A stretch of 64,000 nucleotides of DNA from an uncultured Candidatus Peribacteria bacterium (GTDB lineage: Bacteria; Patescibacteriota; Gracilibacteria; Absconditabacterales; Absconditicoccaceae): contig CAYXZL010000003.1 in the NCBI GenBank assembly GCA_964469925.1, forward strand, positions 40,448 to 104,447. Reading direction: 5' to 3'. Both the position numbers and the translations under genes were made by a program. This document shows positions 1 to 64,000 of the stretch, piece by piece. Within the stretch, counting starts at the first letter, position 1. Every line of letters starts with the position of its first letter. Under the pieces are notes generated by a model that worked only from the letters and a program-made list of their open reading frames with translations, did no database searches and was not told the DNA's origin.

Positions 1-807
1 GACAATCTTTTTGACGTCATCAAGGCTATACATTTCAGTAAATCTGATATCGATTTTTGCAACCGCTTTATCAGGGACGGCATTGATGGTATGTCCTCAT
101 TGTAACACATTGAGATTAACACTTGTTCATCGATGATCATCAGAAAAATAGACTTTCTGAGTATCTTGAAGTTTTTCTCTGAGGGTAATAAAGTAGTTAA
201 CAATATTGTGTAGCGCATTGATACCAAGCCATGGTCTAGAAGAGTGGCAGGCTTTACCTTGGGCCTCTACGGTAAACATGTAGATTCCCTTTTGTCCGAC
301 AACAATCTCATCGGTAGCACCCCCATCGGGTATCAGTACGATATTCGCCGTGTATCACATCTCGCTGATAATCGCGTTCACACCATCAAATCAGCCGACT
401 TCCTCGTCAGACGTAATCATAAGACAGATCTTTTTATCAACAAAGCGTTGATCCAAGATATCTTTCATGACTTGGATTATCAGGGCAACACCAGCCTTCA
501 TATCGCCAGCACCTCTAGCATAGAGTCTGCCCTCTTTTTCATAAGGAGAAAATTGTCCCTCTTGGGTTGGTGCAACAACATCAATATGACCGTTGAGAAT
601 GATGTCTGCATGAGTTCATTCGAAATTTTGTACCAGCAAAGAAGGTTTGTTATTGAAAACAACCTTTTCCAAGAATGCATGATCGTAGTGAGAAAAGTGT
701 TGAGCAATAGAGTCGATACATGCATGTAATTGATCAATATCAGACGATAGCGACGGGATTGCAATCAAATCACGAGTGAGAGAGACTATGGTGTGGGGGA
801 AGCTCAT
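1..807 (-). CDS. M20-family metallopeptidase (ArgE/DapE/acetylornithine deacetylase-like); C-terminus runs off the left edge
   Basis: Minus fragment 616..924 continues across in-frame TGA into NGHIDVV, GAGDMKAG and SDEEVGG motifs typical of M20 zinc peptidases. ATG at 805-807 lies 14 nt after the upstream stop. Confidence 0.8.
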
Positions 808-821
808 GGGGACAAAAGTAC

Positions 822-2162
822 TTAAAAAGGGATCTTGTGTGATTGTAAGAGTGGTATCATCGAGCTTGTCCAGGGGTGGCGAGTAATGGTGCTGATAAAA
901 GAGGAGAAATCGTGGGACCATCACTCTTTAGCGAGTTCCAAAAGCTTGACGGTAATTGGCTCAAGAAGTTTTTCATAATTACCGTTTGACGTCCAAGCCA
1001 GTTTGTCGTCGCTAGGCTGTAGACAAGAGGAGAGAGCATCAAAACTTAAGTCAAACGTATATGAATAGTCTTTTCTGTATCAACTGGAGTTGAAGATATG
1101 GATATTGTGAAGATTGGTGATCATAAGATACTGTACATATGAGTCAGAAACACCCTTTGCTAACACTCCCTTGTGTTCAAGGTAATAGGAAAACATCACG
1201 GAAATAAGGTCTGTACGTATCTCTTCAAAGGTGCTATAAGCAGCTCAGGCACGCTCGATGTATCCAGGATATTTACCGATAGTGTGACAGATCTCATGGA
1301 GGAGAACGTGGAGAAAATACCGCCTTTCAAGAAACGACGAAACATGCTGGTGTCACTCATCTGTGTAGACAATAGAGGACAATGGGATACTCATGGTATC
1401 AGTTTTGCGTTTGAGATTATTGAGAAAAACTTGTTTGATGCTACCATGTTCTGCAGCAAGTTGAGGGTTTTCTGGTCTGGACCATCAGGTGGCATTGAGT
1501 CTTTTAACTTCTCCAGACCAGTCAACAATATGGGACAAAACTGAGGTAACACGTGTTGGGCGATAGGATCCTGCTACTGAAAGAGATGCATGAAACGGCA
1601 CGATATGATCATGTACCGAACTAACAAAATCAACGAGTGACTGGTCAACCTGGGCAAAGACTGATGTAAAAAACCTTTTTTTGCCGTGTATGTGATCAGA
1701 TCTCGTCTCGATAGGGCCAAAGTTCCAAATATAGTCTATAGTAGGTTGAGAAAAAATATCTAGCCAGACTCACTCGAGTCTCAGTCGATCATTGTCACCA
1801 AGTGTTCTTTTGATTGCCTGTACAAAGTCTCTGAGATAGGAGGGTAGTTCCGAGTCAGCAAGAAGTTGGTCAAGCAATCTATCGATTGCGTCAAACTCTT
1901 CACGATACATGGTCACATAGGGTACGGATTGTATGCTAGAGTTTTCTCACTTTTTCATACAGCAAAACTGGTCATTGACAGCTGCTGGCAGTGTAGCAAT
2001 ATGCTCCATAAGCTGAGCATCAGCATAGGGATAGACACCACGGTCATCACCAATTTGAAGCTGGTAAATAGTTTCTATAAGAGCGTTGATATCCTGAATA
2101 ATGGCTATGATAGAGTTCATATAATCCTGTCTATAGGGGTAAACAAGTTTGGTACTGAGCAT
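822..2162 (-). CDS. HExxH zinc metallopeptidase, M49/DPP3-like (paralog 1), 446 aa
   Basis: Frame of ORF 1947..2219 stays open across 7 in-frame TGA down to TAA at 822-824. Contains LLHEICHTIG (HExxH) followed by FEEIRTD, which resembles the second metal-ligand motif of M49. N-terminus aligns with the gene at 5565..6854 (ETIYQLQIGDD vs DTIYWLQLGND). Confidence 0.6.
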
Positions 2163-2169
2163 AACGATA

Positions 2170-3777
2170 TTAGGTGTTTTTTGCCACGAGAATATTTCAC
2201 CAACCATAATAGGGTGCAACCATCTGTCATACTAATGCAAATGCAGCATCATCACGATCCTTTGCTGACATCTGCGGAAAGCATTGGTGAACCTCATTCG
2301 CCATGAAAGTAACAAGTAATGGAAAGTGCCTTTGCACCAATGCAGCAATCTTCACTGCCGTTTGCCCAACATTAGTTTTTTTATTTCCCCTTCTGGTAAG
2401 TCAGGTAAAGGGCTGTGTTCCTATGCCTCACGGAGACATCAATCTAAACTCCAAATCAACGGGGAGTTGAGATTTACCAAAACCTTCCCGTGTCTGTAGG
2501 GTAGGTATAGCTTGTTGTATACCACAATTGGGGGGTACTCTGTAGGACGAGTAGGGACCGACAGTGATGGGCTCAACACCATGTCCTGATTTACTATTGT
2601 TTGGTTTGAGATAGAAACACAAAGCAGAAGCAGTCATATTATCAACAACAGTAGTTCAAAACTGACGTACATAATGGTGTTTAGTACGTTCTCACTCTCT
2701 CATGATTCACAAGTCCTCCTTAGTCACCAAAAGACAGGTGTGCGGCCCAACCACCACATTGAGATTGTCAAGATCATCTCAATCAGGCGATTGTGCACAC
2801 AAAAATCTATAGACATACATGAGATCCCCTTGCGTACAGCCACACTGCAGCATATTAGCGACTAGGCGGTCCACATCATCTTGCTGCATTCTATTCCATA
2901 AGTAGTTGACCTTCACTTCTCCTACAGAAGTATTGTCAGGGTCGTAGACGTCGCAGTACCATGCACCATCACGAAAATGAAGGTTCATTTTCTGCAAAGC
3001 AAAGCTATAGGGAGTGATGGGCCGCGTATCACTAAGGGCTTGAGCATGACCTATCTTGTCAGGACCAGTGAGATCAAATGCATTCGTATCCATCACATAG
3101 ATAGGGGCGTTGCTTGCCAATACCTCTCTGATGCGTAGAAGAGAGTCGTAGGCCTCAGTGAGTCATCAATCAGTGATCTCTGAAGTATCCCGTTGCAGTA
3201 CACGCTGATAGGTCGTGAGCATATCCATAAAAAGGGTGAGGTACGCCATGCTTGCTTGAAACTCAAGGACTTGAAAAGGCTTTTCTGGATCAGAGCTAGC
3301 GAGTCAATCATAGGCAAAGGGTTGATTAAATCACAATGCTTGATTAGATACGAACGAACCAATGAGTGCTGGAGAAACAATCTTTTCTCTGCGACCAGTT
3401 TCAAAAGGAAAGGTACTTGTTCTCTGAGAAATACGCTCTTCAATAGCACTTCTAGTAGAGAAAAACCTTTTCTGACAAATCTGGTATGCTTCTTGTGCAG
3501 CAGAAACAAGGTTATTCCAAAAATTTTCAGATACAACGACAGGAGGGGTTGCTGTCAAAACTCCTCCAGGTTGACCATTTCACGGTATAGATGAGATAAT
3601 GTTATTTTCAAGGAGATCTCGGTTTATTGCTTTTTGGGCATCAGGACCCACCCTCATAAAAGCATAATCTGGCGATATGCGATCCAGAGAGTATGGTAAG
3701 GTGGGGGAGGAGGCGACTGCATGAAATGAGTCGTACGGTACGGGAAGATAATCGTTTCAAAGAGTAGAGTGTGTCAT
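2170..3777 (-). CDS. hypothetical protein, possible ATP-grasp amide ligase (glutathionylspermidine-synthase-like), 535 aa
   Basis: Fragments 3331..3558, 2779..3120 and 2428..2637 share one frame and join through TGA. ATG at 3775-3777, TAA at 2170-2172. Weak GspS/ATP-grasp-like strings are present (PFQVLEFQAS, VNYLWNRM, LKPNNSKSGHGV). The coding call is firm; the function is tentative. Confidence 0.55.
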
Positions 3778-3807
3778 AGTGATTGCTACAATATCATAAA
3801 ACAAATA

Positions 3808-5223
3808 TTAGTGTTGGGTAGACAGGCGACGTTCAATTGCTCACAAGGTCTCCTCAATAAGACTGGTAGCATATGCAACTTGCAGATCAAGTCAGTCGCC
3901 AATATTTTCTTCTATGTCTTCTGCAGAGGATCATTCTGGCCACGCATCAGGACCTCTAAACTCTGCAGTGAGGTTTCCTCAGGGTGCCTTGAGTACAACA
4001 TCACCATGTGACCTTTTGGGAGCAATGCCTTTGGGAAGTTTAGGAGAGTGGTTATGATAGTGTTCCCATACAGTTTCAATTTCTTCAAGACTAAAATACT
4101 GTTCAAGGACAACCTGTAGGAGTTCACGTCTCCACTCATCACCAGAAAGATCAACTCATTGATCAGCCATGTTCTCTACCATCTTATGGATATGGCATGC
4201 TAAGGAGGCATCAGGATCGTATCACATAACCATAGGCTCAACCACCCAGAGTAATGGGTGCAGAAGATGCTGTGCAGCCAGATCAGTAGATATAGGATCG
4301 CTGAGATTTCAGTCCTCATCTGGTTGCATAGAGGCATCTACGTTATTGCCAGGTTTTCGACCGTAGGTATCTTTCAAGTATAATGCACTTTTTCTACTCA
4401 GCCAGTATCTAAGCGATACAATCGCACCAAAAGCTATATGACGTTTTTCCGACTTGAGTAAGTCCACATAAAATTCCGTTCACTGTTCTTTTCTAGCATG
4501 TCATTCTCGATACAAAAGATCGAGAAAAAGGTTAAGCGTCTCAGTGATAGTAGCACCTGATGTATGGACGTGTAATCAGGTAGTCCCAACAGCTGATCAT
4601 AATCATCGTTTCTGAAGGATTGCTGGTTGAATATGATCTCTCACAAGCCAAAGAGACTCAGGACAAGGAGTCTCAGGACAATATGCGTGCCACTCACGAT
4701 TGATGGTATCAATATCTTGCTGAGAAAAATAGGATCACCGATGCACCAATGGATTGATAACGAGCGGGTAGTACCCATCCTCTTTTGCTGGCTCTGGTTG
4801 TACAAGATCAACGTCATTAACGCCTTTGATATCTAGGTGTTCTAGTTGCTGGGTCGTAAGACGTCATCACAATTCTCAAACTGCCCATGAAAGCACGCGG
4901 TGCAATGTGACCATATGATCTTGTGCAAGGTTTTGTGGTCCATAGTGTCCAACAACCTCCGGCATATAAGACAGTCCGTCAGGTATAATAACTCAGACAG
5001 GGTCGTTGAGGAGATCAAAAATCTCTGCACAAAAATCTCAATTAGATTTGGCTGAAATTTTAAATTTTTCCCTAAGAAAATTCTGGTTATCTGGGTCAGA
5101 CAAAAGTGCAACAAGTCTCGGCACCAATCTCGGTCATCCTGATGAGAGAAGGGGCAAATTCGTTGCAGCATCCACTGCTATGTACTCTCTTTCAGCACCG
5201 AAGGAAAGTGGTTTTCAATGCAT
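3808..5223 (-). CDS. GCS2-family carboxylate-amine ligase (YbdK/gamma-glutamyl-cysteine-ligase-2-like), 471 aa
   Basis: Frame open from ATG 5221-5223 to TAA 3808-3810 with many sense TGA. N-terminal SFGAEREYIAVD and internal GLHVHTS match the GCS2 signature strings (GxExEf, GxHVHvg). The listed ORF 4842..5171 is an off-frame artefact. Confidence 0.65.
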
Positions 5224-5253
5224 AATCTTAGTGTTTATCATCTCATAAAAAAA

Positions 5254-5272
5254 CCTCCCGAGCAGAGGGAGG
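5254..5272 (-). terminator. intrinsic terminator hairpin (CCTCCC-7 nt loop-GGGAGG) followed by a T-run on the minus strand
   Basis: Perfect 6-bp GC-rich stem. On the minus strand it is followed by TTTTTTTAT. It sits between the small ORF 5304..5393 and the ligase gene start at 5223. Confidence 0.5.
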
Positions 5273-5303
5273 TAGAAGTGCTATTTCAAGTTGTTAGTAG
5301 TGA

Positions 5304-5393
5304 CTATAGTTCTTGAAACACACCAAAGCTCCCTCTGTAGACAAAGAGTGTAATAATAGAGAGGAGAATAGTGTGGAACGAGATCTGTTTCAT
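5304..5393 (-). CDS. small hydrophobic peptide, 29 aa (MKQISFHTILLSIITLFVYRGSFGVFQEL)
   Basis: ATG to TAG ORF lying directly upstream of the hairpin at 5254..5272. No homology recognised and no obvious SD. Confidence 0.25.
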   Translation of the reverse strand: MKQISFHTILLSIITLFVYRGSFGVFQEL

Positions 5394-5564
5394 CAAAGAT
5401 TGTATCATAACAAACGTGATGACATATATATAATCTATGTCAATAATGCAAGTGATTTGTAGAAAAAGCCTACAATCTCTAAAAAGTGAGAGGAAAGGAC
5501 TTGATTATACAGGAACTTTCTGTAATTCACAATACCCAAGAGTCAACTTTACAGTCAATAGAAA

Positions 5565-6854
5565 ATGGTAATAGCGATAGGGAATTTGACAGATACTATA
5601 TACTGGCTGCAGCTAGGAAATGATAGTAATGCTCCTATCTATCCATGCTGAGACAAAAAAAACCTCTCTGCTTGGTTGGGAAGCGGAAATAGCCACGACA
5701 CCTACAGTATCCTGATTTCGAACTGACAAGGTGGTTACCTTACTGTACCCTATACGGAATCATATGCTACACAATTAGCAGCAGTTTTAAATGAAATAAA
5801 GAACAATGACCTTTTTGATCATGAAGACCTGAAATGGCTAAGGGCATCGTTAGTATGAGCTCTAAAAAACAATAATCGACGCCAGCTTGCAATCGATTGG
5901 CTCAATCACTACTGACCCAACAATTCTCATGCCGCGAGTGAGTATGTAGTAAGTTTTGGTCCCATTGAAGCATATGAAAATGACTTTTGATTTAGGATAT
6001 TCTCCTATGTTCTCCTAAAATTATCATGAGAGTTGCAAGACAAGTTCACAGAGTACTTAGCACAAACACAGAATTTTTTAGAAACAATCTGACTGGGGGA
6101 CCTAACTGTCAGATCAAGACTCTATATTGGTGATGCGGTCAATATGTCCTGACAACTAGGGAAATTTCAAGCATCAGGCTGGTCTAGACCGACGAGCACT
6201 ACGTTAACCCAAGAGTACGGTAGTGTACAACAGCTATTCCTCAATAACATGAGACTGAAAACAAACAGCATGTATCGACCTAGCTATAACGTTGCCCGAT
6301 GAGAGGAAACGTCAGAGAAGGATTTTTTTGAGTTATTTTTGTTACACGTAGGGATGCACGAAGCCAGTCATCCAATCAAAGTACCATGATATGTGGAGAG
6401 TTTTGGTGAAAAAAACAATAATCTCTTCCTGACATTTGAAGAAATAAAAACTGATGTAATGGTTTTGGCTCGCGTTGCACATCTTGAAAAGTTGTGACTG
6501 GTTTCATGAGGGACAACAAAAAGACTACTAAAGGTAGTAGTAACGAATAATTTGCATATGTCTTATGTCTGCGAGAGATCATGATGAAAAAAGAGAAGAG
6601 AATATGACAAGACTTTTGATTATTTCTTATGGAGATTGCAGAATCATATGGGAATAGATGAGTGAACTATGATCCATCTCGCATGAGAAGATGCTGTTAT
6701 CATGGAAGAGCTCCAAGCTATGGCACAAGAAATGGCAGGACTCATGAGACAATCTGATTATGTTGAATTTGAAAGGTTTTTCGGGGAACTACAACTAGCA
6801 GAAAGAAAAAAGGATCTAGTATGAAAACTACTGCTGAAGAATGTCGCATATTAA
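5565..6854 (+). CDS. HExxH zinc metallopeptidase, M49/DPP3-like (paralog 2), 429 aa
   Basis: Frame 0 is open from ATG 5565 to TAA 6852-6854 through many TGA. Contains LLHVGMHEASHP (HExxH) and FEEIKTD. Collinear with the gene at 822..2162. Confidence 0.6.
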
Positions 6855-7014
6855 AGAGCGGTACCTCTCTTAAAAGTTCGTGATAACAGGACACCAACCA
6901 AAGGGACTGAGATATATGCTGTATCAGTAGAGTTGTAAACTAGTATAGCATAAGCACTTGCAATGGCAGTTGTTTTTTGTAGAGTGCTACTGTTTTAGTA
7001 CGGTACAACAAGAA

Positions 7015-7290
7015 ATGTCTCAATTTCCTGCTTTACAAGAAGCTCTCAATACACTTTCAGGTGTATTGTTGGCAGTCAAAGACCAACAAGGAATGAAAAA
7101 TCTCCTAGACGATCTGTTGACACCACAAGAACTCACAGAAATGGCAGAAAGGATCAATATAGTGAGATTGTTAAAGCAAGAAAAAACCCAAAGAGACATA
7201 GCACAAGAGTTGGGGATATCAGTAACTACAGTGAATAGAGGAGCAAGAATGCTAAAGTACGGAACGGGTTGATTTAGAGACCACATCTAA
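7015..7290 (+). CDS. TrpR/YerC-YecD family DNA-binding protein, 91 aa
   Basis: LLTPQELTEMAERINIVRLLKQEKTQRDIAQELGISVTTVNRGARMLKYG is the YerC/YecD (Trp-repressor-like) HTH pattern. Reads through TGA at 7270 to TAA at 7288-7290. Confidence 0.75.
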
Positions 7291-7333
7291 TTTTTTTTGC
7301 AGAACAGTTTTAATATATTAATACAGCAGTATA

Positions 7334-8266
7334 ATGGAATGAGAAGATTTAGATAGGCAAAGAGTGTGACTGGAGCTAGAGTGCAGGTTAATGAATGATT
7401 CATGAGAAGTTCTGCTACAGTTGGAGTATCAGGAGATTCCTGATGCAATCAGAACAATAGCTCTAACACAAAATGAACTAGGGAAAGCATTAAATCAAGG
7501 TCATATAGCGATATCGCCAGAGTTTAATCGTGATCAGTTTGAGTTGGCAACATATGGCACAACTACATTTACGTCGGCTCTCGATATGCTTCTAAACTTC
7601 TGTGGTCAATTAGCAGAGTGTTTAAGTGAACAGCATTGAGTGACAATAGACCTATCTGTTGTACCGCCAAGGCAAGCTGTCCTAGAGTATACGAGCTACA
7701 AGCCGTATTATCCAACACTAGCAGAAAATGCTAGAAGACAAGCACAAGAGACAGATCCAGAAACCTACGGTCCAAGCTGATTATTGGCATTACGTTTATT
7801 TGATATCACATCAATGCAGTTCAATATCGATGATCCAGACTTATGACTGTATAGGTCACAAGCAAGGAGAGTCAACCAGGCAGTATGATCAAGAGATTTC
7901 TCACAATTATGAACCTCCGAAAGGCTGGAGATATTTGAAAAAATCGTATGATTAGTGGCAGCGTCTGGTATGATACAGCCAGGGATAGTGCCTCCATTAT
8001 GGAAAGGCTGAGAAAGGGGAGATTGTCATACAAATGCAGAGTTGCTACAATACTTCCTGGAGGGACCAACAACACAACATCTTATAGAGATTAAGCCATC
8101 AAATGACTTGGCTAATCGTCAGGGGCACTATACAGAAATAAAATTTACTGACAGCGGAGTTGTTTCGCCAAAAAAATTTGAGCCTCATGATCTCGTGAGG
8201 GCGATACAGCGAGCAGCAGAAAAGAACTTTTGACTTATAAAAAGTTCTTATGAAAGCAGAGGCTAG
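7334..8266 (+). CDS. GCS2-like carboxylate-amine ligase homolog (short form), 310 aa
   Basis: ATG 7334 precedes RVGLELECRLMN (compare YbdK TLGIELEMQVVN). QFELAT and GHYTEIKFTD (compare GTVEVRVMD) follow. Fragments 7421..7639 and 8042..8233 are in the same frame. TAG at 8264-8266. Confidence 0.5.
8222..8248 (-). terminator. 10-bp perfect hairpin (AAGAACTTTT-7 nt-AAAAGTTCTT), probable terminator of hsp20
   Basis: Lies 35 nt downstream of the hsp20 stop on the minus strand and is followed there by CTTTTCT. It overlaps the last 15 codons of the convergent gene 7334..8266. Confidence 0.45.
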
Positions 8267-8282
8267 ACCGTACTAGTCATAG

Positions 8283-8636
8283 CTAGTCCTCGATATGTAC
8301 ATCAATCTTTTCAGGGACACTGTATTTGGGGAGAGTAATGATCAGAATATTGTCTTTTGTCAAGCTGCTATGAATTTTGTCAAACACGATATGGCTCGGC
8401 AAATCAATCTTTTGTTCAATAGGACCTCGATAGCATTCTCCTTGTAACAACGCAAATCAGTCCTTGAAGTCAGGCTTTACTCTTTCTCCCATAATAATGA
8501 GTTTATAGTGCTCAATCGACAAGTGGATGCTCGCCTTATCTACTCATCATAACGGTATAACAAAAACAAGTTCTTGTTTGGACTCATACATGTCCACGGG
8601 GATAGTAACACGCATTGGCTTCATGTGAGTGCTCAT
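8283..8636 (-). CDS. Hsp20/alpha-crystallin small heat-shock protein, 117 aa
   Basis: The translation has the alpha-crystallin domain pattern: VDMYESKQELVFVIPLGGVDKASIHLSIEHYKLIIMGER ... DKIHSSLTKDNILIITLPK. Confidence 0.85.
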
Positions 8637-8660
8637 AAAAAACAAACAAAACAGACAATA

Positions 8661-9257
8661 TTAGGGATGGGGTGGTCAGGAATGTAGAGAAATAGCTATT
8701 TCAACGATCATAAGTACCTTGGCCTTTACCTCTTCAGGTTTTTTGACCCAAGTAAGATTAATCTCCCCAGATCAGCCAACTTGGTCTCACTCAGCAAAAA
8801 ACTCTAAATTTCCAATATCAAAGACGCTAAACCAAAAGCCCGCCTTATCAACCGTAGCAGTTTTGATCTTTTCTGTTTGTAGTGTCCTAATACGCCTTTT
8901 GAGGATACCCGTCTGATTATAAGAAATCAACTCTTCCGGGGTGACAATAGTAAAGTCCAAGATATAATCTAAATAGACCTTACCTACACGATAGATCATG
9001 ACAAGAAAAATGACCACACTCAAAGGAACTCACACAATATACAAAAATGAGTCTATAGCAGAATCATTAAGTAAACTACTGAGCCACAAAACTACTCCAA
9101 TCAAAGCAAAGTAGAAAATTGCAGGTAGCATGATGTGTATAATAGAGAAAAGAAAGGTTCTCTCGATGAGGAGTACCTTATCAACACCAAACTTTTGCAC
9201 AAAGTAATCATATCTTTCTTGTTTGAGTCACAGATCGAAAGTAGAAAAAAGTGCCAT
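8661..9257 (-). CDS. membrane protein with YdbS/YdbT-like bacterial PH domain, 198 aa
   Basis: Two N-terminal hydrophobic helices are followed by YNQTGILKRRIRTLQTEKIKTATVDKAGFWFSVFDIGNLEF (bPH_2-like). Extends fragment 8787..9023 in both directions across TGA. Confidence 0.6.
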
Positions 9258-9348
9258 AAGCCCAACAAATCATAAAAGCTACACGACTAACAGGGGACAC
9301 TATACTAATAGCAAAGATTATTACAACTCACAAAAACGACTGACTTGG

Positions 9349-9936
9349 CTAGAAAGTAGTAAACGATTGAAAAGGGAGGAGTCTCAACGATGCTTTCCCA
9401 ATAATGTTTTGAGCGGGTACCAGATAGGGAGTGTCCTCATTACATCACGCACCAAAACAACAACGTGAGTCTGTGCTTCCAGGTCTATTGTCTCCAAAGA
9501 CCACAAAGCTATTGGGTTTTACGTCAAAAACCGTGACATCACACATTGCGGTCGTTTTGATACCCTCATCCAGATAGGGTTCGTCAAGCTTGCGACAGTG
9601 GTCTGGGTCTGTTTTTTGATAGTCGCAAATATATACCTCTTGGTTTTCTAGCTTGACAGTTTCGCCAGGTAAACCAATAATCCTTTTTATAAAGGCGTTT
9701 TGATTAATGGTTGGAACAAAGACGACGATGTCTCCTCTTTGATATCCATGAAATCTAGGTGTAACTTTATCAACTATGAGTATGTCGTTTTCATGAATTG
9801 TGCTTGCCATACTCGACCCAACGACAGTGAAGGGATTAAATATAAAAAACCTAATAAAAAGGACAATACCACCTATAAATACCAAAAAGCTAACAATGTC
9901 AAATATCTCCCAAATCAACATCTTCAAAAATCTCAT
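9349..9936 (-). CDS. lepB: signal peptidase I, 195 aa
   Basis: GSSMASTI (catalytic Ser box), KRIIGLPGE and GDNRPGSTDSR boxes. Reads through TGA at 9445 into NIIGKA. Stop at 9349-9351. Confidence 0.9.
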
Positions 9937-9985
9937 GGAGAGTATAGATAGTAAAACAACAACGAAATACAGTATACTAATTTAA

Positions 9986-10027
9986 CAAAAAAGCACAAGT
10001 TATAGACCGAAGTCTCACTCGTGCTTT
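9986..10027 (-). terminator. intrinsic terminator downstream of ssb
   Basis: Long imperfect stem AAAGCACAAGT...ACTCGTGCTTT with an inner AGAC/GTCT stem, followed on the minus strand by TTTTTG. Confidence 0.6.
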
Positions 10028-10072
10028 ATATCGGAAAGCTTGGTAGCGACATAGCAACAAAATAGTCTATTC

Positions 10073-10504
10073 CTAGAATGGTATATCATCATCCTCTGCG
10101 GGAGAATTAACATCTTCGCCATTGGAACTATCATGATGCATTAAGCTATCGTCATCTCCACCTTCATCAGGACCTTTAGAGTCCAAAAAGATAAAGTTGT
10201 CGACAATGATCTCCGTTGAATGCTTTTCAACCCCATTGCCATCTTCCCATTTCCTCGTCCTCAATCTGCCCTCAATGTACAGTCTTTTGCCTTTGTGGAG
10301 ATATTGACCCAATACATCTGCTCCTTTCCCATAGGCAACGCACCTATGATATTCAGCCTCTTCCATCAGATTACCTTCCTTGTTTCTGTACTTCCTATTG
10401 GTAGCGATGACAAAATTAGCCACGGACGTTCCTGTACTCTCGATAGTCTTGATTTGAAGATTGGTTGTGGCTCTTCCAATAATCATTACCTTATTAAGAT
10501 CCAT
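10073..10504 (-). CDS. ssb: single-stranded DNA-binding protein, 143 aa
   Basis: MDLNKVMIIGRATTNLQIKT...ANFVIATNR...HRCVAYGKGADV forms an OB fold, and the acidic tail ends DDDIPF. Confidence 0.9.
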   Translation of the reverse strand: MDLNKVMIIGRATTNLQIKTIESTGTSVANFVIATNRKYRNKEGNLMEEAEYHRCVAYGKGADVLGQYLHKGKRLYIEGRLRTRKWEDGNGVEKHSTEIIVDNFIFLDSKGPDEGGDDDSLMHHDSSNGEDVNSPAEDDDIPF

Positions 10505-10685
10505 GTATCCAAATAACATGATAAAATTCACATAGTCGAGCAAATACTCGAAAAAAAAGTAGTATTTTATACAATGAATGCAATTGATTTTCGCTAAGAC
10601 ATCCCTATAGTGCTGGACATGCATTGCAAAAAAGTCACAATAGGCTTTTAGCTAATGAGCAGAAAAAGCATACGAAAGTCCCTTT

Positions 10686-10771
10686 GCCTGGGTGGCGAAA
10701 CTGGTAGACGCGTCAGACTCAAAATCTGATGACCTTTGGTTGTGAGGGTTCGAGTCCCTCCCCAGGCACCA
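10686..10771 (+). tRNA. tRNA-Leu (anticodon CAA), type II with long variable arm, CCA encoded
   Basis: Acceptor GCCTGGG/CCCAGGC. Anticodon stem TCAGA/TCTGA with loop CTCAAAA. T arm GAGGG-TTCGAGT-CCCTC. 3-prime ACCA. Confidence 0.9.
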
Positions 10772-10851
10772 CTTACAACAAAGACGAAAAGCTTCCCCAT
10801 GGGAGGTGTTTTTTTGTTCAAATCAAAGAGAGTTAATCGAGAAAAAGAGGG

Positions 10852-11964
10852 CTACGTATGGCGTGCTGTTCTTTTCTTAGAATGTATGGTTTTGGGAGAG
10901 GTATTGATGCGTCTAATAGAGAAAAAAAGATTAACAAGCACCAAAAGAACAATCACACTGAGGGCTGCCCATACGGGAAACATAAAAAATGAAGCTGACT
11001 GCACCAGTGTTTCTAAATCTTCGGAGACTCAAGTGACTCATCCAATAGGATGATGTGTTAGTGCTAGATCGGCAAAGAAGTATCACTTATATCGAGGGAA
11101 AGCATCAAGGGAGAAGGTGATATTTTCTTGGTGTTGATTCATGATAATTTTGCTTTGCTTATAGACTCACACAACATATCACAGTGTATTTTTTATGGTG
11201 AGAGTAGCATCTACGTTTTCATCCAAATCTCAGTGATTATTGAGTCATACAACTATGGCAACCGATCACATGGGAGTTCTATGAGCATAGAGGAGAGGAT
11301 TGTTACTGATGTTTTCTCAACGAGGAACGTTGAGCGGCTCTATGATACTAAGTGTCGAGTTTGTCGGTCATTCTACCATAACGTCAATAAAATGCCCTTT
11401 GCGTACAACAACATTAAACTGGCCTGTCGAAGTATCAGAATATCAGGGATTGAGAGAAAATACTAAACATCAATGGTAGATACCCACAGCTGATGGAGGC
11501 AATGAGAGAGTGGCATGGGTAGTAATAGTTTCATTGGGACCAATAGAAAAAGTATCGGCATATCCACTGACGTACTGTCAAAACCTATCAGTAAATTCGT
11601 TGCTCTTACAGGATTTTTTCTGAAGAGAGTCTACAGTATATGCACCATCAACAAATCACATCACAACCGTGGCGGGTTTGTCATTGTTGTTATACAAAGA
11701 AAGACAGATGTCCAAAGGCTCGCCAGGTTTGACACTCGTAGTTAGACGGTCTTCTTGGTTTGCTGTATTATTCGGATTACAAAACTTCAGTTGAACATTA
11801 GTTAAGTCAGCAGTTATACCCATTGGATCATCAATGGGTGCGGGTGGCTGTACGGTGGAGGTTGTATCGGCTAAAGCTATTCAAGAGAAACAAAAAAACG
11901 CTAAGGAAAACAATCACAATAAGACGGAAGAAGGAAATAGCAAAGCTAGACGAAGTTTGATCAT
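10852..11964 (-). CDS. secreted, C-terminally membrane-anchored surface protein, CscA-like (DUF916/DUF3324-like architecture), paralog 4 of 4, 370 aa
   Basis: Signal peptide, conserved Cys pair, then GFVDG, KSCKSNEFTDRFGQYV, GCL, FNVVVRKGHFIDV and RYKG motifs and a C-terminal TM helix. Open frame across about 20 TGA to TAG at 10852-10854. Confidence 0.65.
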
Positions 11965-12036
11965 GCCACATAGCAAAATAAACGACTAAACCCACGTATA
12001 ATGATCACGAAAACAAATACAAGAAACAGTAGTTTC

Positions 12037-13377
12037 TTACTGGTTTGCTGGTCCTAGAGAGTCGACACTATTGTGCATATTCTGTCATCACTGTAGCTGG
12101 TTTTGGCCGAGAAAAGTTGGTTGATTTCAGCCTCAGGCACTTTGTGGCTGATGAGAATCCGGAGGCACTTGTGAGTCAGCAAATGACTGTTGAAATCAAG
12201 ATGGACCAAAAGCTCACGCAGTATTTCAAGGAAACATCATGTTCTGAGGGAAAGAGTTCATTCAGTTTTTTTGCCTTTTTTTATGTCTCCAGATGATAAC
12301 CACAAAGAGAACAAAGATGATGGCGATCAGCCATCGCCCAATACTGACACGTTTAGCTGTAGGCGTGTAACGGACAGGTTCAAGTTTTATTGTCTGTTTT
12401 TGTTTCATATCTTCCGTTACAAACTCGGACTCGAAATTATAGCTTGGTGTATGGTCAACACTAGCCGAGATACTCATCAATCACTTGTACCACGGAAAGC
12501 TTGGTATTTCAAACTGAACGTCTTGTTTACCTCAGGCTTCTACTCTCATTTCTTTTGTTTGCTGCATGATTTCTCTTCAAAGTATTCAGTGCAGACGGAT
12601 TGTGGTTGTGGTTTGCTGATCGACTTGTCCAGTATTGTTAAGTCATAAAGAAAGTAAAAGTTTACCCGAATCAACGGGGCGAAGAAAGAAGGGAGGGGCA
12701 CTAAGGAGGTTGGTTGTCTGGTCAAAGCCACTTGGTACACCAACACTAAAACCAGCCTCAAGTTGTCCATCGACAATTGCATCAATAAACTTTGCTTTAC
12801 GCAAGACAATATCAAACAATCATGTTGGTTTTTGTTGTGCGTTGGGAACAAATACTTCCACTGCTAAACATCACAAAAGATGCCCCACATAGTCATCAGG
12901 CAAACGGAGAGTCGCCTGTTGTTTAACACTCGAACGTGGCGGTATCGTCACTAACTTATCGTACTTGCTAACATACTGACCAAACTTATCAACAAACTCA
13001 TTACTCTTGCATGATCTCTTGCGCGTCGAATCGATAGTAATAGCTCCGTCTACAAAGTGAGTTTTGACTGCGATAGGACTCTTACTAGAATTGGTGAGGT
13101 TATAACATAGAGAGCGTGCAGCTCATTTTTCTAGTGTATAAGTAATGCCGTTGGTATTGCTCTCCACATCATCTGCACCTAAATCACAAAACTCTATATC
13201 GACAAAACCAAGAAGACTAACACCAGTATCATTGTCCTTGGGATTCTCTTCTTGTCCGTATCCAATGAGGGGAGAAAACGCTAGTATGCAGACAAGCATA
13301 GTGCGTATAAATATGGTGTTCACTGACTGGAGCTGCATAAGAAAGGCGACGTAGAGTAAAGGTGCGAAATCTATCAT
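12037..13377 (-). CDS. CscA-like surface protein paralog 3 of 4, 446 aa, with Q/P/G-rich cytoplasmic tail
   Basis: Fragments 13123..13377 and 12262..12480 are in the same frame. Motifs HFVDG, RSCKSNEFVDKFGQYV, FDIVLRKAKFIDA and PWYKG, then a TM helix and a low-complexity tail ending at TAA 12037-12039. Confidence 0.65.
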
Positions 13378-14720
13378 CAGATAGGAGTATTGGGATCCTG
13401 GAAACCACTAACTCATCATGGGGTCATGGGTGGGGTGTTTCATAATTGCGAGTTAGTTAGATTGTTGTTGATGGGTTGATTAACAATCGGTTGTGCAGAT
13501 TGAGCCATCTGAGGATTAGTTTGGATCGACAGGTTAGTAGGTTGTATGGTGTTAGGGGGGGGTTGCATCATCTGATTAGCCACATTAGGAAGAAATCATC
13601 AGGGGTACATTCAAGGCTGTTGCATACGGTATTGCTGAGCATACATATTTTGATACATCTGCTGCATCTGTTCCATCATGGCCTGTCTTTTTTTCCTATG
13701 TCTCTTTATCAAGAGAATCATCGTCCTCCGAAGTGCAACCAAGACCAACAATGCAGCCACTATCCACCAAGGGAAGATGAAAATAGAGGTTGCAAAATGC
13801 ACGCTCTGCGTTTTTCTCATCTCAGGAGTTATTTGTTCACTATCAAAAAGAAAGTTCGGCGTATAGTCAGCGGAAACACTGATGTCAAAACTCCCCTTGT
13901 ACCACGGTAGTACAGCAGAAAAGGCAGCGATAGTGCTTTCTTTTCATTGAACATATTTGATTTGCGGAGTGAACTCGATCGGCTTGCCGAAAAGCGGTTT
14001 GATCTCACCCTTCAAGAGTACGTCTTGCGCTACATTGCCTTTATTGTCCAACTGCAAAGAAACGACGATTTCATCATTGGCTGTTTTTTTGACGTGCAGT
14101 TGCTTATTGTTAGAGATGCTTCACTCATCTTCAGGTTTAGAGACTTCAAGACCAATCACTAAATCTCACTTGACAAAAACATCAATAAATCTCGTACGCC
14201 CAACGACCACATCAAACATTCATCATGCCTGTTTATCAATTACATTGTACATCAAACATCCCATAACCTGCCCTACATATCATAGGGGAAAAGAAAGTTT
14301 GGATGTGACTTTTTGGCTTTCTCAAGCTCATAGCGACAGAGTGTCGCTATTGGGTTGGACATACTGACCAAAAAGATCTTTTTTGGCAGCAGAGTGACAC
14401 ACCCTAGAACCATTAGAGAGTCATCCGTCAACAAAATTAACTTTCACGTCTAAGGGCTCACTGTAGGTATTAGTGACCTGGTAACAGAGGTTTACAGAGC
14501 TGTTTTCGTTGAGTTCCAAATAGATTTTTTTATCTTTCTTCGACCCAGTAGTATCATCACATTCGAAAAAATCTACTTTGATATATTGTAAAAACGTCCC
14601 ATATTCAGCATGGCTTACAAGAGGCCTAAAAAAGACGAGTGAAGCAATAACTGATAACAAAAAAAGTTGTGCCGACCTCTGCCGATAATGCGTAGAAGAA
14701 TATGGTTTATGTTTCTTCAT
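13371..14720 (-). CDS. CscA-like surface protein paralog 2 of 4, 449 aa, with Q/P/M/N-rich tail
   Basis: Fragments 14421..14801 and 13611..13820 are in the same frame. Motifs NFVDG, FDVVVGRTRFIDV and PWYKG, then a TM helix. TAG at 13371-13373 overlaps the next gene start. Start taken at the internal MKKHK (14720). Confidence 0.65.
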
Positions 14721-15855
14721 GGGCTTTTGTCTTGATAAAGTTCTTTCTGCTGTGGGTTCTGGTCTTTCTTCATTTGAGATAGTGAAACCACGCATGTACA
14801 TTATATAAGATAATAATCAATAAAGCAAAAAAATAGATCATCCGTGGAAATGAAAAGAATTGTTTGTGAAAAGGGAAACGTAATCGGGGCTGTCAAGTCA
14901 AGTTTTTGAGGGATAAATCGAGCGAGGAATCGTTGAGATAGAGAGAATAACGTCAGAACGATAAAAGGTTGATAGGCAGTTGGTGGCTAATAACAACAGA
15001 GGATTGCGGGGGAAGATCGTAGTCACCAGAAAAGTGTACTATTGTGCCAAAAGAAGACAGGGCTCATGAGCTTACAAACACAAAAGAAGAGTTTCAGGTA
15101 TTGATGACCATATATTGTAAAAGAAAAGAGCGGGGATTTAGTTTTGAAAGATGATAAAAGGAGTTCTTCAAAAGATTTTTCGCAGGCAAATTGTGAGGAA
15201 AAAGCATTGGATTGATAACAGATGTGTTGGTATCAAAAATAAGAGAGAATGGTCTAACCCTAACAAGATTGACGGTAAATAATCACATACGTTGTTTGGG
15301 ACGGTGAGGTGGCACATATTCTCAGGCACGAATACAGCCCTCCACGTGTTCTATGTCTGCAAAGGTTTGAGGCTGTATATGAAAAAAAAACTGCTGGTAA
15401 CTATGCCCACTGACCAACACTAAAGCAGTGTTTCAAGAAGCAAGTAAACTATTATGGTTGAAAATGGAGTAGTCATGGTCAAAGCCGGCTGCGTGTGAGC
15501 ATTGTCACGGCAAGAGGTCTCATCAGTCTTGGGAGGCTCCGCTACTGTAATAACTGCCCAATGAGAGCAATACAAGCACTGGAGCCTGATCCTTGTTGTT
15601 TATTCACAAACAGAGTATCATAGGAAGGCCTGCTTGATAGGTTTTGCGATAAGGTGCAACAATTCCGTACTGATCCTTGTTGTTACAGAAGTCGATCGAT
15701 ACATGGGAAAAGTCAGCAAGATTGCCCGTATAGGTAGGAGAGGCATAGTATGATGCAGCTCAAGAATCAACAAAAGACGCTCGAAGAGGGAGAGAGTAAA
15801 ATAAACCAAGTACAGTGAAAACCAAGCCACAAACCCTGGATATATTATTTCTCAT
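14707..15855 (-). CDS. CscA-like surface protein paralog 1 of 4 (most divergent), 382 aa
   Basis: Signal peptide MRNNISRVCGLVFTVLGLFYSLPLRA, a Cys-containing N-terminal domain and a C-terminal TM helix (MIYFFALLIIILY). Open to TAA 14707-14709, overlapping the next start by 14 nt. Confidence 0.55.
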
Positions 15856-15924
15856 AGAGAAAAACCACCAATTATCTTCTAAAGCCCAAACCAGGATATA
15901 TAAAAGCAAAAAAGAATGCAAAAG

Positions 15925-15948
15925 AAAGGAGGCTCTAACGCCTCCTTT
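15925..15948 (-). terminator. intrinsic terminator after the WxL-like gene
   Basis: AAAGGAGGC-6 nt-GCCTCCTTT perfect 9-bp stem, followed on the minus strand by CTTTTGCATTCTTTTTTGCTTTT. Confidence 0.7.
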
Positions 15949-15991
15949 CGTATACAATTGCGTAACTTTTGATACATAGATTGTCTACAAC

Positions 15992-16624
15992 CTAGAATGA
16001 GACAGTAATCGTTCCGCGGTAGGTGTCTGGTACAACTCAACCAGGTATGTCGAGAGCGACACCAGGAACCAATCTCCATGTTCCGATAGCATTATCAGCA
16101 GCATTATAGGTTCTCGTAAGAACTGCTTGTGATTGGGTAGCTAAGAACGCTGTAGAGGAGAACGCTTCCGCTGTAACATAATCAGAGTCTGAACCATCTA
16201 CCTGAGTAAGGTTGGCACTGGTATCGTCGTTACCAGCAGCTTGTGTGATTTTCATCTCCACATCACCATTTCCATTACCGTCTACGACAGAATCGTTACT
16301 CGCAGCAGGAGTCAAAACCTTTCCTTGACTAGCTCCACTGAGTGCATCAAAGGCAAGAGAAACCTGCCAGATTGTACCAGTGCTACCACAGCTACCCTGT
16401 GTGTCTGTAACAGTGATACCATTACCCCATGATCCAGGAAGGTCGGTTTGTTCGGTTAGACTGGTTTGACTAGTACCGAAGTCGAGATCGGCGACGGTGA
16501 CTTGAAGGTTTCATGAACCACAGTCAATACCTAAAGTAGCATCAGATGTTGCTCCGTTGACATAAGACACAACACCACAGACACCAAGTGCGAGCAAAGA
16601 AATTGCCCCAAGAGTTTTCTTCAT
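15992..16624 (-). CDS. WxL-domain-like secreted surface protein, 210 aa
   Basis: Signal peptide MKKTLGAISLLALGVCGVV. ITVTDTQGSCGSTGTIWQVSL (first WxL-like block) and GTWRLVPGVALDIPGGVVPDTYRGTITVSF (C-terminal WxL block). Confidence 0.7.
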
Positions 16625-16771
16625 GATAGTAAGAGTATAGAGTAAATAAAACAATTTACCACAACCTGATATGCAAAGTATGCAGTGTGACACGGTATTG
16701 CATAGCGTTAGGTTTCACTATGACATACAAGAGTATAGGAAACACATAAACAGATGTCAAATTTTTTACTA

Positions 16772-17434
16772 CTATCACTCATTAATATACAAAAACATAT
16801 CTCATTGATAAGAACCAATTGGAATATAAGGAGGAATCTCCAATATAATGTCTGGGACAAACTCCCACTGACCAATACCAGCATCCAACTCGTCAGCAGC
16901 TCTTGAGATGAGTGGTAACGATTGGTCTCCTATGACAGTTTGGTTGTCATATCAGCGGACTTTAACTGACCATGTGCTCGGTCATGCAAGTTGTGTGAGT
17001 TGAGAGCTCTCCAAGGCAGATCACGAAGAGGTGTGAATGCTGATTGTAACATTGATGACGTCGCCAACTCATGCGTAGTCAGCAACCCCAGTGACGTAGA
17101 GGTACTGTGTTCAACTGGAGGCATACATGTTTCCAAATCATATAGAAATATCCCAGATGTCTCCATCTTCATCAATATCTTCATTACAATTGGACTTCGT
17201 ATCACTGATCACGATACCACTACCTTCAGCACTATTGAGCCAATATCAAGACAAGATGAGGTTTTCACTATAGGAGTTGACAACAGTACCAAAGGTGACA
17301 TCGTGAGCAATTACGCTAATGGCTCAGTCTTCACATGAAACAGTGAGGTTACTGGTACTGATTGCTCAATACACAAAATATCAGAGCAGAAACCAAACAA
17401 AAAGAGCAAGCGATCAGAGTAACTTAGGAGACAT
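16772..17434 (-). CDS. WxL-domain-like secreted surface protein 2, 220 aa
   Basis: Signal/TM region, then GIVISDTKSN and C-terminal GQWEFVPDIILEIPPYIPIGSYQGDMFLYI. Frame verified against off-frame ORF 16930..17205. TAG at 16772-16774. Confidence 0.6.
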
Positions 17435-17567
17435 CAAGGTGCATGACAAAAGATATGAAACAACGACAAAACACATACGTTCTAATCATATACGACTAGA
17501 AAATCAATTACAAAAAAGCACCCAGACAGTATTGTCCAGGTGCATGATTAGTACGTGCCAATGATAC

Positions 17568-17870
17568 CTATCAGTTACTCAAGTCATTGTCCACCAATTG
17601 TAGGTGTTCTCTATAGCTTGTAATAAGATTTATGCAAGACTCTTCTCTAACGGAGTCTTCACAATACCGTTGAGCCGATCACGGTGCTGGTGTATAAGAT
17701 GCACCTGAACGCAGTATTGATGTTCATGCAATAAATCATACGATCCATGCCGCACCGACTGCAATAGACTTCCACAGTCAAACTTTGAGAGCGACAACAA
17801 AAGCTGCCAACGAGGAAACGCCTAGTGGACTATGCCAAAACGACTGATAGGGTGTCTTCCCAAAAGACAT
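17568..17870 (-). CDS. small membrane protein, 100 aa, first gene of the surface cluster
   Basis: ATG to TAG frame with hydrophobic segments (LAAFVVALKVGLWKSIAVGAAWIVGFIAG). No homology recognised. Confidence 0.35.
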
Positions 17871-18055
17871 GGGTTAGCGTATTGGCTAAAAGCATGAACT
17901 CGGCACTGAAATTGTAAGTTGCATGCAATAGTATTATAGATCAAAAATACAATCTGTCAAATAACTAGGGGCGATCTTTTTTGTCTTTCGCTGCTTTTAT
18001 GACTATACTTAGTGACACCAAGAGGTGTTTTGTACTTAATGCATGGTGATGTGTG

Positions 18056-21000
18056 ATGGCGGTAGGACCCAAAAGTAACGCTAACAGCAACCAAAACGAT
18101 CAATACCAAGAACAGAGCATGAGATTAGATTCTGAGGTTTTTTCTATACTACAAAGGTCCTACATAGACTTTCTAAAAAAGGAAAAACTTGATCGGACAA
18201 CAATGAAGAGACACCAAGATTACGTAGAAAAGTTTTTTGAATATATAAAAAAGTGATGAAACAAGGAATTGTTGAGCCTAGCAAATAAAAAAACGCTCAA
18301 CGCCTTTTTTTCTGCAATAGAAGAAAGATGAATAAAGGCAGTAGACTTGCTGGGAGACAACAACGCTAGTATCTCAAAACGTATAAAACCAGCCAATAGT
18401 GAAAAAGTTGGTTTAGAGAGAATGCTGAAAAAAATCTATGAAGAAACGGCTGATGTGACAGTTTGAGACGATAATGCTTTCAAAAAATTCGCTGTAAAAC
18501 ATTGACTAAACTTCAAGGAGGCTACCGGTCTCTGTAGTATCGATAAAAACTCAAACATACAATCGATAGCATCATTAAAAAAAGAACGAAGAAAATTCGC
18601 CAGCTGATTGCCAGACAAAGTGAGACAAAGAGTAAAAAAAAACGTATTCAAGCATACAGCTACAATGTTCTATGACCAGACTGAAAAAATGGCTGCCACA
18701 GCTCTATTGCTGAAATATCGTAGGGTAATAAAAAGCCAAAACTCCAAGGAGTTGCTAGAGGATTTTGATAGAGAGTTTCCTATACCTTTGCCAATTTACA
18801 ATAAAAACTCCTATGGCTGAGACGAATATGAGCAAACCAACAGTCTGCCAGAAATTAGGTGAAGATGGGCTAACTTTCTAAACGAAAGTGCTAGGAATAA
18901 TGCCGATACCATAGTACAAGAAATCAGCGACATAAGAATAACAAATAGTGACGTAGTTGAGGCGTACAAGGACTTCGGATGAGCAGAAAATGACGAGTTT
19001 GACGGTCTAGATAGCAAGAACGTGAATAAATGGTCGACTCAAACCAGGATCATGTTCAATAAGCTGGTGGCAGAGCAGTTTATAGCAGACTATGAAAAGA
19101 GTAAAGATTTTGTCGACCAAGGTCTTAAGACAGTCGCTTCAGCTATTGCTGACACACCACCGACCTTTAATCAGTTGTTCAAAAAGTACAAAACAAGCAG
19201 AGAGGAGTTGATAAGCTTTGATCCTTCTCTGGAAGAAAAACTAAAGAACAAAGATCAGTGTATTGAAGATTTGCAAAAAGAAAGGGATAGTGAGCAGGCA
19301 GATCATAACAAAAACTATGCCAAACTAATTAATGAAGAAAGGCAAAAACAGCAAGAGGATCTGATGCAAGCTTTTTTTGTTCAAGTGAGACAAGATGATG
19401 ATGAGTTAGGCAGAATCCTAGAAATAGCTTATGATAATAACTTCAACTTGGCAAAATTAGACCACAAGCAACAACAATACCTCATCCGCCAGTTGTGTAG
19501 CATCACATTAGATGATGTGAAAGTACAAGAAATAGTAGTGAAGATGGGTATTGATCCAGACTGATTAGAAAAATTCAGTACAGAATTATTTGATCTAAAC
19601 AGCAATGCCATAACTATCCCGATGGGCGATCAAAGCATACCGATCGAATTTACAAAAAAAGGTTTTTTGCCAACCAGCATACACAAAAGCAACGTGGACC
19701 TAGAAAAAATGAAAGAACGAAGACATTTGGGTTTCAATCTATCTATCAAGGTAACTCCTGAAAACGAAAAATACCTCCAGTCACTATACAGAAAGTCACC
19801 CTTTCTGTTTAGAAAATTCGGTACAAAGGAATCATCACCCACTATCAGCGAGTGATACAAGGTTAGAATAAGCAGAAACGGTGAGTCGTATGTGGGGTAT
19901 CTGTCATTGAGATGAAAGGAGATAGAAAATGAAAAAGATCAGACCAAAATGGAGCGACATTTGTATAGTAAGCCAGTCAATCAATATGAAACGGAGAGGG
20001 AACTGGCCTACGGTAAGCCCATACCAGATGATGAGGCTCATGAGCGAGACGTGGATATCCTAGAAAAAACCGTACATCTCAACGGAGATGCTATAGGAGG
20101 GTTAATATTGGGTCACATAGCAGGCGAGGCTACAAAAACTAAAGATTTGAATACAGATACAAAGGATGTGTCAAACCGAGCAGAAGACTGAAGTTTTGCA
20201 AACACATATCGTGATACCTTAGAGCAGCAAGCACTTGAAGAAGATAAGTGGGCAGTTGAACAAAAAAACAAATTGGAGTCCGAAGAGGATGCGAAAAGAA
20301 ATTTAGAAAAAGCACGAAACGAAATCCAGCCACGCAACAAAAAGGTAGCATTGGAAAAGGGAACGAGTTTGCGAGTACAGGAGTGAGAGTCCGAGATTTT
20401 TCAGCCCTTCATCGATCAAGGTTTTGGGGAGTGATGATACTGGCATTGTTTTGAGATAACGGACATAGATACAAGCAAAAACACAATTACATTTAGAAGG
20501 CATGGTTGAGAACAGAAACATAGTCAGGAGTGAACAATAACGATGCCTCTGAAGCCAGAAACGTTTGAAAAGTTCCGCAGTAGCTACGGGATAAATCTCT
20601 ATAAGACCCCTAAAGTAAAAGCTAGAGAAGAATGATTTTTTGGTCAAATAAGGTATCTGGAGGAGGCGGCCATCCCCAATGTGTCTGATAATCTTAAGGT
20701 CATTGGAGGACAAGTAAAGTTTAATGGAAGCAGGTTTTCGACGTCTCATAGTGGAGAAAGCCTTGAAACGCAGTATTTCTGAGCGATGGCAGACAATCCT
20801 GAAACAGGGAAACCAACTATCATAACATTCAAAGTCGAGCCATGATCCGACGGCAAAATCAAAGTGTCTGGCTGAGAGTTGGTGAAAAGATGAGACAGGG
20901 GAGAGATACTCCAACGCTACAAATATAATAAAGATATGGATTATACAAGCTTTCTCCTGTTTATAGGAGAGCACAAGCTTAGCCCGTTGACCGATGATCA

Positions 21001-23308
21001 AATCAATGCCTTCAAATTACAACAAAAAGAAGCATATGGTGCAATTGATGATGGTGATCTATCGAACAAAAAACTAGAGTTTTTTTCCTTGTCAGATTTT
21101 GGTTGATTTTTTAAGTGACGATATAGTAAGTTTACTGATAAGCGAAAGGAGTATAATGAAGAGAGATTAGATATGTTGACCGATTTGATGGTGACCGATC
21201 GAAGGTTATATCAGAAAATGTCTAATACGCTGTGATTCTGGTGAAATTGGAGAAGTACGTGGTCCAAGATAGATTATGACGTGAGATTGGAAAAGGCTGG
21301 GAAAATTATGGCGAAGATTACTGCACGGAGAGATAGATACGCCAAAGAGCCAGATAGAAGCCCTGTGGCAGCAGAGATACTCAAGATGGTGTTAAAATGA
21401 CCCTTTCCAAACACGGAACGCCTTTACCAAGTAGCGGGTGCATTCCTCTATATGATGGAGAAGGCAGGCGGTATGTATGTGAGAGCGTTTGCCCCATATG
21501 CATGACAGGGCTTGCGGGTCAGAGCACTGTTGTGAGACGCACACCGATCGAAGTACAAAAGACAATTGGCAGATCTAGAAGCAAAACTAAAGGCCGATCC
21601 CACTAATGAAGATTTACGTGCACAGATACAGCAGTCAGAGGCATTATATTTGAATATAGCGATTGATTGAGCAGATGAGGTCCTAAAGTTCAGATTCTGA
21701 ATAGACTTCGCCGATGCTATCATGCCAGCCTATCAGTGATCGTTGGGTACTGAAAAAATAAACTCAACAGCAAATGCACTAACAGGGATGGCACAATTTT
21801 GATATATCTTTGACCAAAAATTTAGAGCAGAACTCCAAAAAGGACAAACCGCTAAAGCTTTGGCCTGACTCAAAGCGGCTGCCTCACTAGCAACCCGTAG
21901 CTATGAAGTAGAGAAAATAAAAGGTGGGATTCTGTTGGTGCTACTGTCGGGAGTAAATATGTATGGAGGAGATAGTGAATCAATCAACTTTCTGGTGCAG
22001 TTTTCGAGAAAGATATGATTTTTGCCAGGTATGCGAATGGAAGACTTCAATTGTCAGACCAAAACCGCTAGACTCCTCCACATGATCACAGGAGACTTTT
22101 ATGTAGAGACTGGGTATAAAATAGAGAATTTTGCGGCAAGCAATTATGGCCTATGAATGAAAAATACGAAATGATGATATACGGCTGCATTTATGAGGCG
22201 GTGGAATACTGCGAAGCTAGGAGACACGAAAAGTCGTGGCAGTAACATAACAGATTTTTTGGATATGAAAAGCTTGGCATGAGACCATAGTTTGCTGTGA
22301 GGCACCATAAATGGTAGACAGCTATCCTACGAGGATAGGAAATTGGTACAAGAACTGATAGGCTTTAGTTTCAACGACTCAACCAGCACCATTACTGACC
22401 TGAACAACAAAGAGTTCTATAGAAATCCGATGACGGTACCTAAGACGGTCGCACAACAGTTCATGAATTTTAGGGGCACAGACTTTGCTGGTGATGATAA
22501 TCAAAAAGAAAGTGCTCAAATATTTTGGCGTTCATTTGCGGATGCAATACCAGTCGATACGATCAATGATGATCAGTTCAAGACAACAACACGCTTTATT
22601 ATGAAAAAGTTCGCGGACACAATTGGGTCCAAGTACTTCACAGGAAGTAACGAAAACGACCTTATCAGAGCACTAGGTGTAGTAAGGAACATCGGAAGAG
22701 ACAAGGACATAGCAAACAAGAGGGCTGAGATAGATTTTCTCCTCCATGCTATCATTACAATGAACTTACAATCAGCCTATCAAGGTATTCCGAACGAAAT
22801 TGATGCGGTCGGTGAAAAATTCAAAAGATTTCTTGAAAATAATATTGCCAATATTGACGGTGATGTGATAGAAGAAACATTTTGACCAAACAAGAGGGAT
22901 ATGTTTGATAATCCGTGAGATTATGTCGCATGACTCGGCTTTGACAAAAGAGAAATTGACAAAAAGGTGAAGGAAAGGACAGATGCGGGTGAGACCAAAC
23001 CCTTGTTTAATCAGAGATTGCGAAATATCCATAGAGGTATGATGACCAGATGACAGGGATTGGACTTCGAGTATCAAAAAATCATGAACAAATACGATGT
23101 TTCGTGAAAAGAAAAAGAAACTCAAGAAACGGCAAAAACGAAAGTGCAGGCATTAGGAGAAAAGAAAAAGTTCGTAGCAATCAAAAACCCAGATGGATAC
23201 GATCAAGACAACAAGAGTTCTCCGTGAGATCCAAATCCATCTGCAGGCATTGGAACAGGACAATACGATTATGACGAACCAGCTTGGGTATGACAGCAAG
23301 AATACTAA
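18056..23308 (+). CDS. giant hypothetical protein, about 1750 aa, K/E/D-rich
   Basis: Six listed fragments (18053, 18608, 19022, 19622, 19949, 22343) share frame 2. I read 20189-22343 codon by codon and found only TGA interruptions. TAA at 23306-23308. Start ambiguous (ATG 18056, GTG 18053 or ATG 17999). Confidence 0.75.
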
Positions 23309-24423
23309 CACGCAGGTTGGCAAAGTGTTTGTTCTACCAAGTCACCGTCAATGTATTCTTCCTTCTGTGAGAGCTCATGAACGAAGGGAACGTCATGAAG
23401 CCACCAATCAATGTGCTTACTCACTTTTTCTTGTAAGTCATGTTGACTGAGAGTTCATTGTTTTACCTGACTACGTAAAGTGGCATAGTCACAAGGATCA
23501 AACTTATCGTTTCTAACGAGTCAGTCGTTTTTCGCGTTATTAACACATTCTTGTGAACAAAATCACAAATGCTTTCTGTATGCTTTGGGGGTTGCTATAA
23601 TGCGTGCGTTGCAAGGACTATATCTACAGTTTTCACAGTTGTCAGTTTTGTTTCAGCTATAAATACATCTGCCTATCGTCTGATGGGTGGTTTTATCTCC
23701 AACCATCATACTGACTCTGCCATCAAAAGTATAAAGATTCCCCAACCGATTCCCATCGTTGAAGCTATTCACATATTTCATCACTCAACCATCAAGTTGA
23801 TAGACCTGGTCGATTCCAAACTCTCTCATCATGACAGTAGCTTTTTCACACCTAATCCCACCAGTACAATAGGTAACCACCTTTTTCCCCTCAAATTTTT
23901 TCTTGTACAAGTCGATGTACTGATCCAATTCTCTAAAATTAATCGTTCAGGCTGGTATAGCATTCTTGAAGTGCCCGAGTTTATATTCGTAGGTATTTCT
24001 CATGTCGAGGATCACATAATCATCAGTATTGCTATCCATAATGTTTTTAAATTCCTCGATTGATATCCTCTGACCGCCATGTGCGATGGTTTGTGCAGAA
24101 TACGTTTTCCCCAAAGCGACAATCTCTGCACGATATTTCACGATCATTTTAGAAAAACAGTGTCATGGGACAGTAGTTGCCTTGATGTCGATGTCGGCAA
24201 TGTCGTAAAAGTAGGGGTTTTGCTGGAGGTACTGTTTATAAGCCCAAAGTTGTCGGGCATTCCCAGTGACAGTAGAACTGATTCATTCTTCACCTATGTA
24301 AACCCTTCACTGTAGACCAATATCGTGACAAAATGCTTTATGCTCAATGACCTGTCATTGAGGGTCGCTAACATCAACAAACTTGTAAAAGGTCAAAAGT
24401 TGGAAAGTCGACTTGTGTCTCAT
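23305..24423 (-). CDS. trhO: rhodanese-domain tRNA uridine(34) hydroxylase (UPF0176/YceA family), 372 aa
   Basis: LLTFYKFVDVSDP N-terminus, rhodanese block YVILDMRNTYEYKLGHFKNAI and active-site loop YCTGGIRCEKA, followed by a Cys-rich C-terminus. Confidence 0.8.
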
Positions 24424-24573
24424 CGGTGAAGTGAAAATAAAGCAAGAGAAACATGCACATATGTAAATAGGTATTGGACCGCAAAAAGCAACAAGATGTC
24501 AAGTTGACATTGCAAGGTAGTAGCAAAATCATAGACTTGCGAAGACTAAGGTTTTACAGAATAAAGAAGTGTC

Positions 24574-25002
24574 ATGCGAACAGTCATAAGAAGGGCGATT
24601 TTCCTCACCGTCATAGCACTGGTAGTATATGGCGTACTATTGCGAATTAGCCCAAATGCAGCTCAAAAGGCTGAAGAGCGAATTGCCTGACTAGATATTC
24701 CCTTCACCACCAAAACATCTTCCAATACTGCAATCAAAGAATTGCTACAAAAAGAAGCAGATGAGATAGAAGCATCACAAGAAGACAACCAAGACGCCAA
24801 AACTTTCAAGGGAACGATAAGTCTCAGTTGATCTGTCGAGTCTGGAACAATAAAATGAGTGATGGAAAAAGACTCCAGAGAAAAAGAATCAAACGATGCT
24901 GTGCCAATAAACTCATACGCAGAAAACCAAACAAAGAATACTAAACTCTCAGAAGAAGACAAAAAAAAGATAGAAGAAATGATCTATAGTCTTATAAAGT
25001 AA
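24574..25002 (+). CDS. N-terminally membrane-anchored hypothetical protein, 142 aa
   Basis: ATG to TAA with 3 sense TGA. One TM helix (AIFLTVIALVVYGVLL) is followed by a charged region. The listed minus ORF 24663..24962 is antisense to it. Confidence 0.5.
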
Positions 25003-25029
25003 CCAAGACTTTTATACTCACACCAATTG

Positions 25030-26451
25030 ATGAATCTAACACTTAGCTCCTATATACAATCCTGCAAAAAAGGAGAGCTCACCCCAAAAGATGTACGAAA
25101 CTATTATATCAACAAGGCACAAAAAGAGAACCAAGAACTGAACGCATTTGCTTCTATTCAGTCAGACTATGCTGAAAGAAATTTTGACGCCCTAGTAAAG
25201 AATCCTTTTTATTGAGCACCAATCGGCATAAAAGATAATATTCTGACTAAAGGATACATCGCAGGAGCATGTTCAAATATGCTCAAAGAGTATGTTTCCA
25301 CCTATAGTGCAACCTGTTTTTCGAAGCTGGAAGAAAGAGGGGCATGTATGATCGGAAAAACAAATATGGACGAATTCGCAATGTGAGCAAGTAGTGAGTA
25401 TTCATCGCACGGGGTGACCAAAAACCCATATGATACGACAAGGGTTGCCTGAGGGACTTCATGATGATCTGCAGCCGCAGTCGCCGCAGATTTGTGTGTG
25501 GCGGCATTAGGAACTGATACAGGATGAAGTGTACGTATGCCAGCAGCCTTATGTGGCGTTGTATGATGCAAGCCAACCTATGGTCGCATATCAAGATATG
25601 GAGTGATAGCTATGGCATCATCGTTCGATCAAGTAGGTACGCTAACCAAAACAGTTGAGGATGCTGAGATCTTATTAGAAACAATGTCGTGATATGATCT
25701 TCATGACAGCACGAGTATAGCATCACAATCCACCAGTAATCGATCAGAATCACTAAAAAAGGGTGTAAAAGGTATGCGTATAGCATTGCCAGAAGAGTTT
25801 ATGGCCACTGGACTCCATCCAGCTATCAGGGAGAGAGTAGAACAGACCGTAAGGCAGTTACAATCAATGGGAGCGATCGTAGAGATGGTGAAGTTACCAC
25901 TACTAAGGTATGCCCTAGCAGTCTATTACGTACTAGTACCTGCAGAAGTAAGTACTAATCTATCAAAATACGATTGAATAAGATATGGAGAGCAGGGGAA
26001 TACTTTCGAGTATGAAGAGTTTCATGATTATACGACTACGATGAGATCACGTAATCTTGGACCAGAAGTGAAAAGAAGGATCCTAACATGAGTATATGTG
26101 ATGAGTAGTGCTAACTATGATGGCTATTTCTTGAAGGCACAAAAAGTGAGGATGTTGATTAAGAAAGAAATGGACAACATATTCTCCCAGTATGATCTCA
26201 TTATCGGACCAACCTCACCAGAGCCAGCACGAGAGATAGGTGAAAAGGCAAAAGACCCACTCAGGATGTATTTAGCAGATGTCTACACAGTACTAGCAAA
26301 TATAGTATGACTGCCGGCAATTTCGGTTCCGTCAGGAACGATCAATGAAGCTGGTAAGGATTTGCCAGTCGGCATACAACTCATAGCAAACCAACGAAGA
26401 GAGGATCTGATGTTCACCGGAGCTACAGCCATTGAGTCAATATACAGCTAA
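25030..26451 (+). CDS. gatA: Glu-tRNA(Gln)/Asp-tRNA(Asn) amidotransferase subunit A, 473 aa
   Basis: Amidase signature GGSSGGSAAAVA, with several of its glycines written as [13 protein letters not shown] and GTDTGGSVR are present. Fragments 25027, 25774 and 26098 are in the same frame. Confidence 0.9.
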
Positions 26452-26463
26452 AAACCAAGGACC

Positions 26464-27096
26464 ATGATGAAATACAAAACAATACAAGGGCATGCCGTCC
26501 GAGAAATACCCAAAATAAAAGGTTCGCGTTTTATCGCATACGCCTATTCATTAGAGGACCAAACACAAGTAAAGCCAATACTAGCTGATTTAGAGGGGCT
26601 ACATCCTCAAGCCACCCACATATGTTATGCATATCGTAGTAATGTTGCTCTCCAAACGGACGTATTCGGTAATCAAACAATTACAGCAGGCTCACAGCGT
26701 TCTTACGATGCAGGAGAGCCAACCTATACAGCATGAAAACCCGTAGAACGCACTTTGCAATCATACAAATTAGAAAATATCTTGATTGCGGTTGTGCGCT
26801 ATTTTTGAGGTACCCAGCTCGGCATCGGGGGACTAATAAAAGCTTACTGACAGGCTGCAGAAGCTGTAATTTCTCAGTCAGTAATCGTTGAGCAGGAGAT
26901 AACAATCAAAACCAACTGCTATTTCCCTTTGTCAGATTTGGGCGTGTTTTTGCACACAGTAGAAGGTAAAAAGCGAGGTTATCACTATCATATTGTTGTT
27001 GATCGCGTAGAGGCAAATATAACCTGTGCGGTGTCAGAGAAAGAGAACATGAAAACTATGCTATCTAAACACATACTCTCTCTGACATGGTCATAA
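26464..27096 (+). CDS. yigZ: IMPACT/YigZ (UPF0029) family protein, 210 aa
   Basis: IKGSRFIAYA, HICYAY, DAGEP and VVRYFGGTQLGIGGL are the N-terminal IMPACT domain strings. Confidence 0.8.
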
Positions 27097-27158
27097 ATTG
27101 CAAAATCATCAAGAGCTGATTACACTAACTACGGTGAGTATTTGTGTTGTTTGTTACG

Positions 27159-27629
27159 ATGAAAAAATCCTTTAATCGACTATTGTGTCTGACTATTATT
27201 ATTGTTTCTACGAGCATAGTGCATGCTCAATGATGGGGAAAATATTGATCAGACCCGATGCGTGTATTGGATGCAGTTGCCAGTGAGGCAAATGACGAGT
27301 ACAAAATACAAGACACACAGCTAGATGACGTTTCTCCTCTGCAAGGGTCATACCCTGCACAATATAGACTTGCAAACACACTTGATGCGTTAAGAAAAAA
27401 TATCGGTCCCTATCTTGATCGAGCATTTTTTGTCGGTTTGGCAGTCGCCGTCATGATGATCATATACAATGGTTTCTTATTGGTGACCCACACAGTACAC
27501 GGAGAGGGAGAATGGTGAGAAACAAAGAAAAGATTGATAAATGTCGTATTGGGGGTCATTGTACTGACAGGGGTCTACGCAATTCTAAAAATTGTCCTAT
27601 CGCTCATTGGTTTAGTGTTTTCCTCATAA
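27159..27629 (+). CDS. VirB2/TrbC-like pilin-type membrane protein, 156 aa
   Basis: Signal peptide ending VHAQG, a soluble segment, then TM - short charged loop (HGEGEWGETKKR) - TM, which is the VirB2/TrbC topology. No sequence-level proof. Confidence 0.45.
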
Positions 27630-27632
27630 CAC

Positions 27633-28532
27633 ATGCAAAAAAAAACACGGAAATACTGATGAATAGCCATATTAGGGTTATTGATGGGAACGAGTGCGTT
27701 CGCTCAAGCTCCGAGTTTTGATGATTTCGCAGGCGGTTTGAGTCAGTGATCGGAAAAAGTCTACACAATTGAAGGCGTTGATCCCAATAAAAGTCTGCAA
27801 GACAACCTCATAACTCTTTTTTACCCCGATGTTACAGGTAATAAATCAGTATTGTGGCAATATATCCGTATTATAGGGGTGTGACTGTTTGTGCTATTTA
27901 TGATTTTCAATGCAACGAACTTATTATTGAGTGGCAGTGATGAATCTAAGGTAAAATCATCATTGCAAAATATCTGAGTAGCTTTTGTAGGTGCCTTACT
28001 CTATTTTGGTGCCGTATGGATTGTCGGGATAGCACTCAATCTCACTGCAAGCGGACCAGCGCAAGATATCATCGCAAACGTACAGCAGAGAGTACTCTTC
28101 CAGGTCTTGCTTTTCCTCAAGGCAGCAGCATTTTTCGCAGCAATTATAGCCCTCATAGTAGCATGATTAAAAGTGATGGCTGCAATGGATCAAGAGGATA
28201 AGGTAAAGGCCGCAAGACGCTGATTTCTCAATATCATCATTGCGTTAGTGTTTATTAAGGTCATAGACTTCCTCTATTTGATTGCACAGAAAAGTAGCTT
28301 TGCATCAGACGCAACAGCAGTAATTATAAGCATTGCCAAGATTGTGTGACGAATTATTGGTGCAGCACTAGTGATAGCGGTGATCGTGGCTGGCTATCTA
28401 TTTATCACTGACAGCGGTAGCGGTGATGGGGCAAAAAAAGGGAAAAATATTATTATAACAGTATTTTTCGTATGATTAACAATATTCTTATTCCTGCTTA
28501 TTATATACCAACTCTTAGTGCAGTTTGGGTAA
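27633..28532 (+). CDS. polytopic membrane protein built of three tandem TM-charged loop-TM hairpins, 299 aa
   Basis: Signal peptide, then three repeats of helix - short Asp/Lys/Gly loop - helix (loops SGSDESKVKSS, AAMDQEDKVKAARRG, TDSGSGDGAKKGKN). Starts 4 nt after the preceding stop. Confidence 0.55.
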
Positions 28533-28559
28533 GAATATAGATGTCAGAAAAAAACAAAA

Positions 28560-28583
28560 AACTCCCTGCCGAAGCCGAGAGTT
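28560..28583 (-). terminator. intrinsic terminator of atpD (possibly bidirectional)
   Basis: AACTC(C)C(T)GC-CGAA-GC(C)G(A)GAGTT stem with two mismatches, followed on the minus strand by TTTTTGTTTTTTT. Lies 30 nt past the atpD stop. Confidence 0.55.
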
Positions 28584-28612
28584 GTGATCAGGACGAAAGT
28601 TAAGAAAAAAAA

Positions 28613-30019
<1,407 letters not shown>

Positions 30020-30165
30020 TGTTTTTTTAATACAAAAAAATAAAGAAGTCTTTACAAAGGATACTACTATTACTGTACCAAAATGCAACTAGCAAATAAT
30101 AATTCAAAACACCTGATCGGACATGAAAACACCAATTTCATCTCACACAAAAGCACTTACGGCAC

Positions 30166-30420
30166 CTATCTAGCCATAAGTGTCACGGCTAACGCACCAG
30201 GTACATCAAGGTCGTACAGCACTTCTCCCGTGTAGAAGGTGTTTCACATATGAATAGGAGTTTGCGGGTCGACCTGCTGTCAGGCGGTTTTAGCTTTGTA
30301 AGTAAGGAAAAGTCATTCAACAACAGTTGCTGCAATCGGATAGGCAATAGGACTGGCATCTCGGTTAGTATCATGGAGAAGTTGGATTTCATCAAGGGAG
30401 ATTGAGAGCATAGAGGACAT
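30166..30420 (-). CDS. hypothetical protein, 84 aa
   Basis: ATG to TAG frame with 3 sense TGA and a protein-like composition (MSSMLSISLDEIQLLHDTNRDASPIAYPIAATVVEG...). Sits between atpD and the gene at 30535. Confidence 0.3.
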
Positions 30421-30534
30421 GTGTGTAAGAAGAGAATATGTAAGATAAAACAGTACTATACATACCCTAAACCTACCACAGAGGTTATTTGAATGGTGAG
30501 GGTAGGTGGTACATATCGAAGTAGAAGATCAGAA

Positions 30535-30924
30535 TTAGAATCATTTATTTCCAGCTTTTGGCTTTTGTTTGTCGGTTCTTGCAGCAGCCTCATCCTCATT
30601 GACATAGTCTATGAAGTGCTGGACTGCATATAGCAAATTGGAAAAAACTCATGTACGAGTTTCGTAGACAACAAGTTCTTTGTTAAGCAGCTCATCTGTA
30701 ACCTCGTTGGCAGGCACGTCACCAAGGACATCTGCAAGACGATTATCAATATTGTGCAAATGACGATCTGCAGTACCGAGGTGAGATTGAGCAAAATATT
30801 TCTTGTCGCAGTTAAAAAAATCATGAGATTTAGCTCTCTCTAAGACATCGGCTATATCAGAAACATCACCGTAAGTAAGATTGTCAGGAATTTTACTTTC
30901 ATCAAAATTAAATTCGATAGGCAT
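30535..30924 (-). CDS. hypothetical protein, 129 aa
   Basis: ORF 30649..30924 extends through TGA to TAA at 30535-30537. Acidic, no recognised motif. Confidence 0.55.
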
Positions 30925-31135
30925 GAGCAGCAGAAGAAAACTAAAATATAGGATCCGTAGCGTAGGTTAAAATAATAGTACAATAATAATGAAGAAAAGA
31001 AAGTCAATGGTGTTTAAGATTACTTTAAGATTGGTATCTATACTGACAAACCGTATTTTTCATAGCATTGAACCTATCTTTGACTACAAACAGGATACAG
31101 CCACATCTTCGTCTCCATAAGAAATAACCTGATAG

Positions 31136-32356
31136 ATGAAACTACACACCTCGACCCGTCTAAGTGTCCAATTTACCGCGGTGGCAACGATACTGGTGCT
31201 AGTTTTTGCTATTGGCATCAATATGCTTTTCCTCTCCATGTGGATGAGTAATGAGCAGAAAACATTAAACATAACTGTCAGCCGCCCACTACCACAGAGA
31301 CTTTTTGACAGAGTGGGGGCAAGAGTACGTAGTTTCCCTATCGATGACCCGCGTATACAGGACCTGATCCAGCATCGCTGGTACAAAAACATTATTCACA
31401 ATGGGGATGAACGGTATCTCTACAAGGTAGATCCACTTATGGTGACATTGGTAGATATTACACCACAGGTCGAGAGGCAACTAGACTTGGTGCGTCTTAG
31501 TCTGATAGGGATCATTCTATTTGCATTGATCAGTTACGGTGTATCAAGACGGTTCACGCGTCAAGCGTTGTCGGATATCCAAAAGCTAGCAAGCTTTGTC
31601 AATACGCTTGATCTCGATTCTCTCAATCAACGTATCCAGTTTGATCATGTACCAGAAGACGACGAAATAGCCGTGTTGGCAGAAACAATCTATAGCATGA
31701 ATAAAAAAATCCATGATCAGGTAGCTGCTATCAAAAGTTTTGTATCACATGTATCTCATGAGTTCAGGACGCCTTTTATGGTCATGCAAAGCGATAGTGA
31801 GCTGGCACTCAAGACCAAAAAGTACAAAGAAGGTCTAGATAACAATCTCCAAACGATCACGCAGCTCAATGGTTTGTTGGAGAGCCTTATAAGCCTAACC
31901 AAGGCTGAAAGTGCAAAGTTGGTCAAAACAATGGTCTGAGTAGGGGAGTTAGTAGAGTTGGCGACCAGGCAGGCAGAACTTCGTTACGACAAAATGATTC
32001 GCAAAAAGATAATGGTAGATACCTCACTCACTATCAAGGCAGACAAAAACGCACTTACAAGCATCATCTCCAATATCATAGACAATGCTTACAAGTATAC
32101 ACCTCCAACGGGTACGATTACTATCACAGCAAACGCAAAGATGATACGCATCGAAGACACGGGCAAAGGAGTTTCTACAAAGGACATACATCATATTCGA
32201 GATGAGTTTTGGCAGGCAGACGATTCAAGGTGAGTGGATACATGATTTGGATTGTGACTCAGTCTTGTAAAAAAATTGGTAAGTTTACACGGTCGACGTA
32301 TCACAGTCCAAAGCGAAAAAAAGAGGTGAACATGCTTTACAATATATTGGTCCTAA
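31136..32356 (+). CDS. sensor histidine kinase (two TM helices, HisKA, HATPase_c), 406 aa
   Basis: H-box SHVSHEFRTPF, N-box IIDNAYKYT, G-boxes EDTGKGV and GFGLGLSLV (glycines as TGA). Fragments 31136 and 31958 are in the same frame. Confidence 0.85.
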
Positions 32357-32359
32357 TAT

Positions 32360-33016
32360 ATGAACTATCTGTGTTTGGTCGAGGACAATGAGCGTATCGG
32401 TGCAAATACCAAAGCGTATCTGGAGTCAGAAGGATTCAGTGTTGATCGGGAAAAAGATGGAGCAAAGGCCTGGGCTGCCATACAGCACAAAAGCTATGAT
32501 GTAATCATAGTAGATATCATGCTACCAGGTATGAACGGAATACATCTCTGTCAGAAAATAAGATTATCAAGACAGATACCCATTATCATGACCACAGCCA
32601 AAGGACAGTTGGAAGACAAGGCCGAGGCATTTGACTGTGGAGCGGACGACTATTTGGTAAAACCCTTCGCACTCGAAGAACTGGTGATGCGTATTCGTGC
32701 TCTTCTCAAAAGAACTGAGGTAGTAGATATTGTTCGTATTGGTGATGTAGAGGTCCTAGTAGACGATAATATCGTGAAAAAAGCAGGAAGAGAGGTTCAT
32801 CTTACGACCAAAGAGTTTCTGATTCTCAATTATTTAATCGATACAATGCCACACGTAGCTTCCAGGAGCGATATTCTAGATTTTGTGTGGTGATCAGACG
32901 GTCTCTGGGATAATGATGCAAAACTTGATGTCTATATAGCGAACTTGAGGAAAAAATTAGGAAAAAACCTGATACAGACAGTAAAGGGCGTGGGCTACAA
33001 GATAGCACGTTCGTAA
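32360..33016 (+). CDS. OmpR/PhoB-family response regulator, 218 aa
   Basis: Receiver motifs LVEDN, DVIIVDIMLPGMNG and DDYLVKPF. Winged-helix LTTKEFLILNYL ... VKGVGYKI. Starts 4 nt after the kinase stop. Confidence 0.9.
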
Positions 33017-33134
33017 AAAAACAAACATGCCCCTCATTGGCACAAGCAAAATAATCGCAGTTCAAAGTGCTGTTGAAAATGTTTAATAAGTTGAAAACAG
33101 AACGAGCAAGCAAACATGATGAACGAATCGGAAA

Positions 33135-34430
33135 CTAGAAGTGTATCGTGTGAGTTTCTTGTCAATGAGAAAAAGCAATGGAAACAAAATAGATGCCTTG
33201 GAGGCTGATGTACTGTGAGGGGTTTCGTTGTCATGTTGGAGGATTGGAAAAGGTCTGCGTATACACCACAGTACCACCGCTAGAAACAATAGTGATAGTG
33301 CAGGGTCAGGAACAGTCAGGACCAAAAACAATCGATGTACCAGCAGTAGAAGTACAAAAATTGGGACTAGTCGTACTGGTTTGTGCAGTATCCACTACTA
33401 CATCTTCACAAGGGGGGAGAGCAAGTAAATCGTTAAGAGTAGATTGTGCAGTAGCAATACTTTGTTCGACATGAGTGACAAGTTGTGTGGTAGTAGTGAC
33501 CCGAGGGGCATGAGGATCACACCCTGTTTCCTCCTCGTATCTGGTCAAGGCCTGTTGCCAGCGTGCATTAGCCTCAGAGATTCTCGATGATCGGTCACTG
33601 GCAAGTTCATTACGATCAACTCTAATGATCCAATCACCAAAATGCATGGTATCTTGGCAGTTTTTGGCAGCATCGAACAGACCATATTCGCCAGAGGCAA
33701 TAGTAAACATATCGAGTCTAGGAATAAAGCTAGCAAACAGTAAGGCAGTTTCTGGGTATGATAGGATGCGGTGACCATATTCCAAAGTAGCCAAAGCATC
33801 GGATGAATCAGGGACAGACGACAAGTCTAGAGTAGAAGAAAGTGGCCCTACATATACAGTGTCAGGAGCACCTTTGTTGCCATAGCCTCCAGTTGTGTAC
33901 ACAAACTCTACTCAGTCAGGACTCAAGCCAGTCACGTTACAAAAAAGGGCTAAACCTTGAGGCACAGGAACAGGATCTAGCATAGTAGAATCTCCATTGT
34001 CGACGTCAGACTCAAGCTGTAATGCGTAGGATCTTTGCTGACGATCTAAATCGCCTGCCCTATCTCACAAGCTATCAAGTGCTAGTTGGACACTGGCACA
34101 GCTGGGTATGAGATTGCCTCTGGGGTTAAAACACCTCTCGTACGTGGCAACAGGCAAGGAATCGAGAGATCAAGTTTCTGTATTAAAAACCACATAGAGC
34201 TCTTCTGCCTTGGCGACCGCAAGCGAGTCACCTAATCCAAGATCAGTGCCATCAGAAGCGATAGGCCTTGTAGTACTACAAAGATGCCCACGATAAAATT
34301 TTTTGGAAGGTTTGCATCCGAACACAGCAATGAGTGCGAGTAACGCCAAAGTAATGACAATGCGGCTTGAATGACCATTATTTCAAGAAGCTGCCGAACG
34401 AGGGTGAGCACGCATAACAAAGAAATGCAT
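33135..34430 (-). CDS. secreted protein, probable lipoprotein, 431 aa
   Basis: N-terminus RIVITLALLALIAVFGC is lipobox-like. ORF 33306..33902 extends both ways across TGA. Thr/Ser-rich linker near the C-terminus. Confidence 0.6.
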
Positions 34431-34699
34431 AAAATAATCACGTATCACACACAAAATTTGGGATACAGACCTCATTGCATCAAGATCTTGGATCGCAGGA
34501 GTGACGTCATCAAATCTTCTTCCCTCAATGTTTGAGGGCACAAATTATAACAGGCACAATAGACAATAGTACGGGAAAGTCAAGAGAGAGGATTGGTAAA
34601 AATATAGTGACTTTTATGGATTAATGTCTATGATAAAAACATGAAATTATGATTGTCTCCAGGTAGTACAGGTGTTATTTTAGCCAATAGGTAAATAAC

Positions 34700-35755
34700 A
34701 TGAACACGAGCTACGGAATGATAGCGGTATTGGTTGTTTCCTTAGCATTATGATCAAGTAGCTGTGCCGTGTTGGACAAACTCCAACCAAGACTGCAGCA
34801 AGCGCTAAAACAAGATCACATCAATATACCACAACCAGACCCTCAGTGGCTGGAGTGGGTAAGTGATCTTCACGCAGTGTTGCTCCACCATAAGGGAGAA
34901 GGAGTAGATATCGATATGTTGCTAAAACTGAATAATCCCATTGTACAGGCTGTCTTTTGATCAAAGTTTCGCCAGCTCGATCAACACGAACAAGATGCTA
35001 TCATCCAAACATGGCAGTTATTGTGTGAAATCTCATGACTAGGGAGAGATGATGTTCCATATATGGATCACGTAGCAGCCAAAGTATTGTATCTACAAAA
35101 TCTTGTTGATCGACCAAGCATAAAAACAAAACAAAAAGCCAAAAGAAGTCACTATGGTCAAACTCTAAACAGACTAGTACTCAAAAAAAACAATACAATA
35201 CAAGTGGGTGCACGACACCATCCACTACCGCCACTGTTTGATAGACGGCTTGAAGAGATGTCCCATGCTTTTCAATACAAGGTACAGAAAATCGACATAG
35301 CGAGTAATACGGTGATTTGTGTTGCTAGACACGGTTTCCCCTATAGTAAACAGTACAAGACACCATGAACACTTGAGTATCATGCACACACCATCATACA
35401 GCCACAGTTGTGATATTACCTATTCTCTGATAAATCAACCATCGATATCATCCACCAAGAGGCAATGAAGCATCTAGAGAGGGGAGAGATGAGGTGACTG
35501 GTCTCGCTCAGAGATATATTGGTATACCATCTCATCGTGGGAGACGAGCAGTGAGCTGACTACATTACACGTATTATTCATCACTTACAAGAATATGCCC
35601 GTAATAATCCATTGGTAAGCCCAAGTCGCATAGTGGAGTATATGACCACAATAGGCGACCCCAAAACCTGCGAAACAGCGATTGACGAAGAACTAATCCC
35701 ACGAGAGCTAAAGCAGTATATCCAAAACTATATATGTGAAAAATTTTCATTATAA
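34700..35755 (+). CDS. secreted protein (signal peptide, possible lipoprotein), 351 aa
   Basis: MNTSYGMIAVLVVSLALGSSSC N-terminus. Fragments 34769 and 35063 are in the same frame. TAA at 35753-35755. Confidence 0.6.
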
Positions 35756-35759
35756 AAAA

Positions 35760-35777
35760 GCTACCTCGTGGAGGAGC
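35760..35777. terminator. shared hairpin between convergent genes (GCTaCCTC-GTG-GAGGAGC)
   Basis: 7-bp stem with one bulge. A-run upstream and CTTTCT downstream, so it can serve both the plus gene ending at 35755 and the minus gene ending at 35816. Confidence 0.4.
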
Positions 35778-35815
35778 CTTTCTAGAAACTGATATATGGA
35801 TGACGACCAAACCAA

Positions 35816-36499
35816 CTAGTTGGAGAGAGAGTTGTGTACTCTATACAGCAAGATAGCAATATCTCACCTACTGATACTCTGATCATAATTTCTTTTATCC
35901 CTCATCGGCAGTCAGTACATAACCCCCTCAGCAGTTAAGACATCATAATAGTTATCAGCCCAATGTCACTGAGTCTCGTCTTTTTTACCATCAAGTATCC
36001 TCGCCATGACAGTGATGGCCTGTGCGTTGGTAATAGAAGCGGTTGGCAAAAACTTCCCTTGTGCTCCATAAAACAATCATGCTTCACAACTACTTCTGAC
36101 CACTTCAATCAAGTCACTATGAGCCTGTGCCAGGTCTGGAAAGTCACAGTTGCTATTGACCGTAGATAGTGAGAGAGAGGACTCAGCAGTAACGAAACGA
36201 TAAAACATAGTAGCTGCTTCATCTCTCCTAATAGGCTGATCAGGCATAAAGCTCTCAACTGTGTTAAATTTAGTGATTTTCATGTCGTAGATTGCTGCTA
36301 TAGCCTTAGCGAGTTCTTCAGTGTCATTCCCATACTTGTATATACTCTCCTGTTCCCGCTGAGCCAGTTCATCATCTAAGAGCTTGAAGATTTGGTTGAG
36401 CATATCATTTTCTGTCTGTGTCGTCTGTGCATAGCTAAGACCAATTCGTGAACTAGTGAGTATAAGAAGACTAAGGATGGAAGAGACGATCGTACGCAT
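35816..36499 (-). CDS. secreted protein with S-layer-homology-like repeats, 227 aa
   Basis: Signal peptide MRTIVSSILSLLILTSS...AQ. FMPDQPIRRDEAATMFYRF and FLPTASITNAQAITVMARIL resemble SLH repeat cores. Confidence 0.5.
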
Positions 36500-36580
36500 G
36501 AGATTGGAATGAAAATCTAAAGAGAAAACACCTGCTTCATTATTAGTTATTTGCACCAGTCACTACTTTTACAGACTACG

Positions 36581-38794
36581 CTAGTCCAAAGCAATGGTTT
36601 TATGTGTCTTGCCAACCACAAAATCAACAAAAAGGTTAGTAATCATATAGACAACATCACCAGCGTATCCCACTCTACTACCCAGGTCGTTCAAAACATG
36701 ACCGTAGAGTTCATAAGGATAGTGAGTACTAAAGGCGTCTATGTAGTTGAGACTACGTGTTTCGTTGATCGCCGCAGTTGTGTTGGTAGTGATATGAAAA
36801 GATTTGAGTCAGACAAAGCTTGTTTTGGTTTGGTCATAGTCATAGCAGTCCTGACTGATGATAGCACCCTGAGCATCATAGTTGGTAGTACACTGTTTCT
36901 TGCCAGGCGTTGTATCCGTGAGGAGTACTGGCAGGATAAGAGTGTTGTCATCATCCATCACAAATAGTCTTGGATTGTCTAGAACAGGTGAATAGCTTCC
37001 TTCTTGTCCTAGAGTTATTGAGTCCAACTGCTCGACTCTCATACGAGTTGGATCAAGGGTTTTGATACAAGAAGCATACGCAGACCCATCGGAGGAGAGG
37101 CTACCACATAACGAGTTTGCTGTTTCTTTTTGGAGATAATTCACTTTGTAAACATCAATCTTGAGTCACGCAGTCCTTGTTCCTCACCATTGGTTGACAT
37201 CGGTATCATAGCCTAGACCCAAAAGATACTGTATACCATTATGTTCCAGTCACAATGGATGGAGGTAGTTGCTATAGCCAGGCATCTTGAGTTGACCAAT
37301 AATCTGAGGGCTTGATCTATTGCTTATATCAATCACAAATAGGGGATCGATCTGCTGAAAGGTAACCAAGTAGAGCTTGTTCCCCATAAACCTGGCACCT
37401 TGAAAGCTTTCCCCAGGCTCAATATTAGTGAGTTTTCATACAAGCTGAAGTTTTTCATTGAGGATATAGAGATTGGTTGACTGTTGTGTGTGCCAAGTCT
37501 GTGTGATAATTCTAAATGATCACTCATATTCGTCCATGCTATATTGGTTGTACAGGGGACTGCCAGCAATGAGATTGCTAGCTGTATAGGATAGTTTTTC
37601 TGACCCTCAGAGAGAAAACCCATGAATCAGTGTATGGGATTCTCCGCCCCAAAAGAGGGGCTCAGCACATAGTACGTTGGGTGGACAGCGAAAGGGCTGT
37701 GGCATATATAAGGATTGTGCCAAAAATAAGCCTTTTTCTGACATATGTATCTGGGCTGGCTGACCAAAGATCACCTGTGTATGAGTAGTATTGTGAGATA
37801 GTTGTATCGCGTTAATCGTCGTGAAGGAGGGCCATTGCCCAAATGAGCTAAGCTGGTCTTTGTTGGGAAGGAGATAACGAATGCGTTTGCAGTCAGCAGG
37901 CACTACTGTACTAGAAAGTGTGCCATTGGTGTTGGTGACAGTGATTGTCTTTGGGAGCAACTCGTTTGTACGAAGAGAAACTTTCAGGTCAGAAGCATAA
38001 CTATTGATGCCATATCGTCGGTTAAAGCTCAGATTAGTCATTACATAGAGAGTGCCATCACGTGTGTCGAGTCTAATATCGTTCTTTGCACCATCAAACT
38101 CTTGATAGGAAAGCAAGCTCAGTGACGTCGGATGAGAAATATCATAACGAACGACTGCAGTCCTATCGTTCCTTTGGAGATGACCAAGAGGAACACGATC
38201 AGAATATCTGTAGGCCACGATGATGAGCTGCTTCTCATAGAGTATCAAATCGATATTGCTCAGTGAAGAGGGAATGTTGATTTCACTGACAATATGTGCC
38301 TTATCCAGTGATATAAGAGAGTTGCTAGGATCATAGGGTGACTCAAGGATTTGTATTTTTGCTGCCTTGCTATTGTAATAGTAGAGATAGCGACCGTCTG
38401 TCTTGAGAATATCTGGCTCATCTATTCATTCCTTTTGCAGGTTTGTCTGAGAGAACCCATCACGCACAGAAGACCTCACTTCATTAGTCTGGTCTGACTC
38501 TGGGGAGACGGCTTGAGCACCGTCAAGTGCAACATCATCCAGCATTCATCATCATCTACCATAGGGCATGATAGGGTATGGCTGCTCCTTGATGTAGCCA
38601 CTCACAAAGTCTTGCAATACCTGCTGCATCTCATCACAGCTAGTGAATTCGCGAAGCTGAAGCTGGTCATAGTCAATTGTTTGGGTAGTGGGTCAGACAG
38701 CATCGAGCAACTGGTCATCCTGTACTTGTGCGAATACAGGAGACAAAAGAAGGAGGCTACTGAGGAGGCTGGCGATTCACAAAGCTCATTTCAT
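36581..38794 (-). CDS. secreted beta-propeller domain protein (Beta_propel family), 737 aa
   Basis: Signal peptide. FSQTNLQKEGIDEPDILKTDGRYLYY and GESFQGARFMGNKLYLVTFQQIDPLFVIDISNRSSPQIIGQLKMPGYSNYLHPL match this family as I remember it. Fragments 37607..38248 and 36809..37144 are in the same frame. Confidence 0.75.
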
Positions 38795-38974
38795 GAATAA
38801 TACCAAGAAAAAGACTAAAAAAACAATAATCATGTACATGTACGACTCACAGTATAAGCTGTGACAGATAAATAGCTAGACTAAGTATGCCGGGTTACTC
38901 AGATACCATTGCCTTGTGTCTGATAATTTCTACACTAAGACAAAAAGAAGCTTTATCAAATAGCAGGCAAGAAG

Positions 38975-39589
38975 ATGCAAGCAGTGGCAGCAATCACGTC
39001 TATGATAGTAGCACTATGATCTCGGTTAGTCCACTGAATCGAGTCTGTCTGGGTAGCAGGAAATGAGGTGTATCAAACACATATTTCTCCATTGCCAAAG
39101 ACGACAGAATATTCATGATCAACCAGCACACACCGTGATGAGTTGCAGATAAAAGTAGTGGCTGAACAAGAGGGAAGCATCAGTCGTGAACAATACTGTT
39201 TCGACACGGTATGTGTTGATCTAGAGATAGCAGACACACAGTCAGCTCGTAGCTATTGATTGATGTTTAGGGAAGATATGCCGGAATTGTCTGGGATGAT
39301 GTTTGTGTTTAAAGAGCCTTGAATCAATATGTTTTGGATGAAAAACACACTATTGCCGTTGGATATTTTATGGGTCGATAAATCGGGGATAGTAATCGAT
39401 ATACAAAAGGCTGACCCTTGTACCCAAGATCCATGCGATACCTATTGACCACATCAGGAGTCATTGTATGTGGTTGAGCTCAATCAAGGGATTTCGGACA
39501 AATATAGGATAGTAAGAGGATCCCATATACAGTGACCTCGTTTTAGCTATACTTCACAAAGAGAAAAAGAATGATTCGAACAACAATAG
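38975..39589 (+). CDS. DUF192 (COG1430) family protein, 204 aa
   Basis: LEIADTQSARSYGLMFRE, GMMFVF, MFWMKNTLLPLDILWVD and YVVELNQG are the DUF192 core strings. Confidence 0.7.
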
Positions 39590-40665
39590 CACTGTTTATG
39601 AGTAGCAGCACCTTCTACTATCTGTTGGCAGTAGTTGTAGTAACGATAGCGTTTCTGATAGCAAAAAAACGGTGAAAAGAAGCAATTCACAAGGCTTTAC
39701 ACAAAAAAGTTCATGAAAAACATATAGTAGCAATTATCTCGAGGGCTGCCTACCTTGGTCGGATTATCTACATATTGATGGTAGTAAATCTGGTGTGAGG
39801 AATTGATTCCATTGCACAAATCCGAGGACCAATAGTAAGGTACTCGCTCTTTGCTACCGACACCATACGTGTTACCTTGTGATCAGTGGCAAAAGGAATA
39901 ATCGTGCGGCACGTATTGTTTCAAGTACTAAAACTAGCAAGATATACCGTAAGATCGTACGTGCATTACGATGACGATATTCACACAATCGAAATACTGA
40001 TCTACAACACTGCTTTGATTATTATCGTCTTTTTTGCGATAGGAACGGTAGGGATCAATCGAAAAATCCTTATCCCCATAGCATGAGCGGTGGGTATCGG
40101 AGTAGGGTTTGGCTTACAGGATCTACTCAAAAATATTATTAGTGGTCTAACCATTATGTTTAGCAGGTCGGTCAAGGCAGGGGACCGAGTGACGGTAGAT
40201 GAGTATTATGGGAAAATTAGTGAGATAGGTCTGAGGGTATCGGTGCTGAGGACACTAGACAATATAGAGATATTGGTGCCAAACTCTATCTGGGTAAGTC
40301 AAAAACTCATCAATCGGTCATACAACGACAGCAAGGTAAGAATTTGTATCCCCGTGAGAGTGTCCTATCAGAGTGATGCGTCACTTGTCAAAAATGTGTT
40401 GTTGGAGGTGGCAGAAAGTGCTGAGCATGTACTCAAAGAACCATCACCAGACGTCATTTTTGTCTGATTTGGTGAGAGTGCTCTTCAGTTTGAGTTACGC
40501 GTTTGGATGAATGTAAAAAAATACACCATCCCACCTTTCAAAAGCGACATCAACTTTGCTATCCGACACGCGTTCAAAAAATACGGTATTCAAATACCAT
40601 TCCCACAACACGATGTGTGGTTCCGCAATAAACTATCTCTAACACCAACCAAAGAGGGTGAGTAA
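39571..40665 (+). CDS. MscS-family small-conductance mechanosensitive channel, 364 aa
   Basis: GVGFGLQDLLKNIISGLTIMFSRSVKAGDRVTVDEYYGKISEIGLRVSVLRTLDNIEILVPNS is the MscS pore-helix and beta-domain signature. Fragments 39886 and 40090 are in the same frame. Confidence 0.85.
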
Positions 40666-40725
40666 AATATTGCCATATGCAGAGGACAGCGTTATACTAG
40701 AGCATGTTTCAATTTTATTGTGCAT

Positions 40726-41859
40726 ATGGCAGGTCAAGCAAAAGAGAGATTAGAGCTACAGTCGGAAAAATTAACTGTCTCAGAAGAGTTTTTAACGTTG
40801 ATGGAGGATATTTACAGGACGGAATTTGATAAGCAGTTTGACAATGTGATGAATAGCGATAGAGTCAAACGAACAAAAATTTGCAAATGATTTGGTTTGT
40901 CAATAGAGGATGCAAGGGATATCTTGTACAACGAGTTTTTCCTTTCAATCCTCAACAATACGGTCGAGGATAAGTTCAGTAAAGAAAGTACAGGGGTGTT
41001 TGAGCTCATTGGAAGATGATTCGAAAAGGCTGTATCAGGAATAAAGGCATCAGTAATAGAGAAGCTAACAAAAAACGATGCCATGACACAGCTCATCGAG
41101 ATTATGACAATTTTTGCAAACACACAGCTAGGTACAGCCACGACAACACAACAACTACATGACTTAAAAACGAGTGCAACGAGGGAAGAATCACCGGTAT
41201 GAGCGGATAATACGAGTGATAGAGGTGGTGTAGAGCCCTGATCGGCAAACAATCCCTGAGCTGCTGTGGCAACTACGGCAGCAGTCTCAGTAAAAATGAG
41301 ACAAGCTCCTGAATCCCAAACTTTAGCTCTTCCACTGTTACAGGGTAGGCAAACGATTGCTTTTGAAACAATACAGGGGAAAGCAGACCCTTACGAAGAA
41401 AAAAATGAAATGACTTACTGTTCGCAAACAGCACAGGATAATGCGAAAAACATTTTCGGTATCGTTCTCCCTTGAGGAGATGGGACAGCAGCCAACACTG
41501 AAAGGGTAACAAGGTGATGACGTATAGCCAATAGTGCCAAATCAGGAGAATCAGTCAGTAGCTATGTATCAACCGTCGAAAACAAATCATCTAACCGTGC
41601 GTTCTTTAGGGATCCACCTCCAAACGCTGTTATTGCCGACATATTTGCCAAAAGTAGGAGAGCTGAGTGACATAGGGCACTAGCATTTATAGCAGTCGAT
41701 CCCACAACAGGGAAAACGGAGCGGTATATTCTTGATCCCTACAGAAATAAGAGATCGACGATGCCCATACCCTTGGATCGTTACAATGGAAGCATTACAA
41801 GAGCAGATTTTTACACGTCCACAAAAGTGGTAATCAAAAAACCACAGAGAAAAATATAG
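40726..41859 (+). CDS. hypothetical protein with possible C-terminal Cys-His (NlpC/P60- or CHAP-like) hydrolase module, 377 aa
   Basis: Frame of ORF 41266..41475 extended. The C-terminal half has MTYCSQTAQDNA ... EGHRALAFIAVD, a spacing reminiscent of papain-fold amidases. Tentative. Confidence 0.5.
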
Positions 41860-41914
41860 ATATCATGGAGACCCAGTGCCATCAAAATCAAAAAGCAGAC
41901 TAAGTAAACAAGAC

Positions 41915-43813
41915 CTAGGCTGTGGGAGTCGGTGCCTTTGCTGCAATAGGCGGTCTTGCACGAGTGCCACCCGTATTGTTTCGTAGAGGAACACCGTTTG
42001 TGTTTTTCATGGTATTAAGCCAGCTGATGTACTGTTCAATATTTGCAGAAAGATGTGGGTACTTTTGTTGTAAGGCTCAAGCGGACAATGCACGTTTTTT
42101 TACGCTTATTCCAGGAACCCAGTACTCAGACTTATGATCAAAATAAATTCAAGCTCCACGCCCAATAGTAGAAGTGTTATACTCAAATGCTTGTGCCACA
42201 CGACCATCGCCAGCAAACTCTTTGACAAATTTACAGGTCAAGAGACCAACTCTGACCGCTTCAGTGAGTTTGTTGCCACCATAGCTAAGCGGGAAGTCCT
42301 CAATTGTTATAGTAGTTACACGTCATTGAGCATCTTTGGTGATGTGGAAATCAATACATTGTCACCATGAATTCAGAGTGTAGATGTCGGGGTTGCTCGG
42401 GTTGATGCTAAAGGAAGCATTCCTTTCCATTCCTTGTGCAATGTGGTACTCAGTACCAGTCTTGACGATGTCATCAAGAGTCGTATTGAGTGCGGCGATC
42501 ACAGGATCCCCTTCTGGGTTATCTTGTTTTTCTTGGTTTCCCGGAGTCCATATTCCCAGACTGTTTAAGTAATTCATAAAGCGTATCCTATTGGCTTTTT
42601 CATTGAGACTAGGACAAAGTTCTTTCAGGGTAGACCGGTATCATGCACTGATAGCAAATTCTCCTTCTCACTTTCCACCTTCAACAACAGTTTTCACAAA
42701 AATATCTCCCGATAGCTCCCGATTACTCCAGTTATCTGCAATATAAAATGGTGTCGGTGATGAACATTTGCCAGCAAAACGAGCTTTGAGTGCGTTAACT
42801 AGATTAGCAGCAAAAATGAGTTCTTCGTATTTGCCAAAACCGACATCCAGTCAGGCTATCATTTTTTTATTCTTATCGATTGCAGTACGTTGATTGGTGA
42901 ATGAGCAAATACTAGTAGAAGACTCGTCAAATGTTATTGCTCATCTGTTAGCATTCAGCTCATCTTCATTGATGTGTTCCAATTGTGAGTGGGTATACAA
43001 GAGTGCATCATCAAAGTTTAACTTCTTCTCAAACATATCACCGAAAAGAGGTATTTTCTTGAGATATTTCCAACCAAGTGCTGCTGCAGCTCATCATCAC
43101 ACAAGCCATAGCCAATTTCTACGTAACCAAGACCCTTGTTTCGTACCATTATTGATGACAATATTAACATCGTCTTTATTATCGTCAGAGGAAGACGCAA
43201 CAGACGAAGATTTCTTGCTCCCTCCAAATATCCAACGTCACAGTCATACGACACCAACAAGCAATGATCAGACGATAGCTGTTTTACCGAGAGTGCTGCT
43301 ACTGGTTCGCGTTTCTGTTACTCGCTCTCTAGCAGAACCCAAAAACCCTTTTGGTGGTGGGGGGGCTGCTGGTGTGTGAATCGAAGCTTTTAGTGTAGTC
43401 AATTCCGTAGCATAGTTTTGTGATAATCTCTCTTTGAGAGCAACGTAGTCGGACCTTAGTTGATCAAGTTGTTGCTTGAGCGTAGCATCCAGTGTCATGC
43501 TGGTAAGTTGAACTAATCCAGCATCAATTTCTTTTTCTATAGCAACATAGGCTTGCAGTTTTGCATCTTTCTCTGTAATAGCTTCAGCACGTAAGCTGCC
43601 TAATTCTCTTTCAATAGTTTGAAGACTGCTGAATTTACCTTTAAGTTCTTCTATTTTTTGAGACGCCGTCATAGACATAGCGAAAGCACAGTAAGCAAAA
43701 ACTATCGTATCAATAGTAATCCCAAAGAACACAATTGTCAAAAAGCGAAGAAGAAAATGATAGGACTGCGATAGTGAACGGTTGTTCTCTTTTACTTGCA
43801 ATTCGATTTGCAA
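41915..43813 (-). CDS. membrane-anchored coiled-coil hypothetical protein, up to 632 aa
   Basis: Fragments 43268..43813 and 42362..42577 are in the same frame, and I read the gap without stops. N-terminal hydrophobic helix, then a heptad-like region. Start uncertain (TTG 43813 or ATG 43678). Confidence 0.6.
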
Positions 43814-43886
43814 AGGCTATGGTTTTGCATATACCAACAGCGAGCTATATCACAAACTAACAATTTTATTTGGGAAAGGGGAAGAA

Positions 43887-44966
43887 ATGTCAAAAAAAGA
43901 TGAAGTATTACAGGATGCGTTTAGGTCGATCGAAAAGCAATTTGGAAAAGGAGCAATCATGAGGATGGGAGACAGTAGTACAGTAGCGATGGTCAATACC
44001 TTCCATACCTGATCGTATGTGTTAGATATGATCTTGGGTGGGTGATTTCCCGAGTGAAGGGTATTAGAGATCTACGGTCCAGAGTCGTCAGGTAAAACAC
44101 TTATGGCACTACAGGCGATAGCAGAGATACAAAAAAGGTGAGAGTTGTGTGCCTTCATAGACGCTGAGCATGCACTAGATCCAAGTTTCGCGAGATTACT
44201 AGGTGTCGATACAGATAACTTGCTCTTGTCCCAACCAGACTATGGGGAACAAGCTCTCCAGATAGCACAAGAGTTAGCAAAAACAGGAGCGGTAAAACTG
44301 ATAGTCATCGATTCGGTAGCCGCCTTAGTACCAAGAGCAGAGGTGGAGGGCGATATGGGTGACAGTTTTATGGGCTTGCAAGCGAGAATGATGTCTCAGG
44401 GATTGAGAAAACTAACATCCATACTTGCTAAAACAGGAACTACCTGTATCTTCATCAATCAAATCCGTATGAAAATAGGGGTTATGTTTGGTAATCCTGA
44501 AACCACGACAGGAGGTAATGCCCTCAAGTTTTTTTCGTCACAAAGGTTAGAAGTCAGAAAGGGAGAGAAAATAACAGAAGACAAAGAAGAAGTATGATAC
44601 GCTATCAAGGTAAAAGTAGCCAAAAACAAAATAGCACCTCCATTCAAAAAAGCCGAGCTTCCTGTCCGCCGGTGACAGTGATATGATCCAATAGGTGATG
44701 TGATTGAGGCAGGCTTATTATTGGGAGCAATAGCAAGAGCATGAGCATTTTATACTATCGGTAGCGAAAAGATTCAAGGGAAAGAAAGACTCGGTGAATA
44801 TCTCCAAAAAGATCAGAAATTGCTCAATGATCTAGAAAAACATATTCAGACTAAGATCAAACAGATGAGAATGGGAGAAAAGGTTTTGAATGATGCCGCA
44901 CTAGATGATGTACAAATAGAGACAGAGGGTGATGATATGGAAATAGATGAGAGTGGCGAAGAATAG
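43887..44966 (+). CDS. recA: recombinase A, 359 aa
   Basis: GPESSGKT Walker [21 protein letters not shown] and [27 protein letters not shown]. Eight in-frame TGA fall at conserved RecA glycines by my reading. Confidence 0.95.
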
Positions 44967-45015
44967 GTAGAAGTAAAGACTAAAGGAGAGACACAAAAGG
45001 GGCCCACACGTCATA

Positions 45016-45050
45016 ACTGCTGGGTCGTTTTCGTTATAGCAGGTTTTTTT
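45016..45050 (+). terminator. probable intrinsic terminator after recA
   Basis: ACTGCT ... AGCAG(G)T stem with a 16-nt loop, followed by TTTTTT. Confidence 0.45.
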
Positions 45051-45111
45051 GCAAAAAAATCGTAATCGATATATACTATCATCGCTCTCTGTTTATTTCA
45101 TAGACGGGCAT

Positions 45112-45444
45112 ATGGGGTTTCAAAAAGCTATTGATGAGTTTACAAGCTATGAAAAAGAAAAAAAAAGAGCAACGCTCATAAGTCTGCTCACTGTTTTTCA
45201 AGGTTATGGAGAGGTGATAGAAAAATTACTCACTATCACTAAGCAAGAAAACACAACGGACGATACGATGATTGATATCTATCAGGTCGTGGTCAATGCA
45301 ATTGATGAGGTCAAAGTATCTAATTTTAGTGAAGAAATAGACAAATTGGCAAGTATCAAAAAAATAATCGAGGATATCAGAAGGCAAGAACAAGAAGAGA
45401 AAAAGAAAGAGGACCCAGAGACGCTCCTAAAAAAGATTATGTAG
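45112..45444 (+). CDS. hypothetical protein, 110 aa
   Basis: Uninterrupted ORF. Start taken at the internal MGFQKAIDEF of listed ORF 45049..45444. Helical, K/E-rich. Confidence 0.5.
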   Translation: MGFQKAIDEFTSYEKEKKRATLISLLTVFQGYGEVIEKLLTITKQENTTDDTMIDIYQVVVNAIDEVKVSNFSEEIDKLASIKKIIEDIRRQEQEEKKKEDPETLLKKIM

Positions 45445-45495
45445 ATTAGATAAATATCGTTACCTGGACTTTTTACAAATTATGTAGCAATACCA

Positions 45496-45978
45496 ATGAC
45501 TAACCCAGAACAGACAAAAAGTATCGAAAAACCAAAATCTACAGGCGTAGAAGCAGTACAACAGGCGGCTAGAGGTCTGAGACCAGAGCAAATGTTGGAG
45601 GTTTCTAAGAAAATAGACACAACAGACAATCCAGAGGCAGCGAGATTGCAGGCAATTGCCAAAAAACTATCGGATATTACCTATGTATGAACAGATGGTA
45701 TGGCAGACACGGTGACGATAAACGGCAAAAGCTATACAGTCACCAACGAAGGTGAAGGAGAAGTGGTGGTGACATCACAAGGAGATCCTGCACTAATAAT
45801 ACAAGAAAAACTAGGATCATTAGTGGTGGGCTATAAAAACAACGCGACAGATAGTAGTTTTGGACAAGTGCTATACAATAGTGAAGCAGATAATAATGAA
45901 AGTGGAGGAATATATGAGCCAACAGCGACGATACTACAAAAAATATACGATGCTATGACTACGACAGAGGGGCAATAG
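45496..45978 (+). CDS. hypothetical protein, 160 aa
   Basis: Listed ORFs 45496..45690 and 45700..45978 are in the same frame and are joined by one TGA. Confidence 0.5.
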
Positions 45979-46063
45979 GACCATAGCTCTATCGTATATC
46001 AAGAGAAAAAGAGACCGTGCAAGTAAATAGCTAAGTTATTACATTTAAAACAGAATATCAACC

Positions 46064-47284
46064 ATGCCAAATCCAGAAGAGAACAAAAAGATCGAATGAG
46101 GACCTGAGAAGTGAGAAACGGGTACTGTAGAGTGAGTGGCTCGCGATCTTACGCCTTGAGACAAGGCGAGGGTAGTAGAAGAGGTGAAGAAAAACTGAAG
46201 AGAGAGCATTCGAACAACAACTACAACTACCACAGTCGAAGAGATGAACTTTGGGCCAGATATTCAATTTCAACCATTAAATCTGGCAACACTTGATATA
46301 ACAAAATTTTCTCCCAAAGCACAAGCATCCATTGAAGCGATCAACGCAGAGCATGAAGCAGGAACAGCGGGAAAAGTGAATAGGCTAGCATACACACGTG
46401 CTCATTACCAGTTACCCTACAATCAGGTTTCTTTGGGTGCGATGAAAAGTAATGCTGAATGGCAGGCACTATGACAAGAAATGCAAAGAGTAATGACACT
46501 CACAGGTGAGGCTATAGTAGACCCAAGCAAAATACAAAATCCAGAGGAGCGGGAGGCACAACAAAAAAAGTTTGTTGCATGATTTCATATAGAGTGAGTT
46601 GCAAGCCCCAAAAACACAAGCTATGTCAGTTCAAATCCCGCCAATCCCTTCCTATGAGACTATAACCTCATGATGGCACAGGGAGAAAGCGACCCCAACA
46701 AGATTGGTCTGCAATGCAATCAAATGCTCGCCTGGGATAGGGCAGAAGTAGCCAGACAGCGACTGGTCGAGGTGGTCGGTGTCCCAGCTGAAAAGGTCTC
46801 AATAAGTAGTACAGCAGTGAGAGAGTTGCCACCTGGCGTAAATGATGCAGATATACCTTGAGTAAATATTGAGGGTGTGTATGGCAGTTTTGATCAAACG
46901 ATTACAAACATCAGCAACGTGTCAGTTGAGGAAGTGAGGTTTAATGACCAAATGGATGTCCCCATTGGCTTCACAAACCTCAAACCAGAAATGAGGGAGC
47001 AATTGAAGGATATCGTTGCACTACCAAACCTCTGATCGTTGGCAGCAATACAGGGGGAATCGCAGGTAGAGTGATATCTCACAGACGGCTATTGGATTTG
47101 GTCAGGTATCTTCCAAAACTGAAAACTGATAAAGGGAAAGATAACCCAATCTACATGATCAGGGAATGTTATCATATCGACTGTTAGAGATCCAGGGATA
47201 GATATTGCATGATTTCTGAAGACTAAGAGAGCCGAGGGTAAGTCAGGTTCACAGGTAGATAAGTTACTCAGTGCGAGTTCATAA
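46064..47284 (+). CDS. hypothetical protein with OmpA/MotB-like peptidoglycan-binding module, 406 aa
   Basis: Fragments 46244 and 46670 are in the same frame. GESDPNKIGLQCNQMLAWDRAEVARQRLVEVVGVPAEKVSISS resembles the OmpA_C core (N..LS..RA..V...L...G). Confidence 0.5.
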
Positions 47285-47321
47285 AAAATAAGCTATACGA
47301 ATCAAGGATTGGTTGTATTGA

Positions 47322-47340
47322 AACATACTTTCAGTATGTT
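47322..47340. promoter_or_regulatory. perfect 8-bp inverted repeat AACATACT-TTC-AGTATGTT in the intergenic region upstream of the GNAT gene
   Basis: Lies 38 nt after the upstream stop and 33 nt before ATG 47373. There is no T-run, so it is either an operator-like palindrome or a weak terminator. Confidence 0.3.
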
Positions 47341-47372
47341 GGACAGTATACAGTTTACACAAAGAGTAACAC

Positions 47373-47816
47373 ATGTCAATCATCTACACAACACTGACAG
47401 CGGATAATGTTGATCAATATCGAACATCATATGGGGAGACACTCAATGCTCTCGTGCCATCCAAGGACATCAGTCATGCAAGGTTCAAAAAGTTCTTAGA
47501 CAATATGTTGGCTCAAGGTAGTCATATTATCATTGCTCTTCATGACAGGCAGAAGGTTGTGTGAGCTCTAACTGTCCTGATAGAGCGGAAATTGACGAGA
47601 TGATGATGCAAGGCCGCTCACTTAGAGGAAATTGCCGTTCATCCAAATCGACAAGGACAATGAATCGGTGGCCAACTAATCAGAGAAGCCATCATTATCG
47701 CAAAAGATCAGGGTTGTTACAAAATTGTGTGAGAGACTAGTGAGGAGCTCATATCTCGATACGAGAGATCGGGTTTTGAAAGCAAGGAGCGTAGTTTCAA
47801 AATGTATTTGAAGTAA
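47373..47816 (+). CDS. GNAT-family N-acetyltransferase, 147 aa
   Basis: HLEEIAVHPNRQGQGIGGQLI is the acetyl-CoA binding motif A (Q/RxxGxG/A), with Gly written as TGA. Confidence 0.8.
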
Positions 47817-47833
47817 AATTGAAGTAAAAATGA

Positions 47834-48571
47834 TTACCCTGTAATGATTTTTTCCAAGACAAAACCAACATAATATGCAACGCCAGCAGCTAACGTACCC
47901 AAGATAAGGGTTTCTGCTATAGCCTTTCGTCTACGAGAATGTGTGACGTAACTTTTTAGTCGTCCTATAAAAACGAAAGCACAGGCCGTGAGGATCAACG
48001 AGACGAAAAAGAGTTGCGATTCATCAGTATTACTCAGATAGGACACAACATAGGTCAGCAGGGGGATAAGCCCCAAAATCACGAAAGCAACGAATGTCAT
48101 CGATCAGGTCATAAGGGGTCACTTGTCTGGTTTGCTCATTTCCAATTCCTCTTTCATCATGACATCCACCCACCTATCCTTATCGGCGGTGATAGTGTCG
48201 ATAATCTGTTCAAGCAAGTCGCCGTGAAATCATTTAGATTGGTAAATTTTTCTGATTTCCTCCCTTTCTTTGTCAGGGAGATGGTCAACCTCTCGGTACT
48301 CGGTGGCCAAGCTTTTGGTATAGGCGTCATGCTCTGACTTAGAGGACAGATAGGCTCCTACAGACATAGAAAACCCATCAGCAAAAAGGTTAGCAAATCA
48401 CAAAATAAGCACAACAGACAGGTCTAATTGTGCTCCCGTAGCACCTGCCACGACTGCAAAGGTAGTGACAACACCATCAATCCCTCCATAGACAAACTCA
48501 GGCAAATATTTAGTCCATTTCCCAAGGATATTGACTGATCAGTGGAGATGTGCTTCGTTATGAGAATGCAT
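47834..48571 (-). CDS. VIT1/CCC1-family iron/manganese transporter, 245 aa
   Basis: FVYGGIDGVVTTFAVVAG, LGFANLFADGFSMSVGAYLS and a C-terminal TM bundle. ORF 47834..48100 extended upstream across TGA to ATG 48569-48571. Confidence 0.85.
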
Positions 48572-48603
48572 GCTGCTAAGATATACAAAAAGTTAAATTA
48601 TGA

Positions 48604-48909
48604 TTATATTCAATAATGCTTTTTTAGGTCTGACTTTCGAGAGTCGGGAAGTACTGTTAGAAAATCAGTCCCATAAAGTTCTAATGCAATATCAGCAACA
48701 AGGAAAGAGAGTTCATAGAGGGGCGATGATGTATCCTGAGGAAGATCTCGTCATCATCCCACACTCGTGAGAAACTGGTCCTCTCTAGAATCTTTCGGGC
48801 TTGAGGACAATCGCAGCATCAAACGATCTCTACATCAAAAGTCTCAGGGAATATCGCTACTGAGCTGAGCAAGTCTGTCGAGATACCCTTGCTGGTTAAG
48901 GCTAGTCAT
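48604..48909 (-). CDS. hypothetical protein, 101 aa, start overlapping the giant-ORF stop (ATGACTAG)
   Basis: ATG at 48907-48909 overlaps TAG 48902-48904 of the upstream gene. Frame open with sense TGA to TAA near 48604. Composition only moderately protein-like. The alternative is a 5-prime leader of the VIT gene. Confidence 0.3.
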
Positions 48910-51900
48910 TCGTATTTCAAGTAGCTAAAGTATCATTTACCCTAGAAGGATCATGAGAAGATTCTCATCAACCTTGGTCGCTATCGCGGACTCATCAAGT
49001 ACCTGTTCTTGCTTGGGAAATCGCCTGAGCGACGGGTGGCATCATATGTTCAAGCATATTATTTGCACTGATAAAAATTGCAAGGTGAGACAGAGAGTCG
49101 CCAGACGTAGCAATATGTTGGTACAGAGCAATACGGTCAAGTATATAAAGATATTGACTTTCGTATTTGTCGATCTGATCCGGATAATTATGAATATCAG
49201 AGAGTAATCTTTGGAGACTGGCCATCTCAAAGGCCTGTATATCAAGAATTTGAGCTGGTGTTTTGGTGCCAAGATTGATCAGGTCGTAGGAATAGAGTTC
49301 TGCAAGTTTAGCATAGGCGTCGGCATCTATTTGCTGTCTCTTGAGCTTAAAGCCTTCGACATGATGTCTCACATCCTCTCTGACTTGGGGGTACGCGTTA
49401 AGTGCATCGTTAATATAGCTATTACGTTGGTCTTGATCATGGTTTTGTTTACCAGCAACGATGGCATCTAAGTATCAAACAAATCCATCAACCGTAAGGT
49501 CAGGCCTAAGCATCCCTATTTTGAGCATCCTTCCTCAGGCCTTGTGATATTTCCCTGGCTTCATCACTCAGCGATCATAAGCTGATACGGTAGTAGTATG
49601 ATAGAGTTCAGCGATAAGATTGATGCCGTAGTAGTCAGCTTGTGCTCATTTTTCCAAAAATCTAACAGGCCTATCTCATCACATATCAATATCATAGGTT
49701 GCTGCACCCATAGCCTCACCAGCTAGTGCCGTGCCTTGATCAACAAAAAAGATCTCGAAAGCATAGGGAACAGGTCAGACTTGATAACGTCCTGTGATCT
49801 TTAAGTGTTGATAGCCAGGTTCACGAGAAAGTTCTCAAACAATAAGTTCTAGCTCACCAGCTTGTGGGGGTGGCGTAATAGTCCTGAGAACCCTACCATT
49901 CACATCGGTAATATCAAGTGTTTGAAAATCTGTATCATGAGCTAGATCATGAAGTGCATTCGGAAAGTCGCTAGCTGGAATGCTTGGCTCAACATCTTCA
50001 GGGATAGTATTGTGTTCCGTTCACATAAACAGTGCAGAGCTACCACAGAATACAATATCTTTCACAGACGAAAGAGTGTTGGTAAGTTTTTGTACGGTTG
50101 TATGCCATGCAGTATAATAGTCTGAAGCACTATAGCGGCTGTCTGCATGTGCTGGTAGTCTGAGTGATGCTGGGTTGTTGTTTTTTTGTGCGTAGTGATA
50201 GCCAACATACTGTCACACCAACAACAGATCATTGATATGCGACTGAATAAGACGAACACGTCCAGGATTATTGTCCGTTTTAGCTTGTTCTAGGTCAGCA
50301 TAAAGCTTTTCCAATAATTTCTTTATATGTTCTACTGGAGGAAGCTCAGAATCAAAAAGTTTGAAACTAGCCGCAATAGCAAGAACCCTCTGCAAAATAG
50401 GGTTATCAAGAAGGGACTTCCTAAGATCATGCTCTCGATTAGCGATAGCCTCACGATGTTGGTTGAGAATAGGGAGAATCTCTGCAATTTTGTCCGTAAT
50501 GCGAGTATACAATTCTGATCATGCTAACAAGAGACTGTTGTTTTGTACAAGTGCAATGTTTCCATCAGCAAAGGTAGTGAGCTTGAGATGTTGTTCTTGC
50601 AAAAATGCTTGTAGTGATGTTATTTTGTCAGACAAAAACTGTGAAATATGGTCAAGCCCATCAGACGCCCTGCCGGCGATGCTTTTGAGTAATTGAGGAG
50701 TTTTAGTCACGCCTTCCATAATACCTCCATACAGGATCGTAGAGGATACGACCTGACCAAGGTTTTCTGGTGAGAAGTTGAGTTGCGTAGCTTCTCGAGC
50801 TGCCTGAAACGCATCGCTAATACGTCGTGCTTGATAGCGAAGTTTATTATCAGCACCGCCATCCAAAGGGGGTTCTGATGAAGATGGAGCGTTGAGGGCT
50901 GTTGATCACACAACAGGTTGTGCGTCGGTTCCCACAAAAGTGTTGATCCCCGTCCTCATGACATTAAATGCAGGATCGATCAGGAGGGACTCCCACACAA
51001 GCTCTTGCATGCCAAAACGTAATCATTGAGAAAAAACGTTGCTGCTACCACTCAAAACAGGTGGCATGACTTTGCTTAATCCCAGTGTTGCCCTATGAAC
51101 TATGATATCGCCAGCCAAGTCAAGTACGATTTTGTCCGCTCCATAAGCATTCCCTTGCTGATCAAAGAAGCCGGTAGCATTCATAGCAATATTCCAGACA
51201 TCGTCTGGTGACTTTCCTTCAGCTACAGCACCCAAAAATCAACCAGCAGTAGCTCACAGTCTCGATCAAATAGTAAAGGAAGCAGACGCAACCCAGGGGT
51301 TCTTAGTAACGACAAGAGTAGCAGCAAAAACCAGTGATCATCCCACCAAAGAGCCAATCTGCTGTCCTACTTCGGACCGCCTTCCCTGCTTCCATGCATC
51401 GATAGTTTTTTCGACTCCATCACTGAATTGCTCTCCAAAGCCATCTCTCACGATATCATCAGGGTTTGATCCTTTGGAAAAATCAAGCTTTGTCCCAGTG
51501 AGAGGATTAATAATCACTTGTCTTTGGCTAACACATGAGGGGGGTGGTGAAGCACTGAGGAGAAGTTTGACATAGTCCACATTCATAAAGTAGAGCAACC
51601 TTTCGTTCTGATGATAGTAGTCAGCATAAGCACTTTGTCTTGCTTGTTCATACATTCCTGCTCTGAAAGCCCTTTCCCCAGGCTCTCCTGCGGGACCAAA
51701 GCTCATCTCGGCCTGTTTAACTCTGTCAGGGTAGGCAGCATCACCTTTTGCCTTAAACTCAGCTATTTTTTTATCTCGCTGACTAATGGTGTCAAAGAAC
51801 GAGCTAATGCTTCTGAGGTCAACGTTGTGAAGCTGGAGTTGTTGTAAGGCCTCCATGCGTTGCTGGATATCGCCGTTTTGACTAAGAAATTGCTGTCCAA

Positions 51901-52984
51901 TACGAGTCTCTCTCATGAGAGATAAAAGAGTTTTCCCATCAGATGTCTGCGTAAGTTGAGTTTCATCAAACCAAAACGCCTCGCTGCCCTTGATGGCTTT
52001 TTTGTAAGGACCAAGACGAGTCAGAATGTAGGTCTGCAGCAATGGTCAACAAAATGATGTCGATTCATATTTTTTAGCAATAGTGAGGAGGGAAGAATGA
52101 GGAGCCCGTTTTTCAACAGCAGCAGCGAATTGCTGATCATTGAGACGCATAGTACCCAAATAGAGTTCCAAACTATCACGTGCTATACTGTCAATTGGGA
52201 AACGGGAACGTCCTTGAGAAATAGAAATATATTTGTTTTTGAGGTCTTGGAAATATTGACCGATCTTTTTCATCCTCTCCATATGCAATACGCAATCCTG
52301 GAGGGTATGGTGCGTCATACCTTCTCACTTGTAGTTTTTGTAATCAGGGAAGACGTAAAGATAATGAACAAAGAACACCTGTAAGTTGCGTACAACATAA
52401 GGTAGATAGTCCTGTTTGACAGTAGCACGTGGCAAAAGTCTCGCTATGTCGTCAACACGAAGAGTCGTCCGAGATTCTTTCGTGGGGAATTGTTTGAGAA
52501 TAACGCTCCAATTTGGTACAGTGTCCAAAGATATTCCCATGATTTCAAGGTTTTTCTCGGGAGGAACGGTAGTGGCGACCAATAACTCATCACGATAGTG
52601 CTTGTTAGAGTTTTGTAGTTCGAAGGAGTTAAGGTGTTGGCGAAAGGCGGAGAATTGTTCATACAGGTGGAGTTCATGATCCAGGAGAGGTAAGCCACCA
52701 TCTCAGCGACTAACAATAGACAAAAATTGTTCAGCAAAAGCACGAGATGTTTCATCGAGGCTATCGCAGGTGGCGGGGTTGGAATAGCTATCAAGTAGCT
52801 GTGACAGAGCTTCAAAAAAAGAATGAGCAACATCTCCTGCTTGCTCAATTTCTCATGGGAGTACCGCCAACTCGTGCGGTTCATCCAAGAGTCCCTTTTG
52901 TAGTCACTGCAAAAGCTCATTGTATGAGACAATGTTTTGATCTTCTTGTTGATTCAGTTGTCTAATCTGATCAATAGTGTTCAT
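48902..52984 (-). CDS. giant hypothetical protein, about 1360 aa
   Basis: Seven listed fragments (52325, 52046, 51338, 51023, 50519, 50213, 48995) share one frame, and I read the gaps without TAA/TAG. Central Gly/Ala-rich hydrophobic segment. Start at MNTIDQIRQ (52984). TAG at 48902-48904. Confidence 0.7.
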
Positions 52985-53264
52985 CGAGTCAATCGAGTAA
53001 ACGATTTGCATCATCTTCATCATGAATACGCTCCTGTTCCTCTTGTACGTGGATCTGCTTGATCGTATCGAGTTGCTGCTGCAATGCGTGTTGCATTTTT
53101 TTATTAGCAAGACGGCCAACAGCTGCATTGATCGGCTTCAATACAATATCGAGCATACTGTCAGGGAGATCGTAGTTTTCTACCACGATCAAAAGTGCAT
53201 CTGCACTGTCCCAATACGGTTGCAGCTTAGTCAAAACACGTATAAGTAAGTCCTTTTTGTTCAT
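52962..53264 (-). CDS. hypothetical protein, 100 aa, 3-prime end overlapping the giant ORF start by 23 nt
   Basis: ORF 52989..53264 extends 8 codons past TGA to TAG at 52962-52964. Helical, acidic C-terminus. Confidence 0.5.
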
Positions 53265-53470
53265 GGCTCACATCCAAATGAAGCCACGATAATCATACTG
53301 ACATCTAGCACAAAAAATGAGATACGAGGCTTCCTCAAAGGATCATGTATTGACAGAGGGAGGTTTTGACATGAGCATATGAATGGTGTAGAAAACATGT
53401 CGTTTTTTTGCAATCAAAAAGAGCGGGGACTATAATAGTACTACTTATAGATTTACCTGCTACAGAGCCG

Positions 53471-56400
53471 ATGCGTCGACACAGCCTAGTCAGCTCAGTA
53501 ATAGCCAGCCTATTGCTGGTCAACATTGCGTTTGCACAAAGTTGTGTCATCATGATTGACAGCAACATAAATGAAGATAAGTCGTGATGATATGATGGTT
53601 GCCTAACTGGTTGTATACTGACAGATGCGAACAAGGTAACCGATAACGAACAGAATACCACAGCGATTATGTCGGTACCCGCTGTTGATGGAAAAGGATG
53701 ACAAAGGTTGACAATCAGCTTCCCAACGACGTTCACACCAGGTACGACAATGTGATTTGGTCTGGTAGATGATGCGAAAGCATTGAATTCGTATCTTCCC
53801 TACCTTACGCTGAGAACCTATTACAATGGTGTGAGTAAGGATGTCATAGCTTGATCATCAATATTAGTATCGACCTTGTCTTGACTGCAAAAAACACTTT
53901 CTTTCGTAACTACCACAGAGTTAGACACCATGCAGATAGATGTCGATGCTCCATCTTCATGATCAGCTTTAACACTAAAATTTGACTTCCCCTTTTACTC
54001 CACAGGTAGCTTTACAGGAGACCTAGACGCAGACACAATTCCCGATGTTTGTGATGGTGACCGAGACGGTGATGGGATCGCAAATGGGGCTGATAATTGT
54101 CCCTTGAGCGGAAACGCTCAACAAGAGGATCTTGACGGAGATAGTATAGGAGACATATGTGATGATGACAAAGATGGTGACTCTATTGTTAATAGCGTAG
54201 ATAATTGTGTCAACACAGGTAACAACGATCAGGCTGACCGTGACAATGACAAGGTAGGGGATGTATGTGATAGTGATATCGATGGAGATACAGTCAGTAA
54301 TGATAAAGACAACTGCCCACTCCTAGCAAACAATAATCAAATCGACACAGACAAAGATAGCATCGGAGACGACTGTGATGAGGACAAAGACGGCGATGAA
54401 ATAATAAACGTGGCAGATAATTGTTCCATGAAATCAAATCCACGTCAGGAAGACTTAGATGGTGATGGCATCGGAGACGACTGTGACGATGATCGAGACG
54501 GTGATAATGTAGCTAATAATTGAGACAAGTGCCCACGAAATAATGACCCACAACAGCTTGATACAGATCAAGATGGCTTTGGAGATGCTTGTGATGACGA
54601 TCTTGATGGTGACACGATAAAAAACATAGAGGATAATTGTCCCTGAGCGGTAAATCGAGAACAAGAAGATATGGACTCAGACTGATCGGGAGATGTGTGT
54701 GATGACGATCTCGATGGTGATTCCGTTGCGAACAGCGTCGATAACTGTGATCGTGTGGCCAACCCACAGCAGGTGGATACGGATGCAGACTGATTATGAA
54801 ATGCATGCGATCCAGACAAGGATTGAGACACGATAATGAATGAGAGCGACAACTGCCCCCTCGTGATAAATTCAGATCAAAAAGACAGCGATGCAGATGG
54901 CATCGGCGATCCCTGCGATATTGATCAAGATGCAGATGGGGTTAAGGATAGCGATGACAATTGTATGCTTATCTCAAATCCAGATCAGAAAGATACTGAT
55001 CAGGACGGCTTTGGCGATGTATGTGATGATGATATTGACGGAGACCAAAGAGAAAACGCAGATGACAATTGCCCAACGATCTCCAACCCCGATCAATATG
55101 ACACAGATCAAGATACAATAGGTGACCCCTGTGACAATGACGTAGATGGAGATGGGATAAATAACGCAGACGACAATTGTCCGACCACAGCCAATGAACT
55201 TCAAAACGACAGTGATGGTGATGAGGATGGAGACATGTGTGATGATGATCGTGACGGTGATGGAATTGCTAACATAAATGACAATTGTCCCTATTTTGCG
55301 AATCCTTGACAACAAGATCAAAATCAAAACCTCATAGGAGATGTGTGTGAAGATGATGATGATGGTGATGGAGTTGGTAATGAAAGCGACAACTGTCCTA
55401 AGCTCAGCAATGCAGACCAGCAAGATAGAGATACCGATGGTGTTGGAGATGTCTGTGATACGGATAAGGACAACGACGGAGTGTTAGATGCCATAGACAA
55501 CTGTCCTGTACTTTCCAATCCGGGACAGGTTGATGGAGATGGCAACGGAATAGGTGACAAGTGTGAAACAGACTATGATGGAGATCTAGTATACAATGCA
55601 GAAGATAACTGTCCTAGCAAATATAATCCAAATCAATGAGATCAGGATGGTGATGGAATTGGTGATGAATGCGACAACGATAAGGATGGTGACAAAAGAC
55701 TCAATGCACAGGATAATTGTGTGTGAGTAAGCAATCGACGACAGCACGATATAGATCAAGATGGAATTGGTGATGAGTGCGACGTGGATATGGACAATGA
55801 CGGCATAGTGAACGAGCTAGACAATTGTCAGCGAGTAATAAATAGTGACCAAAAAGACGAAGATGGAGATGGAACCGGAGATGTCTGTCAAGACGATGCT
55901 GACAAGGATTTGATAAACAACGAGCTAGACAATTGTATATTTATTTATAACCCAGATCAAAAAGACAGCGACGCTGATGGCATCGGAGATACATGTGACG
56001 ATGATCTTGATCAAGATGGTTTCCTCAATCAACAGGACAACTGCCCAGTGGCAAACAATCCTACACAAACAGATAATGACAGTGATGGTATAGGAGATAT
56101 CTGTCAGGATGATTATGACGGAGATGGAGTCTGAGATGATCAAGACAACTGTTTAGAGATAGCCAATCCACAGCAGTGAGATAAGGACCTGGATGCTATA
56201 GGAGATTTGTGCGATCCAGACAAAGATGGTGACAAAATAAAAAATAACGCAGACAACTGTCCTAGCATAGCAAACTTTGATCAGAAAGATATCGATGGTG
56301 ATGGAGTCGGCGATAAGTGTGACGCAGATAAGGATAACGATGGTATAGATAATCAGAACGATAATTGTCCCATGATAGCAAACAGCGACCAGAGCGATGA

Positions 56401-57340
56401 AAATGTTGACGGTCAGGGGGATATCTGTCAAGACGATCAGGACGGCGATGGCATAAAAGATGCCAATGATAATTGCCCAACAATTCAAAATATGCTACAA
56501 ACAGACGCAGATCAAGACGGTTTCGGTGATGACTGCGATATCGATAAAGACAACGATGGAATAGATAATCAAAACGACAACTGTCCATGGGTAGTAAACC
56601 CAGACCAAATCGACGAAAACATCAATAAAATCTGAGATGCTTGTGAGGGAGACGACGATTGAGACGGGATAGAAAATGACGTGGATAATTGTCCAATGGC
56701 CTATAATACGGGACAGGTCGATCAAGATTTTGATGAAATAGGAGATATCTGTGACGGTGATAGTGATGGAGACTGACTGGAAAATGGCTTTGATAACTGC
56801 CCTAGTATAGCAAACACAGACCAAATTGATATTGATGAGGATGGTGTAGGAGACGTTTGTGATGATACGATCTATGGTACGGGAGTAGTCAGACTATTGG
56901 ATTATGACATTATATTCGGTACGATAAAAACGAGCAAAACAGCTCAAATTATGAGTGGTCATGTAGCTGGTGATGGACTGATAAAGGTGCAAGATACAGC
57001 AGGAACCAAGCCTCGGTATGTGACGATCGAATTTACCGATATTGTCAATAAAACATACGGTAACAAGATAGATGCCGATAATTGTTTTTATAGAGTGAAT
57101 CCAGATGCTGAAGTGGTGGCGGTAGAAGACTTCTATCCATTACAAGTCTCCAATCATGGTGGAGAGATTGCTCTAGGAGAGCCAGTACAGCTGTTCCATA
57201 GAGATGTGTTGAACGGGCAAAAAGGAACAATGGGTATAGGAACAGCCAGCGGAGCAATCGATATCCGATGCAATATACCACCATTTTTGAAACCATGAGA
57301 GTACGAGTGAGACATTGTTCTCACCCTCATAAGAGACTAA
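53471..57340 (+). CDS. secreted thrombospondin type-3 (calcium-binding) repeat protein, 1289 aa
   Basis: Signal peptide [23 protein letters not shown] and a 180-aa N-domain. About 26 units of DxDxDGxxDxxDNCPxxxNxxQxDxDxDGxGDxCD follow, then a 150-aa non-repeat C-domain. Six listed fragments are in the same frame. Confidence 0.85.
54020..56870 (+). repeat. in-frame tandem array of about 26 degenerate ~108-nt TSP3 repeat units (approximate bounds)
   Basis: The GAYAAYTGYCC (DNCP) core recurs with a regular period. The repeats generate the many spurious antisense ORFs listed at 54455..56824. Confidence 0.8.
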
Positions 57341-57394
57341 CAGAAATAACGGAAGAGTAAGAGAGTAAGAGGGAAATATTATCAAAGAAAAATA

Positions 57395-59185
57395 TTATCA
57401 AGAAATATAGAGTATATCATCCCAAGGAGTCCTAAACAAACCTTCGTCCAATCTTTGTTGGTCCAAATAATGTCCGATAAAGCCGATAGATCTTGCAAGT
57501 ACAAAAAACGCATTAGCAATACCAGCATTGAGATAGTGCTGAATATCAGTAGCATCCATGCCAATGCCTATCATCAAATCAAGGAGTAAGGCGGCAATAT
57601 GACCATCAACATTTAAAATCAGATTTGGTTTTTTTTCCAAAGTGAGCTTCTCGACTGCCTTAGCAAAATCAATATGTGTACTTGTGGGGAAATGTGCTGC
57701 AATCTCCAATAAAAGGCTGCATCTCGTGTCGGGATTATATTTTGACTTCACTCTATGACCAATTCACTGGATCAGCTCGCCTCTACCTTTGTGGTCATCA
57801 ACATACTGCTCGGGGCTCCGTCAGTTATGTACTGCGGAGAAAAACCCTGTAGCTGCACCATCAATGGCTCCACCAAAGCGTGGTCAAATGGTGGCTAGTC
57901 CTGCAATAAGACTAGAAATTAGGTCTTTCCCAGCTCTTGCGGTAACAATAGTGTTGATGGCACCAGACACAGCGGGACCATGGTCGGCAAGGAGAATCAA
58001 GACTGTAGTAATGAAACGCAGAGCCCAATCAGGAAGCTCTTTCTTGAGCCAGAGATGACCGATAACACGAGCAATAGATTGTGATGTCACAAAATCATCA
58101 ACAGCGATACCATCGTACAGAAGTGTCTCGCCTCTTTCATCGCTAATGCTTGAACTAAAGCGACTTGGTCTCCTGCGATTGATAACAGATAGTCTTTCCA
58201 ATACAGTAGTCTCGGAGATGAGAGGCTCTGCTATGTGGCAGTGTTGTTGAAAAACAGATGAAATGAGACTACCAAACTCTCTATAGCTGTTCGGTACATG
58301 GATGCCAGCCTGTTGAAGATAGTCTATTTTGTAGGATGATTTTTCTTCATCGGTATTGGCCTTGGCTCATGCATGACCAAACTGTACGTCTTGTGTCGTC
58401 TGCTCGGCAAATGAACCGCTGACCCAAGCTACAACAGGCTTGGTAATCGATCATGCTTTGACTAAATCTGCAACGGCGAGTTCATCTTTGTTGCCAACTT
58501 CACCGAGCATGACAATCATCTGGATATCGGGATTGTCCTGATATGCCAATACGATATCTGCAAATTGAGAAAAAGGATATCTATCTCAACCTAATGCAAT
58601 AGCGGTGTGTACTCAGTCAGTATTCTGTGCAATTACCCTACACAACTCATTCATCATCCCTCATGACTTAGAGACAAGCCCCACAGATCATGGTCTGTAG
58701 AGCTTCGACTTAATAATATTGTCAAGTGATCATCCAGTATATCACAATCTCAGCACCCCCGCACCCAGTCAGCCAACAGTCGATGGACCAATCAGGAGGA
58801 TATCTCTTCCTTCGTCACGTTTGATCTGTTGTTTGAGTGCTATAAGCTCTCTACTTTCCCTTTCGGGTATCCCTTCTGCAACGACTACAATAGTGGTGAT
58901 CCAGTCATATGTCATCGCTTCACGCGTACTCGTTGTGGCAGAGCGATGAGAAGAAAAATTAAGTAGACAATGTGCTCCCGTCGGTTGTGCATGAGCAAAA
59001 TCAGGAAAAACTGGACAGAGAAATTCAGAAGCACCATAGCTAAGTTTGATATTACCCTTGTTTCCAGGGCTGATAAATCAAACAATACTAGGAGTCCTCC
59101 CACATAGATAGTCAAAATCCAACATTCTTTGGGCAACCACCTGCTGCTTGCCATAAATGAGGCAATACGTATCTGCGGAAAACAT
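57395..59185 (-). CDS. aclA: ATP-citrate lyase alpha subunit (CoA-ligase plus citrate-synthase-like domains), 596 aa
   Basis: Collinear with the remembered human ACLY C-terminal half. Shared strings: MLDFDY, IIAEGIPE-like VVAEGIPE, GPSTVGG, NTGG-like YTGGSLDNI, KLYRPGSV, SKSGGM, GGDRYP, catalytic-His loop QFGHAGA, ADHGPAVSGA, GPRFGGA, GIGHRVKS, KKPNLILNVDG and FIGHYLDQQRL. Confidence 0.9.
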
Positions 59186-59219
59186 CAATCAGACCAACAA
59201 TCAATAAAACACTAGCTCT

Positions 59220-59801
59220 TTACTGCTTGGCAAATTCTATCCCCTTCATACGTCCAATAGTATAGACTCCAGATTCTCACCTGTGTATTTCAAGGTATGC
59301 ACAATCTGCTAAAGAAGCAATTTCGCCATGCCACAAGAGCTCCCTGGCAATACAACGTATGGGTCACCCGTGAGTAACAATCAGAGCACGATCATCTTTT
59401 TGCACATCATCAAAAGCATCGCAGACCCTAAAATTGAATGCACTGTAGTTTTCTGCACCCATAACAAGACCATCGTAACGAGAGACCTTCTCAACCAGAT
59501 CGGGGTACCGTTTTTGTGCATCGAGCTTGATCATACCGCTGAGAATACCATAGTGGTTTTTTTCACGAAAATCATCGTAAATCATGACATCGACTCCCAA
59601 GCGTTGACCAATAATCTCTGCAGTCTGCTGAGCCCTGATCAAGGGGCTGGTATAGATGACAGAAATGGCGTAATCACGAAAATCATCAGCTAGAGACACT
59701 GCTTGTTCAAATCATAGTTCAGTCAGTTCATCATTGTATAGTCATCCATAGCGATTCTCGACGTCGCTAGTACTTTGACCATGCCTTACCAATCGTACCA
59801 T
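59220..59801 (-). CDS. histidine phosphatase superfamily branch 1 (PGAM/cofactor-dependent phosphoglycerate-mutase-like), 193 aa
   Basis: N-terminal LVRHGQS (RHG catalytic motif), SPLIRAQQTA and a late THGG. ORF 59364..59699 extended both ways across TGA. Confidence 0.8.
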
Positions 59802-59887
59802 AGATAGATTATGCTGATAAATATTGGGAATGTAGCTCTTCTCAACGCAAATACAACCAAAAGAAACCATAGGGACAAGGCTAGGCA

Positions 59888-61126
59888 CTAACGAATGTTT
59901 CTCAAGATATCGGTCATATAGATATCTCCATCAGCGGTAGTGACGGAAATGCCATGTTCTTTGCATACACGATCGACCATTGCCAGTCCTTTCGTATCGT
60001 TGAGTCATCATCTCCTGACCAAAAGTCTGATATCTTGCTGTTTGATTACTGCTGCACAATCGGTAATCGCATCACACACACCAATAAACAGGCTATCAAT
60101 ATAGGTGAAGTTTGCTATCCCACCAGCGATTAAGAGGTATTTGTTTTGTGCTTTGCTTGCAAGCATTTGTTTGATAACAAGACGAGAGTACTCCCTGTTA
60201 GAGTCGGTGTCGGGGTTGCCAGAAAGTTCTCCATAGTTTGCAATATCATCTGATAAGCCCATTTCTCAGAGGCTATCAATCAAAATGACTGATGCACCTC
60301 AACCGCCCAAGATCATCCAAATACGACCATCGGGATTGAGGATATGGAGCTTGAGACTTGCAGCACTTTTCTCATCCATGTCCTGTACAATAGCTTCTAC
60401 AGGATCAATATTGGTACCAAAAGGCTTGATTCGGTGTATGTAACCCCAAGCCCCTCACATCCTGATCTGAGCACAATCGTCGACCTTTGCAACCATATCA
60501 AGTAAGATACTCTTACCATCAACAATAGTGAAGGGATTACATTCCACGTACACAAAGCCATTGCTCCTAAAAAAACGAAACAGACGAGCAATAAGTTCTA
60601 CAATAATGCCACGGTCACCATCCTGATCAATGTCTCATTGTCACAAGAGTTGTTGAAGTTGCTCATCGGTGATCGTGTCCAAAACACCAATACGAAGGGA
60701 GCTGACCGATTCTCGATTCTCCTCAACATCAACCCCTCAGCGAGGAGAAAAGTTGATGATATCGGCATCTCTCTGTGTCTCAAAAGAAAGATAATACTCC
60801 TGCGTATGTGCTACATAAGGCTCAATCAAAAAGGTCGTCAAAATTCATGATATGCCATTGACGCTAGTAGCCTTCCCCATTCTGTCGGCAATCCAATGGT
60901 GCACTCACTCTGCATCGAGTTTGAGTCCTATCAATCCGTGTTTGCCTCTCTTGCCAAAAAGCTGATCAGGCTTGACGACAAACAGATCATAGTCAGACTC
61001 TTGTAGCTGCCTAATAAGAGAGCCAAGCTCCTGCGGATTGCTGACAATCCAGCCACTATAGGGCTGACCACTGTGCTGTGACCAGAGGATTTTCGCATCA
61101 TACTCACGAATGCCACGTTGTGCCAT
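59888..61126 (-). CDS. aclB: ATP-citrate lyase beta subunit (ATP-grasp/citrate-binding), 412 aa
   Basis: IREYDAK, VVKPDQLFGKRGKHGLIG, FLIEPYV, SAASLKLHILNPDGRIWMILGGGGASV, ANYGELSGNP, GGIANFT and VRRGG are collinear with the ACLY N-terminal half. I read the gap 60262-60905 without stops. Confidence 0.85.
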
Positions 61127-61264
61127 ATACAAAAAATAATACTAAAGAGTTGCAAAAAGAACCCAACTGTGAGTAGTCAACACTATCAGAAATACCACGT
61201 CAATCACAAAGGGACTGGTTGACAGGTGAGAGGAAAGATGTATACAATTGAATGAGAGGCGATA

Positions 61265-64000
61265 TTAGTTTCTTGGATTATTGAGGGCATGGTAGTAATT
61301 AACAATATCGCGAACCTCCTCACGAATAGCGACAGAACGAACTCGATCATCAAGCTCTTTACCTGTAGAAGCTGGATTAGGCCTGGGGATGAGTTCAAAG
61401 CTTTTTTGGGTCATGCGGTCACGACCAAAGGGATAGCAGGTTGTGGCACGCCTTGCAAAAGTAATTCAGGGACGAAATGCAGGTCAATCTTGAGGTCTTA
61501 CAGGATTGATAGTACCAAACATGAGATCAGTAAATCAGCTAGCACTAAATGACATGAGAACAGGAGCGGCAGAGTCTCAGCTATGGATACAGGTATCAAG
61601 GAGGAGGGTCGGCTCACCAGCATTGAGATAGAGATTTTTATACCTTGTTTGAAACTCAGTCTGGATGTCCTCAAAGCTTTCTGGCAACGAAAAAGGATCG
61701 CAGGCATTTCCTTTTCTGTTTTGCTCATCAATAATATATCTCGCCTCCTCTTCATCGTACATTTCTTTTGACTTAAATCCCATAGGATTAACAAAATAGA
61801 TTTTAGGCCTTTGTGCTCTGGGCCGCCCTTCCAAGTTCCAGTACCTCATAAGACCCAGTGCCATTGGCCTCATAGAGCGATCAAACAAAACAAGGTTCTT
61901 AATGCCATGAGTCCTAATATAGTCTGAGACACTCACGATGTGTCCATACAGCTCAGCCCTTGCCATCTCAGTGTCGAAGATGTCGTATTGTCTACCATTG
62001 CTATCAGTGTCTGTCTTGCCACAATATCACTCTCTGATCAGCCACGATGCTTGCTCAATCGTCAATCAACCATCAATCAAGATACGCATTTTTCTTGCTA
62101 ACTGCTCAGGTGTATAATTGTAAAGCTTAGCAGGTGTGCCATCTTTACCTTTCTCTCCACTACCAACTTGATGGGCGACCTCAATGAGTTCTTGAAGGGC
62201 AATATCGCTGATGTCGGGGGTCTGTCTGTTGGAAAATTGTTCTTTGAAAGGAGCAACTTTTTGACTCTTATCCAGCTTACTATTGGCTTGTTTACGGATA
62301 CGTTCAGTTTCGATACTATCATCTTCAAGGTCACGTTGAATAACGTCGAGTGCGAGATCTTCTGATACAAGATCTTTTCATCATCTGATAGCAGCATCAG
62401 CTCTTATATCGATACCTGCACCAAGCGATTCACGTAAACGTCTTTTCAGAGACTCTAATGATTTGCCCGTACCAATCGTGTCGTCAATGAGGGTAATATG
62501 AGAAACGCCACGCAAAAATTCGGCAGGAGTTTGAGATGGCGAGATTGCTGTGTAGGAAATCGTCCCATCAGCTTGTCTCTCAAGCACCCATCCATGGTAA
62601 TTGCTATTGGGGTCGCCGTTTTGGTGTGGATCGAGAAAAAACACTTTGTCACCAGTCTTTTTGAGAGATGCTCTCGCACTTTCCATCATAAGGAGCCCAG
62701 CATACAGCATAACGACTGGCGTCCTACCATCTTTGCGACAACGGTCGAAGATGAGTGTTCCCCTCATGTTAAACAGGTCAAATCACTGTCTACTCACTTG
62801 TGCGGCTTTGGCAGCATTGATAGTTCTAGTAGGATCATTGACCGCCTCCAGTGCATTCGTCACAGCAGCTTGATAGTCTGCCTGATCCGTAGCTGTTTTG
62901 TCAGATGATTGGAAAGTTAGATAGGCATCGATGACAGCGTCTTGCTGTGGACCAGCATCAGTATACTTGCAAGCGAAGTAGAATCATAAGTCACCAAACT
63001 TTGGATGAAGAAGATCTGTAATCTCGCTCTTCCCAAACTGAGCTTGTCTGTGTTGAAGTGCATCTAAAGAGCTAGGTGGAAGGAGTGTGGGAATCGACTG
63101 CTCTGGAAGTGTAAAAGCAGAGACAAGAGCGTTTATCGTGTTGATCAGACGCTGTCTGATGGCCCAATCAGTAGGATCCATGTTTTCTATGAGTCAGTTG
63201 TAGATGGAGAGGAGTGTGCTTGCACGTTTTTGCAACTTCTCGAGTTCTCATTTATTTTTAAGGAGTTCTAGTGCTCATCATCATGACGCTCTGGAGGTAG
63301 TCATGGCAGTAAGTGCTATGGTTTCTAAATAATCATCAACTGTGTTGATCTGAAAAACCGTCTGGAAGGTTTGGTTGATGCCAAGGTGCGTAAGATCCAT
63401 GATCCCATTAGTCAAGAGCTCTTCACTAATTTCTCCTACCACTTCGTAACCAAACCTTTTGACAATCTCACGTTTGGTCATATCTCCCAAATATTTGCTC
63501 ATGTATCAGCCAGAGAGTTTTTCTCAGACTAGGCTTTCTACGACACCATCGACGCTACTAGCAAAAAAGGCATATTCTGCAGCTCAAGCTCACGTTAGTC
63601 CGCTATTGATAGCAAGTGTAAGGTTGTCGTCTAAGCGACCAAAATAGGCCCATCACAGCTTCCCAAGTACATCAGAACTAGGGGGTATATACTCCGCAAC
63701 GACACCAGCACGGACCAAGAGTGATTCAGCCTGTTCGGAGAGGAACCTAGCTCCTGTCCTCATGAGGAGAAAGTCAGTGTAGGCACTTTCTGTTTTATAA
63801 AAAAGTGATCAGATGTTCCAACTCCCGTCAGGGTTGACAAGAGGGGTAGAGGCCATGACTGATGCTGGCGTGGTAATAATGCCAGTAGTCTTACTAAACA
63901 GATTTCCTTTGTTCCAATCATCAATCATCTGAGCTTCATATTTATCGTCTGATAGCCATTTTGCCCCAGCAACACTCAAGTCATAGGGAGATTTGAGTGT
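61265..64000 (-). CDS. giant hypothetical protein with two PRTase-like modules; N-terminus beyond the right edge (more than 911 aa visible)
   Basis: Fragments 63281, 62984, 62381 and 61577 share one frame, open to position 64000. TAA at 61265-61267. HITLIDDTIGTGKSL and TLLLDTCIHSGDS resemble type-I phosphoribosyltransferase PRPP loops. Confidence 0.7.

Follow-up and report, generated by a model that had tools for sequence, protein, structure and literature searches.

A 1,586-residue Gracilibacteria protein with two predicted phosphoribosyltransferase-fold modules from separate families

INTRODUCTION

Type I phosphoribosyltransferases (PRTases) share a core that consists of a parallel beta-sheet with a PPi loop after strand beta-1 and a PRPP loop after beta-3, and the fold has been put to other uses, in sensors of ligands and in domains associated with nucleic acids. 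In the Bcs3 CriT/CrpP protein, which joins a transferase to a phosphatase, D680 (loop 1) and E818 (loop 3) take the place of the DD motif (PMC10299916). For a PRTase effector of a retron, depletion of PRPP is a demonstrated mechanism (PMC12746101). Moreover, PRTase domains are known within very large polyvalent proteins of phages and plasmids (Iyer et al. 2017, PMC5512222), where the reuse of the fold in sensors and nucleic-acid-associated domains is also discussed; they set a precedent for a PRTase fold inside a very large protein, which the original prediction for the present locus had called atypical. Here we describe P0001, a giant gene at the end of the analysed stretch of 64,000 nt (the window, C3:40448-104447 in the assembly).

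RESULTS

Reading frame and genetic code

Translation with table 11 split the region into ORFs of at most 130 aa. Treating TGA as a sense codon raised the longest open frames of the window from 272 to 1,779 codons, and the frame at the window end then stayed open for 911 codons up to the edge, in agreement with the edge-truncated giant ORF that had been predicted. Beyond the edge it runs for 675 further codons to an ATG in the assembly. P0001 is a complete gene of 1,586 aa (C3:101712-106472) in a bacterium of Gracilibacteria type whose code assigns Gly to TGA; its frame holds 34 in-frame TGA codons and no TAA or TAG, and an upstream stop of either kind, which had been considered as an objection to the giant gene, is absent from all 1,586 codons. 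This locus itself shows that TGA is read as Gly, because the TGA-encoded G1483 in the HSG loop of module 2 aligns with a position that is 99% Gly among 121 homologues. Public protein sets use TGA = Trp for this lineage, which puts Trp at glycines of catalytic loops and hinders the detection of homology.

To judge from sequence conservation P0001 is a real gene, since the sister species keeps the entire frame (orthologue P0007, 79% identity over the full length) with unchanged synteny. The protein is a five-part mosaic of an N-terminal body, module 1, an acidic spacer, a junction domain and module 2 (Table 1).

Table 1. Features of P0001 and their positions (window coordinates unless marked C3)
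Feature	Residues	Position	Strand	Basis or remark
3' part of P0001, 2,736 nt	stop codon + 676-1586	61265..64000	-	open only with TGA as sense
5' 675 codons of P0001		C3:104448-106472		outside the window
Orphan N-terminal body, part within the window	676-969	63119..64000	-	Gly/Ala/Ser/Thr-rich
Module 1, N-terminal helical subdomain	970-1099	62729..63118	-	motifs LPxSVRxAL, YGxLGxYxxxK, KxAQVSRxGF
Module 1, PRTase core	about 1100-1216	62378..62728	-	AF2 + Foldseek
Module 1, canonical PRPP loop ITLIDDTIGTGKS	1177-1189	62459..62497	-	family alignment
Acidic/charged spacer	1217-1270	62216..62377	-	sequence composition
Junction domain	about 1271-1340	62006..62215	-	alignment
Module 2	1339-1586	61268..62011	-	motifs DRSxRP / FxNPxGF / FDTCIHSGxT / CYPFG
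Module 2, strand beta-1 and loop LVLFDRSMRP at the PPi-loop position	1378-1387	61865..61894	-	AF2 model, family alignment
Module 2, PRPP-loop equivalent LLLDTCIHSGDSAA	1474-1487	61565..61606	-	family + 1vdm alignment

N-terminal body

Residues 1-950 matched no Pfam, NCBIfam or PADLOC domain, and the portion inside the window is 84% identical between the two species. No N-terminal homologue was found among 141 genomes of the family, and a set of 5.8 billion clusters yielded only the sister-species orthologue, which has the same C-terminus, so that no case of this N-terminus with a different C-terminus was seen there. By these searches the N-terminal body of ~950 aa is an orphan restricted to the genus. 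P0001 has neither a signal peptide nor a convincing transmembrane segment, its one moderately hydrophobic stretch (residues 659-677) lying just beyond the window edge, and searches with Pfam, NCBIfam, PADLOC and PHROGs found no secretion, trafficking or pre-toxin domain in it.

Two modules with predicted PRTase folds

The PRPP-loop-like strings quoted in the original prediction were located at residues 1176-1193 (HITLIDDTIGTGKSLESL) and at 1377-1392 (NLVLFDRSMRPMALGL, followed by TLLLDTCIHSGDSAAPV at 1473-1489). Its central claim, two PRTase-like modules in one large gene, was borne out by AF2 models compared with Foldseek, which support both folds, and for module 2 also by a profile search against the PDB.

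Module 1 is built of a helical subdomain and, after it, a type I PRTase core that bears a canonical DD-x3-TGKS loop. Its AF2 model reached a pLDDT of 86.3, and PRTases made up all 50 listed PDB matches in Foldseek, with XPRT 6w1i as the best (E 1e-3). The loop fits the type I PRTase motif of a hydrophobic run, an acidic pair and then [ST]-G-x-[ST], and its D, D and T are invariant in a family alignment of 12 sequences. The helical subdomain recurs in the stand-alone homologues P0158-P0164 and in P0002, and the family has only about a dozen known members. The profile of 12 sequences gave no significant match in the PDB. With a profile of four sequences, PPR proteins were matched (E 1e-16); we rejected this identity as spurious because each match merely added up some ten insignificant repeats on one stretch of 28 residues.

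Module 2 is a PRTase-fold domain as well; its family is large and undescribed, with a site that is altered yet strictly conserved. The AF2 model (pLDDT 93.1, pTM 0.90) places strand beta-1 at its residues 39-43 with the loop directly after it, and the module carries in addition a helical insertion of ~50 aa and a long C-terminal helix. In Foldseek searches of the PDB the top match was the ribofuranosyl transferase 7shg (E 1.3e-4), then HGPRTs, and 49 of the top 50 matches were PRTase-fold enzymes; fold matches are modest overall (TM 0.3-0.5), and 7shg, with a TM-score of ~0.47, lies only marginally above the HGPRTs. A profile of the family against the PDB returned ten matches, all with the PRTase fold (best 1vdm, E 0.0018). 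In the 1vdm alignment D1477 corresponds to the first Asp of the DD pair, T1478 to the second, and H1481 to the Asp of SDTGKT. The PRPP-loop motif with two adjacent acids is accordingly partial, LLLDTCIHSGDS having one acidic residue.

An exhaustive search with phmmer gave 485 matches to module 2 among cluster representatives, mostly unannotated stand-alone proteins of 230-350 aa. D1382, R1386, D1477 and H1481 are invariant in this family, C1479 is conserved to 98% and G1483 to 99%, and module 2 of P0001 keeps all of the invariant polar residues together with two conserved Cys. The 'DT' that had been suspected to mark a degenerate module is thus not a sign of decay, since FDTCIHSGxT is the consensus of the family. 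Two members, P0083 and P0132, are fused to HAD phosphatases of the S6PP/Cof type, in both domain orders. Module 2 was found in 8 of the 401 genomes of the phylum.

The Pfam model PF00156 did not match P0001, and relatives reached E 0.006-0.06 (13-16 bits vs a cut-off of 26.3). Tandem duplication as the source of the two modules was rejected: phmmer found no relation between them, and hhalign aligned only the PRPP loops, with a probability of 12%. We regard modules 1 and 2 as separate families of one superfamily.

Spacer and junction domain

The region between the modules had been described as a charged linker. This stands for the acidic spacer (74% identity between the two species), but the region also holds a conserved domain of ~70 aa, which recurs in giant Gracilibacteria proteins and which, at 93% identity, is the most conserved of all P0001 segments between the two species. 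Its consensus reads AHxVGxGExGKDG...YNYTxxQLxxKMxIL...G(L/F)TxEQxxxLxxxGxCG. No Pfam model matched this junction domain. Among 401 Gracilibacteria genomes 33 contain it, for the most part within ORFs of 1,000-2,700 aa whose contents differ, and Pfam found almost nothing in four further giant proteins with this domain.

The giant protein P0015 (1,868 aa) shares with P0001 only module 1 (44% identity, E 3.7e-33) and the spacer/junction region, and its N- and C-termini are unrelated to those of P0001. Downstream of P0015 lies a gene with no relation to module 1 or P0002. An R...STT...QxE-like pattern seen by eye suggested an ADP-ribosyltransferase at the C-terminus of P0015, but Pfam and the PDB gave no support, and this identity is no more than a lead. 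At deeper divergence, the modules downstream of the junction domain differ among P0001, P0015 and the proteins of L005, L008 and L009.

Gene neighbourhood

P0001 lies amid housekeeping genes in conserved synteny, its neighbours being an ATP-citrate lyase subunit (the next gene downstream), a PGAM-type phosphatase, P0002, P0003, a TrmB regulator and a methyltransferase. P0002 (331 aa), which lies some 100 nt upstream of P0001 on the same strand, is a paralogue of module 1 that stands alone. In its loop, DDTxNPxNPxF, the TGxT phosphate-binding turn is missing; both the gene and the altered loop are conserved in the sister species. Elsewhere, stand-alone members of both module families sit in scattered, ordinary chromosomal contexts.

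PRPP supply and salvage enzymes

The N-domain of PRPP synthetase (PF13793, prs) was not found in the genome, which is 96% complete, nor was UPRTase (PF14681), while 14 of 14 control genomes were positive. Closed genomes of the same family lack prs as well. The absence of prs by itself proves little, because the two module families are found in genomes that have prs as well as in genomes that lack it (5 of 10). With its two PRTase-like halves, P0001 could be taken for a divergent PRPP synthetase; the six-frame PF13793 search gave no match to the gene, and this candidate was rejected. Canonical APRT, HGPRT or UPRT could not be recognised in the genome, where the only Pribosyltran match is ComFC-like, and curated salvage models of NCBIfam and Pfam gave no match in P0001.

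DISCUSSION

We tentatively favour the reading that P0001 is a PRPP-using enzyme directed at a host or a competitor. Each module would have PRPP or a 5-phosphoribosyl nucleotide as its ligand. Module 2 probably acts like PRPP-dependent ribofuranosyl (phosphoribosyl) transferases, with the acid pair split between D1382 and D1477, and because the invariant H1481 sits at the position of the catalytic Asp of HGPRT, it may serve as a general base toward a non-nucleobase acceptor. P0001 would then act on the PRPP/nucleotide pool or on targets of another cell, through PRPP depletion or phosphoribosylation, and P0002 could be a non-catalytic partner of module 1, which either holds module 1 inactive or acts as its chaperone. 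Action on another cell is favoured because no PRPP synthetase was found and because P0001 is one of a class of giant proteins with shuffled cassettes, of a kind that would be typical of such episymbiotic or predatory bacteria.

The fullest form of this reading is, as a whole, unlikely. It would have an episymbiont or predator that makes no PRPP of its own deliver P0001 into a partner cell, where the modules drain PRPP or phosphoribosylate a target; the 'GxCG' junction domain would be the boundary for cassette exchange, perhaps also for release, in a class of giant Gracilibacteria effectors, and the upstream paralogue would protect the producer by pairing with module 1.

Several observations on the locus belong beside these proposals. 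The lack of a signal peptide, a secretion domain and a downstream immunity gene speaks against action on another cell. Cassette swapping on the carrier of P0001 itself was not observed, because the two known orthologues share their C-terminus and the housekeeping synteny is conserved. The scattered, ordinary contexts of the stand-alone family members fit a housekeeping enzyme equally well.

A role in biosynthesis within the producing cell is unlikely. Module 2, and perhaps module 1, would move 5-phosphoribosyl from PRPP to an envelope glycan, a lipid carrier or a small metabolite, and the N-terminal body would be a scaffold or a membrane-associated anchor. The top fold match to a polysaccharide ribofuranosyl transferase, the HAD phosphatase fusions among module 2 family members, the ordinary chromosomal contexts of the stand-alone members and the conserved housekeeping synteny of P0001 are all consistent with such a role. 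However, PRPP synthetase was not detected in the genome, no HAD phosphatase was found in P0001 or its neighbours and no glycan-synthesis genes adjoin it, and a convincing transmembrane segment for an anchor is missing.

Divergent nucleobase salvage, in which one enzyme or a pair would make NMPs from scavenged bases in place of the missing APRT, HGPRT and UPRT, is quite unlikely. A genome without a canonical salvage PRTase, the textbook PRPP loop of module 1 and the purine PRTases among the fold matches would suit it, but the original idea of salvage is weakened by the search results: no PRPP synthetase N-domain to account for the co-substrate, no UPRTase, and a ComFC-like protein as the only Pribosyltran match. 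Salvage models in Pfam and NCBIfam were not reached by P0001, and module 2 has His for the catalytic Asp of HGPRT as well as the two conserved Cys. Moreover, since both module families are rare (8 of 401 genomes for module 2, about a dozen members for module 1), they are not a general solution for CPR bacteria, and the embedding in an orphan protein of 1,586 aa is left unexplained.

Very unlikely is a non-catalytic role, in which the two folds, like PurR, PyrR or ComFC, would be nucleotide/PRPP sensors or nucleic-acid-binding modules that regulate or target the rest of the protein. The known reuse of PRTase folds for such purposes and the upstream paralogue without a TGxT turn point this way, whereas the catalytic DD...TGKS loop of module 1 is complete, module 2 has lost none of the invariant polar residues of its family, and no output domain was identified in the rest of P0001.

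That P0001 is an anti-phage effector (retron-type or another PRTase), as had also been proposed, or a phage/plasmid polyvalent protein is highly improbable: known polyvalent proteins with PRTase domains and the matches of module 1 to Pfam PRTase-CE (PF24390; E 0.009, 16.4-17.7 bits vs a cut-off of 27) and PADLOC PRTase_III-A (E 0.022 over 30 residues) speak for it, but both matches are below threshold and limited to the PRPP loop, no retron reverse transcriptase, other defence gene or mobile-element gene was found near P0001, and phage or plasmid origin gained no PHROG match, no tblastn match in 50,697 phage records and no BFVD viral fold match.

If the host- or competitor-directed reading is true, three undescribed sequence families gain a working hypothesis: a PRTase-fold family, with at least 485 cluster representatives, in which the D/R/D/H site is invariant and a C is conserved to 98%, a small family that joins a helical subdomain to a PRTase core, and the junction domain of giant Gracilibacteria proteins. 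PRPP-directed chemistry would then be a tool of episymbiotic or predatory CPR bacteria, about whose ways of interacting with hosts little is known. If P0001 is instead an enzyme of its own cell, the module 2 family would nevertheless be a candidate for a new class of PRPP-dependent transferases.

Comparison with known systems

By the features compared here, P0001 does not qualify as a salvage enzyme, retron effector, polymorphic toxin or phage polyvalent protein, and its predicted parts resemble each of several systems in some respects. With type I PRTases (HGPRT, XPRT, APRT; PF00156) both modules have the core fold in common, and module 1 likewise has the canonical acidic pair and TGKS turn. 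Unlike these enzymes, module 1 adds a helical subdomain of ~130 aa, marked by an invariant motif of its own, KxAQVSRxG. In module 2 the loop contains only one Asp, an invariant His takes the position of HGPRT Asp137, and two Cys are conserved. Both modules sit inside a protein of 1,586 aa in which no Pfam model was reached.

Among ribofuranosyl transferases (7shg of Thermobacillus composti; Bcs3 CriT of H. influenzae), module 2 finds its best structural match in 7shg. As with D680 and E818 of CriT, module 2 would have one acid in loop 1 (D1382) and one in the PRPP loop (D1477), and the HAD phosphatase fusions in its family mirror the transferase-plus-phosphatase logic of Bcs3 CriT/CrpP. In contrast, no similarity is found at the sequence level, the family profile listing neither enzyme in the PDB, and P0001 neither includes a phosphatase domain nor lies among capsule or glycan genes.

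Retron type III-A effectors (PF24390; PRTase_III-A; Retron-Eco11) also use the PRTase fold outside nucleotide biosynthesis. The similarity of module 1 to them is weak, at the level of the loop and below the cut-off, and P0001 differs in having a chromosomal housekeeping context with no RT or ncRNA partner. Polyvalent proteins are, like P0001, very large with several enzymatic domains including a PRTase, and related solo PRTase genes exist. P0001, however, lacks a phage/plasmid context and MuF or LPD domains, its lineage is Gracilibacteria, and its junction domain is new. With polymorphic toxins (Zhang et al. 2012, PMC3482391) P0001 shares neither a recognised trafficking domain nor a downstream immunity gene, whereas the differing modules that follow its short junction domain recall the pre-toxin junctions of those proteins.

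Gene, reading frame and genetic code

Read with the standard bacterial code, region 61265-64000 falls apart into ORFs of at most 130 aa. Treating TGA as a sense codon lengthens the window's longest open frames from 272 to 1,779 codons. With translation table 25, the minus-strand frame at 61265-64000 is open for 911 codons and reaches the window edge. In the assembly (1.17 Mb, 24 contigs; the window is C3:40448-104447), this frame, encoding the mosaic protein P0001, runs 675 further codons on the same contig to an ATG. It contains 34 in-frame TGA and zero TAA or TAG; thus the upstream interruption that might have left an ordinary stand-alone salvage gene is absent, and the large ORF of the original prediction is a complete gene of 1,586 codons. 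In the sister species (a public assembly) the whole gene is kept, at 1,570 aa, with 79% identity and the same synteny.

The assignment of TGA to Gly is visible within the P0001 gene itself. The loop is encoded by ctt gat acc tgt atc cat agc TGA gac, in which TGA stands for the Gly of the HSG turn, and 99% of 121 homologues have Gly at this position. Both the P0001 gene and its sister orthologue were given TGA=Trp in public protein sets. The same was seen for P0004, P0005, P0015, P0068 and P0158-P0160; because these TGA=Gly organisms were translated with TGA=Trp, ~2% of residues in the public proteins are wrong, conserved catalytic-loop glycines among them.

Features of P0001 and of the genes upstream of it
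Feature	Location	Strand	Description
Module 1	P0001 residues 970-1216		PRTase fold by AF2 and PDB matches
Acidic spacer	P0001 residues 1217-1270		
Junction domain	P0001 residues 1271-1340		~70 aa
Module 2	P0001 residues 1339-1586		PRTase fold by AF2, Foldseek and family profile against PDB
P0002	L001:9574-10569 = C3:106573-107568, just past the window edge	-	331 aa, stand-alone module 1 paralogue
P0003	L001:11077-14235 = C3:108076-111234	-	1,052-aa orphan

Mosaic architecture

The sole Pfam match of P0001 was PRTase-CE (residues 1117-1201, E 0.009, 16.4 bits, below the cut-off of 27); PADLOC gave a PRTase_III-A match over 30 residues (E 0.022), and NCBIfam gave none. In residues 1-950 we found no domain match and no signal peptide, and residues 659-677 form the sole moderately hydrophobic segment of this N-terminal body. 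Its homologues were absent from 141 genomes of the same family, and in a set of 5.8 billion clusters the sister-species orthologue was the only match.

Of the charged linker originally predicted between the modules, the acidic spacer was retained, and the remainder proved to be a conserved domain, here called the junction domain. It is the best-conserved segment between the two species (93% versus 73-84% elsewhere) and occurs in 33 of 401 genomes of the class (27 of 230 genera), mostly in ORFs of 1,000-2,700 aa whose remaining parts are dissimilar and received hardly any Pfam annotation. One or two copies of its pattern, AHxVGxGExGKDG...YNYT...GxCG, are present per protein in a set of very large Gracilibacteria proteins (L005, L006, L008, L009, L010 and L061-L066; two in L006). 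Elsewhere these proteins include stretches that look kinase-like and HD-like on visual inspection, and in one case a Pfam cNMP-binding domain.

P0015, a relative of 1,868 aa encoded by a different TGA=Gly organism, is arranged as junction domain, module 1 (44% identity to that of P0001, E 3.7e-33), spacer, second junction domain and unrelated C-terminus, and its N-terminus is unrelated to that of P0001. Since the junction domain occurs in differing giant proteins and P0015 shares only middle parts, P0001 is a mosaic assembled from shuffled cassettes. In P0015 (L019:10001-15607), the last ~300 aa carry an R...STT...QxE pattern reminiscent of ADP-ribosyltransferases, an identity that Pfam and PDB sequence searches did not support.

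Two PRTase-fold modules

AF2 models and PDB matches confirmed the predicted PRTase fold for both modules. Module 1 (AF2 with 12 sequences, pLDDT 86.3) has a ~130-residue helical subdomain followed by the PRTase core with a canonical PRPP loop, ITLIDDTIGTGKS; all 50 listed PDB matches were PRTases, the best being XPRT 6w1i (E 1e-3). Its family is small, comprising P0002, P0006, P0015, P0158-P0164 and the stand-alone Gracilibacteria genes L004 and L007. The last (L007:2352-3413, minus strand, genome G156) adjoins purH (AICAR transformylase / IMP cyclohydrolase), a single case that may have arisen by chance.

Searched exhaustively with phmmer, 1.84 billion representatives yielded 485 proteins at E<=1e-3 (235 of them at E<=1e-10), nearly all of which matched module 2. 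Most stand alone and are 230-350 aa long, and the source databases label them 'hypothetical' or leave them unnamed; one such gene, P0009 (JGI sample 3300056388), lies within a ribosomal-protein operon, flanked by L5 and S8, in the slot where S14 usually stands. The AlphaFold2 model (121-sequence alignment; pLDDT 93.1, pTM 0.90) has the secondary-structure order of a type I PRTase. Phmmer detected no relation between the two modules and hhalign aligned them at the PRPP loops only; they are not recent duplicates.

The structural statements on P0001 are in our view well supported. The PRTase fold superfamily is the only class to which it belongs; when tested for membership among salvage PRTases, polymorphic toxins, polyvalent proteins and retron PRTase-CE effectors, it failed.

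Neighbourhood, PRPP supply and possible functions

P0002 lies ~100 nt upstream of P0001 on the same strand, matches module 1 over its full length (30% identity, E 2e-33) and is the genome's only other member of the two module families. Its PRPP loop is LIDDTHNPANPAF (pattern DDTxNPxNPxF); this change is kept, because the sister-species counterpart P0006 carries it too (LIDDTKNPDNPSF). P0002 may be a non-catalytic partner of P0001. Farther upstream are a TrmB regulator, a methyltransferase and P0003, for which Pfam, NCBIfam, PADLOC and PHROG gave no match; the syntenic sister-species locus has a thioredoxin gene in place of P0003. Downstream are ATP-citrate lyase genes and a PGAM-type phosphatase.

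The genome (completeness 96%) gave no match to Pribosyltran_N (PF13793, PRPP synthetase) or UPRTase (PF14681), for which 14 of 14 control genomes were positive, and its only PF00156 match is a ComFC-like protein (C1:129580-130362). As prs is patchy (16 of 41 relatives have it) and closed genomes of the same family lack it, its absence here is probably real. Among genomes carrying homologues of the modules, however, some have prs and others do not (5 of 10).

The function of P0001 can only be inferred. We tentatively rank first an enzyme that uses PRPP and is directed at a partner cell. A phosphoribosyl or ribofuranosyl transferase acting in its own cell comes second and is doubtful. Divergent salvage, third, is unlikely. 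A non-catalytic sensor, fourth, is less likely still, and a defence or mobile-element protein is very improbable, no phage-like or defence-like genes having been found near P0001.

Active site of module 2 and comparison with CriT

Returning to the enzymatic readings, the module 2 consensus is DRSARP ... FxNPxGF ... FDTCIHSGxT ... CYPFG, with D44, R48, D139 and H143 invariant and C141, G145, C192, P194, F195 and R230 at least 90% conserved, all retained in P0001. The family profile matched only PRTase-fold enzymes among PDB sequences (10 of 10, best 1vdm, E 0.0018), all aligned on the PRPP loop. In the 1vdm alignment D1477 lines up with the leading Asp of the DD pair, T1478 with the second, and H1481 with the Asp of SDTGKT, a position that we take to be the catalytic Asp137 of human HGPRT (VEDIIDTGKT). 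The 'DT' had been read as a possible sign of a degenerate or regulatory module; as these substitutions are invariant across the family, they mark a different active site rather than decay.

Foldseek against PDB placed first 7shg, a polysaccharide ribofuranosyl transferase (E 1.3e-4, TMq 0.47), followed by HGPRTs. In H. influenzae Bcs3, the PRPP-dependent ribofuranosyl transferase CriT has its DD motif replaced by D680 (loop 1) and E818 (loop 3), and the 5-phosphate is afterwards removed by a HAD phosphatase (PMC10299916). In two members of the module 2 family, P0083 and P0132, the domain is joined to an S6PP/Cof-type HAD phosphatase, the two proteins having opposite domain orders. The loop that follows beta-1 in module 2 contains an invariant Asp (D1382, in DRSMRP), and its PRPP loop contains only one, an arrangement that may parallel the split acids of CriT. 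From this possible likeness and the phosphatase fusions, we infer that the module 2 family may transfer phosphoribosyl groups to non-nucleobase acceptors.
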